64,000 nucleotides of DNA, taken from Minisyncoccota bacterium. GTDB taxonomy: Bacteria; Patescibacteriota; Minisyncoccia; Phycocordibacterales; UBA9973. A model generated the notes under the pieces. It was given only the letters and a program-made list of their open reading frames with translations, was not told where the DNA came from and ran no database searches. The stretch spans positions 740-64,739 of the forward strand of contig JBAZRK010000002.1 in assembly GCA_041663005.1 (NCBI GenBank), read 5' to 3'. Below, piece after piece: positions 1 through 64,000 of the stretch. Each line of letters opens with the position of its first letter. Position 1 is the first letter of the stretch. Made by a program: the position numbers and the translations under genes.

Positions 1-715
<715 letters not shown>

Positions 716-913
716 AATTTAGAAATCACATTTTCAATTTATAGCCTGCGGTTCCCGACCGCTCGGTATGTACAGGCTCTCTGTCTAGGACTCGAAAAGA
801 CCTCTATCTTGCAGGTCCTGACAGATTTCTGTTTTCAAAGATACGCGATATGGATTTCCAATCCCGACGCCTTCAGTAAACTTCAGGGTCGGGATGCCGA
901 CTTTGCGTCGGCA

Positions 914-935
914 TAAAAAAACCGCCTTTCGGCGG
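914..935 (-). terminator. Hairpin CCGCCTTTCGGCGG plus U-run (minus strand), upstream of the 23S leader
   Basis: GC stem with a TTTC loop followed by an A7 run on plus, which is a U-run on minus. A 23S leader stem (ATCCCGAC...GTCGGGAT, 861..895) lies adjacent. Confidence 0.35.
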
Positions 936-1020
936 CACAATTAAAACCGGATGGTCTTAAGGCCGCCTTGTTTTGCTGTTTTTAATGGTAATCATACCGA
1001 TTAGGAGAGTATAATCTAAA

Positions 1021-1076
1021 CCAAAAAAGATGTCAACCAGACCCGTAACGGGATAACCTGGGGACATCTTTTTTAC
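1021..1076 (-). terminator. Branched terminator-like repeat, copy 1 (AAAAGATGTC...GACATCTTTT outer stem)
   Basis: 10-bp outer stem enclosing the inner hairpin CCCGTAACGGG, with T-runs on both sides. Near-identical copy at 2222..2274 with compensatory changes. Confidence 0.5.
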
Positions 1077-1115
1077 TAAAAACTTCAGTATAAGCCAATT
1101 ATTCTTTAAGGAAAA

Positions 1116-2189
1116 TTAACGTTTTGGTATACCAATAAACATTAACTCTCCAAGCATATATGTGTTAATTTTGACCACGGTTGGTGAAATCATATCGAAA
1201 TCAAGTTGACTAGACGACCAAATTGGTCCAAATGTGTCAGTAGCACCTTCGGTATAAGCATATAAAGTAATGCGGTCAAAAGAACCCCCCGCTGGAAGAA
1301 TTTTTGTGTTTATATTAAACGAAATTGCATCACTTTCTGTGCTTTCAAGGGGTGTGGTTCTAAAAAAGTCAGTGAGCCGTAGTATGTGTGACGGAACTGG
1401 TGGCGCTTGAGTTATATCAACTGATGAAATTTTTACATCCTTTGGTACGATTGGCGTTCTTACTATTGTTAGACCACCGGAAGATGTAACCATTTTACTC
1501 GGAAGATTTATTGTAAGACCGTTTAGACTACCAGGTTCAGTAATAGTAATCTTGGAGCCATTGATGGTTGTCATTATGGGTTTACTAGTAGCTATAGGAA
1601 GTTTAAAAGTAATATCTCCAAAAGCTTCTCCGTCTGTCGCTGAAATATGTACGTTGGGAGATGTCCCCTCGGCAGACTTAGGAGGTATCCACGTAAGTCC
1701 GCCAGTCGTGAAATCAATAGTCATACCTGAAGGTCCTTCGAGTAGCGCAAAACGCACAGCAAGAGTGCCTGTATATGTCCATTGTGGATTAATTGTATGT
1801 GATATTTGAGAAGTTAGTGGTGCCGTTAAAGTTGGGGCTGAAATAGTAATTTTAGCTGTGCTGTTGGGAGTACGTTCACCTGTATATATTGATACTGCGT
1901 GGGTATTAAAAAATACTCTGGATTTCGGTCCCACAATTCCATCTCCCGTTAGTTTGTTTGAAATTTGAAATTGAATAACAGCTGCCTTAGTTTTTGGACC
2001 AAACTTCCCGTCGGCAGACAACCCAAGTTGTTTTTGAACGCAAGCAACTTCATCCCCTTTTGAACCTAGTCGCAGAGTATTATTAATTGTGCAATTTGGT
2101 GTAGGGGTTGTAGCTGCGTTTGCGTAATTTAAGTTAAGTAAAGAAAAAATGAAAATAAAGCTAAACAAAACTAATTTATATTTTTTCAT
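1116..2189 (-). CDS. Secreted protein with N-terminal peptidoglycan-binding (PG_binding_1-like) domain
   Basis: Signal peptide MKKYKLVLFSFIFIFSLLNLNYANA, then LRLGSKGDEVACVQKQLGLSADGKFGPKTKAAVIQFQ, which resembles PG-binding domains. The rest is Thr/Ser-rich with beta structure. Confidence 0.7.
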   Translation of the reverse strand: MKKYKLVLFSFIFIFSLLNLNYANAATTPTPNCTINNTLRLGSKGDEVACVQKQLGLSADGKFGPKTKAAVIQFQISNKLTGDGIVGPKSRVFFNTHAVSIYTGERTPNSTAKITISAPTLTAPLTSQISHTINPQWTYTGTLAVRFALLEGPSGMTIDFTTGGLTWIPPKSAEGTSPNVHISATDGEAFGDITFKLPIATSKPIMTTINGSKITITEPGSLNGLTINLPSKMVTSSGGLTIVRTPIVPKDVKISSVDITQAPPVPSHILRLTDFFRTTPLESTESDAISFNINTKILPAGGSFDRITLYAYTEGATDTFGPIWSSSQLDFDMISPTVVKINTYMLGELMFIGIPKR

Positions 2190-2221
2190 AATATAATCAT
2201 TATACTATATAAAATTACAAA

Positions 2222-2274
2222 CCAAAAAAGATGTCAACCGGGGCCCTATCGGGATAACTCGGGGACATCTTTTA
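2222..2274 (-). terminator. Branched terminator-like repeat, copy 2
   Basis: Same outer stem AAAAGATGTC/GACATCTTTT and conserved GGGATAAC loop as copy 1. Lies immediately 3' of CDS 2303..3175. Confidence 0.5.
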
Positions 2275-2302
2275 GGCGAAAAAGAACGTTATAATTAACA
2301 AT

Positions 2303-3175
2303 CTAAGGATACCATCCCTTGCCCTCAACGTAAGGACACGTAGCTCCTGTTACGTCTGTACAAGGGGTCACCCAGCCTACAAATTTAAATGTTTTAAGCA
2401 TATTTTTAAACTGTTCAAATTCTACAGGGGCTTCACCAAATGCATGAAATTCATACCCTACATTCCCCTGCTTAAACCAATAAAACGCTGACTCACCATA
2501 CCCATACACTTTAAAAGTAGTTTCGCCAATTTTCTCATCATAAAAATATTTATAGTCAGGAAGAACATGTTTTTCCCACCAGGAAGCATCTGTAACATAA
2601 GAGAGTCCCCACACAGGCAAAGAAATACTAATAGATGGACCTGCCTCTGATTCATTTTCGGTCGGCACAAAACCTTTCGGAAGCTCAATAGTAAATCCGT
2701 GGTTTTTGTAAGTGTAAGTAGAACTAATTTTTGATTGACCTATAACAACGGGAATATAAATAAATTTATCTAACTCGCGCATATCGGAGGGATTATCTTT
2801 GGCGATTTCTATGAAGCCCGAACCGGACGGAAGACCAGTGAGATCAATGCTACCGGAAAAAGAAACTGCCTCGGTCGTCATCCAATCTGTTGTAGACATT
2901 GCATAGCCCTGCTTCAAGACTTTTTTGTTTGCGTCGAGAATGTTGATACCGATGTTGCCTTCAAAAAAGTACGCGCCTTTTACAACACCCTCGAAATTAA
3001 AGACCCCGGAAACAATATCCCCCGGCTTCACCGAAAAAGAGACCAAATCCTGCGCATTGCCTTCAATCTTTGTGTCGCTGGTTATTCCTAATTCGGTATT
3101 TTTATTCTGCATCCCGAGATTGTATGCTCCACCTACGAGTACTAGTAATATCAAAATCAAAATTATCTTTTTCAT
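2303..3175 (-). CDS. Secreted hypothetical protein (signal peptide; Ig-like/GerMN-like N-terminal region)
   Basis: 290-aa ORF with an N-terminal hydrophobic signal. No recognisable catalytic motif. Confidence 0.55.
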   Translation of the reverse strand: MKKIILILILLVLVGGAYNLGMQNKNTELGITSDTKIEGNAQDLVSFSVKPGDIVSGVFNFEGVVKGAYFFEGNIGINILDANKKVLKQGYAMSTTDWMTTEAVSFSGSIDLTGLPSGSGFIEIAKDNPSDMRELDKFIYIPVVIGQSKISSTYTYKNHGFTIELPKGFVPTENESEAGPSISISLPVWGLSYVTDASWWEKHVLPDYKYFYDEKIGETTFKVYGYGESAFYWFKQGNVGYEFHAFGEAPVEFEQFKNMLKTFKFVGWVTPCTDVTGATCPYVEGKGWYP

Positions 3176-3241
3176 ATTTTATATTATACAACAAAAAATG
3201 CCCATCAGGGCATTTTTTGAAAGCTCTTTTTAGGGCTTAAG

Positions 3242-3934
3242 TTAGTCGTTGTGAACTTCTTCACCGAGCTTAGAAAGCAATCGGGAAGCATGCTCTTTGC
3301 CACCTAGGCCGAAGGCCAAAGCACCAGCTAGAGCAATCATGTACACCAAGCCCTGGAACAAAACACCCATAAAGTCAGCAAGGCCCAATTTGCCAAGTGC
3401 GATTATGAAAGCGAAAACCCAAACCGCATATTTAGCAATACTTGCCAGCATATGTGCTGCCTTCAAGTTTACCGATTTAGACGCTGCGAGCACCGCGCCA
3501 CTTAAAGCCTCAGACACAACTGCCGCGATGATAAGTACAAATGCCGCGATAATAACTTGTGGCAAGTATCCGAGGACGTCCTGCTGCAAGAAAGCGGCAA
3601 CATCATCTAGCCCTACCAAACTAAGCGACGGCAGAAGGAAAATGATTATAACGAACCATCTTACAACTTCCCCCACGAAGTGTCCGCTGTTTAGGTTCAA
3701 GCCAGCTCGTCTTAGGAAAGAGTCTGCGCCAATTGAGGCAAACAAACTATCAATCTTTAAGCTATGGAAAACCTGCTCGATAGCCTTAGATATAAGGGCT
3801 CCTAAAAACCAACCAACAATGAAGAACACAATAGCCAACACTAGATTTGGGGCAAATTGCACAAAGCTTCCAAAAAGACTCTGGAAGGACTCTCTAAATA
3901 CAACGCTCCAGGCAGTCAAAATATTTTGTTGCAT
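3242..3934 (-). CDS. Membrane protein with three MscS-type 'conserved TM helix' repeats
   Basis: Repeated motif (F/Y)xPxLxxAxxxxxxGWxxxxxxSK, e.g. FAPNLVLAIVFFIVGWFLGALISKAIEQ. Multi-TM. Confidence 0.55.
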   Translation of the reverse strand: MQQNILTAWSVVFRESFQSLFGSFVQFAPNLVLAIVFFIVGWFLGALISKAIEQVFHSLKIDSLFASIGADSFLRRAGLNLNSGHFVGEVVRWFVIIIFLLPSLSLVGLDDVAAFLQQDVLGYLPQVIIAAFVLIIAAVVSEALSGAVLAASKSVNLKAAHMLASIAKYAVWVFAFIIALGKLGLADFMGVLFQGLVYMIALAGALAFGLGGKEHASRLLSKLGEEVHND

Positions 3935-4049
3935 AATTTATAATTAATAATAATTAATACTTTTGATTAAGTCCCGATGTTATATCGGGATCCCGACTTC
4001 AGTCAGGATTTCGACCTTATAAAAGTTATAACCTTAATTATACCAACTT

Positions 4050-4631
4050 TTAGACTTTTTTGAGGAGCTGTGTGGATAACTCTTTTGCCTGCAAAATGAC
4101 TTCGTGTGGAAAATCAAGGATATCACGCACTAGTTTATCGTACATATCGAGACGATACAGAAATTCTTTTGTGTCGAATACCACATATAAAAGCTCGCCC
4201 CCTAGCTCAGCTTCTATCTTTCGGATAGCCTCTTCTATTTTGCCCCGCTTTAATCTGTCGCCAACGATAAGCAAGTCTGCGCGACTATCGCGATTTTTGA
4301 TAAAAACTCCAGAAAGTATGAACAATTTAATCCTTCCCACTTTCTTAAAATTTTCCAAAATAGCCTCGTGGCTCATAGTATCTGACCCGAGTAAAAGGTC
4401 TTCGAATTCGGCACCGTACTTAAAGAAAGGATTGAAGGACAACACCTGTCCCCTCTTTTTAATAAACCCAACACTAGCTAAGAGGTTAAGCTCTCTGCGG
4501 CCTACATCTTGAGTTATCCGGCAACGCTTCAAAACCTCTTTATTTTCAAAGCTTTTACCGCGATTAAAAAGAAAGAGTCGCATCACCTTCACCCGCGCCG
4601 AACTTCCAAAAATTTTTCCGAGAATTTCCAT
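4050..4631 (-). CDS. Hypothetical protein, possible winged-helix regulator
   Basis: 193-aa ORF in the coding-dense minus-strand series. Basic N-terminal helix region. Weak family assignment. Confidence 0.45.
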   Translation of the reverse strand: MEILGKIFGSSARVKVMRLFLFNRGKSFENKEVLKRCRITQDVGRRELNLLASVGFIKKRGQVLSFNPFFKYGAEFEDLLLGSDTMSHEAILENFKKVGRIKLFILSGVFIKNRDSRADLLIVGDRLKRGKIEEAIRKIEAELGGELLYVVFDTKEFLYRLDMYDKLVRDILDFPHEVILQAKELSTQLLKKV

Positions 4632-4792
4632 TTACCTATTGTAACGCTTTCCCCTACAAAAACAAGGCTCTTGTAGCTACAATGCCATTATTTCTCAAGT
4701 TTTAGGTCCTGCTACTCCATACCGTCAAAACTACCTGAAATCAAGACGAAAAGGAGCGTATATGTATAACTTTACCGTGGGCTTTGCATACT

Positions 4793-7210
4793 CTAGTAGA
4801 CCAATGCCTGGATTTTTTCTTTAGTTTTCGGACCCACAATTCCATCTGAAACTAAACCATTTCCTATTTGCCATTTTTCTACTTCTGCTTCAGTTTTAGG
4901 GCCAAATTTACCATCAACTGACAAAGTCGCATGGACAGTATCGTTTAGATAATTTTGCAAATCTTCAACTGCCGGACCTAGGCTACCTCGCCTTAAGGTT
5001 CTCGATCCTAAATTATAAGTTTTCTGGTTTTGGGATACTATTGTGTCAGCTGTCACGCTGGCGTTGTCGGCGGCAGCTTTCGCGACGTCAGGTTGGTCGG
5101 AATTATCAAACCCACCTGCTGGTTTAGCCCCGACTGTCACAGTAGCTTGTGCCGAGCAAGCCTCTACTCCCCCAATCTTACCATAGACTCGGCAAGTGGT
5201 TGTCTTGGTCAAATTAGGAATTGTGTAAGGCGTTGTAGGTTCAGCTGAAATTTGAGTTTCTCCCGCACCACAATCGCCGTAAGTTTGCCCTAGGTCTGCG
5301 CCGACTACTTTCCAGGTTTCAGTGACTGAGCCACCATAAGGAATGGCCGTGGTGTTGAAAGTGAGGAAAGCGCTACAACTACCGGGCGGTGGCGTAGGAG
5401 TGTAGTTGAACAAAGGATTAGTGTTTGCTCCACCCGCTAAGCTTAAGTCTAGTTTGTATACTAGGAATCTTTGTTCCCGCTGCATGCCCAATATCAAGTA
5501 GCCCCCTTGGGTTACCGTAATACTATTAAGTGAATCATTGGTCGAATATGGTAAAGCAAGCTCATCTATTTTCTGCCCATCTTTCCATAATATTATACTG
5601 GAACTATATGTCGTAATAATTGCTCCTCCGGAACTCTTATAAGAGCCATTCGGTACTTGGCCTACAAATAAGACATAGTCCCCCCAGACCGCAAAATACC
5701 TGGCTTGTTTACGAAATGTCGGTCCAGCAACTTCTTTCTTTGTTCCCTCAGGTATATTAATAGTTTTATCCAGAACAATATCGTTTGTTGTCGCTCGAAA
5801 TATATTCACCTTAGCTGGACCCTTGCCACCAAATGAATCTGTCGTAAATTCCCAGGAAGCCAAACGCGGTGGCCAAACAGAATTATCAAATGTATATACT
5901 GCGCTACCTTTTACTGGTAAATTTTTTAGAAGAGTCCTAGAACCACCTGCAGAAACCTTGTATGCGCTCCAAGTTTCTCCTTTGGCACTAATCCAGAAAT
6001 CGCCGAAACCAAAATTGTTTAAATTCTCTCCATTTACATTTCCTTCAACCTTGTCCCAGCCACCTACGGTTCCAAGCTTGTTCCAGTCAGGCAAGCCTAA
6101 TAACCTCCCTTCTCGAGTTATCAGTCGATCTTTAAGTACCACATTTGTAAAGTCAGAGCCGTTTCCGAGTGTGGATATTGAAGATACGCTCAATTCACCA
6201 GCATCGTCTATATCGTAATATACCGAGTAGTTGATACCTCCAGGATAATATTCTGCGCAATCTCCCGGTTCTCCACTGGGGCCAGGATTTGAGCACGCCA
6301 TACCAGCAGCTTCATCTACTGATCTTATGGGATGAACAAAAGATCCCAAATCACTAGCCCAATTAATCAAAATCTCCGATGCAATTAATCCCCCCATGTG
6401 ACCCATGCTCCATGCTCCACTACTAGAATCATCACAACCATCTCTTGAAGAAAGAATAGCTGAACCATCTTCTTTCATTACCCACAGATTGGGCGAGAGA
6501 ATACAATTACCACCTATCACCATCTTGTCTTTCATACCTGCAACACTGGTAATATAAAAAGAGGAGTGATCTTTTGGATTTGCCTTTAGTCCTTCTTTGA
6601 TAAATTTAATTTTTCCGTTAGTGGAAGAAGGAGTTGCGGAAGTTATTGGCGGAGGAACATAAGCAGCGGGCTTTGTTTTAACTTTAAAATTAACGTAGCC
6701 ATCTTCGGTGCAAGCTGTGCCTTTATATGTGTAGTTGGCCTTTATTCTGACTTTCGTTTCGCCCACAGAGCTCGGTGTTCCTGCTGCATATACACGCAAC
6801 CATGGTCCTTTTGAAGAAACTCCTGGCGCAGCATAGCTAGTAATTTCTCTACCGTAAGTCAATTCTTTAGTCTTAAATGCGCTTATGCCGGCGGGAAGCG
6901 GATCAACTGCGGAAACCGTAATGGTTCCAAAAACTGAAACTGGCAAAAGTCCGCCCGGATCCGTAAGGTTAGAATCCGAATCCCAGCTACTGCCATAACT
7001 TTGGCCAGCGTATAGAGAAAGGCTATGGGTATTGGTATAAGCCAATGTGCCTGGTGCTTCGTCCGAAAAATAGCCCAGCACGCTAGAACAATCCGAAGAA
7101 CCAATGTCGCGAACTGCTCTGCCTTTAGCTGAGACATTACTAAAACTAGCCGACAAGAGGAGCAGTGCTAAGAGGCTCCATCCTGCGACCTTAAAGAATA
7201 TTTTTTTCAT
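4793..7210 (-). CDS. Large secreted surface protein with C-terminal peptidoglycan-binding domain
   Basis: Signal peptide. C-terminal ...LQNYLNDTVHATLSVDGKFGPKTEAEVEKWQIGNGLVSDGIVGPKTKEKI. 805 aa. Confidence 0.7.
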   Translation of the reverse strand: MKKIFFKVAGWSLLALLLLSASFSNVSAKGRAVRDIGSSDCSSVLGYFSDEAPGTLAYTNTHSLSLYAGQSYGSSWDSDSNLTDPGGLLPVSVFGTITVSAVDPLPAGISAFKTKELTYGREITSYAAPGVSSKGPWLRVYAAGTPSSVGETKVRIKANYTYKGTACTEDGYVNFKVKTKPAAYVPPPITSATPSSTNGKIKFIKEGLKANPKDHSSFYITSVAGMKDKMVIGGNCILSPNLWVMKEDGSAILSSRDGCDDSSSGAWSMGHMGGLIASEILINWASDLGSFVHPIRSVDEAAGMACSNPGPSGEPGDCAEYYPGGINYSVYYDIDDAGELSVSSISTLGNGSDFTNVVLKDRLITREGRLLGLPDWNKLGTVGGWDKVEGNVNGENLNNFGFGDFWISAKGETWSAYKVSAGGSRTLLKNLPVKGSAVYTFDNSVWPPRLASWEFTTDSFGGKGPAKVNIFRATTNDIVLDKTINIPEGTKKEVAGPTFRKQARYFAVWGDYVLFVGQVPNGSYKSSGGAIITTYSSSIILWKDGQKIDELALPYSTNDSLNSITVTQGGYLILGMQREQRFLVYKLDLSLAGGANTNPLFNYTPTPPPGSCSAFLTFNTTAIPYGGSVTETWKVVGADLGQTYGDCGAGETQISAEPTTPYTIPNLTKTTTCRVYGKIGGVEACSAQATVTVGAKPAGGFDNSDQPDVAKAAADNASVTADTIVSQNQKTYNLGSRTLRRGSLGPAVEDLQNYLNDTVHATLSVDGKFGPKTEAEVEKWQIGNGLVSDGIVGPKTKEKIQALVY

Positions 7211-7285
7211 AGGTAAATTATACTACCTCTCCGGTATTTCGCAATCCGTAAGTATTAATATTTACCTTCACTAAATATGCTTATT

Positions 7286-10171
7286 TTACTTATTATTTAG
7301 CAAAGCCCGAACTTCTACCCCCACTACTCCATCAGCTTTGAGGTTATTTGCTTTTTGGTAGTTTATCAGAGATTTATATGTATTTAGTCCAAACTTGCCA
7401 TCAGCTACTCCGTTGTAATATCCGAGCTCGGTTAAGAATTTCTGTAATTCTACTACCTCATTGCCAGTTGAACCAAGTTCGAGTTTTTGAGTGAACACAA
7501 AGGATTGCGCGCCCTGAACAACAGGCCCGGGATCTTCCGTGGGCATCACAAGTACGACATTAAGTTGGTTTCCACTCACTGGCAAGCCGCTCAAGGACAT
7601 GATGGTTTGTCCATTGGATAGATCCATCGCTTGAATTCCAATGAGGTTAATGTACATCCAGGATGAAATGGCCTCAGACGAACCGCTAACATCGCCCTTT
7701 AGGCTTATTTCTACAGTATCATCCTTTTCAATATCTATATCTGTACCAACACCGGCGCGATAAAACCAAGAAGATGTGTTGGTGAGCCCAGCTAAATCTC
7801 CTATAAATTCGCCATCCATATAAGCTTTTATGTTTTTTGCGTACGGTACAGCGGTGCCCACTAATTCAAAATTCAAGTTGTTGATCTTGGCATCGTTGCC
7901 TTTGGCAGTGACATTAAACCGTAGGAGTTCTGTATTAGTTCGTCCGAGATAGATATTCCCTGCTGGGCTATTAGAGTTTCTTTCGGCGGTAATGGTAGCG
8001 TTTGCTCCGGCAACAATACTAAACGCATCACTATAATCAATACCGTTTGAACAAAGATTTGAGTCACCCATTAATTGAGCACACACAAAAATTTCAAACC
8101 GGCCTCCTGTCGTAAATAACGGGGAGCGAGAGCTAAACTTGGCTGGATCATCAATAACATAATTATAAGAGCCTGTATTGGAAATTCCTGAAACAAGAAG
8201 ATAATTCTTGGATAAATCTCCAGCTGGAACTATATAAATCGATATTTTATCATTAGGGCTAGATATATTCTTAGTCTGCCAAGAAATTTGGCGGGTTTCT
8301 CCGATTTTCCACACATCTTGACCATTTGGCGAAAGAACAGTAATGGAAGGGGTTGAAACTGCGGAGGAAATAATTTTAAATGGCCTGTCGCTGAAATCAT
8401 AAGCAGTGCCGGTACCATCCTCGTTGGTCCAAATATTGAGCATATAGTAAGTGCCGACATCGAAGCTGCTATTTAATTGAATTGAGCCACTAGTTATTTT
8501 ATCTTTTCCTTCAGTTGCAGCATATCCGTATCCGCAACCCACATAGTAATATCTGCTTCTGGTCCAATCCTGAAAATTATTGCTTGTGGCAATGTACTTA
8601 CATATTGAACCTTTCTTGGGAGACGAGTAAGAGGTTTCGAATTTCAAAAAATCTCCCGTATTTCCTGAAGAGCCCTTGGTAAATGTTTCTCCCCCGTTTG
8701 GTGAAAGAACAGTAATAGAGGGGGTTGAAACTGTAGAGGAAGTAATTTTGAAGTAACTATCACTGGTATCACAATATGAACCATCAGAACGACATACTCT
8801 TATTTTGCCTACTCCTGCGGGTATGCCACTAATATTCCATCTATAAGAAAATCCTTTGACGTCGTTGGCAACTTCATAAGCAACAGAATTAGAATCGAAG
8901 GAGACGTCGTAAACAAAAGGATCAACACAAGGTAAACCTTCTAGACAAGGCGGTATCGGGGAATTATCTTCCCATTTTATGGTCTGGGTCGTCCCAGTTT
9001 TCCAAGTCTCTCCCCCGTTTGGAGAAAGGATGGTAAGGCTAGATGCGAGAGAATTGGTAACAATTTGGAAAGAGTTGTCGCTACCATCAACATACAAGCC
9101 TCCGTTTGGCTTTGTAGCATTAATATATAATTTATATTTGCCTGTAGGAATATTATTTGGAACCAGCCAGGCATATACGCCATCATTTAATGTGGAATTG
9201 GTAATGACAAAGTTAACCCTTGGCACATCCCCAGCCTCACCACCAGCCCAGTATGTTTCTTCAGAATTAATTATGAGTCTAACATCCTTTGCATCGGCGG
9301 GTGCAATCCAGGTTATATTATATTTTTGACCGTGGTTCCAAGTTTCTCCCCCATTTGGCGAAAGAACTGTAATTTTAGATACCGGCGTTTCTATTGGGTC
9401 GCCTACTTTCACACTTAAACTTGTCTTTGCACTTCCTCCATTACCCGGACACGGGGCTTGGATACATTGAATTGTGCTTGGGCTTGTGACTGTGAAAGTT
9501 GGTGTATAAGTTCCGGTTTGGGAATACTTATGAGTAAACGTGGCTGTTTGCGAAGGTCGAAGAATTTGAGCACTTGCGGCCGAGACATGAAATCCGACTT
9601 CTTCATCGCCCCAAGTTACATAATAGTTAAGATTGTTATTATTTTTGGAATAAGCGGATACTTTCCAAGTACCTGTTTCATTTACCTTGAGACTCTGAGG
9701 ACCGCTTACGCCAGAGATAACTACTGAAGAAGATGTAGTGGGGCAAGGAAAGAAACTGCGGTAGTTAGATACAGCTGCCGAAGTTTTAGGGCCATATTTG
9801 CCGTCAATTTTTCCAGCATAATAACCCTTCTCTTGAAGTGTCTGCTGAAGTTGCACTACTGCGGTTCCTTGTGTGCCTACAGGCAAAACCTGAATACATA
9901 TTGGCGGCTCAGGTACAGGAGTCGGCACCGGCTCTTCAATAACCCTAGAAGGGCAGAGCTTGCCGGTTATAGGGTTAAAGTTATACCCCGCCTGACAAGC
10001 ACTGGCATCCTCAACAACCGGACACTTATTGCCTGTGGTCGGACTAAAAATAAAACCCGGCTGGCAGTCGGCTGTGCCTTCCGTGTCCCACGCCTGAACA
10101 TTATTAACATTAGTTATAAAAAGCCCAAAAACAAAGATAAACGCGACCAAAAACAAGCTGATTTTTTTCAT
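7286..10171 (-). CDS. Very large secreted protein with N- and C-terminal PG-binding domains and internal VLSPNGGE(T)W repeats
   Basis: Signal peptide. Two PG-binding-like segments (VVQLQQTLQEKGYYAGKIDGKYGPKT and VVELQKFLTELGYYNGVADGKFGLNT). Three copies of ITVLSPNGGETW/ITVLSPNGQDVW. 961 aa. Confidence 0.7.
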   Translation of the reverse strand: MKKISLFLVAFIFVFGLFITNVNNVQAWDTEGTADCQPGFIFSPTTGNKCPVVEDASACQAGYNFNPITGKLCPSRVIEEPVPTPVPEPPICIQVLPVGTQGTAVVQLQQTLQEKGYYAGKIDGKYGPKTSAAVSNYRSFFPCPTTSSSVVISGVSGPQSLKVNETGTWKVSAYSKNNNNLNYYVTWGDEEVGFHVSAASAQILRPSQTATFTHKYSQTGTYTPTFTVTSPSTIQCIQAPCPGNGGSAKTSLSVKVGDPIETPVSKITVLSPNGGETWNHGQKYNITWIAPADAKDVRLIINSEETYWAGGEAGDVPRVNFVITNSTLNDGVYAWLVPNNIPTGKYKLYINATKPNGGLYVDGSDNSFQIVTNSLASSLTILSPNGGETWKTGTTQTIKWEDNSPIPPCLEGLPCVDPFVYDVSFDSNSVAYEVANDVKGFSYRWNISGIPAGVGKIRVCRSDGSYCDTSDSYFKITSSTVSTPSITVLSPNGGETFTKGSSGNTGDFLKFETSYSSPKKGSICKYIATSNNFQDWTRSRYYYVGCGYGYAATEGKDKITSGSIQLNSSFDVGTYYMLNIWTNEDGTGTAYDFSDRPFKIISSAVSTPSITVLSPNGQDVWKIGETRQISWQTKNISSPNDKISIYIVPAGDLSKNYLLVSGISNTGSYNYVIDDPAKFSSRSPLFTTGGRFEIFVCAQLMGDSNLCSNGIDYSDAFSIVAGANATITAERNSNSPAGNIYLGRTNTELLRFNVTAKGNDAKINNLNFELVGTAVPYAKNIKAYMDGEFIGDLAGLTNTSSWFYRAGVGTDIDIEKDDTVEISLKGDVSGSSEAISSWMYINLIGIQAMDLSNGQTIMSLSGLPVSGNQLNVVLVMPTEDPGPVVQGAQSFVFTQKLELGSTGNEVVELQKFLTELGYYNGVADGKFGLNTYKSLINYQKANNLKADGVVGVEVRALLNNK

Positions 10172-10177
10172 ACTGCA

Positions 10178-10206
10178 ATTATACCCCCATAGCGCAAGCC
10201 TGTTAA
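10178..10206 (-). promoter_or_regulatory. Sigma70-like promoter TTAACA-17-TATAAT for CDS 7286..10171, with a very short leader
   Basis: Minus-strand -35 TTAACA (10201..10206) and -10 TATAAT (10178..10183) with a 17-nt spacer. The ATG follows 7 nt after the -10. Confidence 0.4.
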
Positions 10207-10259
10207 CTTAAGTTATGCACACTCCTTCGCTAAGGCTTCGGCGGTACAGGCAGCAGAGC

Positions 10260-11897
10260 TTAGTGCTGGTAGAAGCCTCGGGCCTCGGTGTCTGGTAGGA
10301 GGATTAAATTAACGCCGCGAGATTTGCAAAGCTCAATAACTTTTTCGTCGTTGACGGAGCCACTCGTCGAGAAAATTGTTTTAATTCCGCGATTTATGAG
10401 TACCTCTGGCGCATCCGGGAATGGGAAGAAGCTATCACTATAAGCTACGGCATTTTCTAAATCTGCCGGAAATTCGGACGTTGGACGTCCGAATTCTTGA
10501 CGTCCAACGTCCGAATTCTGGGAAAATCTCGCCGCATCATCGGCGCGAAGCAAGGCAAGCTTAGCTGCACCTACCCTGTCTTGCTGGCCAACGCCATTGC
10601 CATACAGTCGGCCATCTTTCACTATAGTTATAGTATTACTATTAGAAGTACTACCAACAGCCCAGGCTAAAATAACATCCTTTTCTTTTACCTCAGGCAC
10701 AAATGTATAGTTGGGTTGAACCATAAATCCTCCACGCACATATCGGAATCGCTTCGCTCCGTCGAGTGCCGACATCCCCGCTTTAGCTATCGCCCTGTTT
10801 TGTAAGAGTCTGCATTTACCTTTTTTGCGGGAAAGAATTTCTATTGCCTCAGGGGAGAATTCTGGTGCAGCAACGATGTCGAGCAAACGTCGCACACCTT
10901 CAGGCGAAAATTTATGAATTAGTTCGTCGGCAATTTTTTCATCCACAGGAAAATTAAGCATCACTGACCCGCCAAAAATTGCGCGCAGGTCCCCCTGAAG
11001 CATTCCATCGATAGCTTCTATATCGCTTGACCCCGTAGCCACACCGCAGGCGTTCCCGTGCTTGGCGCCGATGGCAACGAACGGAACTTCTCCCAGATTT
11101 TTCTCGAACCCCGCGCCGATGTGTGTCATTGTCTGCATCATTCTATCTACGTCACAAATGTTGTTGTAGCTCATCGGGCTTCCAGCCACGAGTTGCCAGT
11201 TCGCAATTGCAAGTTCGTCCACATTTTTAGTATCTAAATTTTTATACAAACTCGCTGGCTTCTGGTAGGCGTTCTCTCCGTACGCGCATTCGATATTCTT
11301 CTGCCCGAAAATTCCCTTGTACCCTTCCGCACTATGATACTCGCCGGAAATCGCGCCGTATCGCGCAATTATCATTTCCGCTTTTGCTGCTAAATTATTT
11401 AGAAATTCTTCACGATTTTCTTCACCGTCCTTGAGCCACTTTACCACCAGCGCCCGGTCCGAAACATCGCACACAGTTATGCGCCTGCCCTTGGCGCTGG
11501 CTCGGAGCATTGTGGGTCCGCCGATGTCGGTTTTCTCAATAACAGACTCGCGCGTAGCGTTCGGGTTTTTCGTTTCTTCCTCAAGCGGATACAAATCCAC
11601 GCACACAAGGTCAATCCAAGGAATTCCATATTTCTCAAGTTCGACGCGGTGCTCGGGAGTATCGAGTGCGAGCAATCCGCCGTGAATTTTCGGATTAAGA
11701 GTGAGGACTCGGTGCGAGAGAATCGGCGGCATTCCGGTAATTTCTGCGACGTCTGTCACCGGCAGGCCCGCCTCTGACAAGTGCTTCGCAGTGCCTCCGG
11801 AGGAAATTATTTTCCACCCCAGGCCCACCAACTCTTTGGCGAAATCGGCAATACCGTCTTTGTTATATACAGAAATTAATGCAGTTTTTTGGTTCAT
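10260..11897 (-). CDS. purH: Bifunctional AICAR formyltransferase / IMP cyclohydrolase PurH, carrying an in-frame repeat insertion
   Basis: N-terminal MGS-like/IMPCH domain and C-terminal AICARFT motifs (GIGAKHGNACG..., YSDSFFPFPD, C-terminal ...GFYQH). A 16-aa insert NSDVGRQEFGRPTSEF is encoded by 1.5 tandem REP copies. Confidence 0.93.
   Translation of the reverse strand: MNQKTALISVYNKDGIADFAKELVGLGWKIISSGGTAKHLSEAGLPVTDVAEITGMPPILSHRVLTLNPKIHGGLLALDTPEHRVELEKYGIPWIDLVCVDLYPLEEETKNPNATRESVIEKTDIGGPTMLRASAKGRRITVCDVSDRALVVKWLKDGEENREEFLNNLAAKAEMIIARYGAISGEYHSAEGYKGIFGQKNIECAYGENAYQKPASLYKNLDTKNVDELAIANWQLVAGSPMSYNNICDVDRMMQTMTHIGAGFEKNLGEVPFVAIGAKHGNACGVATGSSDIEAIDGMLQGDLRAIFGGSVMLNFPVDEKIADELIHKFSPEGVRRLLDIVAAPEFSPEAIEILSRKKGKCRLLQNRAIAKAGMSALDGAKRFRYVRGGFMVQPNYTFVPEVKEKDVILAWAVGSTSNSNTITIVKDGRLYGNGVGQQDRVGAAKLALLRADDAARFSQNSDVGRQEFGRPTSEFPADLENAVAYSDSFFPFPDAPEVLINRGIKTIFSTSGSVNDEKVIELCKSRGVNLILLPDTEARGFYQH
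10471..10518. repeat. REP-like palindromic repeat, 1.5 tandem copies, in frame inside purH
   Basis: AATTCGGACGTTGGACGTCCGAATTCTTGACGTCCAACGTCCGAATT. Core is 9-bp inverted arms TTCGGACGT/ACGTCCGAA. Confidence 0.85.
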
Positions 11898-11903
11898 AAT
11901 TAA

Positions 11904-11942
11904 AAATTAAAACACCTCTTAAGAGGTGTTTTAATTTTATGC
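11904..11942 (-). terminator. Intrinsic terminator AAAACACCTCTTAAGAGGTGTTTT downstream of rplL
   Basis: Perfect hairpin with T-runs on both strands. Confidence 0.6.
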
Positions 11943-11966
11943 TTTTTAGCTTACAAAAGCAATTTG

Positions 11967-12335
11967 TTATTTTAGCTCTATCTTACCACCAGCATCTTCG
12001 ATTTTCTTTTTCATCTCTTCAGCTTCTGCCTTCTTCATTCCCTCTTTTAGGGTGCTAGGAGCGGCGTCAACTAAATCTTTAGCTTCTTTCAAGCCCAAAC
12101 CGAGAGCTTCCTTCACAACTTTCATCACCGCGATTTTCTGTTCGCCGGCTGAAGCGAGGACAACGGTGAACGCATCCTTCTCTTCTGCTGCTTCGGCACC
12201 TGCTGCGCCACCTGCTGGAGCGGCAGCTACGGCTGCTGCAGAAACTCCGAACTTTTCTTCAATAGCCTTCACAACTTCATTCAATTCAAGAGTTGTAGCT
12301 TTGTCTAACCATTCCAATAATGTATCTTTGTTCAT
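11967..12335 (-). CDS. rplL: 50S ribosomal protein L7/L12
   Basis: Ala-rich hinge, then C-terminal ...[22 protein letters not shown]...KIELK. Confidence 0.95.
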
Positions 12336-12385
12336 AATTTTATCTTTTAATAATTAATAAATTTACCTGAAGCGAGCCTGTCGAA

Positions 12386-12865
12386 CTATTTCTTCTTCGA
12401 CACTTCGCTCAAAGCCAAAGCAAAACGTTGCATTGGGCTCTTCATCAAGAACGCCAACTTCGAAAGCAATACTTCCTTCGAAGGGATGGTTGCAATCTCA
12501 GTCATATACACTGCATCCACAAATTTTCCATTGAAAATTCCTCCAAGGATATTGAGCAATCCTTTGTTGGTTTTCTGAAAATTGTAAACTTCTCGTGGAG
12601 ATGATGTAGCGTCCTTAGAATACGCGATAGCTACCTCGCCACCAAGTTCTGGCAGTTCTCCTTCCGCCTTGCCTTCAAGGGCACGCTTCAAGAGAGTCTT
12701 TCGAGAAACTCGGTAGTTCACTCCTTTTTCTCGGAGCGCTGTTCGAAGTTTCGTTTCGTCGGCTACTTTAAGACCATGGAAATTAACAAAGACCAAAGAT
12801 TCGGAGTTTTTAATTGCTCCTTCCAAGTCCTTTATCATTTCCGCTTTTCGTGATTTTTGTAACAT
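12386..12865 (-). CDS. rplJ: 50S ribosomal protein L10
   Basis: Lies directly upstream of rplL. Typical L10 N-terminal region (KAEMIKDLEGAIKNSESLVFVNFHGLKVADETKLR). Confidence 0.88.
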   Translation of the reverse strand: MLQKSRKAEMIKDLEGAIKNSESLVFVNFHGLKVADETKLRTALREKGVNYRVSRKTLLKRALEGKAEGELPELGGEVAIAYSKDATSSPREVYNFQKTNKGLLNILGGIFNGKFVDAVYMTEIATIPSKEVLLSKLAFLMKSPMQRFALALSEVSKKK

Positions 12866-12890
12866 GTTTTGCGTCGAGTACTTTTCAAAT

Positions 12891-12973
12891 AACTTTTCGC
12901 AGGGGTTTCGAGACTGTCGAGTCGAGAATTTCAGGATTTTTTAAGCTTCAAAAAATCCGTACCGAAGAAAAGT
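12891..12973. repeat. ~85-nt hairpin-rich repeat, copy 1 (inverted relative to copy 2)
   Basis: Contains GGATTTTTTAAGCTTCAAAAAATCC and AGGGGTTTCGAG...CGAGAA. About 85% identical to the reverse complement of 29200..29298. Confidence 0.6.
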
Positions 12974-13154
12974 TTATGTTGGAAAGTAACCTAATAATAA
13001 AAAAACGGCTTTAGCCGTCAGAAAATCGACCCACTAAATAGGATTTACAAGCCTTTTCTCTGGCCTACCTATCTTCTCTGCGGTTTACCCGAACACTTAT
13101 ATTTAAGTGTGGGAGTGTCTTCAATATATCACTTATTTAGATTTTTGCAACCCT

Positions 13155-13306
13155 ACTCCCCGACCTCAACAGTCGCTTCTGCGGTCGGAGTTTCTGTCCC
13201 TGCCCGGGTACCTTCATCCTTGCCATACATATTAACCAAATATATGCCCACCATCCCGAGCGCAATCATCGCGGTGAACGTCGCTAAAATTTTTACGAAA
13301 TGTTTC
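13155..13306 (-). CDS. Possible small membrane/secreted peptide, ~50 aa (below the ORF-track cutoff)
   Basis: My own translation of the minus strand: MKHFVKILATFTAMIALGMVGIYLVNMYGKDEGTRAGTETPTAEATVEVGE. One TM segment. Speculative. Confidence 0.2.
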
Positions 13307-13337
13307 ATAATTGTGCCTTTAGTATAGCAAATTTATC

Positions 13338-13705
13338 CTAAATCCTAACAGTTGACTGTTCCCTGAAATAGTTGTACCTTAAGGTCGGAGGTACCGCATA
13401 ATGCGGACAAAAAGCAAAGTAGTCCCGAGTTCGAGCTCTCACGAGAAAAGAGTTCTCCTTCGCAAGGGGGAGAAAACCGATGCGCGCCACGAGCGGCGTG
13501 CAGGGGCGATCGAGAACCGCGACGCCGCCGAGTGGGAAAACCACCTCGAGCGCGAACGGCGAAAGCTCTACGCGAGCTGACGCCAAGCTGGGCGGGACGC
13601 AAGTCCCGCCTGGCCACAACTTAACATCCACGAATCTCCACTTAGCGAGGTTCGTCACGCCTCGCATAGAAAACGCGAGGCGTTTTCTTTTTCTCTTCTC
13701 CTCTT
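13338..13705 (+). ncRNA. GC-rich noncoding island, candidate structured RNA of unknown class
   Basis: About 62% GC against the ~42% background. No protein-like ORF. Promoter-like TTGACT at 13351. GNRA-capped hairpin GGGCGGGAC-GCAA-GTCCCGCC. Terminal hairpin AAAACGCGAGGCGTTTT plus T-run at 13669..13694. Confidence 0.3.
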
Positions 13706-13790
13706 TTCTTCCGCTTATTCTCAAATTCCTTAACCTATCATATATAATATATTAAGAAAAAACTCAGTGCTAAACTTATGAATTAAATGT

Positions 13791-14177
13791 TTACTTGTGA
13801 CTTTTTCGGCTCTTGAAAAATTGAACAGAAAAGAAGATGATAGAAAATATTGACGACAGTATCAGGGCAGACTGTCCACTACTTAGACACATTACCAAGG
13901 AGCATTCTGAACTAATACCTAAAGAAACTAAAAATATCACTATCGAAGCAATAGAAAGCGAAGTCAGGTAAAATTTAAAATAAACGTTTTTTAAAAACAG
14001 AAAAAATAAGGATAAAACAGTAATAGGAATTAGTAAGCCAATCGCTGGATTCGTAAATCTAGTAGATAGCTGGAAAATACAATTATCGTCTAGTTGGCTA
14101 CATAAAAAATTGGGTAGAAAATTTAGAAAGACAACACAGATAAGTAGTGCTATAAATAAAATGGTTTTTTCTTTCAT
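13791..14177 (-). CDS. Small polytopic membrane protein
   Basis: 128 aa with three or four hydrophobic segments. Start abuts the stop of the upstream large gene. Confidence 0.5.
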   Translation of the reverse strand: MKEKTILFIALLICVVFLNFLPNFLCSQLDDNCIFQLSTRFTNPAIGLLIPITVLSLFFLFLKNVYFKFYLTSLSIASIVIFLVSLGISSECSLVMCLSSGQSALILSSIFSIIFFSVQFFKSRKSHK

Positions 14178-14178
14178 C

Positions 14179-17100
14179 TTAATTCAAATTATCTAATAAT
14201 TTATTAAACATATCAAGCAAGAGCTGGGCGTCGGTTTTAGAAATTTGTTTAGGTCTAGGTTTTTTGGAATCTGGTTTTGAAATTATCTTCTCCATCTTTA
14301 CCCTGAATTTTTCTGCCTTAAGTTTAGCTTTGTCGATTTTCCCTTGCGCTATCTTTTTGAGAATACTATCAATTTTGTTGTTGAATGCTTTGATTTTAGC
14401 GGGTGGTAGTTCTAAAGAATTGATAGTCGCCTTTACAATCTGCAGGTATAAAACAGGGTCGAACTGTTGTTTTGGTAAAATAGTAAAATCAGTTACGCCG
14501 TCACCGGTAACGTCAAGCTTTAGTTCAGGTACTTTCGTAGTATTATTTAGAGTAATTTCGGCCTGAGTTTGAGTTGTAACTGGTATGTCTAGAAAATAAG
14601 AAGTTGTACTAGTCTCGTTCGGCATAACTTGTTCTGATTCATAAGTGAAAGTTCCTACTCCTGTCCCCAAGAGTTTTACTTTATTAAATTCTTCTTCCGG
14701 CAAACTTATATATTTACCTTCGCCGAATTCCATATACGAACTGTTAACTATGTTTTCCTCGACATAACAAAAGTCGCTGTCTGCGGAACACACTTTACCA
14801 GTATGGTTACCCTCTGCATCATAAGCATCTAAGGTTATGGGGGAATGTATCGATAAACGAATTAAGTTAGAGGTATCAACTGGTTTTGAGTCTTTCAATA
14901 TATCATCTGTAACTATGCCCTCATTTTTTATTACAGATTTAAGCAGATTATTTAATTTATCAATTTCCAATATATTCTTATGTTCGTTTCTTGTATCGAA
15001 ATCCTTGTTTAGCTTTAAAAGATTCACCCAATATTTCTCCGCATTTTCATCAGTACTCATATAAAGCGCGCTGGGTTCAACTACTGTGCCATCGCCATCT
15101 TTGGTAAATCTTGGCCTTTGGTCCATAGTAAATGCGCAAACAAGCCCAGCACACGAAGATTGAGGATAATATTCAAAGCTCGCAATAGTATCGAGCCCCC
15201 AGCCCGCGACTTCGATGATGCGCAATGTTTCCGGTGGAACCCAAGCATCTATATCATTATGCAAATTCTCGGACTGAGCAAACAAATTTTCCGATAAAAC
15301 TATTGGTAGGTTAATTTGGTTAGCTGCCGGGTTTACTCTCCCCTCTTTGCCGAAAAGAAAATCTTTATACTCTTCGTAGGAGCTAATGGCGCTACCAAAT
15401 TTTTGAACCATCTTCGTGGTAACGTTTGATGGGATAGCGGTGTCGACAAAGGTGGCTGGTGAAGCGTTGAGCCTGTTTATATATTCTCGACTCGGCAGAA
15501 GGCTGAAGGCACTTCTCATATTTCGCCCGAGCTCTCGGGCATGCATTTCGTTCATCGACAATCCACCCAGTATGCGCTGATCGTAGCCGTGAAGCACAGC
15601 GGGCACGGCGCTCGCCGTACCTATCTGCGGAGACGCAACCAAGATTAACACATCGACACTGTCAATGAGGTTGTTTAGGCCCGCTTCTTTGTCCGCCTGT
15701 AATTTTTTTAGAAGTGCCTTGGCTAAAAGTCCGCCGTTGCTATGCGCGACGATTGTCACCTTTCCACTCCTAGAAGACTCAGCCAGTGATTGCAGAGTGT
15801 CCACAAGAGACTTATTTCCGTCTTCATATTGAGTCCCCTCATTTACGATTTCATCCACAGGTTGCCGCCAATCATATGCAAACAACAAATATTTTGTAAT
15901 TGTAATATCATCTACCAGGTTTCTCAGCATATCTACAAAACTTTTATAAATATTTTGTACCCCCAGACCTTTTTGTATTACATCACGGGTATAAACACCT
16001 GAATTTTTACTACTTCCATCGGAGTTTAGATATAATTTTTCTACATCTAAATTACGATTTGGTTCCCAAAGCTGATTTTCATTACCCCCGTCTGACAGGT
16101 ACAATCGACTCGCCTCAATCCCCGGTAAAAACAACACACTGGAACAACAAGAAACTGGTGGATAACTCTCAAGCCACGGCGTAAAAGAAACATTTCCGTA
16201 AATCGCTTCTCCTGCGCCCTCGGGGTTAAGCTCTTCGTGGTACGGCCCAGAGGCATCGCCCCACCAGTTCCCCCGAGCATCTACTTGGCTCGAGGGATAA
16301 TTTTCAACCGCAAAGACTAAAATTTCTGTAAAACTGCTTTCGGAAACAGCAACCTCTCCACCATAAACACTGACCCCGTAATTCGTATTTTCTATCTCCA
16401 CCTGCTTCAGATTCGCGCTCCCGCCATAAGCAGCAAAATCGCCCGAAGGGAATCCGGACAGAAGTGAATTCTCCAAACTAAGCGTCCCGCCATAAACTTC
16501 CACACCAGCATCAGAACCATTTTCAAACACCGCATCTGTGATAATGGCATCCCCGTCATAAATTCCTAGCGCTGAGCCGAAGCCAATATTGCCGACATCA
16601 ATGCCTGTAGCCTGAAGCAACCCGCCATACAGACCCAGGGCATCGCGAGAAATATTGCTCAAGATTACATTCTCCAGAACCAACTCCCCAAAGTATGCGG
16701 AGGCGCCTTCTTCCAAATTTTCAAAAGTCCCGCCAGTAATTTTGATATAGCTGTCACTATAGGCAGCTACCCCGTAGCCACCATCACTGATATTCAAATT
16801 TAGAAAACTGATGCTACTCTCTCCTGACGCTTGGATAGAACCGTTCGCATATTTTATAAAAATATTTTCTAGAGAGGATTCTGATCCTTCAAAATAAATC
16901 CCATCCCAATCCCCCACAAGCGGATCGCCCCAGTCAAAACTTTCGCATGTTTCCGGCAAGTCATTGCCCTCGTCATCAAAATCGCAAAAAGTTTCATTGT
17001 CCGTATCCATCACTTCGTCGTCATAAAAAGAAGTGAAATAAATAGGCTCGCTCTCGCTACCTTCGGCTTCAATCCTCCCCTCTGTAAAGATTTTTGCTCC

Positions 17101-17337
17101 CAAGTCAAACTTTACGACAACCCCAGGCTCAATGGTTAGAGTCACCTCTGGTGGAATATAAATGGCTGACCTAACTACATACGGACTTTCGGCTTTAGTC
17201 CAAATAGTGTTCTCTGAAATGTTTTCGGTAATTTCCGTAAATGGCTCCGCCGCCTGAGCAGACAAAACAATAAAGCCGCTTCCGAAAATTGCGACAAAAA
17301 TTATTGCTATGCATCTAAGCCACCCTGGCCAACGCAT
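14179..17337 (-). CDS. Secreted multidomain protein: parallel beta-helix repeats plus lipase-type alpha/beta hydrolase (GHSxG-like AHSNGG)
   Basis: Signal peptide. Gly/Ser-rich beta-helix repeats (GG..E.....S.Y.G...L.N). VTIVAHSNGGLLAKALL resembles the class-2 lipase nucleophile elbow. K-rich C-terminal coiled tail. 1052 aa. Confidence 0.75.
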   Translation of the reverse strand: MRWPGWLRCIAIIFVAIFGSGFIVLSAQAAEPFTEITENISENTIWTKAESPYVVRSAIYIPPEVTLTIEPGVVVKFDLGAKIFTEGRIEAEGSESEPIYFTSFYDDEVMDTDNETFCDFDDEGNDLPETCESFDWGDPLVGDWDGIYFEGSESSLENIFIKYANGSIQASGESSISFLNLNISDGGYGVAAYSDSYIKITGGTFENLEEGASAYFGELVLENVILSNISRDALGLYGGLLQATGIDVGNIGFGSALGIYDGDAIITDAVFENGSDAGVEVYGGTLSLENSLLSGFPSGDFAAYGGSANLKQVEIENTNYGVSVYGGEVAVSESSFTEILVFAVENYPSSQVDARGNWWGDASGPYHEELNPEGAGEAIYGNVSFTPWLESYPPVSCCSSVLFLPGIEASRLYLSDGGNENQLWEPNRNLDVEKLYLNSDGSSKNSGVYTRDVIQKGLGVQNIYKSFVDMLRNLVDDITITKYLLFAYDWRQPVDEIVNEGTQYEDGNKSLVDTLQSLAESSRSGKVTIVAHSNGGLLAKALLKKLQADKEAGLNNLIDSVDVLILVASPQIGTASAVPAVLHGYDQRILGGLSMNEMHARELGRNMRSAFSLLPSREYINRLNASPATFVDTAIPSNVTTKMVQKFGSAISSYEEYKDFLFGKEGRVNPAANQINLPIVLSENLFAQSENLHNDIDAWVPPETLRIIEVAGWGLDTIASFEYYPQSSCAGLVCAFTMDQRPRFTKDGDGTVVEPSALYMSTDENAEKYWVNLLKLNKDFDTRNEHKNILEIDKLNNLLKSVIKNEGIVTDDILKDSKPVDTSNLIRLSIHSPITLDAYDAEGNHTGKVCSADSDFCYVEENIVNSSYMEFGEGKYISLPEEEFNKVKLLGTGVGTFTYESEQVMPNETSTTSYFLDIPVTTQTQAEITLNNTTKVPELKLDVTGDGVTDFTILPKQQFDPVLYLQIVKATINSLELPPAKIKAFNNKIDSILKKIAQGKIDKAKLKAEKFRVKMEKIISKPDSKKPRPKQISKTDAQLLLDMFNKLLDNLN

Positions 17338-17402
17338 AATTAATTATTGCATCCAGGCGCTAGTAAATAAAGTCTTGTATCCTCGAACCTGTGGAAAACT
17401 CA

Positions 17403-18101
17403 TCATTCGGACGTTGGACGTCCGAATGTGGGCGATGGGTCATCCTCGATATTTTCAAGGCCCCTCTCTGCGCGAACAAACGAAACAACGTTTAAACATT
17501 CTTTTTTATAATTTTCATTGCCTCCATAAAACTCGAGGACCTCTCCTGCTTCTTTCTCGCTAACTAGTATGAAATTTTTAGTATCGTATTCTTTTTCGCT
17601 AGACAAGACCAGGTGCATTCTTTCCTTTGGTATATTGTGAACCATATAATTAACATGCACGTAAGGACGAATTTTTAAAAAATAGGGCTCGTCGTCTATT
17701 AACTGTGATTTAAATCGCCCCTGGAACAAAGCACCGGTCCTGCTGTGTACCAGATTGAAGTATTTTGTATAACCTCCGAGCAAACGTTTGAAAAACTCGG
17801 AGATTCCGCCATCCACCTCCTGCTTTAAAATAAAATGAAAGTGGTTGGGGTTAAAGCAGTATGCAACAATAGACACCAGCGGATTCGGACGTCCAACGTC
17901 CGAATCCGCTGGTTTTTTGTGTTTTTTATCTTTAATGCTCCCTATCGGCACAACTGAGTTGAACTCTTTTGCGCTTAGGGCAAAACGGTCTAAGTCTTTC
18001 TTGCTGGAAAAAATATCCCGCTTATCCACACCCCTGTTGTAGATATGATAATACTCCCTGGTTACGAGAGGGTCTTTCCTCATATCTATATTATAAAGCA
18101 A
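17403..18101 (-). CDS. IS200-like HuH Y1 transposase, probable REP-associated tyrosine transposase (RAYT)
   Basis: YYHIYNRGVDKRDIF (COG1943/RayT-type N-terminus), HuH motif HFHFIL, GALFQGRF, and a C-terminal Tyr-bearing segment RPYVHVNYMVHNIPKE. Flanked by inverted REP copies. One REP is in frame internally (ADSDVGRPNP) and another forms the C-terminus and stop (FGRPTSE*). Confidence 0.7.
   Translation of the reverse strand: MLYNIDMRKDPLVTREYYHIYNRGVDKRDIFSSKKDLDRFALSAKEFNSVVPIGSIKDKKHKKPADSDVGRPNPLVSIVAYCFNPNHFHFILKQEVDGGISEFFKRLLGGYTKYFNLVHSRTGALFQGRFKSQLIDDEPYFLKIRPYVHVNYMVHNIPKERMHLVLSSEKEYDTKNFILVSEKEAGEVLEFYGGNENYKKECLNVVSFVRAERGLENIEDDPSPTFGRPTSE
17405..17427. repeat. REP copy (loop TTGGA) at the 3' end of the RAYT gene
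   Basis: ATTCGGACGTTGGACGTCCGAAT. Confidence 0.85.
17881..17907. repeat. REP copy inside the RAYT coding sequence
   Basis: GGATTCGGACGTCCAACGTCCGAATCC, a 27-nt perfect palindrome. Confidence 0.85.
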
Positions 18102-18119
18102 TTCGGACGTCCAACGTCC

Positions 18120-18144
18120 GAATTAAGCAACTTGGGTGTGGAAA
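18120..18144. repeat. REP copy immediately upstream of the RAYT start
   Basis: AATTCGGACGTCCAACGTCCGAATT. Confidence 0.85.
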
Positions 18145-18166
18145 ACTCCCCATTCGGACGTTGGAC

Positions 18167-18196
18167 GTCCGAATGTTAGCGGGAGCGACGAGAGTC
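18167..18196. repeat. REP copy (extended CCCCATTCGG...CCGAATG)
   Basis: Opposite loop orientation (TTGGA). Overlaps the 3' end of CDS 18176..18517. Confidence 0.85.
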
Positions 18197-18517
18197 GCGG
18201 CTGCGATGAGAACTTCGGGGTTGATAATCGTAATAGTTATAACTATCGTAACGGAAGTATTCGAAGCTACTGTCTTCCCAGACGTAAGGATTGTAGCCAG
18301 TGACGCGAGCTACAGGATAACGGTCGTAATTGTTACGACCATAATAGTCATAAGAATACCCAGTAACGTAAGCGTCGTTCCTGTAATAATTATTTCTACT
18401 ATAAGTATAGTAACTGTCCTCATAGTATGCCACGGCAGAGCTCGCCCCAGTTGCCACAAGCAATAACATAATAAGCACTAGTGTAAAAATTTTCCTCATA
18501 GTATATCTGCCTTGCAA
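18176..18517 (-). CDS. Small secreted Tyr/Asn/Arg-rich low-complexity protein
   Basis: Signal peptide MRKIFTLVLIMLLLVATGASSAVA, then YY..Y..NNYYRN... low complexity. Flanked by REPs. Confidence 0.4.
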   Translation of the reverse strand: MQGRYTMRKIFTLVLIMLLLVATGASSAVAYYEDSYYTYSRNNYYRNDAYVTGYSYDYYGRNNYDRYPVARVTGYNPYVWEDSSFEYFRYDSYNYYDYQPRSSHRSRDSRRSR

Positions 18518-18554
18518 GTCTAGAAAAAATTACAAAGTCGGTTTAGAAAATGCT

Positions 18555-18579
18555 CATTCGGACGTCCAACGTCCGAATG
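18555..18579. repeat. REP copy
   Basis: CATTCGGACGTCCAACGTCCGAATG. Confidence 0.85.
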
Positions 18580-18583
18580 GGAA

Positions 18584-18778
18584 CTACGGGCGGTAGCCGT
18601 TTAGGAGGAGGATGACGAGGAGAATAACGAGAAAAAGGAGGGTCATATCGAACCAGTCGATCATAATCCCGTGCTTGGCCAGATGCTTCTTGAGCAACTT
18701 GTAGCCTTCGTTTATGACGAGGCCGGGAAAAATTATGATGGCAAACCATATTTTCATTACTATCTCCCACATATCCAC
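18584..18778 (-). CDS. Small two-TM membrane protein
   Basis: 64 aa with two hydrophobic helices. Sits between two REPs. Confidence 0.35.
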   Translation of the reverse strand: MDMWEIVMKIWFAIIIFPGLVINEGYKLLKKHLAKHGIMIDWFDMTLLFLVILLVILLLNGYRP

Positions 18779-18850
18779 ATTGTAGGGCTAAAGAGTTAAA
18801 AAAGCAAAACACAATCACCCAAACTCCCCTTCCATAAATAGCAACCTGGG

Positions 18851-18936
18851 CCCCATTCGGACGTCCAACGTCCGAATGGGGGTGATTTTTTGAGTTGAGG
18901 TAAAACAAAAAAACCACCCGTGAGGGGTGGTTTTTT
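18851..18936 (-). repeat. Composite ~90-bp repeat A: 31-nt perfect-palindrome REP (CCCCATTCGGACGTCCAACGTCCGAATGGGG) plus terminator CCACCCGTGAGGGGTGG-T6
   Basis: Direct repeat of 19576..19666 at about 85% identity. Acts as the terminator for the TA-like operon above it. Confidence 0.8.
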
Positions 18937-18940
18937 GAAG

Positions 18941-19177
18941 CTAGGCCATTAGAGGAGTACTGGAACTTATATTTATAGGAATCCCGTTTTTCAAATTTTC
19001 CTGAAGAGCGAGACCTTGCTTAGAAGAAGCATCTAAGAGCTCCATACCCACGACGTCTCCAGCAGAAGAAAGATCTACGACCAATCTGTCGTCTACCTTT
19101 ACTGATTTGGCAATTTTTTCACCATTTTTAATAGTGAAATAAATTGCATCTGCTACTGTATCATAATCTATTTTCAT
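18941..19177 (-). CDS. DUF2283-family small protein, antitoxin-like partner
   Basis: MKIDYDTVADAIYFTI...VDLSSAGDVVGMELLDAS matches the DUF2283 pattern (MKI.YD...D.LYI...G.ivGIEiL.AS). Confidence 0.75.
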   Translation of the reverse strand: MKIDYDTVADAIYFTIKNGEKIAKSVKVDDRLVVDLSSAGDVVGMELLDASSKQGLALQENLKNGIPINISSSTPLMA

Positions 19178-19182
19178 AATTT

Positions 19183-19416
19183 TTATTCTAAATAATAAGC
19201 GGTTATAATTAAATATTCATCTCCTTTGTCTTTAAACGCTTCTTTATAGTATATAACTTCTATCGTCTTCTCACCAACATTTTTCGAAACCTTGACTCTT
19301 TCTGCGAAAGTCTCTTCTTGCGTATCAGGATTTCGGAGAGTCTGCTTAATATGATCCAAGTTTATTCCTCGGCAAGAAATCATATCCTGCACATGTCGGG
19401 TGAGCTTAAGCTTCAT
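19183..19416 (-). CDS. DUF4258-family small protein, toxin-like partner
   Basis: MKLKLTRHVQDMISCRGINLDHIKQTL...EYLIITAYY matches DUF4258 (H...RM.ERGI....I....). 5-nt gap to the DUF2283 gene, so operonic. Confidence 0.75.
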   Translation of the reverse strand: MKLKLTRHVQDMISCRGINLDHIKQTLRNPDTQEETFAERVKVSKNVGEKTIEVIYYKEAFKDKGDEYLIITAYYLE

Positions 19417-19575
19417 TTAAGTAATTATACTACCTTTAGCTCCTAATCAATAGACGCTGTGCATACATATTCCTTACAGCTGATATCTGCTCATAATACT
19501 GATTTTGGATCTATTGTCAACCAGGGAAGAGAGCGCCCCCGGGCGGGTGAAGATGGAAAAAAAGGGGGTCAAAAA

Positions 19576-19666
19576 CCCCATTCGGACGTCCAACGTCCGA
19601 ATGGGGTGGTTTTGAGGGCTGGGGGGAGAAAACAAAAAGCCACCCGGTGAGGGGTGGCTTTTTTTA
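19576..19666 (-). repeat. Composite ~90-bp repeat B (REP plus terminator GCCACCCGGTGAGGGGTGGC-T7)
   Basis: Second copy of the composite module. Terminator for CDS 19711..21429. Confidence 0.8.
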
Positions 19667-19710
19667 CCTCGCCCACAAGTCCGACTTGTGGGAATGAGGA
19701 GTTAGCTGAT

Positions 19711-21429
19711 TTACTGCATCGCAGCTTTCGAACGAGACATTGGACCTAGGAACCCGTCGGCTACAAGACCCATAGAGCCCTGCCATTTCTTGGCAGCAGC
19801 AATAGTGAGCTTGCCACACCAACCGTCAGTAACTAGTCCAGCGTTTGACTTAGCATTCAAGAACATCTGCCAAGCTCGGCAAGCTTCGCCTTTCGTTCCC
19901 ATTTTTACTGTCAGGGTTCCGAAGGCATAGCCTTGTGCGTTTGGAGATGCTGGAGTTCCCGGTGCAACTGTCGGCACTGCAGGAGTAGCTGGAGTTGCTT
20001 TCTTAGTCCTGCTTCCGCCACCGCCACCGCCACCGCCAGAAACAGTTGTGATTTGGTAATTACTTGAGTCTGTGGTTCCCACTGGGGCGTTTGGTGAAAT
20101 TGCCCCATCAGTCCAGCCAGTCCCCACAGTAATTACATTCACTAAATCAGTTACATCCGCAGTGGGAGTAAAGGTAGCTGTTTGAGCTGTTGGAGTTGAA
20201 GCATCTATTGTCCCTAGTGTTCCATTTGGAACTGTCACATCGGCTGAAGTAAAGCCAGTTGGCGCTTCAGAGAAAGTAAACGTAATAAGAGCTGTTTCTC
20301 CTATGTCAATAGCATAATCTGAAAGCGTTACAGCTACAGTAGGTGCAACTGCGTCTGCAGCATCCACCGTAGAAGCATTGGCAAGCTCTCTACTTGCTAT
20401 GTCCATGGTGGTACCTGTGGCAGAAGCATAAGTGACAGCGGGAGTAGAAGAATATGAAGTTAATCCTGTTGTGGTAAGGGTCATCGTCGTTCCCGTATCT
20501 GCGGGATCTGTGTTTGCTGTGACTGTGGCACCAGCAACTGTCCAGCCCTCTCCTGCTGTTGTAGTCGTATCCATAGGCTCACTGAAGGTAAGCACGATGG
20601 TGTTCAATGCTGTTCGAGAAGCGCTTAACAATATTGGATTGATCCCGTCGGTCCAAATAAGTTGGTCCTGGTCTGCATTACCATCTTGATCTTGGCTATT
20701 ATTGCCGCTTGCGTCCAACAACGAAAAATCATTCTGGGCAGTTATGTCAAGCGTTCCTAGAGTGTCGTAAGTAGCCACAACAGAAGCTTCCGTACCTAGC
20801 GGAACCCAGGTAGCAGAAACGGTCCCTCCGATAAGGTCACTGGCATCTGCCCCAATTACCGCTCCTGTAAAACTACCAACAACATTTAAGAGCAAGTCAT
20901 TTGCCGACAAAAAAGAACCCACGGTAACTTGCTCAGTATAAATAACATCGAGTCTGTCCATCTTGCCATCATCATCTGCATCCTGATAGGTAATGCTTCT
21001 GATTTGAGGCTTGGCAAGGTCTGTAGGAGAACCAGATTTATCGGTCATATTTCCGCTAGTAAGAGTGACACTGTTGGCTGTCCCTGCAGCCTGAGTATAA
21101 GTAATCGTAGGAGCTACCGTACCTCCGGTAATTCCTGCACTTGCTGTGACAGTGATTGCGATTTCATTCAAAGTAGCACAGGTGACACCCGTTATGGCGG
21201 TGATGCCTATGTCGCCTGCTACTGTCACTGCCCAGTCCCCTGCTTCGTAAGGACAAAGAAGAGGGTCTTCATCCATAACCCACACAACTGTATCTACGGT
21301 ACCGTCCAAGTTCACATCTCTATATGTAGAGCTAGAAAGGGTGTTCGCAGCATCCACGTTTGCAGGTAGTAGAAAAACTACACCCGCAAGCACAAAAAGG
21401 AATCCTAATATTCTATTTAGTTTCTTCAT
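19711..21429 (-). CDS. Secreted Thr/Ala/Gly-rich surface protein with C-terminal PG-binding domain
   Basis: Signal peptide. GGGGGGGGS linker, encoded by the (CCGCCA)n run at 19990..20040. C-terminal ...GEACRAWQMFLNAKSNAGLVTDGWCGKLTIAAAKKWQGSMGLVADGFLGPMS. Confidence 0.7.
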   Translation of the reverse strand: MKKLNRILGFLFVLAGVVFLLPANVDAANTLSSSTYRDVNLDGTVDTVVWVMDEDPLLCPYEAGDWAVTVAGDIGITAITGVTCATLNEIAITVTASAGITGGTVAPTITYTQAAGTANSVTLTSGNMTDKSGSPTDLAKPQIRSITYQDADDDGKMDRLDVIYTEQVTVGSFLSANDLLLNVVGSFTGAVIGADASDLIGGTVSATWVPLGTEASVVATYDTLGTLDITAQNDFSLLDASGNNSQDQDGNADQDQLIWTDGINPILLSASRTALNTIVLTFSEPMDTTTTAGEGWTVAGATVTANTDPADTGTTMTLTTTGLTSYSSTPAVTYASATGTTMDIASRELANASTVDAADAVAPTVAVTLSDYAIDIGETALITFTFSEAPTGFTSADVTVPNGTLGTIDASTPTAQTATFTPTADVTDLVNVITVGTGWTDGAISPNAPVGTTDSSNYQITTVSGGGGGGGGSRTKKATPATPAVPTVAPGTPASPNAQGYAFGTLTVKMGTKGEACRAWQMFLNAKSNAGLVTDGWCGKLTIAAAKKWQGSMGLVADGFLGPMSRSKAAMQ

Positions 21430-21585
21430 AATAAAACAATAATAATTATTTATAATGTGATTATAATTTTTAATTACCTAATGATGCATCTATAGATAAT
21501 CAAAAAATACAGAGAGCGCTCGACACGCAGGGTGTATTGCTATTATTATACTCCTTTAAAATAATTAAATAACAGTAAGTGTGCA

Positions 21586-21726
21586 TAACCCCCACACCTT
21601 TCTTGGTATCGCTTTTTGTTCTGCTAAAGTAATTATTTACCGAAAAGTAGTTTTTAGATAGGTTGTAGTGATTGTGTAGATTGTATTAAAAAACAGAACA
21701 ATACAAAGAAAGGTGTGGGGGATAAC
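21586..21726. repeat. ~140-bp element with 20-bp terminal inverted repeats ATAACCCCCACACCTTTCTT / AAGAAAGGTGTGGGGGATAAC
   Basis: Nested inverted repeats (TTGTTCTG/CAGAACAA). Arms share the CCCCCACACC motif seen at 25296 and 31227. Confidence 0.5.
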
Positions 21727-21747
21727 TCAACATTAGAACATAGATAA

Positions 21748-21792
21748 AAAACAAAAAACCCCGGACTCTCGTAAGAGTCGGGGGTTGTTTTG
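21748..21792 (-). terminator. Intrinsic terminator CCCCGGACTCT-CGTAAG-AGAGTCGGGGG for CDS 21868..23883
   Basis: GC-rich hairpin flanked by A/T runs. Confidence 0.55.
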
Positions 21793-21867
21793 TAATACCT
21801 TTTAAGGCGTATTAACCAAGAGTTATGAATTCAAGAAGAATTCGCTAATCACTAGATCTAAATTATA

Positions 21868-23883
21868 TTAGTCAGCGATTGTAGCGTAAGGAGTCTTGAA
21901 GTCGTCTTGCAGGTTAGATGTGTAGACAAGAGTACCAGCTGTCGTAATAACGTTGGTACCACTACTGAAGGTTACTCCAGTCAAGATTGCACGAACTTGT
22001 GCTCCATCTAGATCACCGGCAGTAGCGATAGAGTTATCAACATTTACTTTAGCAGTAAAGGTTTCTGAACTTCCATCGTTAACTTTGAACAAGCTTGTGT
22101 AAGCATCGTCTGTAGCATCAGTACCTGTAGGTGTATAAGCTTCTTCATCAGCTGATGAAGTTAAGATAGCTATACCTTTGCCTACTGCTAACTGTGCATC
22201 AGAGCTTTGCAAGTGTAATCCAACTCCTTCTGCGGCAGTTGGGGCTGTACCTGCTGATCCAGTGCCAGCACTCTTAACTGTAATCACGCTAGGAATATAA
22301 GCATCCCCTCCGAAAGCTGTAACTTTGAAATTCATTACCAATTCGACACGGTCGTTATTGGTACCATCAACTGTAAATGGATCTGCATCTACAGAGACGA
22401 AGTCAACAGCGATTCCAGTAGAGTAGAATGTCTGAGCTTCGCCAGTCACTGAACCTGTTCGGTTTCCAGCAACTACAACGTCGCCATTTTCATCTTCTAC
22501 GTCCGTTTGATCAGTGCCAGTCACATCATCAAGATATGATGATGGGAAGGAAACAGCAAAGCTGTCGCCGTTGTCAAACACAGTTGCTCCCGTAGTAGCA
22601 GCAGTATCTCTAATTTTTGCTACGACTGTGAAAGTTACTGTATCTCCTTCTCCGATAGTCAAATCAAGATCATTGAAGAACAAGTCTCCAGCATCATCAT
22701 CTGTACCATCGTAGTAGGCAGAGACTGAATCAAGTTCGTCTCCATCCATTTCCAACGAAACATCAGAAACCATATCAGCCCATGTATCATCTACGCCTGT
22801 TGCTGTTGCAGACAAGAGCAAAGAATCGATAAGCATTTCTGAACCTTCTGCCTTCAGCTTGAATTCAAGCATAGTAACATCGGTGTCAGTGGTATCATCA
22901 ACTTCTACGACTTGTGCGTCAGGATTTTCTGAACCTTCTGTAAGTTTAAGTTCGAGGTCTCCTGAAGTCGAAAGATCGTCAAAGTCAAATGTCCTGTCAA
23001 GGGTGTCGCCGTCTGTGTCTTCAGTAGTTACGACGCCGTCTGCATCTTCAAAGCGAACGTTTAGAACGTCAACTCCGAAAGCATCGTCATCGATATCTCC
23101 TGAATCAAGATTACTTGCAGCTGTAATAGCTACAGAAAATACTTCTGTCTCTCCAGCGCGAACGATCGCGTTGTCAACAGAAATAGTCTTTGTGTAGATA
23201 TCGTTATTCTCTGTGAAGTCTTCAGCATCAGCTTCTCCAATCTTGTCAGAGCCCATGAAGATGGATACTGAATCCATGTAATCTTCAACTCTGTCAGAAT
23301 TGCCAGCAGCAGTTTGAGCAAGCTCAACTTTTACTGAAGTAACCTCTACGTCTGAATCATCATCAGCTTCAACTTCAAATGCTAACACTTTAGCATCTTC
23401 GTCTCCAGCGACAACATCTTCATTGGTATAAGTTGATTTAGCGGAAACTGTGATTGAACCAGCTCCACCTTCGAGTGCTCCGTTAGATGGTGCGTCAGGT
23501 GTTCCTGCAACACAAGATGCGCCAGTAGCTGGGTTAAACATCCAACCTACTTGACATCCTGCTGGCAATTGGCCAACCGGTGCGGAACCCATCAAAGCTG
23601 CTCGTGTCATAGCACCTACAACTCCGTCAGCTGCCAAACCTTTTGAAGTTTGGAAAGCCTTAACAGCAGCTGCAGTCATAGGACCGAATTTACCGTCAGC
23701 AGAAGCACCTACTAGGGACTGCAAGCACATAACTTCTGCGCCTGTAGAACCGACCCTTAGAGTCATTGTGATTGAGCAAGCTGCTGCGGATGCGGAAGAA
23801 GGAGCTACTGCTACCCCTACTGCAAAGAGAGCTGCGACAATCATAACTCCCATAAGGAATTTTGATTTTAATAAATTACTCAT
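21868..23883 (-). CDS. Secreted acidic (D/E/T-rich) surface protein with N-terminal PG-binding domain
   Basis: Signal peptide, then LRVGSTGAEVMCLQSLVGASADGKFGPMTAAAVKAFQTSKGLAADGVVGAMT. 671 aa. Confidence 0.7.
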   Translation of the reverse strand: MSNLLKSKFLMGVMIVAALFAVGVAVAPSSASAAACSITMTLRVGSTGAEVMCLQSLVGASADGKFGPMTAAAVKAFQTSKGLAADGVVGAMTRAALMGSAPVGQLPAGCQVGWMFNPATGASCVAGTPDAPSNGALEGGAGSITVSAKSTYTNEDVVAGDEDAKVLAFEVEADDDSDVEVTSVKVELAQTAAGNSDRVEDYMDSVSIFMGSDKIGEADAEDFTENNDIYTKTISVDNAIVRAGETEVFSVAITAASNLDSGDIDDDAFGVDVLNVRFEDADGVVTTEDTDGDTLDRTFDFDDLSTSGDLELKLTEGSENPDAQVVEVDDTTDTDVTMLEFKLKAEGSEMLIDSLLLSATATGVDDTWADMVSDVSLEMDGDELDSVSAYYDGTDDDAGDLFFNDLDLTIGEGDTVTFTVVAKIRDTAATTGATVFDNGDSFAVSFPSSYLDDVTGTDQTDVEDENGDVVVAGNRTGSVTGEAQTFYSTGIAVDFVSVDADPFTVDGTNNDRVELVMNFKVTAFGGDAYIPSVITVKSAGTGSAGTAPTAAEGVGLHLQSSDAQLAVGKGIAILTSSADEEAYTPTGTDATDDAYTSLFKVNDGSSETFTAKVNVDNSIATAGDLDGAQVRAILTGVTFSSGTNVITTAGTLVYTSNLQDDFKTPYATIAD

Positions 23884-24437
23884 AATTTTTTTCTAATTTG
23901 CTACGCCATTAATTAGTTTCGACAAAACTAAAAGCGTATATTTCACTATCATCATTTCCTCTTCCGCTAATAACTTATAATTGTTAATAATGAAGCGGAT
24001 TAAAAAATAATGAACAGAGATAAACTAACATTGAGAACAAAACACTTTACTATTCTGTTTTCAATGGGCTTTATTTTCTAACAAGATTTTTTCGACGAAA
24101 TCCGGAAAGAAAATAAATAACTTGCGCATACAGGACACACAATAAAGCGCGGCCTGTAAACACAACAACATTATAATATACCGCTTCAAAACTAAGCAAT
24201 ATACTATGTGGATAACTTGCTCTTTTAGCAGTCTCCTGAAAGTTAAGACGTAACTACGCCCGAAAAATTTCAGTGTCGAGCCATCTAGCAGAGCATATCC
24301 GACTCATATATATTCGCATATTTAGGGTTAAAATGCAACCCACCCGGACAGTGGATAGGGTGGATATGCTGTCGGGTTAGGCGAGGAAATAGCGACTCCC
24401 CGCCTACGCCAAGGCTTCGGACGGGCAGGCACCGTTT

Positions 24438-25262
24438 CTAGGGACTTATTTTTATAGAATACTTACTCCAGCGTTTTTCGCCTATCTTATTAAGGACACC
24501 GTCGTGCACCATAGCAATGAGCTCACGCTGGAGGGTCTTCTCGCCTAGGGTACTGAGTGTATTATTTTTGTCCGTGAGATGAGAAGCTCTGTCCTTTATG
24601 TCCTTTATGGTAGCGCTACCGCCTGAGCTTTTAATTATATTCAGGATGTCTGCTCGTCGCTGTCCTTTTGAAACTTCAAAAGCGGCTCCGTGCATATGGG
24701 ACACGAGGGTGTGAGCCCCTGCTCCTCGAGCTCTCGGAATTTTGTCCGATATCTGGTGGATGGACTTCAGGAGAGTGCTCGCCTTCTGGACACCGAGACT
24801 CGTGGACCGACGGTCAACCTCGTAACCGCCGCGAGGCGAAGGAAGTTCGTTGCGGAAAAATTCGGACAAGTCTATTTGTTTATTTAAAATTTGGGGTTCG
24901 TTCAGAGACTCACGTATCGCTTGATCAAGCTCGTAAAATTCTTTCCTGAGGATATTGCAATTCATCGCGGACACGATATTCACGGCGGAAGCTATGTCTA
25001 AAAAGGACATTATTTCGGCAATCTTCCGGCAGGCCTTGGCTGGCTCTAAATTGATGTCCGATACAACTCCAGCGCCCAGTGTCCTTAATTTATTGCGTAG
25101 CGGTTCGTCACGGTCAATGATGTCCGTGACCATATACAAAGCAGTAATGAGCTTATTGGTCTTCTGGTATGAGATAGGAAAAGGGCTGTCCTTAAGGGCT
25201 ATGTCCGTATTGGATAGAGGGTCCTTTTGAGAGTCCGTGAGATTTTTTCCATCTCTTAACAT
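24438..25262 (-). CDS. Hypothetical protein with C-terminal winged-helix DNA-binding-like domain
   Basis: The ORF-track start at 25313 would overlap the 25296..25326 hairpin, so the Met at 25262 (MLRDGK...) is the more likely start. The C-terminal end ...TIKDIKDRASHLTDKNNTLSTLGEKTLQRELIAMVHDGVLNKIGEKRWSKY resembles a wHTH. Confidence 0.5.
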   Translation of the reverse strand: MLRDGKNLTDSQKDPLSNTDIALKDSPFPISYQKTNKLITALYMVTDIIDRDEPLRNKLRTLGAGVVSDINLEPAKACRKIAEIMSFLDIASAVNIVSAMNCNILRKEFYELDQAIRESLNEPQILNKQIDLSEFFRNELPSPRGGYEVDRRSTSLGVQKASTLLKSIHQISDKIPRARGAGAHTLVSHMHGAAFEVSKGQRRADILNIIKSSGGSATIKDIKDRASHLTDKNNTLSTLGEKTLQRELIAMVHDGVLNKIGEKRWSKYSIKISP

Positions 25263-25295
25263 TTGTCCATTATATATAGGACGTGGAAAAAGGCA

Positions 25296-25326
25296 AGCCC
25301 CCACACCAAACATTTTGGTGTGGGGG
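25296..25326. repeat. Perfect hairpin GCCCCCACACCAAA-CAT-TTTGGTGTGGGGGC (CCCCCACACC family) in the divergent promoter region
   Basis: 14-bp stem. A half-site GTGTGGGGG recurs at 25366. Confidence 0.55.
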
Positions 25327-25551
25327 CAAGGTCCTTTATGGTTAATAAGTGTGGGGGTATAGGACAGCGAAATTTAATGTCAGTGTGGCTATACTTAAAT
25401 ACGGACTACGGAGCGCGACTGGCGCGAGTCTTGAGAAATTTCTTAGCAAAGAAATATTCGTGCCGTATTTAAGTATGGGCTCGCTGTAAAACAATAAAAA
25501 AATATTATCCGTGGATTTAATAGCAACTCATGTTTGTGGTAGAATATGTAA

Positions 25552-27762
25552 ATGGCAAAAAACGGAAAGGCAAAGAGAGATGATAAGTATGAAAGGAAAA
25601 ATTCGCGAGGTCTCCAAACTCACACCAAGCACGGCATCATCGCGGTAATTCTTTTCGTGGTGGCATTATTCTTCCTGATGTCCGCGTTTGACGCGGCGGG
25701 AGTGGCGGGGGCATTCGTTTACGAGAAACTTTATTATTTACTCGGCGTGGGCTACGTGCTCCTGCCTCTCCTCCTCGTACTCTTGGGCACCTCATTTCTG
25801 AAATCCGAAACGCCGGAGTTTGGAGTGGCTCGCTTCTTGAGCGGACTTATGTTCCTCTTCTCCGGTCTCGGCATCATAGACGTCATCTCTCCCGAGCACT
25901 CGGGCGGGTTCTTCGGAGAGCTCCTAGCGGCGCCCTTCGTTAAACTCTTCGATGTGTACGCCACCGTAGCTTTCCTCTTCGCGATTTTAATAATTTCACT
26001 TTTGATAATGTTTGATGCGCGGCTCGCCTTCCCTGATTTCCTGAAAAGAGTCTGGGCATTTTTCTCCACTAAGAAAGAGACCTCCGAAGCAGGAGACCTG
26101 AGCGAGGATGAGATAGATGAAATAGAAAAATCTATGCCTGAAGAAGAGGAAGAAACCGCGGGGGAAAAAGTCCGCTCGGCACTCCGAATGAAAAAGAAAG
26201 AAAAGGAGCAGCCACCCGAAGAAGAAGAGATGCCTATAAGGAAAGTGAAGACCGGTCTAGTGTCCACCTACACCCCTCCCCCGCTCGATCTCCTAGAAGA
26301 AGATAAAGGCAAACCTAACACCGGCGACATTAAGGCCAACGCTAACATAATAAAAAGAACTCTCGCGAACTTCGGCATCGAAGTCGAGATGGATGAAATC
26401 ACTATCGGGCCCACGGTCACTCGCTACGCGCTCAAGCCCGCCGAGGGCGTGAAACTCTCGCGCATTGTCGGGCTACAGAACGACCTCGCGCTCTCCCTCG
26501 CTGCTCACCCAATACGTATCGAAGCTCCCATCCCCGGCAAGTCGCTCGTCGGCATAGAGATTCCAAACAAGTCGAAGTCGATCGTCGGACTCGCCACTCT
26601 TCTCTCTGATGAGAAATTTACCCATTCCCACAAACCGCTAATGACCGCGCTCGGTCGCTCTATCGCCGGCAAGGCAGTATTCGGCAACTTGGCGAAAATG
26701 CCTCACGTGCTAGTGGCCGGAACCACTGGTTCGGGTAAATCCGTAACCATTCACTCAATGATTACTTCCCTCCTATACAGAAACGGCCCTGATGATTTGA
26801 AATTTATATTGATTGACCCTAAGCGCGTCGAACTCACTCTATACAACAACATCCCCCACCTCCTTACACCGGTAATTACAGAGGCAAAGAAGACAATCCT
26901 CGCGCTCAAGTGGGCAGCGAAGGAAATGGACCGCCGGTACGATATCCTCGAAGCAGAGTCGGTGCGAGACATAGAGTCCTACCACAACAATGTCTGGAGT
27001 AAAAATCCGAAAAAGATGAAAGAGAACAGCGATGGCACTCAAGAAGAAATAAACGCCGACCGCTTGCCATACATTGTCATTATAATAGACGAACTTGCGG
27101 ATATAATGAGCACCTACCCGAGGGAGCTCGAAGCGGCCATAGTCCGCCTAGCACAGATGTCCCGCGCCGTGGGTATCCACTTGATTCTCTCTACGCAAAG
27201 ACCTGAAGTAAACGTCATCACCGGTCTCATCAAGGCTAACATCCCGGCTCGCGTGGCGCTCAAAGTGTCTTCGCAGATTGACTCGCGCACCATTCTTGAC
27301 GCCGGGGGCGCCGAGAAACTCCTAGGAGCCGGCGATATGCTGTATTCTTCGGGCGAAGCTCAGCCGGAACGTCTTCAGAGCGCCTTCATCTCGGAATTGG
27401 AAGTTAAGAAGGTTGTGAAGTACCTGGCTGATGCATATAAAGATGAGATTAGCGAAGAGATTTCTCTTACGTCTGGATCTATCTCCGCAGACAAGAGCGT
27501 ATTCGAAGCTTCTCTCGGAGATGATGGTGATATGGAAGACGATGACGAAATGTACGAAGAAGCTCGCGCTTGCGTGGTAGAAGCAGGAAAAGCATCGACC
27601 TCTTACTTGCAAAGAAAACTCAAACTGGGTTATGCTCGCGCCGCAAGACTGATGGATAAACTCGAAGAGCGTGGAGTAATAGGCCCCGGCGAGGGCGCCA
27701 AGCCTCGAGAAGTACTTGAGAAAATAACTCGAGATGAAAACGGCGACAACGTAATAGGATGA
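25552..27762 (+). CDS. ftsK: DNA translocase FtsK/SpoIIIE
   Basis: N-terminal TM segments, acidic linker, Walker A VLVAGTTGSGKSV, and C-terminal gamma wHTH (...SYLQRKLKLGYARAARLMDKLEERGVIG). Confidence 0.9.
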   Translation: MAKNGKAKRDDKYERKNSRGLQTHTKHGIIAVILFVVALFFLMSAFDAAGVAGAFVYEKLYYLLGVGYVLLPLLLVLLGTSFLKSETPEFGVARFLSGLMFLFSGLGIIDVISPEHSGGFFGELLAAPFVKLFDVYATVAFLFAILIISLLIMFDARLAFPDFLKRVWAFFSTKKETSEAGDLSEDEIDEIEKSMPEEEEETAGEKVRSALRMKKKEKEQPPEEEEMPIRKVKTGLVSTYTPPPLDLLEEDKGKPNTGDIKANANIIKRTLANFGIEVEMDEITIGPTVTRYALKPAEGVKLSRIVGLQNDLALSLAAHPIRIEAPIPGKSLVGIEIPNKSKSIVGLATLLSDEKFTHSHKPLMTALGRSIAGKAVFGNLAKMPHVLVAGTTGSGKSVTIHSMITSLLYRNGPDDLKFILIDPKRVELTLYNNIPHLLTPVITEAKKTILALKWAAKEMDRRYDILEAESVRDIESYHNNVWSKNPKKMKENSDGTQEEINADRLPYIVIIIDELADIMSTYPRELEAAIVRLAQMSRAVGIHLILSTQRPEVNVITGLIKANIPARVALKVSSQIDSRTILDAGGAEKLLGAGDMLYSSGEAQPERLQSAFISELEVKKVVKYLADAYKDEISEEISLTSGSISADKSVFEASLGDDGDMEDDDEMYEEARACVVEAGKASTSYLQRKLKLGYARAARLMDKLEERGVIGPGEGAKPREVLEKITRDENGDNVIG

Positions 27763-28133
27763 GAGACGACGCCAAGAAAATCAAAATCATAATAGTCGGA
27801 GCATTTTTCCTTTTTATCGTGGTTTATGGGTTTGCCCGCTCGACCGACCTCATCTTCGGCGTGAAAATAAAAAATGTGAAGATCGCAGGAGAACCCGCAG
27901 AAACTCTTGTGGTCCGAAATGAAAGCGTGACGAAAATCTCCGGCAACGCCAGGAACGCCATCAACCTCAGCTTAAATGGACGCGAAATTTCTATTGACCT
28001 TAAGGGTAACTTCGAAGAAACTATCGCTCTCCTCCCCGGTTATAATATAATAAACATCCAGGCGACCGATAAATTCGGGTACGTGGACGAGAAAAATTAT
28101 CAATTAATATTAACCCAGGCACTAGGCAACTAG
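27759..28133 (+). CDS. Hypothetical membrane-anchored protein
   Basis: ATGA overlap with the ftsK stop. N-terminal TM segment. Confidence 0.5.
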   Translation: MRDDAKKIKIIIVGAFFLFIVVYGFARSTDLIFGVKIKNVKIAGEPAETLVVRNESVTKISGNARNAINLSLNGREISIDLKGNFEETIALLPGYNIINIQATDKFGYVDEKNYQLILTQALGN

Positions 28134-28157
28134 GCTTCAGGCGTTAGCCAAAAAAAA

Positions 28158-29192
28158 ATGCAAAAGAAAAAGGAGAAAAAAGAAGATAAAACTGTCGGAG
28201 AATCCCAACTTAACGACACCCTAAAAGCAATCCAAACCAAATTCGGCGAAGGGGCTATTATGAAATTCGGCGATTCACCAAAGGTGGACATCAACGTCAT
28301 TCCTACCGGCTCAATAGGTCTCGATATGGCCCTAGGCGTCGGCGGTATCCCCCGAGGGAGGATTATCGAGATATTTGGACCGGAATCTTCAGGTAAGACT
28401 ACTCTGTCTCTCCATATCGTAGCTGAAGCTCAGAAGCTCGGCGGAGTCTGCGCTTACATCGATGCTGAACACGCGATGGATCCGGAATACACCAAGAAGC
28501 TCGGGGTAAACATAAACGACCTCTTGATATCGCAGCCTGACAATGGAGAGCAGGCACTGGAAATAGTTGAAAGCCTCGTTCGAACTGGGAAAATCGATGT
28601 GGTGGTGGTGGACTCTGTCGCTGCCCTCACTCCCCGCGATGAAATCGAGGGTGATATGGGTGCTTACCACGTCGGCAAGCAGGCCAGACTTATGTCCCAG
28701 GCTCTACGTAAACTTACCGCCATCGTTGCCCGGTCAAAAACTTGCGTAATTTTCATTAACCAAATCAGAATGCAAATCGGCGTAATGTTCGGCAATCCGG
28801 AAACTACCCCAGGAGGTAAGGCGCTTAAATTCTATACTTCTATTCGCCTAGATATTAGGAAAATTGCCCAGATTAAAAAAGGAGAAGAAGTTGTCGGCTC
28901 CCGCACTCGAGTAAAGATAGTGAAAAACAAAGTCGCCGCACCATTCAAGCAGACGGAGTTCGACATCATCTACAATGAAGGTATTTCTAGGGAGGGAGAA
29001 GTAATGGCCTTGGGTGAGAAATTTAAAATTATTGAGAAAAGTGGGAATTCATATTTCTATACCCCTGAAGGAGCGGAGAAGATAAAGTTGGGCGTGGGCT
29101 ATGATGCCACTCGAAAATTTCTAAAGGAAGACAAGAAGGTCGCAGGGCAAATCCTGAAAGAAATTAAGAAGAAATTTAAAGACGAGGTGTAA
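28158..29192 (+). CDS. recA: Recombinase RecA
   Basis: [14 protein letters not shown] (Walker A), ...VVVDSVAAL..., and a conserved L2 loop region. Confidence 0.97.
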
Positions 29193-29199
29193 TAAAACA

Positions 29200-29298
29200 A
29201 AAAAATATCTTTTTGCCGGTACGGATTTTTTGAAGCTTAAAAAATCCTGAAGTTTTCGCTCCGTCGAGCTCAAAACCCCTTAAAAAGATATTTTTTGT
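29200..29298. repeat. ~85-nt hairpin-rich repeat, copy 2, enclosed by perfect 15-bp inverted repeats AAAAAATATCTTTTT / AAAAAGATATTTTTT
   Basis: Downstream of recA. Matches the reverse complement of 12891..12973. Confidence 0.6.
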
Positions 29299-29335
29299 TA
29301 ACTGTGTTGATTTTATCATTTATTCTGGTAGTATA

Positions 29336-29923
29336 TTGCCTATGTCACAATTAGAATACAGCGAAATTCGAGAGAAGAAAATAATAATCCACGATGACGA
29401 GCCATGCGAAGTGGTAGAGTCTCACGTCGCCCGCACCCAGCAAAGGAAGCCCCAGAACCAGGTGAAACTCAAGAGTTTGATTTCCGGCAAGGTCTTCCCT
29501 GCCACATTTCACGTGTCTGACTCCGCAGATGAGGCGGATATCTCGAAGCGCGAGGTTACGTTCCTCTATCATAATAAAGACGAGTACTGGTTCTGTGAGC
29601 CGGACGACAAAAGCAAGAGATTTAAGCTGGATGAAATTTTGCTCGGCAATGCAGTAAAATTCCTGAAAGAAAACTCAAATGTCACTGCACTAGTCTGGAC
29701 CAATGATGATGACGAAGAGAAGATAATAAAACTTTCCATGCCAATCAAGATGGAACTCAAGGTCAAAGAAGCGCCCCCCGCTGTCCGTGGTGATACTTCC
29801 AAGGGCGGCAACAAGATTATCACACTCGAAAATGGAGCTACCCTAAACGCTCCGATGTTCATAAGTGAAGGCGATACTATCCGAGTCAACACCGAAACTG
29901 GAGAATACGTCGAGCGCGTTTAA
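29336..29923 (+). CDS. efp: Elongation factor P
   Basis: KOW-like N-terminal domain and OB domains. 195 aa. Typical EF-P length and sequence pattern. Confidence 0.9.
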   Translation: MPMSQLEYSEIREKKIIIHDDEPCEVVESHVARTQQRKPQNQVKLKSLISGKVFPATFHVSDSADEADISKREVTFLYHNKDEYWFCEPDDKSKRFKLDEILLGNAVKFLKENSNVTALVWTNDDDEEKIIKLSMPIKMELKVKEAPPAVRGDTSKGGNKIITLENGATLNAPMFISEGDTIRVNTETGEYVERV

Positions 29924-29926
29924 AAA

Positions 29927-29996
29927 AGACGTCGGACAACAGGAATTCTAGTTGTCCGACGTCTCTTCGTTTTTCACGGACGTCCAACGTCCGAAA
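29927..29996. terminator. efp terminator hairpin AGACGTCGGACAAC...GTTGTCCGACGTCT followed by a partial REP (CGGACGTCCAACGTCCGAAA)
   Basis: Perfect 14-bp stem. REP-related arms (GACGTCGGAC). Lies between the convergent efp and rpsR genes. Confidence 0.6.
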
Positions 29997-30001
29997 TTTA
30001 T

Positions 30002-30202
30002 CTATTTAACTACGAAAGGTAGAAGGCACATAAAGCGAGCATGCTTAACTGCGGCGGCCAGGGCGCGCTGATTCTTGGAAGTAACTCCAGAACGCTTGTG
30101 GCTCACTATCTTGCCGGAAGGATTTAGAAACTTTTTCAAAATTTCTACGTCCTTGTAGTCGATGTATTTTATATTGTTGGCTGAAAAGTAATCTTGTTTC
30201 AT
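30002..30202 (-). CDS. rpsR: 30S ribosomal protein S18
   Basis: ...YIDYKDVEILKKFLNPSGKIVSHKRSGVTSKNQRALAAAVKHARFMCLLPF. Confidence 0.9.
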   Translation of the reverse strand: MKQDYFSANNIKYIDYKDVEILKKFLNPSGKIVSHKRSGVTSKNQRALAAAVKHARFMCLLPFVVK

Positions 30203-30223
30203 ATTCTCTAGTTATCCTTGTTG

Positions 30224-30667
30224 TTAAAATGGTATATCTTCGGGGTTAATGTCTTCTTCGGGGTACTCTATGGTGTCAGCTTCCTGCTCTGTTCCCTTCG
30301 GTGCTTGGGCTGCTGGGGCTCCCCCAGTACTACCTCCCGCTCGTGGTCCGAACTGAGTGCGATCGGCAACTATCTCGGTGCGATATTTCTTCTCACCGCT
30401 GGTTTTGTCATCCCAGCTCCTCGTCTGCATCCGGCCTTCTACGAGTATTGAGCTACCTTTCTTCATATACTGAGCTACCGTCTCCGCTTGTCGGCCGAAG
30501 ACCACAACGTTGTGATAGTCGGTGGATTCTTGTCGGGCGCCGTTCTTATCTTTCCAGACACGATTGGTGGCAAGTGAGAAACTGCATACCTTAATCCCGG
30601 AAGGCAGAGAACGAATCTCCGGATCGCGGGTAAGGTTGCCTATTAGCATTGCTTTGTTTAAGTACAT
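30224..30667 (-). CDS. ssb: Single-stranded DNA-binding protein
   Basis: MYLNKAMLIGNLTRDPEIR... OB fold, Gly-rich tail, and acidic C-terminal ...DIPF. Confidence 0.93.
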   Translation of the reverse strand: MYLNKAMLIGNLTRDPEIRSLPSGIKVCSFSLATNRVWKDKNGARQESTDYHNVVVFGRQAETVAQYMKKGSSILVEGRMQTRSWDDKTSGEKKYRTEIVADRTQFGPRAGGSTGGAPAAQAPKGTEQEADTIEYPEEDINPEDIPF

Positions 30668-30692
30668 AAAAATTTAAAAGCTTACTAATAAT

Positions 30693-31199
30693 CTACACTG
30701 CTACCATCGCATCAATTTCTTTATCTATTTCTTCTTTATTTATCGGAGTTGCTGTTTCTACACCTTCTTCTTTCTGAGCTTTCGGCTTTCTCCCCATATC
30801 AGGGCGAATAAATCTCTTGGAAGCGATTGTATTTTCTTTAACTGTCTTTAGGAGCAAGAAACGGATGAGGGTTGGGTCGAGATCAAGCTTCTTCTTCATA
30901 TCTAGGACTTTTGCTGTATCCATTGTAAATTTGAACCAACCGAAATAAGCCACGTCGAATTTGTGACGGATATTCTGAATGACCTTCGTCATAGTATAAG
31001 CAAGAGGTATCTGCTTCGGCATTTCTTCCGACACCATAACTCCACCCATAGTGCTTATGAGCTCCTTAAGGTTGCCAAAGGCGACCGGCATATCTTCTTC
31101 CGACAGAGTTGGAACTAAAAGATACCCAAGCTCATATATCCGCTCGGTCGTATCGAGTTCATCTTTCTCGTTAAATTCTTCATTCTGCATAAATCCCAT
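30693..31199 (-). CDS. rpsF: 30S ribosomal protein S6, with a C-terminal extension
   Basis: YELGYLLVP... S6 core. Conserved rpsF-ssb-rpsR gene order. Confidence 0.8.
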   Translation of the reverse strand: MGFMQNEEFNEKDELDTTERIYELGYLLVPTLSEEDMPVAFGNLKELISTMGGVMVSEEMPKQIPLAYTMTKVIQNIRHKFDVAYFGWFKFTMDTAKVLDMKKKLDLDPTLIRFLLLKTVKENTIASKRFIRPDMGRKPKAQKEEGVETATPINKEEIDKEIDAMVAV

Positions 31200-31226
31200 A
31201 CTAGCAAAAAGGCCTTAAAATGTAAA

Positions 31227-31265
31227 CCCCCACACCTATTTTTTAGCTGAAATAGGTGTGGGGGT
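31227..31265 (-). terminator. Hairpin CCCCCACACCTATTT...AAATAGGTGTGGGGG (CCCCCACACC family), likely the tatD terminator
   Basis: 13-bp stem followed by a T-run on minus. Confidence 0.5.
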
Positions 31266-31281
31266 GAACCCCTCGGCTTAA

Positions 31282-32136
31282 TTAAATCCTGAATACCCTT
31301 TTCGCATTTTGAAATACAGCCGCGGCAACCTCTTCCTCTGGCAAACCTTTGATTTCGGCGATCTTTCTGACTACTTCGCATACGTGCCAGGGCTCATTGC
31401 GCTCGCCACGGTAAGGCACAGGGGTAACGTACGGTGAATCCGTCTCAGTCATTATCATATCTAGAGGAGTGGCTCGGATTACTTTGTCGTAATCCTTAGT
31501 AAAGGTGAGCACACCAGTAAAGGAGAGGGTAAATCCAAAATCAAGGAAGGCTTGTGCTTCGGCCATACCTCCCGCGAAAAAGTGCACGTCTCCCTTCACT
31601 TTCGAATGTTGTTTCAAAATTTCTAGTACGTCGAAATATGCATTTCTGCCAGGGATTGCCTGTGGTGAGCTTGTCGAACCATTCCTTATGTGAAGCATAA
31701 GCGGCTTGTTGAATTCATTGGCGAGTTCTATCTGAGCGATGAAAGCCTCTTTCTGCTTGGCAATGGAATCATCATCGCAACGATAATAATCGAGCCCGCA
31801 CTCCCCTATACCCAAGGTCTTCGGATCTTTCAAAAGTTCACGATAAGAATCCTTGTTGAAAACTTCCCCGCGCGAAGTAAATTCTTTACCGCCCTCGCCC
31901 AACTCTTTCGTATCGTGATACGAAGCTCCGGTGTGAATAGGATGAAGGCCCACGATGGCGTACGTATTTTTGTACGTATGGGTCATCTCGACCGCCTTCC
32001 TTGAGGTATCTATTTGCGTACCGACACTTATGACCAAAGTGTCGTTTTGCATTGCACGCTTGATAACGTCATCCCTATCAGCGTCGAAAGCTGAAAAATT
32101 AACGTGTCCGTGAATGTCTATGTATTTAGGAGTCAT
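31282..32136 (-). CDS. tatD: TatD-family metal-dependent deoxyribonuclease/hydrolase
   Basis: IDIHGH at the start, GECGLDYY, and conserved His/Asp/Glu positions. Confidence 0.88.
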   Translation of the reverse strand: MTPKYIDIHGHVNFSAFDADRDDVIKRAMQNDTLVISVGTQIDTSRKAVEMTHTYKNTYAIVGLHPIHTGASYHDTKELGEGGKEFTSRGEVFNKDSYRELLKDPKTLGIGECGLDYYRCDDDSIAKQKEAFIAQIELANEFNKPLMLHIRNGSTSSPQAIPGRNAYFDVLEILKQHSKVKGDVHFFAGGMAEAQAFLDFGFTLSFTGVLTFTKDYDKVIRATPLDMIMTETDSPYVTPVPYRGERNEPWHVCEVVRKIAEIKGLPEEEVAAAVFQNAKRVFRI

Positions 32137-32139
32137 AAA

Positions 32140-33588
32140 TTAATCTTTACGTAAAAATAGTGGCTGTTCGGGCTTTTTGTTTTCTTTGATAAGTTTTTTA
32201 AGTTTAGAATTGGTCTCGGGCATAAGTGGGCTTAACATTCGCGCTATGCGGTATAACTTTACAACCATCCCTGAAATTAATTCTTTCCCCTTTTCTTCAT
32301 CTATTTTTACAACTTTGAAGGGCGCTGTTTCTTGAATGGATTTATCGAGTTCAGAAATCTCGTTCCACACATTGTCTGCGGTCGCTTTAATATCAAATGT
32401 GCCTAAAAGTTCGAAATATTCTGTGAAATCATCTTGTTCGGGAATTTCGGGACACTTCTCCAAATACTTTTCTGACAAAGTCAAAATACGAGAAGCGAGA
32501 TTGCCTAATCCGTTCGCCAGACCAGAGTTATAAGCATCTTTAAATCTTTCGACGGTAAAGGGGCTATCTTCAAAATTTGAAATTTCTTTCGCCAAGAAAA
32601 AGCGCAGAGCGTCTGTACCGTATTCTGCAACTATCTCTTTCGGATTCACAACGTTCCCAAGAGATTTAGACATTTTTATCCCTTCCCCCGCCGTAATAAA
32701 TCCATCGATGATAATCTGGTAAGAATTTTTCACCCCCGCGGCCATAAGCATCGCCTGCCACATTGCGGACTGAAAACGGAGATTGTCCTTGCCGCAGTAT
32801 TGCGTCGGATTGCCATTGACCCAGTACTTTTCAAAATTTTCTAAATCATCGGGCCACCCAAGCGTCGAAATGTAATTCGTCAGGGCGTCAAACCAAACAT
32901 ACATCACATGCTCGGAGTCTCCCGGCACCGGAATCCCCCACGGCATCTTAGACTTCAGTCGCGAGATGGAAAAGTCCTGAAGCCCACGCCCGACAAAAGC
33001 TTTTATCTCGTTAAATCGAAAGTCCGGAATTACAAACGACGGATTTTCTTCATAAAATTTTAGAAGCTTGTCCTGAAATTCACTATATTTGAAAAAGTAG
33101 TTTTCCTCTTTTATCGTTTCTAATTGCTTCCCCGGATGGATTGGGCATTCGCCGTTTACAAGCTCGGTTTCGCTTTTATTTTCTTCACAGCCGACACAGT
33201 ACTTGGATTCGTAATTCTTTTTATAGATGTAGCCGTTGTCGGAAACTTTCTTCCAAAATTCCTGCGCTGCCTGTATATGGTGGGCGTCAGTGGTACGTAC
33301 AAAATGCATAATTTCTTCGTCCATACCGAATATCTGCACCGCATTCTTAAAGCTTACAAAACTCTCGTCCACAAATTGCTCCGGGGTCTTCCCCAAGGAT
33401 AGCGCCTTCTCGTAAATCTTCATCCCGTGTTCGTCTGTGCCGGTATTGAAAAACACTTCGAAGCCTTGCAACTTTTTCGCGCGGGCAATAATGTCCGCAC
33501 GCACAAATTCGAGCGCATGCCCCATATGCAAGTCTGCATTTACATAAGGCAAGGTTGTAGTAATGTAAAAACTATTTTTCTTGGTCAT
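32140..33588 (-). CDS. metG: Methionine--tRNA ligase (short form)
   Basis: LPYVNADLHMGHA (HIGH motif) and KMSKSLGNVV. Confidence 0.95.
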   Translation of the reverse strand: MTKKNSFYITTTLPYVNADLHMGHALEFVRADIIARAKKLQGFEVFFNTGTDEHGMKIYEKALSLGKTPEQFVDESFVSFKNAVQIFGMDEEIMHFVRTTDAHHIQAAQEFWKKVSDNGYIYKKNYESKYCVGCEENKSETELVNGECPIHPGKQLETIKEENYFFKYSEFQDKLLKFYEENPSFVIPDFRFNEIKAFVGRGLQDFSISRLKSKMPWGIPVPGDSEHVMYVWFDALTNYISTLGWPDDLENFEKYWVNGNPTQYCGKDNLRFQSAMWQAMLMAAGVKNSYQIIIDGFITAGEGIKMSKSLGNVVNPKEIVAEYGTDALRFFLAKEISNFEDSPFTVERFKDAYNSGLANGLGNLASRILTLSEKYLEKCPEIPEQDDFTEYFELLGTFDIKATADNVWNEISELDKSIQETAPFKVVKIDEEKGKELISGMVVKLYRIARMLSPLMPETNSKLKKLIKENKKPEQPLFLRKD

Positions 33589-34680
33589 TTAGGTGTTGAC
33601 GGATCGGGCCAAAATTTTATCTTTTTCAAGATCCGAAAGGTATTCCATAACCACAACCGCGACCGGGATGGCCAGCAGTACGCCCCAGAATCCGCCCAGC
33701 TCGTAGCCTATCAAGGCGGACAAAATGATAACTACCGGGGAAAGGCCGACGACGTGCTTGATGATAAGCGGAGTAAATAGGAAAATTTCAAATTGATGGA
33801 TAATGATGTAAGCTCCAGAGACCATAAAGGCACTCGCAAGACCACCCGAAATATAAGAAAACGAAAATGCCGGAATAAGCGCCACTAGAATTCCATAAGG
33901 CACTATCTCCATTACTCCAGCGATAATAGAAAGGAGGAGCGCATACTGGATGCCCAAGAGCGACAACACAAGGTAAATCAAAACACCAACCACCACCCCG
34001 AGCACTACTTGCCCCTTAATCCAGAAACCGATTTTGCGGCTGGAGCGGTTCCAGAGGTCGACAGCATATGCTTCATACTTTATCGGAACTATAATGCGAA
34101 GGAAATTTTCAATCCCCCGTTCCTGAATTGAAAGATAGAACGAAATTATGATTATCAAAACGAAATTGAATATGCCTCCGAAGGCAACTGAAAGAGTTGA
34201 GAAGAACCCGCCGGAGAGATTGGAGACGAAAGCTTTCGAAACAGAGAGCAGCGAGCCGACGGAGAGATTGTCGGAAATGGCACTGACTATGTCTTTTGCC
34301 CCCGAGAAGGCTTCATTCTGGAAGTAATTCAAGAAAGATACTCCTGGAATATAGGAAGAAAGGAAAGCTGAGAAATTGTAAATTTCGGTGATTAGGAGCG
34401 GGGCGAAAAGATAAAACAGTCCGGCAAGAAAGAGGAGGGACGTCGCATATAAAATAACGACACCGAGAATTCTCCCGATACCCACTTTTTTAAAATGTGG
34501 AATAGCCGACTCGACGAAAGATGCGAGTACTATCGAGGTCAGCACCACCATCAGCAAATCGCGCAAATACCACAGCAGGAAAACAATAATAAGCACTACG
34601 AGAGCGCGAATCATCGTACCTGTTGAGATTGAGAGAGTGGTAGTTTTGCCATTTTCCATCATAGGCACATCATACCACAT
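33589..34680 (-). CDS. AI-2E family (UPF0118) transporter
   Basis: About 8 TM segments and the typical AI-2E architecture. Confidence 0.75.
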   Translation of the reverse strand: MWYDVPMMENGKTTTLSISTGTMIRALVVLIIVFLLWYLRDLLMVVLTSIVLASFVESAIPHFKKVGIGRILGVVILYATSLLFLAGLFYLFAPLLITEIYNFSAFLSSYIPGVSFLNYFQNEAFSGAKDIVSAISDNLSVGSLLSVSKAFVSNLSGGFFSTLSVAFGGIFNFVLIIIISFYLSIQERGIENFLRIIVPIKYEAYAVDLWNRSSRKIGFWIKGQVVLGVVVGVLIYLVLSLLGIQYALLLSIIAGVMEIVPYGILVALIPAFSFSYISGGLASAFMVSGAYIIIHQFEIFLFTPLIIKHVVGLSPVVIILSALIGYELGGFWGVLLAIPVAVVVMEYLSDLEKDKILARSVNT

Positions 34681-34724
34681 TTTATAAAAATGGCTAAAAC
34701 TGGCTGAACTTTAGTTGGAAGATA

Positions 34725-35180
34725 TTAGCTATTGGAACTCTTCTTCTGCTCCATAAAAAGTATCTTGTCTTTTTTAAGAAGTTTAGAGCTCGTTTGATCG
34801 TGGAATGCTGCATCAGGCTGCCTTTTGTAGACACCTTCCTCTTTCTTGAAGAAAACTCTAGTATATTCTCCTGGTTTGTCGGGGTCTTGAATTACTAAAT
34901 AAACTTCCTCTCGATCTTCCCCCTCCATGATTTTCTTAATATCCTCTGGCCTTTTAGATATATCATCTACAAATGACTTATCTGGCAGACCGTAACCTTG
35001 GACAGAATAATCATTCCCTAAGTGCTCCAGAGCCGTCTGTATTGACTGTCCTTCACCTCCACCCTCTTGCGGCATTAAATGAGAAATCTTTTCTAGTGTG
35101 TTTAATTTAATTTTCCTTTCTCTTAGTTCTATCTGCTCGGGGATTTTTTTACCTTCTGGACCACGTTCTCCTGGATTCAT
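34725..35180 (-). CDS. Hypothetical charged protein
   Basis: 151-aa ORF lying in the operonic minus-strand run. Confidence 0.45.
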   Translation of the reverse strand: MNPGERGPEGKKIPEQIELRERKIKLNTLEKISHLMPQEGGGEGQSIQTALEHLGNDYSVQGYGLPDKSFVDDISKRPEDIKKIMEGEDREEVYLVIQDPDKPGEYTRVFFKKEEGVYKRQPDAAFHDQTSSKLLKKDKILFMEQKKSSNS

Positions 35181-35242
35181 AATAATTTTTATAATTAATT
35201 ATCTATTAATTGCGACCTTATAATTATACCACAAGCTCGAGC

Positions 35243-36514
35243 TTAGCGAAGTTTTAAGAGTTTCAAGAGCTTACTATTGTTCTTAAAAGGCCCAATAATG
35301 GCAAGGTTTAATTTGCTTTCTTGGAAAATCTCTTTAGCTAAAGCACAGACTTGCTCAGAGGTAACTGCCCGAATCTCTTGAGCCTTCTGTTCGGGGGTTT
35401 TTATTGCCCGCTTCAACAACTCTTCCCCGCCGTAGAAATTCGCAATATCATCACTCGACTCAAGAGAGAGCTTCATATTGCCTATCAAGTATTCTTTAAC
35501 TTTATTTAATTCTTCGGTAGATACTTTTTCTGTTTTTAATTTGGCACATTCTGAAATAACCGCGCGGATGACTTCTTCTATCCGCTTGTTGTCGACGCCA
35601 GCGGAAATTTGAAAAAAGCCGTGGTCAGTGTATGCATCGTTGTACGCTCGCACATAGTAGCCCACGCCCATCTCCTCTCTTAGCTTCTGGAAAAGACGAG
35701 AACTCATACCGCCGCCAAGAATTGCACCCAAGACTTCGAGTGCGGCGCTTTTCTTGCTGAAGAAATCGTGACTCCGCATTGCCAATACGAAATGCGTCTG
35801 ATCAGTCTTTTTGAATTTCACGAGTGTCGCCGGGCGGCCTTGCTTGTCTCCGGTCTTAATTTTGCCTTGTTTCAAGCGTCGCGGAGCCGCACCGAAAACC
35901 CTTTTCGCTTCCTTTACTACCTCTGCTTCAGGTACGTTCCCCGCCACTACCAACACTGTCGAATTGGGCATATAGTGTAGATGCTTGTAATCAACAAAAT
36001 CATTCCGCTTCATTTTTAAAATATTTTTCTTCTCCCCCGCAATGTTCCAACCGGCCGGCTGATTGCCATACAAGAGCTTCATAGCCAAGTCCTGGACGTG
36101 CCTGTTCGGCATATCTTCGTACATATTTATCTCCTCAATTATAACTCCCTTTTCTTTTTCCATTTCTGTTTCAGGAAAAGTTGAATTAAGATAAATATCC
36201 GACACGACATCGAAAATTTTTCTGAAATGCTTCGCTCCCGACTTCGCATAGTATCCGGTATATTCTTGGGCGGTGAAAGCGTTGTACTGGCTACCAAGCG
36301 CATCTAATTCGCGAGAAATATCAATTGCCTTGGGGCGCTTCGTCGTTCCCTTGAAGCACATATGTTCCAAGAAATGCGAGATCCCGTTATTCTTTTTGTT
36401 CTCGTATTTTGAGCCTGCCTCCACTAAGACTAGCACCGTAACAGTAGGGTTGTCTTGCATTGGCACTGTTACAATTCGGAGTCCATTAGGAAGGGTCTTT
36501 TTTGAAAACTTCAT
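35243..36514 (-). CDS. M16-family (pitrilysin/insulinase-like) zinc peptidase
   Basis: Inverted zinc motif HFLEHM (HxxEH). Confidence 0.85.
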   Translation of the reverse strand: MKFSKKTLPNGLRIVTVPMQDNPTVTVLVLVEAGSKYENKKNNGISHFLEHMCFKGTTKRPKAIDISRELDALGSQYNAFTAQEYTGYYAKSGAKHFRKIFDVVSDIYLNSTFPETEMEKEKGVIIEEINMYEDMPNRHVQDLAMKLLYGNQPAGWNIAGEKKNILKMKRNDFVDYKHLHYMPNSTVLVVAGNVPEAEVVKEAKRVFGAAPRRLKQGKIKTGDKQGRPATLVKFKKTDQTHFVLAMRSHDFFSKKSAALEVLGAILGGGMSSRLFQKLREEMGVGYYVRAYNDAYTDHGFFQISAGVDNKRIEEVIRAVISECAKLKTEKVSTEELNKVKEYLIGNMKLSLESSDDIANFYGGEELLKRAIKTPEQKAQEIRAVTSEQVCALAKEIFQESKLNLAIIGPFKNNSKLLKLLKLR

Positions 36515-36939
36515 ATTTTATCTTTGTATAATTTTATAAAATTCGGAAATTGAGAATGAAGGGGTGAAGGCAATGTATCTAGGTTAAACCACTCCACCGC
36601 GTCGAGCTTGTGCGGCTCGCCATTTTTAACTTCTGTTCGGTCCACTAAAACCTTAAAATCAAACACAAGCCAATGGGTTTTCTGTCCGGACTGCTCTCGG
36701 AAAACTTCGCGATAACCGAGAAATTCATATTTCAAGATTTCGGCAGAATATTCTTCCTTAATTTCTCTGTTTAGCGTCTCGAGGAGAGTGTCTCCGAATT
36801 CCACCCCTCCCCCTCCAGGGTCCCAACTACCGTGTTCATCGCGAGAATTTTTGCCGCGTTTGCTTAACACGAAGTTTCCTTTTCCGTCGTGGCAGAAATA
36901 ACAAACCGCTACACCTGGATAATCAACTCCTTGTTTCAT
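36511..36939 (-). CDS. NUDIX hydrolase
   Basis: NUDIX box GGGVEFGDTLLETLNREIKEE. Confidence 0.85.
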   Translation of the reverse strand: MKQGVDYPGVAVCYFCHDGKGNFVLSKRGKNSRDEHGSWDPGGGGVEFGDTLLETLNREIKEEYSAEILKYEFLGYREVFREQSGQKTHWLVFDFKVLVDRTEVKNGEPHKLDAVEWFNLDTLPSPLHSQFPNFIKLYKDKI

Positions 36940-38151
36940 TTATATCTTCTCTTTTAAGTACGAGGTGAGTTCAGATACTTTGACTCTTTCTTGCTCGCCG
37001 GTATCGCGGTCTCGGACAGTAACGGTATCGTTCTCTAGGGTGTCGAAATCAACCACGATACAGAAGGGCGTACCTATCTCGTCTTGGCGGCGATACCTTT
37101 TCCCAATGTTGCCGTTGTCGTCCCACGCCACCCTGCCGAACTCGGCTTTCAGTGGGGCAAAGACTTTCGTATTGGCATATTCTACGAGCTCAGGCTTGTT
37201 CTTGAGTAGTGGCGATACGGCGCAAATAACTGGCGCAATGCTTGGCTTAAATTTCAAAAAGCTGCGTGTTTCGCCATCCTTCTCTTCTTCTTCATAAACC
37301 GAAACCAAGAGCGCGAGGACGGCTCGGTCTACGCCCATTGATGGCTCTATTACGTGCGGCACCATCTTTTCCGCATTCTCTTCGTCTATATACTCCAATT
37401 CGTGTGTGCTTAAATCAAAATCGGTGCGATAGGCCAATCCGAAAAGTTCTTTTTTTCCGAAAGGAAAATCGAATTCAAAATCTATCGTCTTCTTGGAATA
37501 GTGCGCTCGGTCAGCATCGGGTACATCGAGTTCGTGGACACGAGCCATATCTAAGCCCACTTCTTCCATCCATTCAAGCATTTCGCCGCGCCAGTATTCA
37601 AAATATTTTTCCCAGTCGGCAGGACGAATAAAATACTCAATCTCCATCTGCTCAAATTCGCGCTGGCGAAAAAGAAAATCGCGTGGAGCAATTTCATTTC
37701 TAAATGCTTTACCTATTTGCGCCATCCCGAAAGGAAGCTTCGGGTGAAAAGCGTCCACCGTATTCTTGAAATTCACGAACATTCCTTGTGCTGTCTCAGG
37801 GCGCAGGTATGACGTCGCGGCTTCTTCCCCGGCACCAACCTGAGTTTTAAGCATTGTATTAAATTGTTTGCCATCCAGCGGATCGGCAAAATTTGCCACG
37901 TGTCCGGTAGCCTCCCACACTTTCCCGTTCATAAGTATAGCGGCATCCACTCCGTACATATCGCGCCTGTTGTCTACGAATTTCTTCCACCAATTTTGCT
38001 TGATATTATTTTTCAGCGCCACACCGAAATGTCCCCAGTCGTAGGTGCCCGCCAAACCTCCGTAAATTTCCGAGCCGGGGAAAATAAAACCGCGCCTTTT
38101 ACAAAGCGAGACAACTTTTTCCATTAAATTATTTTTTTCTGTGTTTGCCAT
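36940..38151 (-). CDS. glyQS: Glycine--tRNA ligase (alpha2 type)
   Basis: MEKVVSLCKRRGFIFPGSEIYGGLAGTYDWG... matches the GlyQS N-terminus. Confidence 0.8.
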   Translation of the reverse strand: MANTEKNNLMEKVVSLCKRRGFIFPGSEIYGGLAGTYDWGHFGVALKNNIKQNWWKKFVDNRRDMYGVDAAILMNGKVWEATGHVANFADPLDGKQFNTMLKTQVGAGEEAATSYLRPETAQGMFVNFKNTVDAFHPKLPFGMAQIGKAFRNEIAPRDFLFRQREFEQMEIEYFIRPADWEKYFEYWRGEMLEWMEEVGLDMARVHELDVPDADRAHYSKKTIDFEFDFPFGKKELFGLAYRTDFDLSTHELEYIDEENAEKMVPHVIEPSMGVDRAVLALLVSVYEEEEKDGETRSFLKFKPSIAPVICAVSPLLKNKPELVEYANTKVFAPLKAEFGRVAWDDNGNIGKRYRRQDEIGTPFCIVVDFDTLENDTVTVRDRDTGEQERVKVSELTSYLKEKI

Positions 38152-38159
38152 TTTTTTAT

Positions 38160-40088
38160 TTATTCTACTACTACACTTCCGGTCCCTGGAAAGGCTGGGT
38201 CGCTATCTAGCCGGGTATTGAGGCCGCCTTTGGTTGCCTTCACATCCACATTAGCAAAATCGTCGTGTCCGGTCAAAATAGCATCATTTAATATAAGTGG
38301 CGTAGACCCGACTTGCGACAATGACGGCTCAAGGGAGACCTGAAATGAAACTGAACGTGAAGCGCCTGTAATACCTGAACCTTTCGGAATACGATCTATG
38401 TTCCATAAAATACCCCTCGTGGAAGCGTTATAGGAAAGGTCTTCGCCCGCTGGCGAAATAGTGCCGACAAACTTCACCCAAGATGGTAGAGATGATGAAA
38501 GTTGCGCACGGGAAATAGCGTTCGAGGTATTGGAAAGAGTCCAAACTATAGTGTAGGTTGTGGCCACCTCAGCCTTAGGAGGAATAGGTCCGGTATTTGG
38601 AAACGGCCCAGAATAATAAAGCGCCTTCGACGAAAAACCAAGATCGGAAATTATTCTCACTGTCGTTGATGCTGAATTTTCTAATTCATTGACTGAAGCA
38701 TCCTCTGCGGATTGCCTACCCAAAATGCTTACCGAAATGTTAATAGTCGGATCAGCGAGCAGGGCGCCGGAGGAAGAAAAGAGAGATAGCGGCGTTACAT
38801 AAAAACTGACCGAACCGGAATCCCCCGGGTTAACTTCAGCCAGATTACGGGTAGTACTTTTATCCCAGACAACCACGTCTCGAGATGATTCATAGTGCCC
38901 TTGTGCGGCGCGTATGCTTGTACGGTTCCAGGCATTCCCGGAAATCTTGGCTTCAATTCTGACATCGTCTACTCGTGTACTAAGGTTGTTGGCATAGCGC
39001 ACCTCAACGTTAAGCGGCGTATCAGAGTCAACCGCAAATTCTCTGTTGCTAACTGCGTTGATTACAATATTCGCCTCCACAAAGGGCCTCTTCACCGCTA
39101 TGGTGTGCCGAATGGAGTTAAATGCAACGTCAATGGAGGATTTATCGGATATAGATTGCGAACCGCTTGAAATATTAAAAGTTTTTTCTTCTCCCTCAAA
39201 AACATCAATCATTTTGCCAGCAATCGCAATGCCGTGCTCTGCCCCCGGAGCTAAGTCGCCTAGATACCACACGTTGTTGCCGTAAGAAGGCGCCGGAACA
39301 GCTTTGACGAACTGAAATCCAAGCGGATAATCCACTTTGACCAAAATATCCTCCGCCGCGCGGGTGGCGTTAAGACTGGTCTTTATATTGAGATTAACGT
39401 CTTGATTCGGGCTCACGCTCAAAGGACCATCGACGGATAAATTTATCGGTGTGGAGTTTATGTTAACGTTATAAGTTTTATCTTTAACGAAAATGGCATT
39501 CGAGCCGACAACGCGATACTCAATTGAAATTTTAATGGGTACAACACTCCCCTGCTCGCCGAACAATACTAGCTTTAAATTTTCGTTCTTAACAGCCCCT
39601 GCGGGAATTGTGCCCAAGGACTGACGCAAGCGCTCTATCCCTCCTACCAGGTTTCCTCCGGTACCTTTTGGATATTCAACAACCAAGTCTACCAGGTCTA
39701 AAGAAGTGCTGTTTCGGTTCTCAATACCAATTACCAGGTCGAGGTCTTCCCCGCCTGCAATAAAATTATTACCCGTGACAGTGATTTCTATGTTGTCGTT
39801 CGAGACAGTATTGCTGCCAGCTAAAATAACGTAAGCCGCATAACCCACACTTAATGCGAAAAATGCCACCGAGACAATAAATATTTTCTTAAACATAGAA
39901 GTTTTAACCAAGAGTTTGTCTTCCCAGTTCGCTTCATCGTTTCTCCCCTGCCAGGATGTATCAATTTCCCGATGAGACGCGGAAGAAAACTCGTCGTGTC
40001 GTCCAGGCTTCGGGTGATAGCTTTTACTGAAAAGCTTGCTCTTTAGGTCTTCAAGTTTGTGCAGCTTATTTTCATCTCCTGGCTCCAT
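38160..40088 (-). CDS. Membrane-anchored extracellular hypothetical protein
   Basis: N-terminal cytoplasmic tail, one TM segment (IFIVSVAFFALSVGYAAYVIL), then a large beta-rich ectodomain. Confidence 0.55.
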   Translation of the reverse strand: MEPGDENKLHKLEDLKSKLFSKSYHPKPGRHDEFSSASHREIDTSWQGRNDEANWEDKLLVKTSMFKKIFIVSVAFFALSVGYAAYVILAGSNTVSNDNIEITVTGNNFIAGGEDLDLVIGIENRNSTSLDLVDLVVEYPKGTGGNLVGGIERLRQSLGTIPAGAVKNENLKLVLFGEQGSVVPIKISIEYRVVGSNAIFVKDKTYNVNINSTPINLSVDGPLSVSPNQDVNLNIKTSLNATRAAEDILVKVDYPLGFQFVKAVPAPSYGNNVWYLGDLAPGAEHGIAIAGKMIDVFEGEEKTFNISSGSQSISDKSSIDVAFNSIRHTIAVKRPFVEANIVINAVSNREFAVDSDTPLNVEVRYANNLSTRVDDVRIEAKISGNAWNRTSIRAAQGHYESSRDVVVWDKSTTRNLAEVNPGDSGSVSFYVTPLSLFSSSGALLADPTINISVSILGRQSAEDASVNELENSASTTVRIISDLGFSSKALYYSGPFPNTGPIPPKAEVATTYTIVWTLSNTSNAISRAQLSSSLPSWVKFVGTISPAGEDLSYNASTRGILWNIDRIPKGSGITGASRSVSFQVSLEPSLSQVGSTPLILNDAILTGHDDFANVDVKATKGGLNTRLDSDPAFPGTGSVVVE

Positions 40089-40133
40089 AGGAATAATTGT
40101 AGCATTTCAAGGGCGATTTAGAAAATTGCAAAC

Positions 40134-40715
40134 TTATAAGTTCGAGGCTTTCAGCGCTTGGTTGATATGGCGCAAAACTTCACTGCGAGACTTTGAAATT
40201 TTATACACCAACTCTTCCTCGAGCGGCGATTTAACGAAGTTTTCAAGCATATCTCCTCCGCCGATATAACCCAAGTCGGCAAGAGCTCGCAAGACTATTA
40301 TAACTTCGACGTTGCGTCTGTCTTCCGCGGTTTTAGAATTTTCGAGTATGAGAAGCCCCTGAAGCAAGTCCGCAAAAAGTTTCTCATTCGGCTCAGCGGC
40401 GGCTAAAAGGCGGATGAGAAGCTTGGCGATGTTGCCGAAAACCTGAAGCTTGTCGCGATTTTTAGACAGAAGCTCCAGCTTGTTGGTCTTCGAAGCGCTG
40501 GTAATCCTCCAAAAATTTTTCCCCTGGACCAGGTCCACCTTAACACAAGAAAAATCTTGCAGAACAAAGCGCAGCTTGGAAGGCATCTTGCGCACACCGG
40601 TTGCCCGAGCATAAATCATCCCCAGGTTGCGGGTAAATATGGCATAGCGCTTCCCCGCTTCGCCGAAGTCAGAGCTTGAAAGTATCAATCCTTCCGTATG
40701 ATAAATGTGATGCAT
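40134..40715 (-). CDS. recO: DNA repair protein RecO (short)
   Basis: N-terminal OB fold with the EGLILS...GE pattern. Confidence 0.65.
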   Translation of the reverse strand: MHHIYHTEGLILSSSDFGEAGKRYAIFTRNLGMIYARATGVRKMPSKLRFVLQDFSCVKVDLVQGKNFWRITSASKTNKLELLSKNRDKLQVFGNIAKLLIRLLAAAEPNEKLFADLLQGLLILENSKTAEDRRNVEVIIVLRALADLGYIGGGDMLENFVKSPLEEELVYKISKSRSEVLRHINQALKASNL

Positions 40716-40775
40716 AAAATTATTCTACCAATTTTTTTTAGTTTTCGTTGCGGTTGATAAGTTTACCAATAACAC

Positions 40776-40803
40776 TATTTCGCAGCTGAGAATTTTCGTT
40801 ATG
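40776..40803. repeat. Direct repeat, left copy (CTATTTCGCAGCTGAGAATTTTCGTTATGG), flanking the Cas2-like gene
   Basis: About 23 of 28 positions identical to 41291..41320, in the same orientation. Confidence 0.7.
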
Positions 40804-40804
40804 G

Positions 40805-41275
40805 TCATGGGGATTTTACTATCCTAAAAATCCTAACATTTTTTTCAATGCGGAGGTTTTTCAGTCTGTTATAGAATTCCTTGGGTAATGGTCCGTAGCC
40901 CAACCATAAACTCTGGTGGATCATTTCAAAGTCCCAAAACTTTATTTGATTACGTAGCCAATCTCGAGTTTTGCTTTTAATCTGTGGTATATCAAAGGAA
41001 ACCAAAAGCTTGTATCGCCTGAGTGGCTCAACATTTTTTATGACAAAACGCGAGTTAATTGCCACCAGTCTGGTCTTTTTTGCCTGAAGATAAATACCGT
41101 GATTAATTACCGCCCTTTTTTTATATAAACGATAGAGGTATTGATTGAACGCGGTTTTACGCAAATTACTTTTTCTAGCCTTGGCCTTCTCCCACAAAAT
41201 ATTTCGATAGATTTTTTGAGATCTAGCGGATAATAAAAAGGCTATAAGGTCATCGCTCCAAGTATTTTCCTGCAT
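40805..41275 (-). CDS. Hypothetical protein with a Cas2-like C-terminal region (orphan)
   Basis: LLVSFDIPQIKSKTRDWLRNQIKFWDFEMIHQSLW...EKNVRIFRI loosely follows the Cas2 pattern (lVlV.YDi....r.r.kv.k.l..yG.rvQ.SVfec...d.vRiy.l). Weak. Confidence 0.35.
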   Translation of the reverse strand: MQENTWSDDLIAFLLSARSQKIYRNILWEKAKARKSNLRKTAFNQYLYRLYKKRAVINHGIYLQAKKTRLVAINSRFVIKNVEPLRRYKLLVSFDIPQIKSKTRDWLRNQIKFWDFEMIHQSLWLGYGPLPKEFYNRLKNLRIEKNVRIFRIVKSP

Positions 41276-41290
41276 AGGTTTATTATAACA

Positions 41291-41320
41291 TTCTATCGCA
41301 GCTGAGAAAATACGTTATCA
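41291..41320. repeat. Direct repeat, right copy (TCTATCGCAGCTGAGAAAATACGTTATCA)
   Basis: Matches 40776..40803. Confidence 0.7.
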
Positions 41321-41330
41321 ACCATACCCA

Positions 41331-44300
41331 CTATTCAATAATCACTTCTTTTTCCACTTTTGCGCGGAAAATTAAATTGTTGATTTTTATTTCTTCGCCG
41401 TCATTATGAGCAAATTTTATTTCCGAGGCCAAAACGGTTTTCTTCAAATCCGTTTCGAATTTACCCACGAGCTCCTGCCCGGCAGTGTTTGTATCGATTA
41501 TGAGCTTCACTGTGTCGCTCGGAGTGAGGCCTGTTTTCTTGCGTAGCTCCTGAAGCGCACGCACTAACTCGCGGTAATTTCCTTCTTCTTTAAGCTCCGC
41601 AGTCAGCTCTGTATCGAGCTCTAGGTCGGGTGCCATATTTTTATCCTCTTCAACTTTTTTGATATTGAGTTCCTCGGCAATTATGTGCTGGAATTTCTGC
41701 GGCAGCGTAATTTTTATTTTTATTTTTGTAAGCGGCTGCTTTACTGGCAGGTTCTCAAGCTGTCTCGCTTTCAGTCCGGCTGAAACGATGTTCCTTACAG
41801 TCTTCATATCTAGGATTATTTTCCTGACTTTACCTTTTTCAAAAACCACCTTGATTTGCCCGATTATATTTTTCGTCGGCCAGCTTTCTAGGTGTACGCT
41901 TTCCTTGTCGCCCGCTATGCGAAGCCTCTGCCAGATATCCTCCGCGGCGAAAGGTGCAAAAGGCGCAAGCAACTTGGAAAGGGTCTTCAGTACGTAGTAG
42001 AGCGTTCGTTTCGCATCATTATCTCCGTCTTTTATTCTTTCGCGGGAACGTCGCAAATACCACGTCGACAGGTCGCCAATGAAATCCCTAATCGCGCGAA
42101 CAGGTTCAAGGAGTTTGTAACTATCCATACTTTTAGTCATCAAATCTATGAGCTCATCCATTCGGCCTAAAATCCAGATATCCAAAACGTTTTGAGTTTG
42201 GGGGCGTACATTAGTCTCGAGGGCTTCGTCGCGATACAATTCATAGAAGAAAAGTACATTGTAAAGCAGACCGAATACCTGGCCCTGGAGAAGGGCAACA
42301 GTTTTCTCGTCGAAATTTTTAGACTCGCCCGGCTGGTTCACAGAATACATCCAAAGCCTAAGAGTATCTACACCATATTTATCCATAGCTTCCCAAGGGT
42401 CTACAATGTTCCCGAGAGATTTAGACATTTTTTTGCCCCTGGAATCCATTAAGTGTCCTAAGCAAATCACGTTTTTAAATGCTTTACCTTTACCCATTAG
42501 TACACCAATAGCGTGCAGAGTGTAAAACCATCCCCGGGTTTGATCTATAGCTTCGGCGATGAAGTCCGCAGGGTAACCCTTGCCTTCCACCCACTTTTGA
42601 TTTTCAAAAGGGTAGTGATCCTGGGCAAAAGGCATCGCTCCAGAGTCAAACCAAACATCCATAACTTCTTTCGTGCGGACAAGTTTCCCGCCACAATCGC
42701 AGACAAGATTAATTTCATCAATGTATGGACGGTGTAAATCAAGTTCATAAGTTTCGTTGTGAGGAAGTGGTACAAAAGCAAGCTCAGAAATTTGAGCATT
42801 ATCCACACTTGGAAGATGATTAAGCCCCACCGTCAATTCGCTGTATGACAAATTCTTAACAATAAAATTTAACGAGCGGATTACCCCGTCATGGCTACTA
42901 ATAAAAATATTTTTATTCGAATATTTCTGTTCCAGCTCATAAATAAATTGCCCCACACGCTTTACTAGTTCGACAAAGCTCTCCCCTCCAGGTAAAGCTT
43001 CTCTGGGGTTGTAAAAGAATCCCTGGCGATAATAATCCAAAAATTCAGCCGGGTCCTTACCATCGAAAACGGTACTAGTTTCCCACTCCTGGATGCGTTT
43101 GTCGTAGATAACTTGCTCCAAAGGAAAGTTTAACTCTTCACAAAGAATTTTCGTAGTTTCTCGCGCCCTATTGTAAGGAGAAGAGATAACAATATCAATT
43201 TTTTCCTTGAAATTTTTAGCACTTCCTAGCACCTGAGATTGGCCCACGTCAGTCAAATGTGCGATCTCTTGCAGCTTCTTTGTATGTATGTTTTCTCGAA
43301 GATTATTCCCAGCTTGTCCGTGGCGCATTACGAAATATTTGTTGCCGGATTTCTTGGTTCGAGCCTCAAGGTCTGCGACACTGCCTAAGACTTCAATTTT
43401 TTTACATTTCTCGCAGTGCCAGACAGGAAGCGGCGTACCCCAGTAGCGCTCGCGTGAGATAGCCCAATCTTTAATTTCCCGCAGCCACTCGCCGAAACGC
43501 CCTTCGCGGATGTGCGACGGTTCCCAATTTATGTCCTTGTTCTCAGTAATCAGCGCGGATTTTATTTTCGGATCCGACATTTTTATATACCAAGAATCTC
43601 GCGCATAATAAATAAGCGCGGTGTGACAACGCCAGCAATGCGGATACGAGTGCTCATATTTTTCTTTCTTATATAGAAGCCCGCGGTGCGCTAAATCCTT
43701 GATTATATCCACGGCAACTTCTTCGTCTTTAACAAATCTGCCCTCAAAGATTCCGGTGCCTGGTAAAAATTTCCCATCAAGCCCCACCAAGTGGTGCTTC
43801 GGCAAGCCTACTTCAACCCCGAGGAGAAAGTCGTCTTGCCCGTACATCACAGCGGTGTGCACCACGCCCGTACCATCGTCGGTGGTGACGAAGTTCGCCT
43901 TGTGTACCTTGTAAGCTTTTTCCAATTTTGGTTTTTCACTCTCGGGAATTGTGTTTAAGAAATATGGGAACAGGGGTTCGTACTCTAGGCCCACTAAACC
44001 CTCCCCTTTTATCTCCTCTACAATCTCGTATGGGTCGGCAATGATGGAGAGTTGTGCTTTCGCTAGGAAATAAAATTCATTTGTAGCGTCTTTAGCAACT
44101 TTAATTTTTACATAATCGATATCCTGCCCCACTGCCAGCGCCACGTTCCCTGGCAAGGTCCATGGTGTCGTGGTCCAAGCAAGGATGTATGTGTTGTCAG
44201 CGCCTTTAATCTTAAATTTAGCAGTGACCGATAAATCTTTCACATCCTCGTAACCCTGAGCAAGCTCATGTGAAGACAGCACCGTACCGCACCTTGGACA

Positions 44301-44849
44301 CCAAGGCACAACTTTATAATCTTTATAAAGAAGTTTCTCCGCGTTTACTTTCTGGACGATATTCCAAACTGATTCTATGAAATTATTGTGATAGGTAACG
44401 TACGGATTTTCTTGATCCACCCAGAAACCGATACGGCGAGTAAACTTGTTCCAAATATCCAAATATTCCCAGACACTTTCTTTGCATTCTTGGTTGAATT
44501 TAGCGATACCGTATTCTTCAATAGCTTTCTTGGAATTAAGTCCGAGCTTTTTCTCCACTTGAAGCTCCACGGGTAGGCCGTGCGTATCCCATCCTCCTTT
44601 CCGGCGGACATGATACCCCCGCATTGTTTTATAGCGAGGTATCGCGTCCTTGAACGCACGTGCTTCCAGGTGGTGAATGCCTGGCTTGCCGTTCGCCGTC
44701 GGCGGACCTTCGTAAAAAACAAATTCTTTTCGCCCCTTCGACTGATTCAGGCTTTTCGCGAAAATTTTATTCTCTTTCCAGAATTCCAAAATACGCTCTT
44801 CACGCAGTGCCGTCTCACTTTTTTTATTTAAATCTTTTTCTTCTTGCAT
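41331..44849 (-). CDS. ileS: Isoleucine--tRNA ligase carrying an inserted histidine-phosphatase (PGAM-like) domain
   Basis: HIGH (PGIHH) and KMSKS motifs and a CP1 editing region. About 200 aa inserted between ...VLGSVADLEARTKK and DLHRPYIDEI, containing FVMRHGQAGNN and ISSHDGVIRSL (the RHG...H catalytic signature). 1172 aa. Confidence 0.93.
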   Translation of the reverse strand: MQEEKDLNKKSETALREERILEFWKENKIFAKSLNQSKGRKEFVFYEGPPTANGKPGIHHLEARAFKDAIPRYKTMRGYHVRRKGGWDTHGLPVELQVEKKLGLNSKKAIEEYGIAKFNQECKESVWEYLDIWNKFTRRIGFWVDQENPYVTYHNNFIESVWNIVQKVNAEKLLYKDYKVVPWCPRCGTVLSSHELAQGYEDVKDLSVTAKFKIKGADNTYILAWTTTPWTLPGNVALAVGQDIDYVKIKVAKDATNEFYFLAKAQLSIIADPYEIVEEIKGEGLVGLEYEPLFPYFLNTIPESEKPKLEKAYKVHKANFVTTDDGTGVVHTAVMYGQDDFLLGVEVGLPKHHLVGLDGKFLPGTGIFEGRFVKDEEVAVDIIKDLAHRGLLYKKEKYEHSYPHCWRCHTALIYYARDSWYIKMSDPKIKSALITENKDINWEPSHIREGRFGEWLREIKDWAISRERYWGTPLPVWHCEKCKKIEVLGSVADLEARTKKSGNKYFVMRHGQAGNNLRENIHTKKLQEIAHLTDVGQSQVLGSAKNFKEKIDIVISSPYNRARETTKILCEELNFPLEQVIYDKRIQEWETSTVFDGKDPAEFLDYYRQGFFYNPREALPGGESFVELVKRVGQFIYELEQKYSNKNIFISSHDGVIRSLNFIVKNLSYSELTVGLNHLPSVDNAQISELAFVPLPHNETYELDLHRPYIDEINLVCDCGGKLVRTKEVMDVWFDSGAMPFAQDHYPFENQKWVEGKGYPADFIAEAIDQTRGWFYTLHAIGVLMGKGKAFKNVICLGHLMDSRGKKMSKSLGNIVDPWEAMDKYGVDTLRLWMYSVNQPGESKNFDEKTVALLQGQVFGLLYNVLFFYELYRDEALETNVRPQTQNVLDIWILGRMDELIDLMTKSMDSYKLLEPVRAIRDFIGDLSTWYLRRSRERIKDGDNDAKRTLYYVLKTLSKLLAPFAPFAAEDIWQRLRIAGDKESVHLESWPTKNIIGQIKVVFEKGKVRKIILDMKTVRNIVSAGLKARQLENLPVKQPLTKIKIKITLPQKFQHIIAEELNIKKVEEDKNMAPDLELDTELTAELKEEGNYRELVRALQELRKKTGLTPSDTVKLIIDTNTAGQELVGKFETDLKKTVLASEIKFAHNDGEEIKINNLIFRAKVEKEVIIE

Positions 44850-45066
44850 AATATTTTATAAAACAAAAAACCCGTCCCCGTGCAACTAATAATAATTGCA
44901 CAAGGACGAGTTTTCTCGTGGTACCACCTTGTTTGCTTCTCATAACACCGGGTTCTACTAACCTTGCGGTTTTCTTCCCCAGGCTCCAGGGTGATCCTTG
45001 CCCGCCTCTGGCGGGGCCCCTTCAATGCCTATACATAAAGTATAACACGTTTATATATTTTTTCAA
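44850..45066 (-). promoter_or_regulatory. T-box riboswitch-like leader for ileS (Ile AUC specifier), with promoter and intrinsic terminator
   Basis: Promoter -35 TTGAAA (45061..66), 16-nt spacer, -10 TATACT (45039..44). T-box sequence AAGGUGGUACCACG (44916..44929), against the AGGGUGGUACCGCG consensus. Candidate specifier GGAUCACC (AUC at 44992..94). Terminator CGUCCUUGUGCAA...UUGCACGGGGACG-U6 at 44864..44908. Confidence 0.6.
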
Positions 45067-45095
45067 TGTACGTAATACTTTACGTAATATATTCC

Positions 45096-46808
45096 CTACA
45101 TCTTCGCCGGGGCGCGGATACCGAGCAGGTTAAGCCCAGATTTCATTACGAAAGTGAAGGCGAAGGTAAGGGCCACTTTGTACGAAGAAGACTTGTCCTC
45201 TGGGTTTACGATAACATTGTTGCCATAGAAACTATTGAAGGCACGAGCAAGCTCTATGAGGTAGCTCGTGATGTGGTGCGGCTCGTATGCACCCGCGGAG
45301 CGGAGCACAATTTCCGGGAAACGGTAAATTAATTTCTCCACTTCCCAGGCGCTCTCCGGTGCCACGTGAGGGTCTGGCAATACGTTTTCCTTTTTAGCTT
45401 TCTCAAGGACTGAGTTTGCGCGGGCGTAGGAGTAACAGAGATAGGGCCCAGAGTCGCCGTCGAAGGAAATGGACTTTTCAAAATCATAAACGATGTCGCC
45501 CCCGATGGATTGCTTTAAGATTGAATATTTTAAGGCGGACACAGCCACGTCAGTAGCAATTTTTTCTTTCTCTTTGTCGGTAAAGTCCCGAGCCTGCATT
45601 TTCTGCCAGACCAATTCCTTTACATCACGGAGAAGTGACTCACCGGTAATGACGTTGCCGGTACGTGAGCCCATTTTCCCTGAAGCGAAGCGCATCATTC
45701 CGTGGGTAATATGCCGCATTTTATTTTCATACTCAGGATGAATGAGCGAGAGAGCTTTCGTCACCACACGCATATAGTCAGCTTGCTCGTTGGCAGTAAT
45801 GGTGATAGAGAGGTCCATATTGGGCTCAGTTTTAAATTTCTCGAGTGCCAACCCGAGCTCCTTGGTTTCATAAGTAGGTAAGCCCTGCGATGTAATGAAA
45901 ACTCTGGTATGGAGTTTCGGGTCATAATCCTCAGCCCTGAAAACTACGGCATTGTCGCTCTCAGTAAATACTTTGCCTTTATTTTCAAGCACTATCTCTT
46001 CCCCAATTCCGGCCATCACGCTTTCTAGGAAATAATAATCGAATTCTGTACCTAAAATTTCATACAAATCTTCAAAGGCCTTCATCGTAGCATCGAAACC
46101 CCAGTCATACAGAGTGTTGAGTTTTTCGTCGCTCCGTTTGTAAATCTTTTTATTGATTTCATCAATTTCTTTTTTAGCTTCACTGTCCTTCTCGTAAGCC
46201 GTAGCACCCAGCACGTAAGCACTGCCGATATTAGCTGCTTCGGCTTTATGAGAACCAAGCTTTTCGGCTAGAGTAGGGTCTTTTGTAAGTCCGTAAATTG
46301 CTTTGGCTACGTGAAGCCCGATATCTCCCTGATAGTTGGCACGAGCTACTTGAGCTCCGGAATGCTCGAGCACACGAGCTATAGATTCTCCAATGGCATT
46401 GGTCATTAAATGCCCGATATGGAAAGGTTTGAAAGGATTGGGATCGGTATATTCCACCATTATTTTCTTCCCGGTAAGTGTCGCATTTTTCCCTGTGTCT
46501 TCACCGTCGTTTAAAATTTCTTCAACGTTCTCTGAGAAAAATTCTCGGGAGAGATAGAAATTTATAAATCCCGGCCCTGCAAGCTCCATTCTTGCAATTT
46601 TTTGCGGCAGATTTTTCTCAATTTCTAATATTATTTTTTGCGCCAACTCTTGCGGCTTCATTTTTGCTTCTTTGCCGGCCACTAGCGCCACGTTCGTGAA
46701 ATAGTCGCCGTTTTTCAAATCTTCAGGGTGCTCCACCGCAAAATCGCATTCGGCAATGCCCAAATTTTTCAAAACATCTTTTATTATTCTCTCTATTTTT
46801 TCTTGCAT
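45096..46808 (-). CDS. argS: Arginine--tRNA ligase
   Basis: N-terminal Arg_tRNA_synt_N-like region, HIGH-like PFHIGHL, and a DALR-type C-terminus. Confidence 0.92.
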   Translation of the reverse strand: MQEKIERIIKDVLKNLGIAECDFAVEHPEDLKNGDYFTNVALVAGKEAKMKPQELAQKIILEIEKNLPQKIARMELAGPGFINFYLSREFFSENVEEILNDGEDTGKNATLTGKKIMVEYTDPNPFKPFHIGHLMTNAIGESIARVLEHSGAQVARANYQGDIGLHVAKAIYGLTKDPTLAEKLGSHKAEAANIGSAYVLGATAYEKDSEAKKEIDEINKKIYKRSDEKLNTLYDWGFDATMKAFEDLYEILGTEFDYYFLESVMAGIGEEIVLENKGKVFTESDNAVVFRAEDYDPKLHTRVFITSQGLPTYETKELGLALEKFKTEPNMDLSITITANEQADYMRVVTKALSLIHPEYENKMRHITHGMMRFASGKMGSRTGNVITGESLLRDVKELVWQKMQARDFTDKEKEKIATDVAVSALKYSILKQSIGGDIVYDFEKSISFDGDSGPYLCYSYARANSVLEKAKKENVLPDPHVAPESAWEVEKLIYRFPEIVLRSAGAYEPHHITSYLIELARAFNSFYGNNVIVNPEDKSSSYKVALTFAFTFVMKSGLNLLGIRAPAKM

Positions 46809-46812
46809 AAAA

Positions 46813-47145
46813 TTACCTCGTGTCTCCGTCCCCTTTTATCGCCCCACGCTCTTTGCGTGATTTCAATTTCTCTACATTGCCTCGAGCAATAGCGTCTAGG
46901 TCAAGGCCTAAGTCGTCGGCAAGAACAGCGATATACCAGAGAACATCCCCCAATTCGTCCTTGATGGCACTTTTGCGTTCCGGGCTCATTTCACCTTCGC
47001 CGTCGTCTCCTCGTATCCATTTCTTAATTTTACCTAAAACTTCGCCCGCCTCATTGCCAAGCCCAAGAGCCGGATAAATAATTTTGTATTTTTCTCCGTG
47101 AGTAGCTGTCTCGAGGGCTTTTTTCTGGTACTCGTTAAGTTCCAT
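46813..47145 (-). CDS. MazG-like nucleotide pyrophosphohydrolase
   Basis: EAGEVLGKIKK...ELGDVLWYIAVLA, the EExxE/D motif of the MazG family. Confidence 0.8.
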   Translation of the reverse strand: MELNEYQKKALETATHGEKYKIIYPALGLGNEAGEVLGKIKKWIRGDDGEGEMSPERKSAIKDELGDVLWYIAVLADDLGLDLDAIARGNVEKLKSRKERGAIKGDGDTR

Positions 47146-47158
47146 ACTTTTATTATAA

Positions 47159-47851
47159 TTAATTCTTTAAAATTTTTCTAACTTGCTTGTAAATCTCATC
47201 GTGTATCGCTTCACGACTTTTAAGTTTGCCGGCTTCCATACATTCTATCTTGGTCCAACCTTTTTGGGTCTTGGCAAGCCAGAGCGCGCTCTTACGGGAA
47301 TGCTCTAGGAATTTCACATCTTTCTCGTGAACGTCTTTTTTACCTTTTAGATATTTTCGGCCGGCGCTTTTGTTCCTTTCTTTAATTAATTTTAGCACTA
47401 CGGGAATGGGCACACTTAAGTAGAAAACTTTATCCGGCTGAGGAATTTTAAACACGTCATACTCCATCTCCGCTAACCATTTTAGAAAATTTTCACGCTT
47501 TTTAGTGTTAGCAATTTTGCCCCCTTGGTGAATCTGGTTGGCGCTCGCGTACCTGTTCGCCAAGACGATGCTCCCCGCTGCCAGCCACTTCTCGATTTTA
47601 TTTTTTGACTCGAAGCGATCTGCGGCATATAGAACTGAAGCAATTTTCGGGTGCACTTTTACGAAATTATAATACTGTTCGGACAAGCAGTGTCCGACAA
47701 AAGCGCCGAAAAAGTTGGAGTAATATTCGGGAAAATCCACAACCTTGACGGTGTGGCCGTCTTTCTTCAACTGCTTAATGAGAAGTGCAACTTGGGTTGC
47801 TTTACCGGAACCATCGGTACCGTCTATAACTATGAGCTTGCCTCGTGCCAT
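47159..47851 (-). CDS. tmk: Thymidylate kinase
   Basis: LIVIDGTDGSGKAT P-loop. Confidence 0.85.
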   Translation of the reverse strand: MARGKLIVIDGTDGSGKATQVALLIKQLKKDGHTVKVVDFPEYYSNFFGAFVGHCLSEQYYNFVKVHPKIASVLYAADRFESKNKIEKWLAAGSIVLANRYASANQIHQGGKIANTKKRENFLKWLAEMEYDVFKIPQPDKVFYLSVPIPVVLKLIKERNKSAGRKYLKGKKDVHEKDVKFLEHSRKSALWLAKTQKGWTKIECMEAGKLKSREAIHDEIYKQVRKILKN

Positions 47852-47895
47852 CTAGAAAATATAGCAGAAAAAGGCCCAAAAGAGAACCTGCCGAG

Positions 47896-48459
47896 TTATT
47901 GATAGAACTCTTTATAAAAATCCGGTTTCATCACTCGAAAGTATTCTTTCAGCTTGGATGGGAGTTTCGTAAGCGAGAAACCGAATTCTTGGGCTAGGGT
48001 CATAATATTAGTGCTCGCTTCTTCTGCTTCGGAAGAGTTCTCCACCATAACCTCAATTTCGCAAACATTGTAGCCGAAACTTGTTTCGTCTACGTCAATA
48101 TTGAATTGTCCTTTTTTATATTTCTTTCGTTTTGTCTCCCAGCTTGCCAAAATGTTCATTTCTCTCGACACTATTTCTGCTAAGTTGCTGTCTTTACCAA
48201 AACCTAATTTCTCTAAGATTCCCGTCTCGTCCTCTATTTCTTCCGCACTGGAAGTGCCACCCTCGAAATCAGGTCGTAAAATTTTTAATTCAAAATTTCC
48301 ATTCCTATTTCTTAAGCGAAAACCTTGCTTGAAAAGCCGGCGGTCCGGATAATCATATAAAAAATCGCTATAAAATTTCTCTCCCACGAATTCTGCTTCC
48401 ACCAAGAGCGCTTGAAGTTGTGTTTCCGTCGGCTGAAACTTTTTTTCCACTTCTATCAT
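47896..48459 (-). CDS. CYTH-domain protein (triphosphate tunnel metalloenzyme)
   Basis: N-terminal IEVEKKF, the EIERKF-like CYTH signature. Confidence 0.65.
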   Translation of the reverse strand: MIEVEKKFQPTETQLQALLVEAEFVGEKFYSDFLYDYPDRRLFKQGFRLRNRNGNFELKILRPDFEGGTSSAEEIEDETGILEKLGFGKDSNLAEIVSREMNILASWETKRKKYKKGQFNIDVDETSFGYNVCEIEVMVENSSEAEEASTNIMTLAQEFGFSLTKLPSKLKEYFRVMKPDFYKEFYQ

Positions 48460-48486
48460 ATAAATTTTTACGAGAAAACTTCCAGA

Positions 48487-49220
48487 TTATTTGCCAATAA
48501 CATATCCACCGTCGAAGAGAAAGTCTTGCCCCGTGGCGTAGCTTGCCTTATCACTTAAGAAGAAGCAGATTGCTTCGGCTATTTCCTTCGGTTCCGCAAT
48601 TCGACCCAGAAGAACGTCTGAGTTTCGTTTGCGAACTTCCTCTCCCCAATCTTTTGCCATATTGGTATTAACTCCGCCGGGAGAAATTGAATTTATATTG
48701 ATACCATCCTTAGCATATTCTTTCGCCAAAGCCGCAGTTAAATTTATTACCGAGGCTTTGGCTACGCCGTAGGGCAATCGTGTGGCAAGTGTGCCTTGGG
48801 CATACCCCCTGATAGAGCTTACGTTCACAATGCGACCATACTTGCGAGACTGCATTTGAGGAATAACCGCCTGACACATATGCACTACGCCTAAAACATT
48901 GGTTCGAAATGAAGCTAGCCAATCTTCGTCGTTGGTCTCGAGAAAATCTTTCGTCTCACGCATACCGGCAACATTTGCCAAGCAATCTATATGTATTCCT
49001 TTTTGGGTAAGCTTCTTAATCTCTGTCATCACCGCCTCTCTGTCTCCCACATCGCAAATAACTTTTTCAGCTTGTAGCTCCACTGCTAAATTTTCAAGTT
49101 CTGGGGAGTCTATTTCGGAGTGGACTATAACCTTGGCACCGTATTCCTTGGCGAGTTTTGCGGTAGCCGCACCTATCCCCCGTGACGAGCCGGTTATGAA
49201 AATGGTTTTCCCTTTTAGCA
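48487..49220 (-). CDS. SDR-family oxidoreductase
   Basis: TGSSRGIG Rossmann motif. Start taken at MLKGK (49220), not the track start (49308), to avoid an 82-nt overlap with glyA. Confidence 0.8.
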
Positions 49221-49225
49221 TAAAT

Positions 49226-50470
49226 TTATATGTGCTTCTTTGGTATCGGAAACTTCTTTGCCAGTTTTTTAATTTCTTTGTGAACAGCTTCTTTAACTTT
49301 CTTATCATCCTTATTCTTTAAGACCTTTAACATAAGCTCGGCCACAAGTTTACAGTCTTTTTCTTTAAAGCCGCGCGTAGTTATGGCCGGCGTACCGAAA
49401 CGAATACCAGAAGGGTCCAGTGGTTTCCTGGTGTCCCCGGCAATAGAATTCATATTGAGCGTTATTCCCACTTCGTCAAGTACCGTTTGCGCTTCCTTGC
49501 CAGTAACTCCGAGCGAGCTATAGACATCAGCAAGAATTAGGTGGTTATCCGTACCCCCGCCAATCATTCGAATTTTATTTTTGTGAAAAACTGCTTCCAT
49601 TGCTTTCGCATTTTTTAAAATCTGCTTGGCGTACCTCTTGTATTGCGGAGTCATAGCTTCACCGAAGGCTACAGCTTTCGCGGCAATGGTATGCATATGG
49701 GGGCCCCCCTGAATACCAGGGAAAATAGCTTTATCAATCTTCTTGGCAATCTCTTCGCTCTCACGGGTTAAAATTATGCCACCACGAGGACCGCGGAGGG
49801 TTTTGTGCGTTGTGGACGTAATGATATCGAAACCATCATCAAACGGATTTCTTAGAACCCCAGCAGCGATTAACCCGGCAATGTGCGCCATGTCAGCCAT
49901 GGTGATAGCACCTACTTCCTTAGCAACTTCTACAAATTTTTTGTAATCAAGAGTGCGGGAGTAAGCAGAAAATCCAGCTAGAATTATTTTCGGTTTATGC
50001 TCTATGGCCAAACGTCGAAGTTCGCCATAATCAATTTCGCCAGTATCGGGATCTTTCATTTTGTAATTCACGAATTTGTAAATCTTAGCCGGGAGTGTTA
50101 GCGGGTGTCCGTGGGTCAAGTGCCCGCCGTGAGAAAGGTCCATTCCAAGCACTGTGTCACCGGGTTCTAGGAGTGCTGCGTAAACAGCGAGGTTGGCCGG
50201 AGCACCGGAATGCGACTGCACGTTTGCATATTTGCATTTAAATAGTTTACAGATTCTTTCTATCGCCAGCCTCTCCACGGCATCGGTAAAATCCTGCCCT
50301 CCGTAATATCGCCTGCCAGGATATCCTTCCGAGTATTTATTGGTAAAAACCGAACCGTTAGCTTTTAAAACATCTTCGGAAACATAGTTTTCGGAAGGTA
50401 TAAGTTCGAGGCCCTCCCTTTGCCTCTTTTCCTCCGCTTTTATTAATTTTTCTATTAGTTTATCTTTCAT
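49226..50470 (-). CDS. glyA: Serine hydroxymethyltransferase
   Basis: LELIPSENYVS..., SHSGAPAN, and the PLP-binding region HKTLRGPRGG. Confidence 0.95.
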   Translation of the reverse strand: MKDKLIEKLIKAEEKRQREGLELIPSENYVSEDVLKANGSVFTNKYSEGYPGRRYYGGQDFTDAVERLAIERICKLFKCKYANVQSHSGAPANLAVYAALLEPGDTVLGMDLSHGGHLTHGHPLTLPAKIYKFVNYKMKDPDTGEIDYGELRRLAIEHKPKIILAGFSAYSRTLDYKKFVEVAKEVGAITMADMAHIAGLIAAGVLRNPFDDGFDIITSTTHKTLRGPRGGIILTRESEEIAKKIDKAIFPGIQGGPHMHTIAAKAVAFGEAMTPQYKRYAKQILKNAKAMEAVFHKNKIRMIGGGTDNHLILADVYSSLGVTGKEAQTVLDEVGITLNMNSIAGDTRKPLDPSGIRFGTPAITTRGFKEKDCKLVAELMLKVLKNKDDKKVKEAVHKEIKKLAKKFPIPKKHI

Positions 50471-51329
50471 ACTGCCATCTTAACATAGACCCATCGGATT
50501 TAACAATGATAGTTCCCCGCTGGTCGGTTCGTAGTATTTTTACTCTTGCGGACTCGAGGGTTTTAAGGACCTCCTGATGTGGATGCCCGTATGTATTGCC
50601 TTTTCCACTAGAAATGAGGGCATAGACAGGGCCTACCGCCTTCACAAAAGGATATGAAGTGGAAGACCGCGACCCGTGGTGGCCCACTTTTAAAATAGTA
50701 CTGCGGATCTCGGAAGCTTGCGTGTCGGCGAGAATTATTTTTTCAGTTTTCGAAGTCGCATCCCCGGTAAGCATTATGGATGTCTCCCCATAAGAGAGCC
50801 GCGCCACGACAGACCCATCGTTCGTCGACCAAGAAGATACATCTTGATCAGGAAATAATATATCGATAACTGCTCCGCCGCCCAAGTTGATCCGCATCCC
50901 CTTTCGGACAAGAATGTCTGGGATTTTTTTATTTTGAATTTCGCTTTTCAGATTCCTAAAAGTTTTAGAACTATTTTGTGTCCCCGACTCGAAAACAAAA
51001 TTCACATCGTAATTTTTCAAAATATCCATCCCGCCACCTATGTGGTCCGCGTCAGGGTTCGTGATGACCAGGGCGTCGATAGTACGGTCAAATGGTGACA
51101 TCACCCTTGAAAGCGGAGCGAGGACCTTCCGCGCTGGTCCCATATCGAACATTATCTGAGCACCGGATGGAGCTTCGATAAACAACGCGTCGCCTTGACC
51201 TACATCGAGCACAGCGAAGGTAAGCAAATTCTCTGAATGTTTGATGTCCAGACGAACCAGGAAAATATCTACACTAAGCAGGAGAATTAAAACACACAGT
51301 AGCGCATAAAGTTTAGAATTTTTTTTCAT
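50460..51329 (-). CDS. Metallo-beta-lactamase-fold protein (ComEC C-terminal-domain-like), encoded separately
   Basis: DVGQGDA...ITNPDADHIGG MBL motifs. Own N-terminal TM segment. Overlaps the upstream comEC gene by 17 nt. Confidence 0.75.
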   Translation of the reverse strand: MKKNSKLYALLCVLILLLSVDIFLVRLDIKHSENLLTFAVLDVGQGDALFIEAPSGAQIMFDMGPARKVLAPLSRVMSPFDRTIDALVITNPDADHIGGGMDILKNYDVNFVFESGTQNSSKTFRNLKSEIQNKKIPDILVRKGMRINLGGGAVIDILFPDQDVSSWSTNDGSVVARLSYGETSIMLTGDATSKTEKIILADTQASEIRSTILKVGHHGSRSSTSYPFVKAVGPVYALISSGKGNTYGHPHQEVLKTLESARVKILRTDQRGTIIVKSDGSMLRWQYER

Positions 51330-52809
51330 ATGGTCTTGCCTGCATAGCGAAAAGGTTTTTTAAGCTGCGACCAAAAAGATGATAAATGAAGGCTGCGTAT
51401 ATAACTATCGTTAGGGCTAAGGGGAAATATGGAATAGCCATTGAGGCGAACGGTAAGCTTGCGAGAAAACGAATAACAGCAAGCTCGTAGTGGAGCAACA
51501 TATAAGCGATGAATCCAGGTGGCACGGAGAGCCCGTACCAAATGAGGCCCGCTGCTCCGCTCACAAATCCGACGCCCATTGTAAAAGGAATAAACGGAAG
51601 AACTAAAACATTCGCTGGCAGGGCCACAAGAGAAAAGTTACCCATTTTGTATAAAATAAACGGGAAAACAAAAACATAAGCGGCAGTGGTTACGGAAATT
51701 ATATCCCGCAAGCCAAACTTTTGCGGTACCCACATGAAGTACTTTTCAACTCTCGGGGCGAAGAAAATAACAGCAATCGTGGCTAAAAAGGAAAGTTGGA
51801 AAGAAACGTCGTAGACCAAGAGGAACGGGTTTATTAGAATCATAGCAAGTCCTGCAAGGGCGAGAGCTCGGGCTACATCGTAGTCCCGGCCGGTCGCTCG
51901 AGCGACAAGCGCCAGAGACGCCATCAATCCCGCCCGTACCGCGGTAGAATTCGCTCCGGTCATTAAAACAAAAAGGAAAATAACAAAAATCCCCGCGCCG
52001 AAGGCAAAACTTCTCGGTAAAAATACCAAAAATTTCATAAACCATTCTGAGACTATTGTGACGTTGTAGCCGGAAAGCGCGACGATGTGAATGGTCCCCG
52101 TATCAACAAAGTCCTGACGCAATTCTTCGCTAAATGCAGCTCGCTCCCCTAAAATAAGCCCGCCCATAAGCAGGCTCTCAGGCGAGGAGATTGCAAAATT
52201 TATTTTTTCTAGAAATTTTTCTTTCACCAAAAATAATGCGTGCTTCACGGAGTTGCCATTACCGCGAGATAAAATTTCTACTTCCGGGTAAATCATAACG
52301 TACAATATGCCCTCCTTCCTGAGATAATTAACATAATCGAACATTTTACCCTGGTCGGTGATAAAGTTCTCCGGTTTCTTCAAAATCCCAATAAACTTAA
52401 TCCTGTCACCATACTTATAGGTCTCGTCGAAGCCCACAGAAAGTAGTATTTTAGTTTCCGCTTGTGCGCTTCGTACTTCAACCACAAGTTTCTGATTGTT
52501 ACTCGAAAGAGTGGGTTCATCAACAATATCCCCAGTTATTGCTACCCTACTGCCTACCTCCGATTCAAAGACGGACGGAGGAGGCTGGTCGGCAACATCA
52601 AATCTCAAAATTCCCAGTGAAAATGAAAAAATTAAGATTGCAAAAAGTATGCCAGAGACTTTGCCTGAGGTGAGGATAAATAATAGAAAAATCGCAAACG
52701 AAACCAGGGCGCCCACAGCCGCGAAATAAAAATTAACAAAAATAAAAGAGCGCAAAAACACTCCCATCAAAAATCCCAAACAAATTGAATAAAAAAATTT
52801 ATCCTGCAT
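51313..52809 (-). CDS. comEC: ComEC/Rec2 competence DNA-uptake channel (DUF4131 plus competence domains)
   Basis: HIVALSGYNV, resembling the ComEC HxxAISGLH motif. Polytopic membrane protein with an OB-fold DUF4131 N-terminus. Confidence 0.8.
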   Translation of the reverse strand: MQDKFFYSICLGFLMGVFLRSFIFVNFYFAAVGALVSFAIFLLFILTSGKVSGILFAILIFSFSLGILRFDVADQPPPSVFESEVGSRVAITGDIVDEPTLSSNNQKLVVEVRSAQAETKILLSVGFDETYKYGDRIKFIGILKKPENFITDQGKMFDYVNYLRKEGILYVMIYPEVEILSRGNGNSVKHALFLVKEKFLEKINFAISSPESLLMGGLILGERAAFSEELRQDFVDTGTIHIVALSGYNVTIVSEWFMKFLVFLPRSFAFGAGIFVIFLFVLMTGANSTAVRAGLMASLALVARATGRDYDVARALALAGLAMILINPFLLVYDVSFQLSFLATIAVIFFAPRVEKYFMWVPQKFGLRDIISVTTAAYVFVFPFILYKMGNFSLVALPANVLVLPFIPFTMGVGFVSGAAGLIWYGLSVPPGFIAYMLLHYELAVIRFLASLPFASMAIPYFPLALTIVIYAAFIYHLFGRSLKNLFAMQARPYEKKF

Positions 52810-52819
52810 TCAAAATGCA

Positions 52820-53308
52820 TTATTTTTTTAACTCTACCGGCTCGTTGTCCGCAAAAGTGGTCGCAATTTCATCTACCCGATCGTTCCATTTGTGCCCGCT
52901 GTGACCAGCTACATAATGCCACTTAAGTTTAAATTCTTGCGTGAGCTCAAATAATTCTTCCCAAAGTTCTCGGTTCATCACCGGTTTTTTGGTCGCATTG
53001 CGCCAATTATTTTTCTGCCAATTGAAAACCCATTCGGTAATGCCTAAGATTACATATTTAGAATCCGCGTAAATTTCTACGAGCGAATCACTAGTGGCTT
53101 CCCTAGTGATATCCTTAGTGATTTTTTGCAAATGCCTTAGCGCCTCTATCGCCGCAGTAAGCTCCATTTGATTATTGGTGGCGTGATCGCTGCGCCCCCC
53201 AAGCTCAAAAAATACTTTGTTTTCTCGGAGGAAAACCACTCCCCACCCTGCAGGCCCGGGGTTCCCTCTTGCGGCACCGTCGGTATAAATTTTAATCGTC
53301 TCTGTCAT
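52820..53308 (-). CDS. rnhA: Ribonuclease HI
   Basis: IYTDGAARGNPGPAGWG...ELTAAIEAL...HSGHKWNDRVDEIA (the DEDD residues). Confidence 0.9.
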   Translation of the reverse strand: MTETIKIYTDGAARGNPGPAGWGVVFLRENKVFFELGGRSDHATNNQMELTAAIEALRHLQKITKDITREATSDSLVEIYADSKYVILGITEWVFNWQKNNWRNATKKPVMNRELWEELFELTQEFKLKWHYVAGHSGHKWNDRVDEIATTFADNEPVELKK

Positions 53309-53310
53309 AG

Positions 53311-54996
53311 CTATAGTATATCAGTAATTCTTAATCGTAACTCTTCCCGCCCACGAAAACGCGACAGGTCGAAAGTAGCCAGTAACTTTACCGCCTTGCC
53401 TTCCTCGAGCGGCACAGAAAAAGAATCGTGCCCAGAGAAAAAGGCGATTGCGGGAACTTTCTTAGAGCTCGAGTCGGAAAAAGTAATTTCTAAATGCTCG
53501 CCTGAACCGTTCTTGCCAAATTTTTTGATAGCTTCAATTTTCGCACCCTGAAATAGAAACGCAGGTTTGTGGTTACCGAGTCCGAATGGTGACATCTTTT
53601 CAATCTCGCGCCAATTTTTCATATTCACCACACTTAAATCGGTATTTAAATCATGATCTTTATTCCCACTTTCTTTATTCCGCTTAACTTTCAAATATGA
53701 TTCCGAGAGTGTCTTCTCTAGAAAATGAATCTTGCCGCTTTCGACAGTAAAGCCGCCAGCAAGTTCGTGTCCACCGAATTCCACAAATGATTCGCGCGCC
53801 ACGGTCATAAGCTCCACCACCGACACCGAACCGTCACTACGACAAGAACCTTTAATGCAGTCGTTCTCATCCTTACCCCAGACGAAAACCGGACGCATAT
53901 GTTCATCACATATTTTCCCCGCTACAAGACCTAGGACCCCCACTCGCCATTCTGGATTTCCAATTACGATAACCTCACCCATCTCTTCCTTTTTTTCAAA
54001 TTTTTTATGCACCTCGCGCATTATACCCGTGACAATACTTTTCCTTTCGTCATTTATTTTGGACAGGTGGTCCGCCAGTACTCCAGCTTGCACGGCGTCT
54101 TCCGTAGACAGGAGCTCGTAGGCACGCATAGGGTTGTCCATTCGCGACGCTGCATTAAGACGCGGAGTGAGCATAAATCCAACATCGTCTTCGGTTAAAT
54201 GTCGTTGGTCAATTTTCATTTTTGAAAGAAGTTTTTGGAGCCCGGCCCGCGGAGACTTTTTTAAAACTTTCATTCCGAAGTAGGCTATCGCCCTATTTTC
54301 CCCCGTGAGCGGAACCATATCAGAAAGCGTAGCAAGGCCTGCCATGTCAAGCATCCATTTTTCGGCCCCATTTTTTATCTTGTAGTACTCGCCATACTTT
54401 TTTATAAAGCCTTGCACAAACTTAAACATTACCCCGGCGCCACAGAGCATCTTCTCCGGATAATCATCCACTTTGGGATTTAAAATTGCATAAGCTTTCG
54501 GTAGAACAAAAGAGGCGAATCCGCCCTGACTCGCGTCAACGCGAGGCAGGTGGTGATCTGTGATAATCACATCAATGCCATCTATTTCTGCTTGGGCTAC
54601 TTCTTCTACTGCTGTAATACCTAAATCGATAGTTATCAAAAGTTTAACTTGGGATTTGGCAAAACTTTCAATAGCTTCCAAGTTAAGACCGTACCCTTCC
54701 GAATTGCGCATCGGAATATAGATTTCATAATTTTTATAGTCTAAAAGTTTAAATAAATCACTCAAAATAACCGCTCCAGGGATGCCATCGCAGTCGTAGT
54801 CCGCATAAATAATTATCTTTTCCTTATTTTCAATTGCTTCAAAAAGCCTGACGCACGCTCGCTCCATATCTCGCATAAGAAACGGGTCGTGAAAGTCCCG
54901 CTCATAGTCGGGGTTTAGAAAAATTTCCGCCTGCTTTTCGTCCCCTATCCCCCTTTTAATCAAAAGCTCCCGCAAGAGCTCGCCATAATGTTCCAT
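53311..54996 (-). CDS. recJ: Single-stranded-DNA-specific exonuclease RecJ
   Basis: DHH motifs: YADYDCDG, ITIDLGI, ITDHH. DHHA1 region. Start trimmed to MEHYGE to avoid overlapping the divergent HIT gene. Confidence 0.88.
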   Translation of the reverse strand: MEHYGELLRELLIKRGIGDEKQAEIFLNPDYERDFHDPFLMRDMERACVRLFEAIENKEKIIIYADYDCDGIPGAVILSDLFKLLDYKNYEIYIPMRNSEGYGLNLEAIESFAKSQVKLLITIDLGITAVEEVAQAEIDGIDVIITDHHLPRVDASQGGFASFVLPKAYAILNPKVDDYPEKMLCGAGVMFKFVQGFIKKYGEYYKIKNGAEKWMLDMAGLATLSDMVPLTGENRAIAYFGMKVLKKSPRAGLQKLLSKMKIDQRHLTEDDVGFMLTPRLNAASRMDNPMRAYELLSTEDAVQAGVLADHLSKINDERKSIVTGIMREVHKKFEKKEEMGEVIVIGNPEWRVGVLGLVAGKICDEHMRPVFVWGKDENDCIKGSCRSDGSVSVVELMTVARESFVEFGGHELAGGFTVESGKIHFLEKTLSESYLKVKRNKESGNKDHDLNTDLSVVNMKNWREIEKMSPFGLGNHKPAFLFQGAKIEAIKKFGKNGSGEHLEITFSDSSSKKVPAIAFFSGHDSFSVPLEEGKAVKLLATFDLSRFRGREELRLRITDIL

Positions 54997-55013
54997 TGTG
55001 GTAAAATTATAGC

Positions 55014-55376
55014 ATGGAACAAGAATGCATTTTTTGTAAGATTGTAAAAGGAGAAATCCCGGCAACCAAGGTCTATGAAGATACGAATTTTATCGCTTTT
55101 CTCGATATCCGCCCTATGGGTCCAGGACACACACAAGTAATACCGAAAAGTCATTACCGGTGGGTTTGGGAAGTACCTAACGTTGGCGAGTACTTCGAAG
55201 TTGTTAGAAAAATAGCGTTAGCACAAAAGAAAGCATTCAATGCTGATATTGTACGCTCACAAGTTTATGGAGAAGAAATTGCTCACGCTCATGTCTGGGT
55301 TTGGCCAGAAGCCATAGGCGATGAAAAAGATATAAAGGGAAACGCAGAGAAAATAATTACTTCCCTTTCTCAATAA
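55014..55376 (+). CDS. HIT-family protein
   Basis: CIFCKIV...HAHVWVWP, the histidine triad H.H.H.. Confidence 0.85.
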
Positions 55377-56574
55377 GTGGCAAAAGTGCAGGAAGCTCTT
55401 TACCCGCTAAGAAATCGAGAGTTGCTCCTCCGGCAAGAGAAATATGTGAAAAGTCTTTTAAGCTGCCGTACCGTTGCACCATATCTATCGAATCGCCGCC
55501 CGCAACAATTGTCTGCCCTTTAACTTGCTTCATAGCTAAGATTATTTCTTCCGAACCTTTGGCAAATTTTTCATCTTCAAATTTACCCATCGGACCTGCC
55601 AGAAAAACAGTTCCGGAACTTTTGATTATTTCTTCGAAATATTTCACCGTCTCGGGTCCAATATCTAGCGCCGAAAAATCATCCGGCATTTTCTCGGAAG
55701 AAAAGTTTAAGTTTCGGACTTCGGCGCCATTCGAAATAACAGCGTCTTTAGGGCAAACAATTTTCTCTTTATATTTTTCCAAAATTTCTTTCGCATATTC
55801 TACCCAGTCCCTTTTCTCGCGGCGCTTCGAGTCCACGAACACATCCTCGATGAAGGATTGTCCTAAGCTCCTACCTTGGGCTTTTAAGAAAACATTCGCC
55901 ACTGCTCCCCCAACTAAAACCTTATCCGCCATTTTTAATAAATTATTTACTGCATCTACTTTGTCCGATATTTTCGCCCCACCTATTATTACCGTGAACG
56001 GACGTACGGGATTTTCCAATAAATTCGAGAGCATACTCACCTCCTCTTCGAGGTATAACCCTGCCACTGCGGGAAGATGCCTCTCTATGCCAGTTGTAGA
56101 AGAGTGTATGCGCATCGCCTGCGGAAAACCATCGAAAACTATGACGTCCTTACCCTTGCATAATTTCTTAGCAAATTCGTCATCATCTTCGTTTTCTTCT
56201 TTATAAAATCTTACATTTTCAAGCATTAAAATCTCTCCTTCTTTCATTGCGGAAATTTTCTTCTCAACTTCTTCGCCAATACAATCATCTACCTTGAGTA
56301 CGGGCTGCCCCAATAGCTCGGCGAGCTTGTTTGCATGGGGAGTGGTACGCAATTTCTCTACGACTTGTCCATCCGGGCGCTTCACATAAGTTAAAATTAC
56401 AATTTTACATTTTTGTTCTACTAAATATCGGAGTGTCGGCAATGTGCCTCGTATTCTCAAATCGTCTTTCACCACTAAAACGCCATCCTTTTCCTCGACG
56501 CCTATATCATAGGGTGCTCTATAAAGAATTGTTTTCCCTTTTATATCGACATCTTTTAGTGTTCGAAGTTTCAT
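55357..56574 (-). CDS. pgk: Phosphoglycerate kinase
   Basis: N-terminal ...RGTLPTL..., hinge region, and C-terminal GGGA... motifs. Confidence 0.95.
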
Positions 56575-57332
56575 CGGATTCTTTCTGCGATTTTTATAAT
56601 GTTAACGAATTTCTCCGCCGTTAGACTTGCCCTACCGATTAAAAATCCATCCACTCCTCCGTGGAGGAGGAATTCTTCCGCATCGCGATCATTTACAGAG
56701 CCTCCATACAGTATTTTAACTTGCGCCGCATCTTTTCCGAATTTGTCAGTTAACACTTTCTTGATGAAAATAGACATTTCATTAGAATCTGCCGGAGTTG
56801 CGTCCTTGCGACCCGGAGTGCTCGATATCGCCCACACCGGTTCGTACGCTACAATTAATTTTCCGATTGAATTTTTAGAAACACCTTGTAGGCTCCCCTC
56901 TAGTGCTTCTTTAACAATATTGAAATACCCGTGCTCCTCATCGCGGATATTTTCTCCGACACACAGAATAGGCCGGAGGCCTGCCGACAGTGCGCTTTTT
57001 ACTTTTTTGTTAACATTTTCGTTGGTTTCACCCCGGGCGCGTCTCTCAGAATGGCCGAGAATCACGTAGCGTACGCCTAAGCCGTAAAGCATTTCGCTCG
57101 AAACTTCTCCGGTAAACGCTCCAATGTCACCCGGGAACGCATTCTGCGCCCCTAAGGATATTTTTCTAGATAATTTTTTAAGCCTTTCAAGATATATAAA
57201 TGGCGGACAAATAATAACGTCTGTTTTTTTGGTGCCGGTAATATTCTTCATCACTCCACTCCAAAGTTTTTCTGCATCCTTCAGAGTGAGCGGATTCATT
57301 TTCCAATTGGCAATTATTATTTTTTTAGACAT
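56571..57332 (-). CDS. tpiA: Triosephosphate isomerase
   Basis: IIANWKMN, ILGHSERR, and GGS... Confidence 0.93.
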   Translation of the reverse strand: MSKKIIIANWKMNPLTLKDAEKLWSGVMKNITGTKKTDVIICPPFIYLERLKKLSRKISLGAQNAFPGDIGAFTGEVSSEMLYGLGVRYVILGHSERRARGETNENVNKKVKSALSAGLRPILCVGENIRDEEHGYFNIVKEALEGSLQGVSKNSIGKLIVAYEPVWAISSTPGRKDATPADSNEMSIFIKKVLTDKFGKDAAQVKILYGGSVNDRDAEEFLLHGGVDGFLIGRASLTAEKFVNIIKIAERIR

Positions 57333-57406
57333 AAAAGAATTGTACCCCGTAGTGAAATTTTTTCAAAATTCTACTCCAGGGTTGTATCATATTTAGATTG
57401 GCGGTC

Positions 57407-59239
57407 TTATTGGCCTTCTCCCCAGCTGTCTACAACCCAGGCCCCCGAGGGGCCATTTTGAAAACTGGGACTTGCTAGCCCTTGATCATATGTAACCTCG
57501 GAGCCGCCGGTAATCCTAATGGTCTCGCCCACCGCAGCGTTAATGTGGATGCCCCCCAGCAGAGAAACCATTCCGGACTGGGCATTAACTGCAATAGTTC
57601 CAGAACCACCAGACACAATTATGGCAGCTCTATTGTCGTTGCTGTCTATTATCGGACAGCTAGCATAATCTGGGCATTCACTTGTTGAAACAACAAAGAG
57701 ATAGCTACCCGGTGCTCCTGAACCCGAGTAACTACCCCCGCCCAAGAGGACCTGTTTGTCGGAAATGAGCGTTGCGCTATTTTGAGAAAAGTTAGCTGGT
57801 AGTCTTATCTCTCCCCCACCAGTCACTGTAATTGTTCCTTGCACCCAAACAGTCCCAGTAAGAGTAAGTGTTCCACCCCCATCTACTAAAAGATTCCCGG
57901 TAATTTGACCGGGACCAAAAGTTCCGTCTGCCCAGTCCACGTGACAATCGCCGTTTGCATAACCACCATGGCATTTCGTAGCGCCGGTAATTATCCCCCC
58001 GGCAGCACCTTCGTCTTTCCAAGACTGAATATTCGCATCCGAATATGGTAGAGGCACTGGTGGAGGCGCACCCCTAGAAGTATCGCAGGTTTTATTGTTG
58101 AAATATCCAACCTGGCAATACAGTTGTCCAGCTACGCTGGCACCTTTTACTACGGTCGCCCAAGCATCACCAACACCTGAGTCTCCTATCTGCACCCCAC
58201 CCACGTAAGTCGCTCCTCCGATAAGAGAAGTTACTCCTTGCATTGTATACAGTCTGAAATATCCATCTAGGTTTGTTGCGGTCCAAGCTCCGGAATATTT
58301 ACCTACTTTTGCAGCTCCAGCGGAGTAGGTGTTGTTCGCACCAATTATGTAATAGTTGCTGGCGTTTTGAGTATTATTATCAATTATAATCCAATAGGTG
58401 GTGCCGGGTGTCAGAGAGGGTTGGGTCGGCAATATAACATCTAGCCAGCCGTAGTTCGAGGTGACTTGCCCGCCGCTTAATGACACCGTTCCAATGTTGA
58501 CTGGAGTGGTGCTAGGTGAGCCGCTATTGTTAGTCACCAAACGAACCGTCGCGTCTGACGGAGAACCTACTTTCTTTATGTAAAATTGTATTTTATAGAT
58601 AGGTGAACTTGAGGAGACTTGAAAACTTTGCGCAAAATCCTGCGAGGCGCTAAGGTTACGGAAATTTATCGAACTTGAAGGTGGTATGGGCGTTTCATTC
58701 CCCTGATCGAGGACTAAAGTAGCGTTACTTGCAGCCACGGCGGTACCGGTAATATCCACTCCTCCTGTAGCATTAATATTGCCGTTAGAATATATGTTGC
58801 CATTTACCTGAGATCCGCCATCCATAATTACGCCCCCGGTTCCAGACTGCAGTCCGTAGTTGAAGGCTACTCCGGCTCCTGTGGTTAAAGAAAGGTTAAT
58901 TTTGCGCTGGTAGTTTAAAACATCGCCCACGGTACTTATACTTTTTATATTCCCCCCGGTTGTGGCTATCTCAGTGGTTGCGGTGTTGGCTCCGAGAGTT
59001 AATACTTCACTACTTCCGATAGTTTTTCCTTTAATAATCCTAAACATTGCATCTTCAATTCCTGATTCCGCCAAGAAATACGATTGCTTGGAATCAAGAT
59101 TCACCCGAGCATTTTTAAATTCGCGGATAGTCGGAGAAACTAAACCAGTAATTATTGCCAGGATGATGAATAGGAAAAATACAACGACAATCAACATCGC
59201 AGCGCCTCCATTTTTCTTTTGTCTGAAATCTTTTTTCAT
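57407..59239 (-). CDS. PilX-like large minor-pilin/pilus-associated protein (Gly-rich beta body)
   Basis: N-terminus GGAAMLIVVVFFLFIILAIITGLV...YFLAESGIEDAMFRI matches the PilX_N pattern. 610 aa. Confidence 0.55.
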   Translation of the reverse strand: MKKDFRQKKNGGAAMLIVVVFFLFIILAIITGLVSPTIREFKNARVNLDSKQSYFLAESGIEDAMFRIIKGKTIGSSEVLTLGANTATTEIATTGGNIKSISTVGDVLNYQRKINLSLTTGAGVAFNYGLQSGTGGVIMDGGSQVNGNIYSNGNINATGGVDITGTAVAASNATLVLDQGNETPIPPSSSINFRNLSASQDFAQSFQVSSSSPIYKIQFYIKKVGSPSDATVRLVTNNSGSPSTTPVNIGTVSLSGGQVTSNYGWLDVILPTQPSLTPGTTYWIIIDNNTQNASNYYIIGANNTYSAGAAKVGKYSGAWTATNLDGYFRLYTMQGVTSLIGGATYVGGVQIGDSGVGDAWATVVKGASVAGQLYCQVGYFNNKTCDTSRGAPPPVPLPYSDANIQSWKDEGAAGGIITGATKCHGGYANGDCHVDWADGTFGPGQITGNLLVDGGGTLTLTGTVWVQGTITVTGGGEIRLPANFSQNSATLISDKQVLLGGGSYSGSGAPGSYLFVVSTSECPDYASCPIIDSNDNRAAIIVSGGSGTIAVNAQSGMVSLLGGIHINAAVGETIRITGGSEVTYDQGLASPSFQNGPSGAWVVDSWGEGQ

Positions 59240-59242
59240 ATT

Positions 59243-59755
59243 TTAATAGCTACCACGGAGCACCACCGTATTAGAAAAATCATAAGTTCTATTCTGGTTG
59301 TCATTTTGAGATTGTACGGTCATAGAAACCTGAATTGCTTTACCTTGAGCCGTAGTAATCTGAGTGAACGAAAGAGCATTCACTTGAACTCGCGGAGAAT
59401 TTAAGTTAGCAATGAAAATATCGTTTTCGAGAAGTCTAACATCGGTGCCCGATAACAGAAATTCTATTGTCATCAGCTGCCCAGCGTCATTAGTGGTGTT
59501 TAACTTCAGATCACCCACCGCGACCGCACTGACGTCGCTTGCTAACCTGATTTCTCTAACGATACGCTCCATTATGGTACTGCTTTGGGCAAGCTCGGTA
59601 TAAAGTGCTGTCTCCTTAAAAGACCCAGTCATAGTGAGCATTGAGCTCACGACCGCGAGCGACAAAGCTGCGAAAAATGAAACGTAAAACAAAAGTTCAA
59701 GTAGAGCATATCCTCCAGACTGATTTCTTAAAATTTTTATGCTTTTCTTTATCAT
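59243..59755 (-). CDS. Type IV pseudopilin (prepilin-type N-terminus)
   Basis: SGGYALLELLFYVSFFAAL, a G|(F/Y)xLxE class III signal-like N-terminus. Confidence 0.6.
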   Translation of the reverse strand: MIKKSIKILRNQSGGYALLELLFYVSFFAALSLAVVSSMLTMTGSFKETALYTELAQSSTIMERIVREIRLASDVSAVAVGDLKLNTTNDAGQLMTIEFLLSGTDVRLLENDIFIANLNSPRVQVNALSFTQITTAQGKAIQVSMTVQSQNDNQNRTYDFSNTVVLRGSY

Positions 59756-60237
59756 TAAAAAATATTCATTAGATAAAATTGCAAACTTTTTTCCACCGTC
59801 ATTCCGCCTTCTTGCCAGGAAACTGATACAGTCACGAGCTTGGTTTCAGGATCATCCGTCCCGCCAGAACTCGTTATGTCGCTGGTCGCATCGTCACGAT
59901 CAACTGCCTCGACAGAAACTGTACGGGTGAAAATTCCAACAATATTGAGTGCCGAAGACAGTGACCAAGTCCCGCCAGAGAATGTCGGATAATATTCCGT
60001 GCCTGCAGTCAATCCGGAGATGCTCGCCCAGCCATTGTCTCGAACAATTCTCACCGCTTCTGCCCCTTCTTCTAAGAGAAAAGTGGCCTGTGAGGTATGA
60101 AAGGCTTGTCTCGACACTTGCACTGACTTCTGGGTTACGGTCATTGCGGAGAGAACAGCCACGGCGATAATGGACGTCGCCACCAAAACCTCGACCATCA
60201 TAAATCCAGATTTAAATTTTCGAAAATTTCTTTTCAT
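59755..60237 (-). CDS. Type IV pseudopilin (PilV-like)
   Basis: KSGFMMVEVLVATSIIAV prepilin cleavage/methylation motif. Confidence 0.7.
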   Translation of the reverse strand: MKRNFRKFKSGFMMVEVLVATSIIAVAVLSAMTVTQKSVQVSRQAFHTSQATFLLEEGAEAVRIVRDNGWASISGLTAGTEYYPTFSGGTWSLSSALNIVGIFTRTVSVEAVDRDDATSDITSSGGTDDPETKLVTVSVSWQEGGMTVEKSLQFYLMNIF

Positions 60238-60242
60238 TTGTT

Positions 60243-60713
60243 TTACTGAGCACTTGCCGACCCCGTTGCCGTAATAGTAATTATTTTAGAAAACTCCGGT
60301 GATGATATCGTTACCGTCCCCGCCTTGTTTGGCTCTCCAGAAATGCGTTTAAAGTACAAATCTCCAGAACCCCCACTTGTCCCGCCAAGCGTTACATTCG
60401 AAATGTTCGCTGGTGCTAAAATTGAAATCTCTTCGTTGTCTCCTGCCCCAGCCGAATAGCTTGTGCCTTTGAAAATTATAACCGCGCCTGATTCAAAATG
60501 CACTCCGTAGGAAGAAGAGTCCTTAGACGCAAGCGTTTCTGCCCTCGCCTTGCTTAAGCTTGAGAGGGTGTCCCCTACAGCAGTATTAACTAACTGCTTC
60601 TCACGGCTTTTCGAAAAAGGCGGAGTTATAACGGCGAGGATAATCCCAAGTACCGCGAGCACTACTAAAATTTCTACTATCGTGAGCCCTCTTGTGTGGA
60701 AATTATTTTTCAT
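60243..60713 (-). CDS. Type IV pilin / pseudopilin
   Basis: TRGLTIVEILVVLAVLGIIL prepilin motif. Confidence 0.7.
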   Translation of the reverse strand: MKNNFHTRGLTIVEILVVLAVLGIILAVITPPFSKSREKQLVNTAVGDTLSSLSKARAETLASKDSSSYGVHFESGAVIIFKGTSYSAGAGDNEEISILAPANISNVTLGGTSGGSGDLYFKRISGEPNKAGTVTISSPEFSKIITITATGSASAQ

Positions 60714-60723
60714 ATATTCGTAA

Positions 60724-61941
60724 TTAAATTTGACCCAACACAGAGTAAAGTGGTGAAATCATAGATATAGCAAAGAATCCGACGGCAGCTCCAATAAATA
60801 TCATCAGGACCGGCTCGATGATAGTGGAAAGGTTTTTGGTTTTGTTTTCAATTTCTGCTTCGTAAAACAGCGCCACCTCATGAAGCATATCGGAGAGCTT
60901 GCCAGTCTCTTCTCCAACCTCCACCATTTCCGACATCATTATTGGATAAAGTTTGGAATTTTCCACGAAAATTTTTGAAAACGGAGCACCTTTTTCCACT
61001 TCTACTTTCACTTGGCTTAAAATTTCTTTATAGTACACATTCTGTACCACGTCTTCGGTAATCTCAACTGCCCTGGTAATAGAAACGCCCGAAGATAAGA
61101 GCGACGACATAGTGCGCGCCGTGCGGGCAGTATTGAGTTCGCGTGCCAAGTTCCCCACTACCGGCAATCGCAACACCAGGAAATCTATAGGTCGAGCCAT
61201 CATTTTCGCCCGAAAAATTGAAAATATGGCAAAAGCGGTGCCGATAATTATCACGAAGCTCAAGATCAAGTGCTCGGAGAAAAAGGTTCCCACTGCCACG
61301 AGCAACTGTGTCGACAAAGGCAGCGTAACGCCAAGCTCTTTGAAAGTTCCGGCTAGGGTCGGCACTACGAAAGCGAACATCAGGACTCCGATCACAACCA
61401 TCGCCGAAAGAATGACCCCTGGGTAAATTAACGCACCACGAATTTTCTTGGTCAACGAATTAGACTTTTCCAGGTTCTCTCCGATATCAAGCAGAGCTCC
61501 GGCCAGGTTGCCCGATTCTTCTCCAGCACGAATCATTGAGGTGAAAAGTTTAGAAAATACCTTGGGGTGCTTGGCGAGTGCCGCTGAAAAAGTTTCTCCC
61601 CCATCTATATCGTGTAGAAGATTCCCGATAATTTTATTTAATTCGGGGTTTTTGGTCTGCTTCTCCAAGACAGAGAGCCCGCGAGAAAGCGCCAGCCCGG
61701 CCTTAAGCATCCCACTTAAGTTTTTCGTAAAAATTATCTGCTCACTCAATTTCACTCGTGCAAAAATACTATTCATGGTTCCGAATTTTTCCAGAAATCC
61801 TACCCCCTTCTCGCTAATGGACACGGGAACAAATCCACGAGAGCGTAATTCGTGAGCCAAGGCGAAACGATCCAAGGCTTCTGCTTGCCCTTCTGTTAAC
61901 TCACCTGTATCTTTGACTTTTGCGGTGTAAGAAAATAACAT
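60724..61941 (-). CDS. pilC: Type IV pilus assembly platform protein PilC / GspF family
   Basis: Two T2SSF repeats (...MIRAGEESGNL... and ...EVGEETGKL...) and three TM segments. Confidence 0.9.
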   Translation of the reverse strand: MLFSYTAKVKDTGELTEGQAEALDRFALAHELRSRGFVPVSISEKGVGFLEKFGTMNSIFARVKLSEQIIFTKNLSGMLKAGLALSRGLSVLEKQTKNPELNKIIGNLLHDIDGGETFSAALAKHPKVFSKLFTSMIRAGEESGNLAGALLDIGENLEKSNSLTKKIRGALIYPGVILSAMVVIGVLMFAFVVPTLAGTFKELGVTLPLSTQLLVAVGTFFSEHLILSFVIIIGTAFAIFSIFRAKMMARPIDFLVLRLPVVGNLARELNTARTARTMSSLLSSGVSITRAVEITEDVVQNVYYKEILSQVKVEVEKGAPFSKIFVENSKLYPIMMSEMVEVGEETGKLSDMLHEVALFYEAEIENKTKNLSTIIEPVLMIFIGAAVGFFAISMISPLYSVLGQI

Positions 61942-61970
61942 CTATATAATCCTGCGAATAAGTGGATTTT

Positions 61971-63752
61971 TTATTCCGACACGACTCGGAATACTTCCTC
62001 AAGTGTAGTCACCCCAAGTACCGCCTGGAAAACTCCGTCCTCCACCATAGTCATCATTCCTTCTTTCTTTGCCTGCACTTCTATCTGGTCCTGGGAACCT
62101 CCGCCAACAATCAATTCTTTAATTGCCGTCGAAACTTTCAACACTTCGTGCATTCCGGTACGGCTGGAATACCCGTCTTCGAACTCACTCGTCGACACCG
62201 GTTTATAAAATGGCACCTTCTCCCAAGTATCTTCCGGCCCGATGATTTTTTCTTCTTTTAGAAATCCCAAAACACGGTCAAGGTCCACAACTTTACTTAA
62301 ATTTTTAAGTTCGGTCGGAGACAAGAAGTACTTTTCTTTGCTTGGAGTAAGCTTACGTACAAGTCTCTGGGCAATTATAGTCTTAACTGTCGCAGTGATC
62401 AGGAAGGGCTCCACGCCCATATCTATCATACGAGGAATGGCCCCCGCAGCGGAGTTCGTATGGATGGTAGAGAGCACCAAGTGACCAGTGAGCGAAGCGT
62501 TAACTGCAAGTCCGGCGGTTTCACCGTCGCGAATTTCTCCAACCATTATGATGTCCGGGTCCTGCCTCAACAGAGATCGGAGTCCATTGGCAAAAGTGAG
62601 TCCTATTTCCGGCTTCACTTGGGTTTGGTTTACTCGCGGCATTTGATATTCGATAGGGTCTTCCACGGTAGAAATATTTACTTCGGGTTTGTTTAAAATT
62701 TCGAGCATTGTGTAAAGTGTCGTGGTCTTACCGCTACCGGTCGGACCCGTCGCGAGGACCATCCCCGTTTTTTGTTTCAAAGAATTATAAATTCGCTCCA
62801 ATCCCTCGCCGTGAAAGCCCAAGCCCTCGAGCGAGAAGCCTTTCGCATTTTCTTTAAGTATTCGCATCACCGTCTTCTCGCCGAAGAAAGTCGGCAAGGT
62901 GGAAACACGAAAGGAAATTTTCTCCCCGTTTTGTTCTATTTTAAATCTGCCGTCCTGAGGCAAACGCTTCTCGTCGAGTTTCAAATTCGAAAGAACTTTA
63001 ATGCGAGCGGTTATCCCCGACCCGGCACCCTTCTCGAGCACCATCGCATCGTGGAGAAGTCCGTCGATGCGGTAACGCACTGTAAGCTCCTTCTCCCCCG
63101 GCTCAATGTGGATGTCGGAAGCATTCTGGAGAATAGCGTGGAAAATAAGCGAGTCGACAATTTTCACCACCGGCAAGTCTTCCGCCATTTTTTTCAACTC
63201 TGCTTCTGTCTTCTCGGGAACTTTCTCGCCCGGCTGGGTTCCCGCTTCACCCTTGTCATCTTCTGCTACTTTCAGCGTGCTGGCTTCCTTTTGAATAATG
63301 TCTTGAAATTCCGCCTTCAAACTCTGTCGATACTGGACTAATACTGACTTAATAGAATTCGCATCCGTAAGCCGTGGCAGAATTTTAAGCCCCGAGCGTT
63401 TCTTGATGAAATCAATCACGGGCAAATCATCCACATCAAGCATCGCAACTTCGAGAGAATCTTTTTCTTTCTTATAAGCAACAATGTTCGAGTTCCGGGC
63501 AATAGGCTCAGGGATGAGTGAGAGCACCGAGAAGTCTATTTTCACATTTGCGAGGTCGATAAAAGGGATACCTAAAACGAAGGCTTCCACTCGCTTCATA
63601 TCTACCTCTGTAATTTTCCCTTCCGAGAGCAGGATGTTACTTACTTTTTGCTTTTTCTCGTCGGCTTTTGTAAAAGCGTCTTCAAGGTCGGACTTAGAAA
63701 CCAGACCAGACTCTAAAATATATTTCTTGAGCTGCTCTTCGTTGATTTGCAT
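61971..63752 (-). CDS. pilB: Type IV pilus assembly ATPase PilB / GspE family
   Basis: Walker A GPTGSGKTTT, Asp box, and His box (LVLSTIHTN). Confidence 0.93.
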   Translation of the reverse strand: MQINEEQLKKYILESGLVSKSDLEDAFTKADEKKQKVSNILLSEGKITEVDMKRVEAFVLGIPFIDLANVKIDFSVLSLIPEPIARNSNIVAYKKEKDSLEVAMLDVDDLPVIDFIKKRSGLKILPRLTDANSIKSVLVQYRQSLKAEFQDIIQKEASTLKVAEDDKGEAGTQPGEKVPEKTEAELKKMAEDLPVVKIVDSLIFHAILQNASDIHIEPGEKELTVRYRIDGLLHDAMVLEKGAGSGITARIKVLSNLKLDEKRLPQDGRFKIEQNGEKISFRVSTLPTFFGEKTVMRILKENAKGFSLEGLGFHGEGLERIYNSLKQKTGMVLATGPTGSGKTTTLYTMLEILNKPEVNISTVEDPIEYQMPRVNQTQVKPEIGLTFANGLRSLLRQDPDIIMVGEIRDGETAGLAVNASLTGHLVLSTIHTNSAAGAIPRMIDMGVEPFLITATVKTIIAQRLVRKLTPSKEKYFLSPTELKNLSKVVDLDRVLGFLKEEKIIGPEDTWEKVPFYKPVSTSEFEDGYSSRTGMHEVLKVSTAIKELIVGGGSQDQIEVQAKKEGMMTMVEDGVFQAVLGVTTLEEVFRVVSE

Positions 63753-63805
63753 TACTTATATTATAACAAAAAAATCTTGCGGGGACTATATAAATAAAAA
63801 CAGCA

Positions 63806-63840
63806 CGTCGAATCCAAATGGACTGACGTGCTCTTCTCCT
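63806..63840 (-). terminator. Hairpin AGCACGTCAGTCC...GGATTCGACGTGCT plus U5 on minus, downstream of a partial gene at the window edge
   Basis: 8-bp stem followed by GTTTTT. Confidence 0.45.
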
Positions 63841-63900
63841 GAGAGGATTAAGGCTCCTCTCATGCCTCGCTTGCCTAAGGCGGTTTATAGGCTCAGCAAC

Positions 63901-64000
63901 TTATTTGACTTCTTCGCTGACAAAGGACGGAGCCGGCGTCGGAATGTCGATGATGCGTGTATACGACACGATGTCGGGATAACCTGAGCCGGCGGTTACC
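63901..64000 (-). CDS. C-terminal fragment of an unidentified gene (continues beyond the window end)
   Basis: Minus-strand frame reads ...VTAGSGYPDIVSYTRIIDIPTPAPSFVSEEVK*, followed by the terminator. Confidence 0.25.
   Translation of the reverse strand, partial: VTAGSGYPDIVSYTRIIDIPTPAPSFVSEEVK

Follow-up and report, generated by a model that had tools for sequence, protein, structure and literature searches.

A complete histidine phosphatase domain nested in an isoleucyl-tRNA synthetase of Patescibacteria

A complete histidine phosphatase domain is confirmed to lie in frame within a contiguous isoleucyl-tRNA synthetase (IleRS) encoded on a 64,000-nucleotide stretch of DNA from a Minisyncoccota bacterium (GCA_041663005.1, JBAZRK010000002.1:740-64739; this whole stretch is termed the window). 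The in-frame phosphatase reading is supported by a profile match, by alignment to solved phosphatases, by a fold model and by fold search. Synthetases are among the best-studied enzymes, and CP1, CP2/CP3 and the leucine-specific domain are textbook grafts on their Rossmann fold; a phosphomonoesterase inside the catalytic domain would be new to that picture. The association extends to hundreds of species, with up to four copies per protein, to ValRS as well as IleRS, and is mirrored by a gene upstream of ileS.

The host synthetase and its insert

The ileS reading frame is single and uninterrupted over 1172 amino acids on the minus strand (window 41331..44849), and in this the sequence-only reading of the window was correct. 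Its product matches the Pfam models tRNA-synt_1 (in two pieces), Anticodon_1, DUF5915 and His_Phos_1 (PF00300), and its score of 852.5 bits against the NCBIfam ileS equivalog TIGR00392 passes the cut-off of 621.4. The closest solved relatives are P. megaterium IleRS2 (8c8w) and T. thermophilus 1ile. The protein has the characters of a type-2 IleRS, namely the equivalog score, GXHH, KMSKS, a CP1 editing domain and Anticodon_1 with DUF5915; all four Zn-knuckle Cys pairs and the editing-domain motifs were also found. CP1, which matches editing-domain structures, and KMSKS (807-811) were rightly named in the earlier reading, but the literal HIGH motif listed with them was not, GIHH being present instead at 57-60; this GXHH form of the class I signature has been reported for functional IleRS2 enzymes (bioRxiv 10.1101/2023.01.31.526100). 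The IleRS core is strongly conserved among homologues, and no second ileS-like long ORF is prominent in the ORF list of the 64-kb window. Judged from its sequence, the window is best explained as encoding a working type-2 IleRS, with the following parts.

41331..44849, minus strand: ileS ORF, 1172 aa, type-2 IleRS with nested phosphatase (ORF, profile matches, alignment)
43365..44849, minus strand: IleRS before the insert (residues 1-495), with the first Rossmann half, CP1, CP2 and the start of CP3 (aligned to 8c8w residues 2-475)
44670..44681, minus strand: class I signature, non-canonical GXHH (G57 I H H60) (sequence)
43638..44255, minus strand: CP1 editing domain (residues ~199-404; WTTTPWTLPGN at 225-235) (isolated IleRS editing-domain structures 1wk8, 1wny and 1ue0)
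43437..43475, minus strand: CP2-CP3 linker IKDWAISRERYWG (residues 459-471) (sequence)
43404..43415, minus strand: second zinc knuckle, first half, C479-E-K-C482 (each Cys kept in at least 90% of 115 homologues)
42741..43364, minus strand: insert (residues 496-703), phosphatase domain and two junction peptides (TKKSGNKYF ... FxPLPHNxxYEL) (gap against 8c8w and insert-less Patescibacteria IleRS; conservation)
42831..43334, minus strand: Pfam His_Phos_1 match (residues 506-673) (E 4.3e-23)
42693..42701, minus strand: second zinc knuckle, second half, C717-D-C719 (at least 90% conserved, homologue alignment)
41334..42740, minus strand: IleRS after the insert (residues 704-1172), with the remainder of CP3 and the second Rossmann half (Pfam and 8c8w alignment)
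42417-42431, minus strand: KMSKS (residues 807-811) (sequence)
41724-42182, minus strand: Anticodon_1 (Pfam)
41349-41621, minus strand: DUF5915 (Pfam)

The presence of some 200 extra residues between VLGSVADLE and DLHRPYIDEI, as first read, is borne out by comparison with 8c8w and with insert-less enzymes. The 8c8w protein aligns to residues 5-495 and 702-1128 of the window IleRS, and since it has just ~9 residues of its own between these two blocks the insert is put at ~197 aa; six insert-less Patescibacteria IleRS align directly over the gap, at reference residues ~499-701. In the window protein VLGSVADLE occupies residues 487-495, RHG 509-511, SSHDG 651-655 and DLHRPYIDE 704-712. The insertion is thus into an IleRS segment, as proposed, but the host site is not the short linker that had been supposed: the domain emerges from the tip of the CP3 hairpin that binds zinc. 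This second Zn-binding hairpin of CP3 lies ~30 residues past the DWAISRERYWG linker, whose equivalent in yeast IleRS lines the tRNA CCA-end / reveromycin pocket (PMC7955072).

The His_Phos_1 match scores 82.4 bits (cut-off 21.7) over profile positions 2-167 of 194, and falls inside the interval 42750-43340 in which the domain had been placed by eye. RHG and the distal His, the two superfamily signatures recognised there, fall on the catalytic positions of the profile. In the homologue alignment the junction peptides are more strongly conserved than the body of the domain, which suggests that the phosphatase may be held in a fixed orientation on the synthetase.

The fold implied by these motifs was recovered with confidence, the AF2 model of the insert (pLDDT 92.7, pTM 0.90) being a compact histidine phosphatase. 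With this model Foldseek returned many solved superfamily members at probability 1.00 and TM 0.69-0.73. The top matches, at TM ~0.72, are ~200-aa phosphomonoesterases: Rv2419c, PspA, 9mmh and CobC, of which the first three are a glucosyl-3-phosphoglycerate phosphatase, a phosphoserine phosphatase and a riboflavin-pathway HFP, respectively. Sequence alignments to solved phosphatases agree with these matches. The full-length AF2 model (pTM 0.49, Rossmann core pLDDT below 50) is too poor to give the direction of the phosphatase active site. The insert has the features of branch 1 (PF00300) in its profile score, RHG, second Arg, acidic donor, distal His and fold. It is not assigned to a subfamily because the nearest NCBIfam models score far under their cut-offs: 50.1 bits against 162.9 for CobC (TIGR03162), 39.8 against 350 for PspA (NF045917), 53.4 against 326 for the RNase H/acid phosphatase model (NF005567), and, for the cofactor-dependent phosphoglycerate mutases (dPGM), 51.3 against 225 (NF038349, archaeal), 22.8 against 316 (NF002339) and 21.1 against 261 (NF002901).

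These scores bear on the earlier description of the domain as PGAM-like, which holds at the level of the superfamily and fails for mutase-specific models and motifs. It might be supposed that the organism's own phosphoglycerate mutase of the cofactor-dependent type, a true PGAM, has here been joined to IleRS, as the domain belongs to the same Pfam superfamily, dPGM structures are among the Foldseek matches and the archaeal dPGM model is partially matched; however, the archaeal score of 51 bits and that of NF002339 fall far short. Phosphoglycerate mutases have E-R-x-Y at the catalytic Glu and HGNS(L/I)R at the distal His, and their body of 230-250 aa carries a C-terminal tail. In the insert the catalytic Glu is followed by W (QEWETS) rather than R-x-Y, and the distal His lies in SSHDGVIRSL, with HxxPxxxL as the family consensus and no HGNS(L/I)R; the consensus of the family is without the mutase motifs. 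Furthermore, the ~170-200-aa domain fits compact phosphatases at rmsd ~3 Å, and the 230-250-aa mutases at 5.5-7.8 Å. Profile scores and structural superposition rule out a true phosphoglycerate mutase, and the probability left to this reading is very small.

The residues expected to carry out the chemistry are located as follows.

43317..43325, minus strand: R509-H510-G511, phosphate-binding Arg and nucleophilic His (invariant in 120 homologues; 161/161 copies covering the position)
43167..43169, minus strand: R561, second phosphate-binding Arg, SxxxR motif (invariant)
43086..43088, minus strand: E588, candidate proton donor (92% Glu in 120 homologues)
42891..42893, minus strand: H653, distal catalytic His (invariant in homologues; His in 165/166 copies)

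R561, E588 and H653 match catalytic columns of PspA and 9mmh; the E588 column, aligned with the catalytic Glu column of PspA, is Glu or Asp in 167 of 168 domain copies. Invariant or nearly so among the 120 homologues are N503, Y505, R509, H510, G511, N516, G536, S557, R561, E623, R631 and H653, and the same residues are retained in embedded, tandem and standalone copies (150 best cluster representatives). The insert as a whole diverges faster than its host, with a mean identity to homologues of 46% against 73% for the remainder of the protein and a column entropy of 1.9 bits against 0.6 bits elsewhere. Retention of the catalytic set (Arg-His-Gly, Arg, Glu and His) despite this faster divergence favours an active enzyme, and the domain is predicted, with high probability, to be catalytically active. 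The suggestion that it could be catalytically dead is unlikely, its catalytic residues being kept throughout homologues and copies.

A related possibility is that the domain is kept for a non-catalytic role, either as a buttress of CP3 or as a phosphometabolite-sensing or regulatory module without turnover. Such a role would fit the fast evolution of the domain body, and nested domains of class I synthetases often bind tRNA or position loops, as does the leucine-specific domain of LeuRS (PMC3643597). However, the residues required for chemistry, and not for binding alone, including the nucleophile His and the donor Glu/Asp, are invariant over deep divergence and even where there are up to four copies per protein, and a buttress cannot account for the standalone members, which have equal residues. 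A non-catalytic role is therefore improbable.

Distribution, gene neighbourhood and origin

PF00300 is present in 120/120 of the closest homologues of the window IleRS, and the same architecture occurs in at least 556 GTDB species representatives of the Paceibacterota, so that alignment with related enzymes, proposed earlier as a gauge of its spread, gave a wide one. An insert-only query of a 5.8-billion-protein index missed the IleRS hosts owing to word-index limits, and an exhaustive search of representatives was used instead. Of 66 complete ORFs at related loci, 63 have a length of 1148-1392 aa.

It had been recognised from the outset that a frameshifted join of two genes would undo the finding. 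The interrupted ORFs at 3/66 related loci could be taken to favour an artefact of mis-assembly or frameshift, and an 'HN' dipeptide at the C-terminal junction, superficially like an intein end, could be taken to favour a selfish element, intein-like or mobile. Against an artefact, homologues across the Paceibacterota carry the same in-frame domain, and because hundreds of separate assemblies, and all of the top protein clusters, from independent projects, show this architecture, it is not a frameshift or chimera. GC content shows no break across the insert, which argues against both an artefact and a mobile element. The residue after HN is Glu, not Cys, Ser or Thr, and since His_Phos_1 spans nearly the whole insert there is no space for a Hint domain. 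Assembly or frameshift artefact is ruled out by the recurrence and the even GC content, and an intein or mobile element by the filled insert and the Glu; together they have practically no probability.

In other lineages there are 2-4 intact phosphatase copies per synthetase, at several sites in IleRS and also in ValRS. The sites in IleRS are CP2-side, in CP3 and post-KMSKS, all peripheral to the catalytic cavity; in ValRS the domain is inserted at the hairpin homologous to the CP3 site. The 150 best representatives comprise 102 IleRS hosts, 2 ValRS hosts, and 44 standalone proteins or fragments. Our verdict is that the synthetase-phosphatase association is recurrent and selected.

Some relatives also have an extra C-terminal HD-superfamily phosphohydrolase domain on IleRS. 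That the standalone HD_3 gene upstream of ileS at one locus (L083) belongs to one family with the C-terminal HD domain of P0036-type IleRS is unsupported (E 1.4).

The phosphatase family of the insert, proposed to be specific to Patescibacteria, is represented elsewhere in that group by a separate ~190-aa gene (for example P0202, P0334, P0195), annotated merely as 'histidine phosphatase family protein' or 'broad specificity phosphatase PhoE'. Matches of these genes to the insert profile have E values of 1e-42 to 1e-54, and P0202 has 34% identity with the insert (E 7e-25). They have in common with it NKYFxxRHG, LTxxG, SxxxRTxxTA, GES and the distal H, with equal catalytic residues, and share a genomic neighbourhood with the window; they differ in standing beside an insert-less ileS of 818-982 aa and in lacking the junction peptides (TKKSG..., ...PLPHNENYEL). 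Seven standalone members were picked for neighbourhood comparison by the length of their assembly piece alone. In 7/7 the gene is flanked by argS and an insert-less ileS on the same strand, and in four of these it abuts ileS (spacings of 1, 7 and 24 nt, and one overlap of 7 nt); the seven share ancestry and general synteny conservation and so are not seven independent events. The upstream neighbour is likewise present in the window.

45096..46808, minus strand: argS, conserved upstream neighbour of ileS (neighbourhood comparison)

The gene order argS-(hp)-ileS-recO-DUF11-class II aaRS, where hp is the standalone phosphatase gene, is the same in the standalone loci and the window, and the argS-hp-ileS adjacency is kept across ileS lineages merely 38-41% identical to one another. 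No standalone copy of the phosphatase was found within the 64-kb window. The nested domain probably originates from this upstream-neighbour gene. Ancestrally, the ~190-aa phosphatase would have been encoded on its own immediately ahead of ileS (argS-hp-ileS); in the window's Paceibacterota lineage this gene would have moved in frame into the adjoining ileS, and the separate copy would have been lost. A distance tree of the domain copies, star-like in shape, gives neither the direction nor the number of transfers.

The leader of ileS in the window contains these features.

44865..45066, minus strand: leader of ileS (Rfam, sequence, promoter/terminator scan)
45066-45039, minus strand: promoter-like site (promoter scan)
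45034-44899, minus strand: compact T-box (Rfam RF00230, below gathering score)
within 44989-44997, minus strand: candidate Ile specifier AUC-A (sequence)
44915-44930, minus strand: T-box core AAGGUGGUACCACGAG (sequence)
44914-44867, minus strand: terminator hairpin (20 pairs) with U-run, ahead of the ATG (terminator scan)

The RF00230 match spans the full model with a shortened Stem I, and at 38.3 bits (E 7.6e-6 over 8 kb) lies below the gathering score of 93. The features of a T-box are nevertheless present: the core with UGGN, a specifier codon with a purine after it and, immediately ahead of an aaRS gene, a competing terminator. Of 67 related loci, 27 carry a T-box core ahead of ileS, with compensatory changes. 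Expression of ileS in the window genome may thus be under a tRNA-Ile-sensing T-box leader. No T-box was found upstream of the standalone phosphatase-ileS operons, and co-regulation by tRNA-Ile is for this reason not general to the association.

Possible roles of the nested phosphatase

The proposed polypeptide would have three active sites, for aminoacylation, CP1 editing and phosphomonoester hydrolysis. In the last of these H510 would attack a terminal phosphate gripped by R509, R561 and N516, E588 would protonate the leaving group with the assistance of H653, and the phospho-histidine would then be hydrolysed. A small phosphomonoester is suggested as substrate by the fold and by the cap region; a nucleotide or a sugar phosphate is the most plausible, and a small molecule is slightly favoured over tRNA. 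Fusion would ensure 1:1 co-expression and co-localisation with IleRS. The whole account, of a working IleRS2 with a competent nested branch-1 phosphatase that came from an upstream gene and acts on a small phosphomonoester, has in our estimation an even chance of being correct. If the domain is an unrelated metabolic enzyme, it still offers a clear example from nature of a gene product from the same operon placed in the middle of an active-site domain with the essential host enzyme left intact, which is relevant to protein evolution and to the engineering of domain insertions. However, the 2-4 copies, the three sites and the entry into ValRS at a homologous hairpin are not easily explained for an independent metabolic phosphatase.

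Alternatively, the phosphatase may be coupled to aminoacylation, as a third site serving the tRNA acceptor end or the nucleotides of the synthetic site. Tasks of this kind would be to strip a 2'/3'-terminal phosphate from tRNA-Ile or tRNA-Val so that charging can proceed, to treat the products of a 2',3'-cyclic phosphate or 3'-pyrophosphate on these tRNAs or, differently, to clear a phosphorylated nucleotide by-product; tRNA recognition would come from IleRS and the repair chemistry from the nested domain. The association is specific and recurrent, the examined standalone genes all being ileS-adjacent, and the multiple intact copies sit around the catalytic cavity. CP3 opens with the linker whose yeast counterpart lines the CCA-end pocket, and the junctions, conserved and confidently modelled, would form a rigid mount. 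Also in keeping with coupling are the HD phosphohydrolase domain of some relatives, the T-box that would tie ileS expression in the window to uncharged tRNA-Ile, and the fact that phosphorylated CCA ends which block charging do occur, being produced by toxSAS toxins (bioRxiv 10.1101/2021.04.30.441581, PMC11559606).

Several observations stand against coupling. Its closest folds belong to phosphatases of small molecules, whose typical cap region the domain retains. No branch-1 histidine phosphatase is known to us to act on RNA 3' ends. Of the domain copies, the embedded ones are mildly acidic and the standalone ones basic on average, but the charge of the latter varies per locus from -6 to +26 with a proteome-wide bias. 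Further, the full-length model gives no usable geometry, and a need confined to IleRS and ValRS is left without explanation. A role coupled to aminoacylation is rated as a minority possibility, with about half the probability of the account preferred here.

In its most specific form, the synthetase would repair its own substrate: Patescibacteria IleRS, and some ValRS, would dephosphorylate the CCA ends of their own tRNA before charging, where these are 2'/3'-phosphorylated, cyclic-phosphate-derived or pyrophosphorylated. This is somewhat less likely than coupling in general. If true, self-repair would counter nuclease damage or tRNA-phosphorylating toxins of the toxSAS type, and the standalone gene upstream of ileS would be a two-protein version of the same system. 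If the domain acts on tRNA or on synthetase-made nucleotides, tRNA charging in the candidate phyla radiation (CPR), whose translation-related biology is reduced and poorly understood, would include a new kind of repair or quality control.

Comparison with known systems

No description of a phosphatase domain in IleRS or ValRS, nor of a phosphatase among the nested insertions of class Ia enzymes, was found in the literature searched. Relatives with solved structures are the compact branch-1 phosphatases (PspA 4ij5, Rv2419c GpgP 4qih, HFP 9mmh, CobC 6e4b/3hjg, PhoE 1h2e), which have the fold of the insert, a similar size and an equal catalytic constellation (TM ~0.72, 193-202 aligned columns). 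They are ~22% identical to it, it does not reach the cut-off of any of their NCBIfam models, and they are free-standing with known small substrates, whereas the window domain is nested in a synthetase.

A phosphatase joined to a nucleic-acid enzyme is found in the actinobacterial RNase H/acid phosphatase (NF005567, PRK07238; Rv2228c type), where the phosphatase is CobC-like. Of the NCBIfam phosphatase models, NF005567 gives the insert its highest score, but that score is so far below the cut-off that the insert is not a member; moreover, that fusion is end-to-end with RNase H as partner, and the window domain is nested with a synthetase as partner. A curated IleRS with a foreign catalytic domain also exists (NF040702, isoleucine--tRNA ligase, N-acetyltransferase domain-containing), but there the extra domain is GNAT, not a phosphatase, and the window protein lies outside the family because it scores 315 against a cut-off of 1999.

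CP1 and the leucine-specific domain of LeuRS resemble the insert in being functional modules placed in loops of the Rossmann fold. The leucine-specific domain is non-enzymatic and lies directly before KMSKS rather than in CP3 (PMC3643597), and identity of the insert site with its site is therefore ruled out. CP1 is a second hydrolytic active site reached by the tRNA 3' end, but all IleRS, ValRS and LeuRS have it, and its substrates are aminoacyl esters.

Host enzyme and site of the insert

As the sequence-only reading had proposed, ileS is one contiguous reading frame, its 1172 codons occupying minus-strand positions 44849 to 41331 without interruption. Pfam recognises in the product the class I synthetase core in two stretches, Anticodon_1, DUF5915 and His_Phos_1 (PF00300), the last at residues 506-673 (E 4.3e-23; 82 bits, cut-off 21.7), which confirms the proposed histidine phosphatase domain. 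The protein scores 852 bits with the NCBIfam ileS equivalog model (cut-off 621), and MupA/MupB-like NCBIfam models make it a type-2 IleRS. The best solved relative, Priestia megaterium IleRS2 (8c8w), covers residues 5-495 and 702-1128 and uses only about 9 residues of its own between these blocks; therefore some 197 residues are extra in the window enzyme, close to the 200 or so first noticed between conserved segments, and insert-less Patescibacteria IleRS (n=6) align across the same gap (reference residues ~499-701). The phosphatase motifs were found where they had been reported, and the interval first proposed, 42750-43340, falls inside the insert. The other quoted motifs were likewise in place, except that a literal HIGH is absent, with GIHH in its stead.

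Features of the ileS gene
42741-43364, minus strand: insert, from the gap against 8c8w and against insert-less IleRS
44670-44681, minus strand: class I signature G57-I-H-H60 (GIHH), residues 57-60, from sequence

H59 and H60 are conserved at 90% or above in 115 aligned homologues; the G/AXHH variant is functional in IleRS2 and confers mupirocin hyper-resistance (Brkić et al. 2023, bioRxiv 10.1101/2023.01.31.526100). On either side of the insert lie the two halves of the second zinc knuckle, C479-x-x-C482 and C717-x-C719, and both cysteine pairs are conserved at ≥90%. By the yeast IleRS domain map (CP2 420-458, CP3 459-526; PMC7955072) the insertion site is assigned to subdomain CP3. In yeast the linker from CP2 to CP3, ARDWNVSRNRYWG, helps to form the pocket in which reveromycin A acts as a mimic of the tRNA CCA end (PMC7955072); the window equivalent of this linker, IKDWAISRERYWG (residues 459-471), lies about 30 residues ahead of the insert. 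Equivalence of the site to the leucine-specific domain of LeuRS was rejected, as that domain directly precedes KMSKS (PMC3643597).

The junction peptides, TKKSGNKYF and FxPLPHNENYEL-DLHRPY, show far stronger conservation than the body of the domain and are modelled with confidence, which suggests that the phosphatase is held by a fixed mount, not a flexible tether. The orientation of its pocket is not readable from the full-length model (pTM 0.49, Rossmann core poor).

Fold and catalytic residues of the phosphatase

The insert is a histidine phosphatase of the compact branch-1 type. Solved members (9mmh, PspA 4ij5, CobC 3hjg/6e4b, PhoE 1h2e) align with it over its whole length, and its RHG and distal His fall on the catalytic positions of His_Phos_1. 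Modelled alone with 32 diverse homologues, it reaches pLDDT 92.7 and pTM 0.90. The nearest folds by Foldseek are phosphomonoesterases of about 200 aa (TM ~0.72, rmsd ~3 Å): the mycobacterial hydrolase 6s2q, the glucosyl-3-phosphoglycerate phosphatase Rv2419c, PspA, a riboflavin-pathway HFP and CobC. These folds and the cap region tip the balance towards a small phosphomonoester as substrate. The longer phosphoglycerate mutases, in contrast, superpose only at rmsd 5.5-7.8 Å, and the dPGM model falls far below its cut-off, so that a true mutase is highly improbable; the earlier label “PGAM-like” stands for the superfamily and not for the mutases. The insert scores well short of the cut-off of each NCBIfam subfamily model (dPGM, CobC, PspA, RNase H/acid phosphatase, SixA), and is therefore a superfamily member outside every characterised subfamily.

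Across 120 homologues the insert has a mean identity to the window protein of 46% (range 27-60%) versus 73% for the rest, and a column entropy of 1.9 versus 0.6 bits. Invariant or nearly so are N503, Y505, R509, H510, G511, N516, L532, T533, G536, S557, R561, T565, E623, R631 and H653, with E588 conserved at 92%; the set takes in the two phosphate-binding Arg, the nucleophilic and the distal His, and the acidic proton donor. These catalytic residues were also counted, where covered, in all domain copies of the 150 best cluster representatives.

Catalytic residues in phosphatase copies
R and H of RHG: 161/161
Second Arg: 169/169
Distal His: 165/166
Proton donor, Glu or Asp: 167/168

A domain with a structural role only would have no need to keep this chemistry, and the domain is very probably an active phosphomonoesterase with H510 as nucleophile. 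A non-catalytic role is correspondingly improbable, and the suggested catalytically dead insert is unlikely, given the conservation of catalytic residues within a fast-evolving body. The window enzyme thus looks like a functional IleRS2 in which a conserved, well-folded histidine phosphatase is nested.

Distribution and variant architectures

The nested architecture is not an assembly artefact. PF00300 is present in 120/120 best-scoring protein clusters from NCBI, JGI, ENA and Logan assemblies (64-74% identity, 1143-1335 aa), and a Candidatus Paceibacterota MAG encodes an identical protein, on a contig of 307 kb. A GTDB scan with the insert alignment (one genome per species) found it encoded in at least 556 species, named, among the matches listed, Paceibacterota, Nomurabacteria, Zambryskibacteria, Campbellbacteria or Minisyncoccia; the spread among related lineages, raised as a question at the outset, takes in hundreds of species. 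GC content shows no break at the insert. These counts contradict a frameshifted error joining two genes, and an artefact or intein is a negligible prospect. The domain lies inside an ileS of 1148-1392 aa in 63 of 66 loci with a complete ORF; the usual database name is the generic “class I tRNA ligase family protein”. In three of 66 species representatives ileS is interrupted, by an in-frame stop (L019) or by frameshift/deletion with segments missing upstream of the phosphatase domain (L002, L060); sequencing error, a pseudogene or a split gene may lie behind each.

Seven IleRS/ValRS proteins of 1380-1540 aa (P0127, P0158, P0168, P0186, P0192, P0201, P0271) carry two to four intact copies, on the CP2 side, in CP3 (single or tandem) or after KMSKS, with catalytic residues kept in every copy. 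P0158 and P0201 have tandem copies within the same hairpin; P0168, P0186 and P0192 have one in the hairpin and another between KMSKS and the anticodon-binding domain. P0127 is ValRS-like with four copies. P0271 is a genuine ValRS (NF004349, 849 bits, cut-off 704), with one copy just after WWGHQIP, in the homologue of the IleRS insertion hairpin, and a second within a ~450-residue insertion further upstream. Inside this large insertion, between the equivalents of T. thermophilus ValRS 362 and 378, residues ~636-868 (~230) match neither the phosphatase profile nor that ValRS.

Four phosphatase-bearing IleRS of about 1330 aa (P0036, P0075, P0092, P0103; 66-69% identity to the window protein; locus L091, 3035-7042) have an extra C-terminal HD-superfamily domain of about 200 aa (weak Pfam matches HD/HD_3/YfbR-like), which would be a second phosphohydrolase on one polypeptide. 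It has no significant similarity to the standalone HD_3 gene upstream of ileS in locus L083. P0103 has a degenerate signature region (residues ~48-62), VTANSKPVLHTML in place of PTANGKPGIHHLE, and may be a catalytically impaired paralogue.

The main rival to a small phosphomonoester substrate is that the phosphatase is coupled directly to the charging of tRNA, for instance by stripping terminal phosphates off the CCA end; recurrence, multi-copy forms, the ValRS parallel and rigid junctions fit such coupling better than coincidence. No branch-1 histidine phosphatase is known to us to act on RNA ends, and coupling is the less probable reading. Charge gives no clear pointer to RNA binding: embedded domains are mildly acidic, and standalone ones run from -6 to +26 in step with proteome-wide bias. 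Phosphorylated CCA ends do exist and block aminoacylation, as with toxSAS toxins (bioRxiv 10.1101/2021.04.30.441581, PMC11559606).

Standalone relatives, gene context and known systems

When 1.84 billion cluster representatives were searched exhaustively with the profile, 456 matched at E ≤ 1e-30; hosts were classed after masking phosphatase domains.

Hosts of the best 150 of 456 representatives
IleRS-like: 102
ValRS-like: 2
Standalone or fragments: 44
Other: 2

Standalone members (~190 aa, Patescibacteria) have all hallmark motifs in common with the insert, and one of them matches it at 34% identity (E 7e-25). Seven, from two subfamilies and with a long contig as the sole criterion of choice, were looked up: in 7/7 the phosphatase gene lies between argS and an insert-less type-2 ileS, on the same strand. 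It abuts ileS in four (gaps of 1, 7 and 24 nt; one 7-nt overlap) while in the other three up to three small genes intervene (CYTH; an uncharacterised 330-aa gene; RHH-ParE-HD_3). The order argS, ileS, recO, DUF11/CLIPPER protein, class II synthetase is common to these loci and the window, which holds no standalone copy. Adjacency is kept across ileS lineages with only 38-41% mutual identity, the adjoining phosphatases being 45-59% identical; the seven loci share ancestry and so are not independent events. This is a classical gene-neighbour and gene-fusion signal for a functional link between phosphatase and synthetase. It also points to a simple relocation, in which an upstream operon partner of ileS would have moved into the synthetase; the nested domain probably derives from such a gene. 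A distance tree of domain copies is star-like, setting the family apart from generic Firmicutes phosphatases and leaving the order of events unresolved.

In one lineage an RHH antitoxin/ParE-YafQ-type toxin pair (L083, 6652-7187) lies between the standalone phosphatase and HD_3-ileS. On two Patescibacteria contigs reverse-transcriptase genes lie a few kb from argS-phosphatase-ileS (L086, 9716-10567; L087, 1890-2663), one adjoined by a bAvd accessory gene, a pairing typical of diversity-generating retroelements. The nearest non-Patescibacteria relatives (Firmicutes, ~30% identity) sit in DUF378-tilS-hpt-phosphatase clusters (L092/L093 2977-5639; L094 2538-5247). TilS modifies tRNA-Ile2, and tilS-hprT is a standard pairing in Firmicutes; this clustering is one weak observation from loci sharing synteny.

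A small regulatory leader, predicted to be complete, lies in the 246-nt gap ahead of ileS.

Leader of ileS
44865-45066, minus strand: promoter-like site, T-box and terminator, from Rfam and sequence

It comprises the promoter-like TTGAAA-16-TGnTATACT, a compact T-box with shortened Stem I, candidate specifier AUC-A (Ile) and canonical AAGGUGGUACCACGAG, and a strong terminator of 20 pairs plus U-run ending 17 nt ahead of the ATG. The Rfam T-box score (38.3 bits, E 7.6e-6) is below the gathering score of 93. Of 67 related Paceibacterota loci, 27 have a strict T-box core ahead of ileS, with compensatory changes in the antiterminator helix; this core is absent from the standalone-phosphatase loci examined. 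The literature searched contained no report of T-boxes in CPR bacteria.

As to the favoured small phosphomonoester, the window has tmk and CYTH near argS-ileS (47159-48459), and relatives have NUDIX, dUTPase/DCD, a UMP-kinase-like (AA_kinase-family) gene, HD_3 and CYTH (L083 889-1380 and 7193-7819; L087 5570-6160; L091 375-1287), with CYTH between phosphatase and ileS in L087. This recurrence hints weakly at a nucleotide-type substrate; alternatively, it may merely be dense housekeeping synteny.

The literature searched, on histidine phosphatase in IleRS, on His_Phos_1 and tRNA, and on insertions or architectures of CPR synthetases, does not describe the nested arrangement, nor does recent work on IleRS evolution, including an analysis of 96,219 IleRS sequences. 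The proteins themselves are already in public databases, and one other IleRS that carries an enzymatic domain of foreign origin (GNAT, NF040702) is already recognised by NCBI curators. Each component is familiar on its own; what is new is their nesting, how widely it occurs and the proposed history from operon partner to insertion.

Follow-up and report, generated by a model that had tools for sequence, protein, structure and literature searches.

A compact T-box-like leader with a terminator read-out upstream of ileS in a Patescibacteria genome

The leader that precedes the isoleucyl-tRNA synthetase gene (ileS) in the 64,000-nt stretch of DNA analysed here (hereafter the window) is very probably a T-box riboswitch, which would sense uncharged tRNA-Ile and control ileS by transcription attenuation. 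Judged from its sequence, the leader is a genuine member of the T-box family; it is unusually compact, having kept its terminator but not three parts regarded as necessary in textbook T-boxes. The parts of the element, their conservation in relatives, covariation behind each of the two alternative structures and the association with ileS were all observed. A truncated decoding module similar to that of class II elements is joined to a class-I-like terminator read-out and is reduced further, which makes the leader an apparent variant not found among the named classes. A T-box in front of ileS is ordinary as such; the architecture and the host are the interesting part.

The original prediction had placed the leader upstream of ileS, and the downstream open reading frame is indeed that of isoleucyl-tRNA synthetase (IleRS). 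The argS-ileS gene pair lies on the minus strand with a spacer of 246 nt, in which the structured leader takes up 165 nt (45029-44865, minus strand) between a promoter and the ileS start. The ATG of ileS is at 44849, with 15 nt between the U tract and the ATG. The promoter proposed earlier for the leader (TTGAAA, a 16-nt spacer and TATACT) is present, and its -10 box is of the extended form TGnTATACT (45047-45039, with the TG at 45047-45046). The predicted transcription start, about 8 nt past the -10 box, falls at about 45032-45030, which is 1-3 nt ahead of Stem I. A -10-like TAT(A/T)NT stands in the same register before the element across the relatives described below; the extended -10 motif TGnTAnnnT was found 16-18 nt ahead of the element in 25 of 38 members and anywhere within 55 nt upstream in 28 of 38, and TTGCAA is common at the -35 position among the relatives. 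Given this fixed -10 register, Stem I would therefore start at the extreme 5' end of the transcript. No U-tract terminator was found after argS, so that read-through from argS would presumably be gated by the leader too. No Shine-Dalgarno motif was detected in the 25 nt inspected upstream of ileS or within the terminator hairpin, and even a loose 4-mer of this kind accompanies only 9 of 48 genes in the window. Many gene starts in this host lie 5-15 nt downstream of a TATAAT sequence. The coordinates of all features are collected in Table 1.

Table 1. Features of the argS-ileS region, with positions in the window.
Feature	Coordinates	Strand	Description and evidence
argS (arginyl-tRNA synthetase ORF), gene upstream of the leader	45096..46808	(-)	TIGR00456, 368.6 bits
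Sigma-70-type promoter	45039..45066	(-)	-35 TTGAAA 45066-45061; 16-nt spacer; -10 TATACT 45044-45039; 10/12 consensus matches
Truncated Stem I	44982..45029	(-)	Sequence, RF00230 alignment and covariation in relatives
Specifier AUC (Ile) and purine	44992..44995	(-)	AUC 44995-44993, purine A 44992; within GGAUCACC, directly 5' of the closing helix
Stem II	44950..44980	(-)	Lower helix GGG/CCC; S-turn strands; upper helix ACC/GGU with GCAA tetraloop
Single-stranded linker GGUGUUAUGAGAAGCAAA, 19 nt	44932..44949	(-)	Conserved purine block AUGAGAAG at 44943-44936
Antiterminator	44901..44931	(-)	Helix A1 CAAGG/CCUUG; 7-nt bulge UGGUACC 44926-44920; helix A2 ACGAG/CUCGU, AAAA loop
Intrinsic terminator	44865..44914	(-)	22-bp hairpin, arms 44914-44893 / 44888-44867; U6 44870-44865
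ileS (IleRS, 1172 aa)	41331..44849	(-)	TIGR00392, 852.5 bits vs cut-off 621; Pfam tRNA-synt_1 and Anticodon_1

When the window was scanned with Rfam at gathering thresholds, only a 23S rRNA fragment was reported and no T-box. A permissive local scan gave RF00230 as by far the best match to the leader, from end to end of the model (positions 1-219). The covariance scan that the original prediction had proposed as a check thus has two sides: the match is significant (E 4.7e-7), but its 38.3 bits lie below the RF00230 gathering score of 93 bits. Matches of the leader to microRNA and small-RNA families (E 0.03-10) were rejected, being merely the terminator hairpin or AT-rich palindromes. In the RF00230 alignment of the window, the K-turn, the Stem I helix and the T-box/antiterminator region are placed at high posterior probability and the Stem II/III region poorly. 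Nine relatives scored 38-75 bits against the same model, with E-values down to 1.9e-14; in the relative L069 (75.2 bits), Stem II, the F-box pseudoknot and Stem III were all aligned. At the gathering threshold RF00230 gave no match in the window or in 19 relatives. Sub-threshold E-values of 4.7e-7 to 1.9e-14 still point to homology, and most of the shortfall in score corresponds to the missing segment of Stem I. Standard Rfam annotation misses the leader clade-wide because its scores are 38-75 bits against the required 93.

Relatives were collected with the N-terminal 495 aa of IleRS searched against one genome per species, which yielded 80 loci at 69-85% identity, almost all of them in metagenome-assembled genomes labelled Paceibacterota, Nomurabacteria, Parcubacteria or Patescibacteria, which places the host in the candidate phyla radiation. 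In 37 of the 80 loci the coding strand carries an exact GGTGGTACC ahead of ileS. A covariance model (R1) was then built from nine relatives, with the window excluded and with Stem I, Stem II and the antiterminator assigned by hand. With R1 the window reaches 110.1 bits (E about 5e-18), and a search of 626 kb with this model returned exactly the 37 ileS-upstream loci (60-176 bits) and nothing else credible; other matches, at E 0.02-1, were opposite-strand terminator palindromes and one borderline match. The window holds a second exact GGTGGTACC (20407, plus strand), which was discarded as a T-box: it is antisense inside a 572-aa coding ORF, has no Rfam or R1 match and is put down to chance. The leader is lacking in 43 of the 80 relatives. 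Loci that carry the element have a median argS-ileS spacer of 327 nt; where it is absent, a median of 35 nt (32 being the commonest value) lies between the end of the upstream ORF and ileS. The leader is therefore a self-contained insertion between two conserved neighbours and occurs in about half of the species.

Covariation was counted on a model-based alignment of 38 sequences (the window and 37 relatives), which leans towards the model, and the count was repeated on a structure-blind MAFFT alignment of nine sequences. For the decoding and antiterminator structure, 95.2% of cells are paired in the model-based alignment and 13 of 24 pairs show compensatory changes, with slid controls at 50% paired or below; the MAFFT alignment gave 96.2% paired cells and 10 of 24 compensatory pairs. 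Earlier MAFFT alignments of insert-bearing members were dropped, having misplaced the 5' strand of Stem I or misaligned the locus L072. RNAalifold, run unguided, recovered Stem I, Stem II and the terminator.

The lowest part of Stem I is a K-turn formed by a GGC/GCC C-stem, an AUU bulge and tandem G.A/A.G pairs (GGC-AUU-GA...GA-GCC), which fits the K-turn columns of RF00230 with high posterior probability. It is followed by a 4-bp helix, GGGG/CCCU, and the K-turn and this lower helix (GCAUUGAAGGGG...CCCUGGAGC) are confidently aligned by RF00230. Both the C-stem and the 4-bp helix co-vary in relatives (GGGG/CCCC, GAGG/CCUC, GGAG/CUCC, AGAG/CUCU). Of the two Stem I motifs raised in the original prediction, the K-turn is therefore there and the AG bulge is not: the AG bulge and the distal-loop platform, which contacts the tRNA elbow, are absent in the window copy and in all 38 members. 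The Stem I segment concerned is about 25 nt in the window, compared with 76 model positions in RF00230, and about 6 nt in the simplest relatives. Above the specifier most relatives have nothing at all, Stem I being simply GAAG-NNNN-xxAUCR-NNNN-xGAG; in the window, the specifier loop holds a lineage-specific 6-bp mini-hairpin, CCCGCC-AGA-GGCGGG (45015-45001), and then CAAGG-AUC-A. The AUC (Ile) specifier with a following purine, as had been suggested, has a fixed position in all 38 members, each of them in front of ileS, and reads AUCA in 34 and AUCG in three; one specifier was clipped in the model alignment and was read from the sequence instead.

The S-turn strands of Stem II are GAAGAAA (44977-44971) and UAGUAGAA (44960-44953), of the AGUA/GAA type. 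Among relatives, GGGAAGAAA and AGUAGAACCC of Stem II are near-invariant, as are the S-turn strands GAAGAAA and AGUAGAA, and the upper helix co-varies (CG, UA, AU, GC). The corresponding stretch of L069 is aligned by RF00230 to its Stem II. Neither the Stem IIA/B pseudoknot (F-box) nor Stem III exists in the window copy, in which Stem II is joined to helix A1 by the linker alone. Seventeen of 38 members, the window among them, have 17-19 nt between Stem II and the T-box sequence. The F-box CCGUUA, carried as ACGGGUAAGCCCGUUAUAGC in a IIA/B hairpin, was found in 13 of the 37 relatives; the window and the other 24 relatives lack it. A Stem III hairpin occurs in 18 of 38 members. By module, the 38 members divide into 10 with pseudoknot and Stem III, three with the pseudoknot only, eight with Stem III only and 17, including the window, with neither, and this last class retains the purine block AUGAGAAG in its 17-19-nt linker. 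A kissing interaction between the apical loop of Stem II (UUAAUU in some relatives) and a linker AUUAA was considered as a substitute for the pseudoknot and rejected as not conserved, because in the window the loop is GCAA and the linker differs.

The T-box-like sequence containing UGGU, AAGGUGGUACCACG at 44930-44917, forms the 5' side of the antiterminator and is identical to the consensus AGGGUGGNACCGCG at 12 of 14 positions. From 5' to 3' the antiterminator reads CAAGG, the UGGUACC bulge, ACGAG-AAAA-CUCGU and CCUUG. GGUGGUACC is invariant in 38 of 38 members, and helices A1 and A2 co-vary (CG to UA; AU to GC). The UGGU of the bulge is expected to pair with the 3' ACCA of the tRNA. It predicts an A73 discriminator base, and A73 is usual for bacterial tRNA-Ile. 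ARAGORN detected no tRNA gene in the window, the 80 related loci or the contig extensions L081/L082 and L203/L204, and no tRNA-Ile there or in the metagenome loci.

The intrinsic terminator with its U6 tract was also correctly anticipated, and a run of 5-6 U follows the hairpin in 36 of 38 members, at distances from ileS of 5 to about 350 nt in relatives. The original prediction erred in having the T-box sequence overlap the 5' arm of the terminator: the 14-mer itself does not overlap it, and what the two structures share is CUCGUCCUUG (44910-44901), the antiterminator's 3' strand, which pairs with the T-box sequence in one state and belongs to the terminator 5' arm in the other. Both states can be folded, and the whole leader has a folding z-score of -4.95 relative to shuffles. 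Folded in isolation, the terminator hairpin gave -32 to -34.5 kcal/mol and the antiterminator about -9 to -10.7 kcal/mol. This is the classic situation in T-boxes, where the terminator prevails by default and only a stabilised antiterminator can prevent it. For the terminator, compensatory changes occur in 11 of 20 pairs among the relatives, and the share of paired cells is 95.2%, compared with 34-49% in slid controls, so that the alternation of terminator and antiterminator put forward earlier has covariation behind both helices. A signature of the switch is found where a base of the shared strand changes: at alignment column 346, U is replaced by C in six sequences and the antiterminator and terminator partners are both G in 6/6, and at column 354, five sequences have A for G, and four of these have U at both partner positions. 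Such double covariation of a shared strand is the pattern that a two-state switch would be predicted to leave.

A mechanism can be proposed on this basis. The nascent RNA would fold the K-turn Stem I and display AUC-A, and the Stem II S-turn may be expected to clamp the codon-anticodon duplex, by analogy with the structures of actinobacterial ileS T-boxes. Uncharged tRNA-Ile(GAU) would pair its GAU with AUC and its 3' ACCA with the UGGU of the 7-nt bulge; the second pairing would stabilise the weak antiterminator (about -10 kcal/mol) and allow RNA polymerase to read into ileS. With charged tRNA, the far stronger terminator (about -32 kcal/mol) would capture CUCGUCCUUG and transcription would stop at U6, 15 nt before the start codon. 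We infer the binding of tRNA, the dependence of switching on its charge and the use of the terminator by the host polymerase from the arrangement of the parts. Against this explanation stand the RF00230 score below the gathering threshold, the lack of modules to which published work assigns a role in tRNA binding, and the 43 of the 80 relatives that manage without the leader.

Three other explanations were weighed. The same T-box might act mainly on translation, with the large hairpin as a sequestrator covering the site where ribosomes would land on ileS; a truncated Stem I with a Stem II S-turn module has so far been tied to translational control (PMC7583486; PMC1262725), and the hairpin ends only 15-20 nt before the AUG, where it could hinder 30S binding when folded on the full-length mRNA. 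We consider this unlikely. The U6 tract here and the runs of 5-6 U in 36 of 38 members are a hallmark of intrinsic termination, and a distance of 5 to about 350 nt between U tract and ileS in the relatives agrees with termination but not with the blocking of a start site. The hairpin and the sequence after it contain no Shine-Dalgarno motif, and translational sequestration would probably lack a target, because the genes of the window are essentially without such motifs, which the genome hardly uses.

It is still less likely that the leader is a decaying relic, a former T-box now stripped of its tRNA-binding parts and reduced to a constitutive promoter and a leaky terminator between argS and ileS. 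A relic would hardly be expected to recur in its minimal form in 17 of 38 members that do not vary in the AUC-purine, the S-turn strands, AUGAGAAG or the GGUGGUACC bulge and that show compensatory changes in each of their helices; moreover, an unrelieved terminator of -32 kcal/mol ahead of an essential single-copy synthetase gene would be harmful. These points outweigh what favours decay, namely an elbow platform absent in all members, a IIA/B pseudoknot and Stem III missing in the window copy, the complete lack of the leader in over half of the relatives and the strongly deleterious effect of published pseudoknot deletions (PMC7583486). Least probable of all, to the point of being hardly credible, is a T-box that reads another tRNA through a different frame of the loop, GAU (Asp) or UCA/UCG (Ser). 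GGAUCA does contain GAU, AUC and UCA, and the UCG of the three AUCG members is also a Ser codon. However, any of the four bases A, U, G and C can precede AUC, so that GAU is not conserved, the rule of a codon and purine beside the closing helix fits AUC only, and the regulated gene is ileS in every case.

A T-box that attenuates transcription of ileS without elbow platform, IIA/B pseudoknot or Stem III would be small indeed, and we tentatively raise the possibility, somewhat short of an even chance, that among natural T-boxes which work by transcriptional control its architecture is the smallest, and that no T-box family had been documented in the candidate phyla radiation before it, with every intermediate stage of the reduction kept in sister genomes. 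A search of open-access papers found no literature on T-boxes in the Candidate Phyla Radiation, Patescibacteria, Parcubacteria or Saccharibacteria, and an earlier description is possible. The stepwise loss of modules among close relatives provides, ready-made by nature, a set of deletions with which the need for each contact could be tested. Standard Rfam annotation misses this regulon entirely in Patescibacteria, and the leader adds one of the few recognisable RNA regulators for very small genomes with almost no Shine-Dalgarno-led translation.

Transcriptional T-boxes generally require a long Stem I platform (PMC7583486), in current models for fast capture of the tRNA (PMC7583486, PMC11297988). 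Translational T-boxes, most of them actinobacterial ileS leaders, typically have a Stem I of intermediate or ultrashort length (PMC7583486), and platform-less ileS T-boxes are held in the same models to depend on the Stem IIA/B pseudoknot and are tied to translational control (PMC7583486, PMC11297988). Deletion of the pseudoknot in Nocardia farcinica ileS cost about 1200-fold in tRNA binding (PMC7583486), and in Mycobacterium tuberculosis ileS pseudoknot-linker contacts and a conserved RAG motif are critical (PMC11297988). The actinobacterial ileS T-boxes sequester a Shine-Dalgarno box and do not terminate transcription (PMC1262725). The truncated-Stem-I model of TBDB has been applied only to Actinobacteria and to class I matches with a truncated Stem I (PMC7778990). 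These models are challenged by a clade whose terminators are driven by a decoding module without a platform.

The leader shares with class I T-boxes of Firmicutes (RF00230; Bacillus subtilis tyrS and ileS) the K-turn, a specifier and purine that match the synthetase, the Stem II S-turn, a 14-nt T-box with UGGN in a 7-nt bulge, and an antiterminator that excludes a terminator with U tract. It differs from them in having no AG bulge or distal platform, and in the window copy no IIA/B pseudoknot or Stem III. The glyQS T-boxes offer another likeness, being naturally reduced elements that act by transcription antitermination with part of the standard modules missing. In glyQS leaders a long Stem I, elbow platform included, and Stem III are retained. 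What glyQS leaders lack is the Stem II domain (PMC7583486), whereas the element of the window has Stem II but neither the platform nor Stem III. The class II ileS T-boxes of Actinobacteria (M. tuberculosis, N. farcinica), as described earlier (Sherwood et al., 2015, cited in PMC7583486; PMC1262725), are similar in the regulated gene ileS and the AUC specifier, the truncated Stem I with the codon in or near the terminal loop, the lack of an elbow platform and the reliance on the Stem II S-turn. Their F-box pseudoknot is retained by 13 relatives of the window element, whereas the window copy and 16 relatives have neither the pseudoknot nor Stem III, both reported to be important for tRNA binding. 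The read-out of the leader is a terminator with a U tract in place of a Shine-Dalgarno-sequestering helix, and its hosts are Patescibacteria, whereas those of the class II elements are Actinobacteria.

The argS-ileS neighbourhood is conserved across the ileS loci of 80 related species (L001-L080, one genome per species); 37 of these species representatives carry the T-box leader and 43 lack it. At the 43 leaderless loci the gap between the end of the upstream ORF and ileS has a median length of 35 nt and is most often 32 nt. Since the presence of the leader is patchy relative to IleRS identity over the 80 loci, the distribution suggests that the leader has been lost repeatedly among the relatives. 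Two further elements were found in some of the leaders. The loop of antiterminator helix A2 carries an additional hairpin of 20-40 nt in several relatives (L040, L044, L058, L079, L070, L073, L001, and L053), e.g., GUCCGUUCG...CGAAUUAGGA. In other relatives (L010, L023, L028, L040, L046, L053, L070, and L073) an additional hairpin is located between Stem I and Stem II, so that a three-way junction takes the place of the simple K-turn region.

The IleRS encoded in the window (41331-44849, minus strand) has its catalytic domain split by an inserted histidine-phosphatase domain (E 4.3e-23), with the RHG motif located in 'FVMRHGQ'. By tblastn the same insert was detected in ileS of 78 of the 80 relatives, T-box-bearing and T-box-less alike. 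To our knowledge, no function has been described for a phosphatase domain within an IleRS.

Shine-Dalgarno motifs are nearly absent from the window: of 48 ORF starts, just 9 have even a loose 4-mer within the preceding 25 nt. Many ORF starts are preceded at 5-15 nt by a TATAAT-like box. The scarcity of the former and the proximity of the latter suggest that leaderless or near-leaderless mRNAs would be the norm here. The arms of a 15-nt inverted repeat flank the ileS promoter, one of them overlapping the -10 box and the predicted transcription start; the repeat may form a 3'-terminal hairpin in argS transcripts, serve as an operator, or be a chance product of AT-rich sequence. Compared with the bacterial model, the 5' end of the 23S rRNA gene has about 30 extra nucleotides inserted close to model position 282. 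The rRNA genes appear unlinked, because neither 16S nor tRNA genes were found upstream of the 23S rRNA gene within the window.

Features in the window and on two metagenome contigs (L117, L121); R1, covariance model built from leaders of nine relatives
Feature	Position	Strand	Remark
23S rRNA gene, 5' end	1-711	-	494 bits
His_Phos_1 insert	IleRS residues about 506-673; DNA about 42831-43334	-	Pfam match
ORF after TATAAT-like box (example)	40805-41275		starts 5-15 nt after box
ORF after TATAAT-like box (example)	61971-63752		starts 5-15 nt after box
ORF after TATAAT-like box (example)	4793-7210		starts 5-15 nt after box
15-nt inverted repeat	45032-45046 and 45072-45086		87% complementary
T-box-like leader	L121:1764-1910	-	upstream of ProRS gene; Rfam T-box, 36.6 bits
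T-box-like leader	L117:8215-8358	-	upstream of ArgRS gene; R1, only 40.8 bits

Further reduced T-box-like leaders, with the AAGGUGGUACCACG core in common, were found on L121 and L117. The Stem I loop of the L121 leader reads UUUCCCG, in which CCC is possibly the specifier, and no obvious terminator was found in this leader. The L117 leader has a terminator and the loop AGUCGCGA, with CGC as a possible specifier; the ArgRS encoded downstream is fused to a B3/B4 domain. Given these leaders before ProRS and ArgRS genes, T-boxes with a truncated Stem I may therefore extend beyond ileS.
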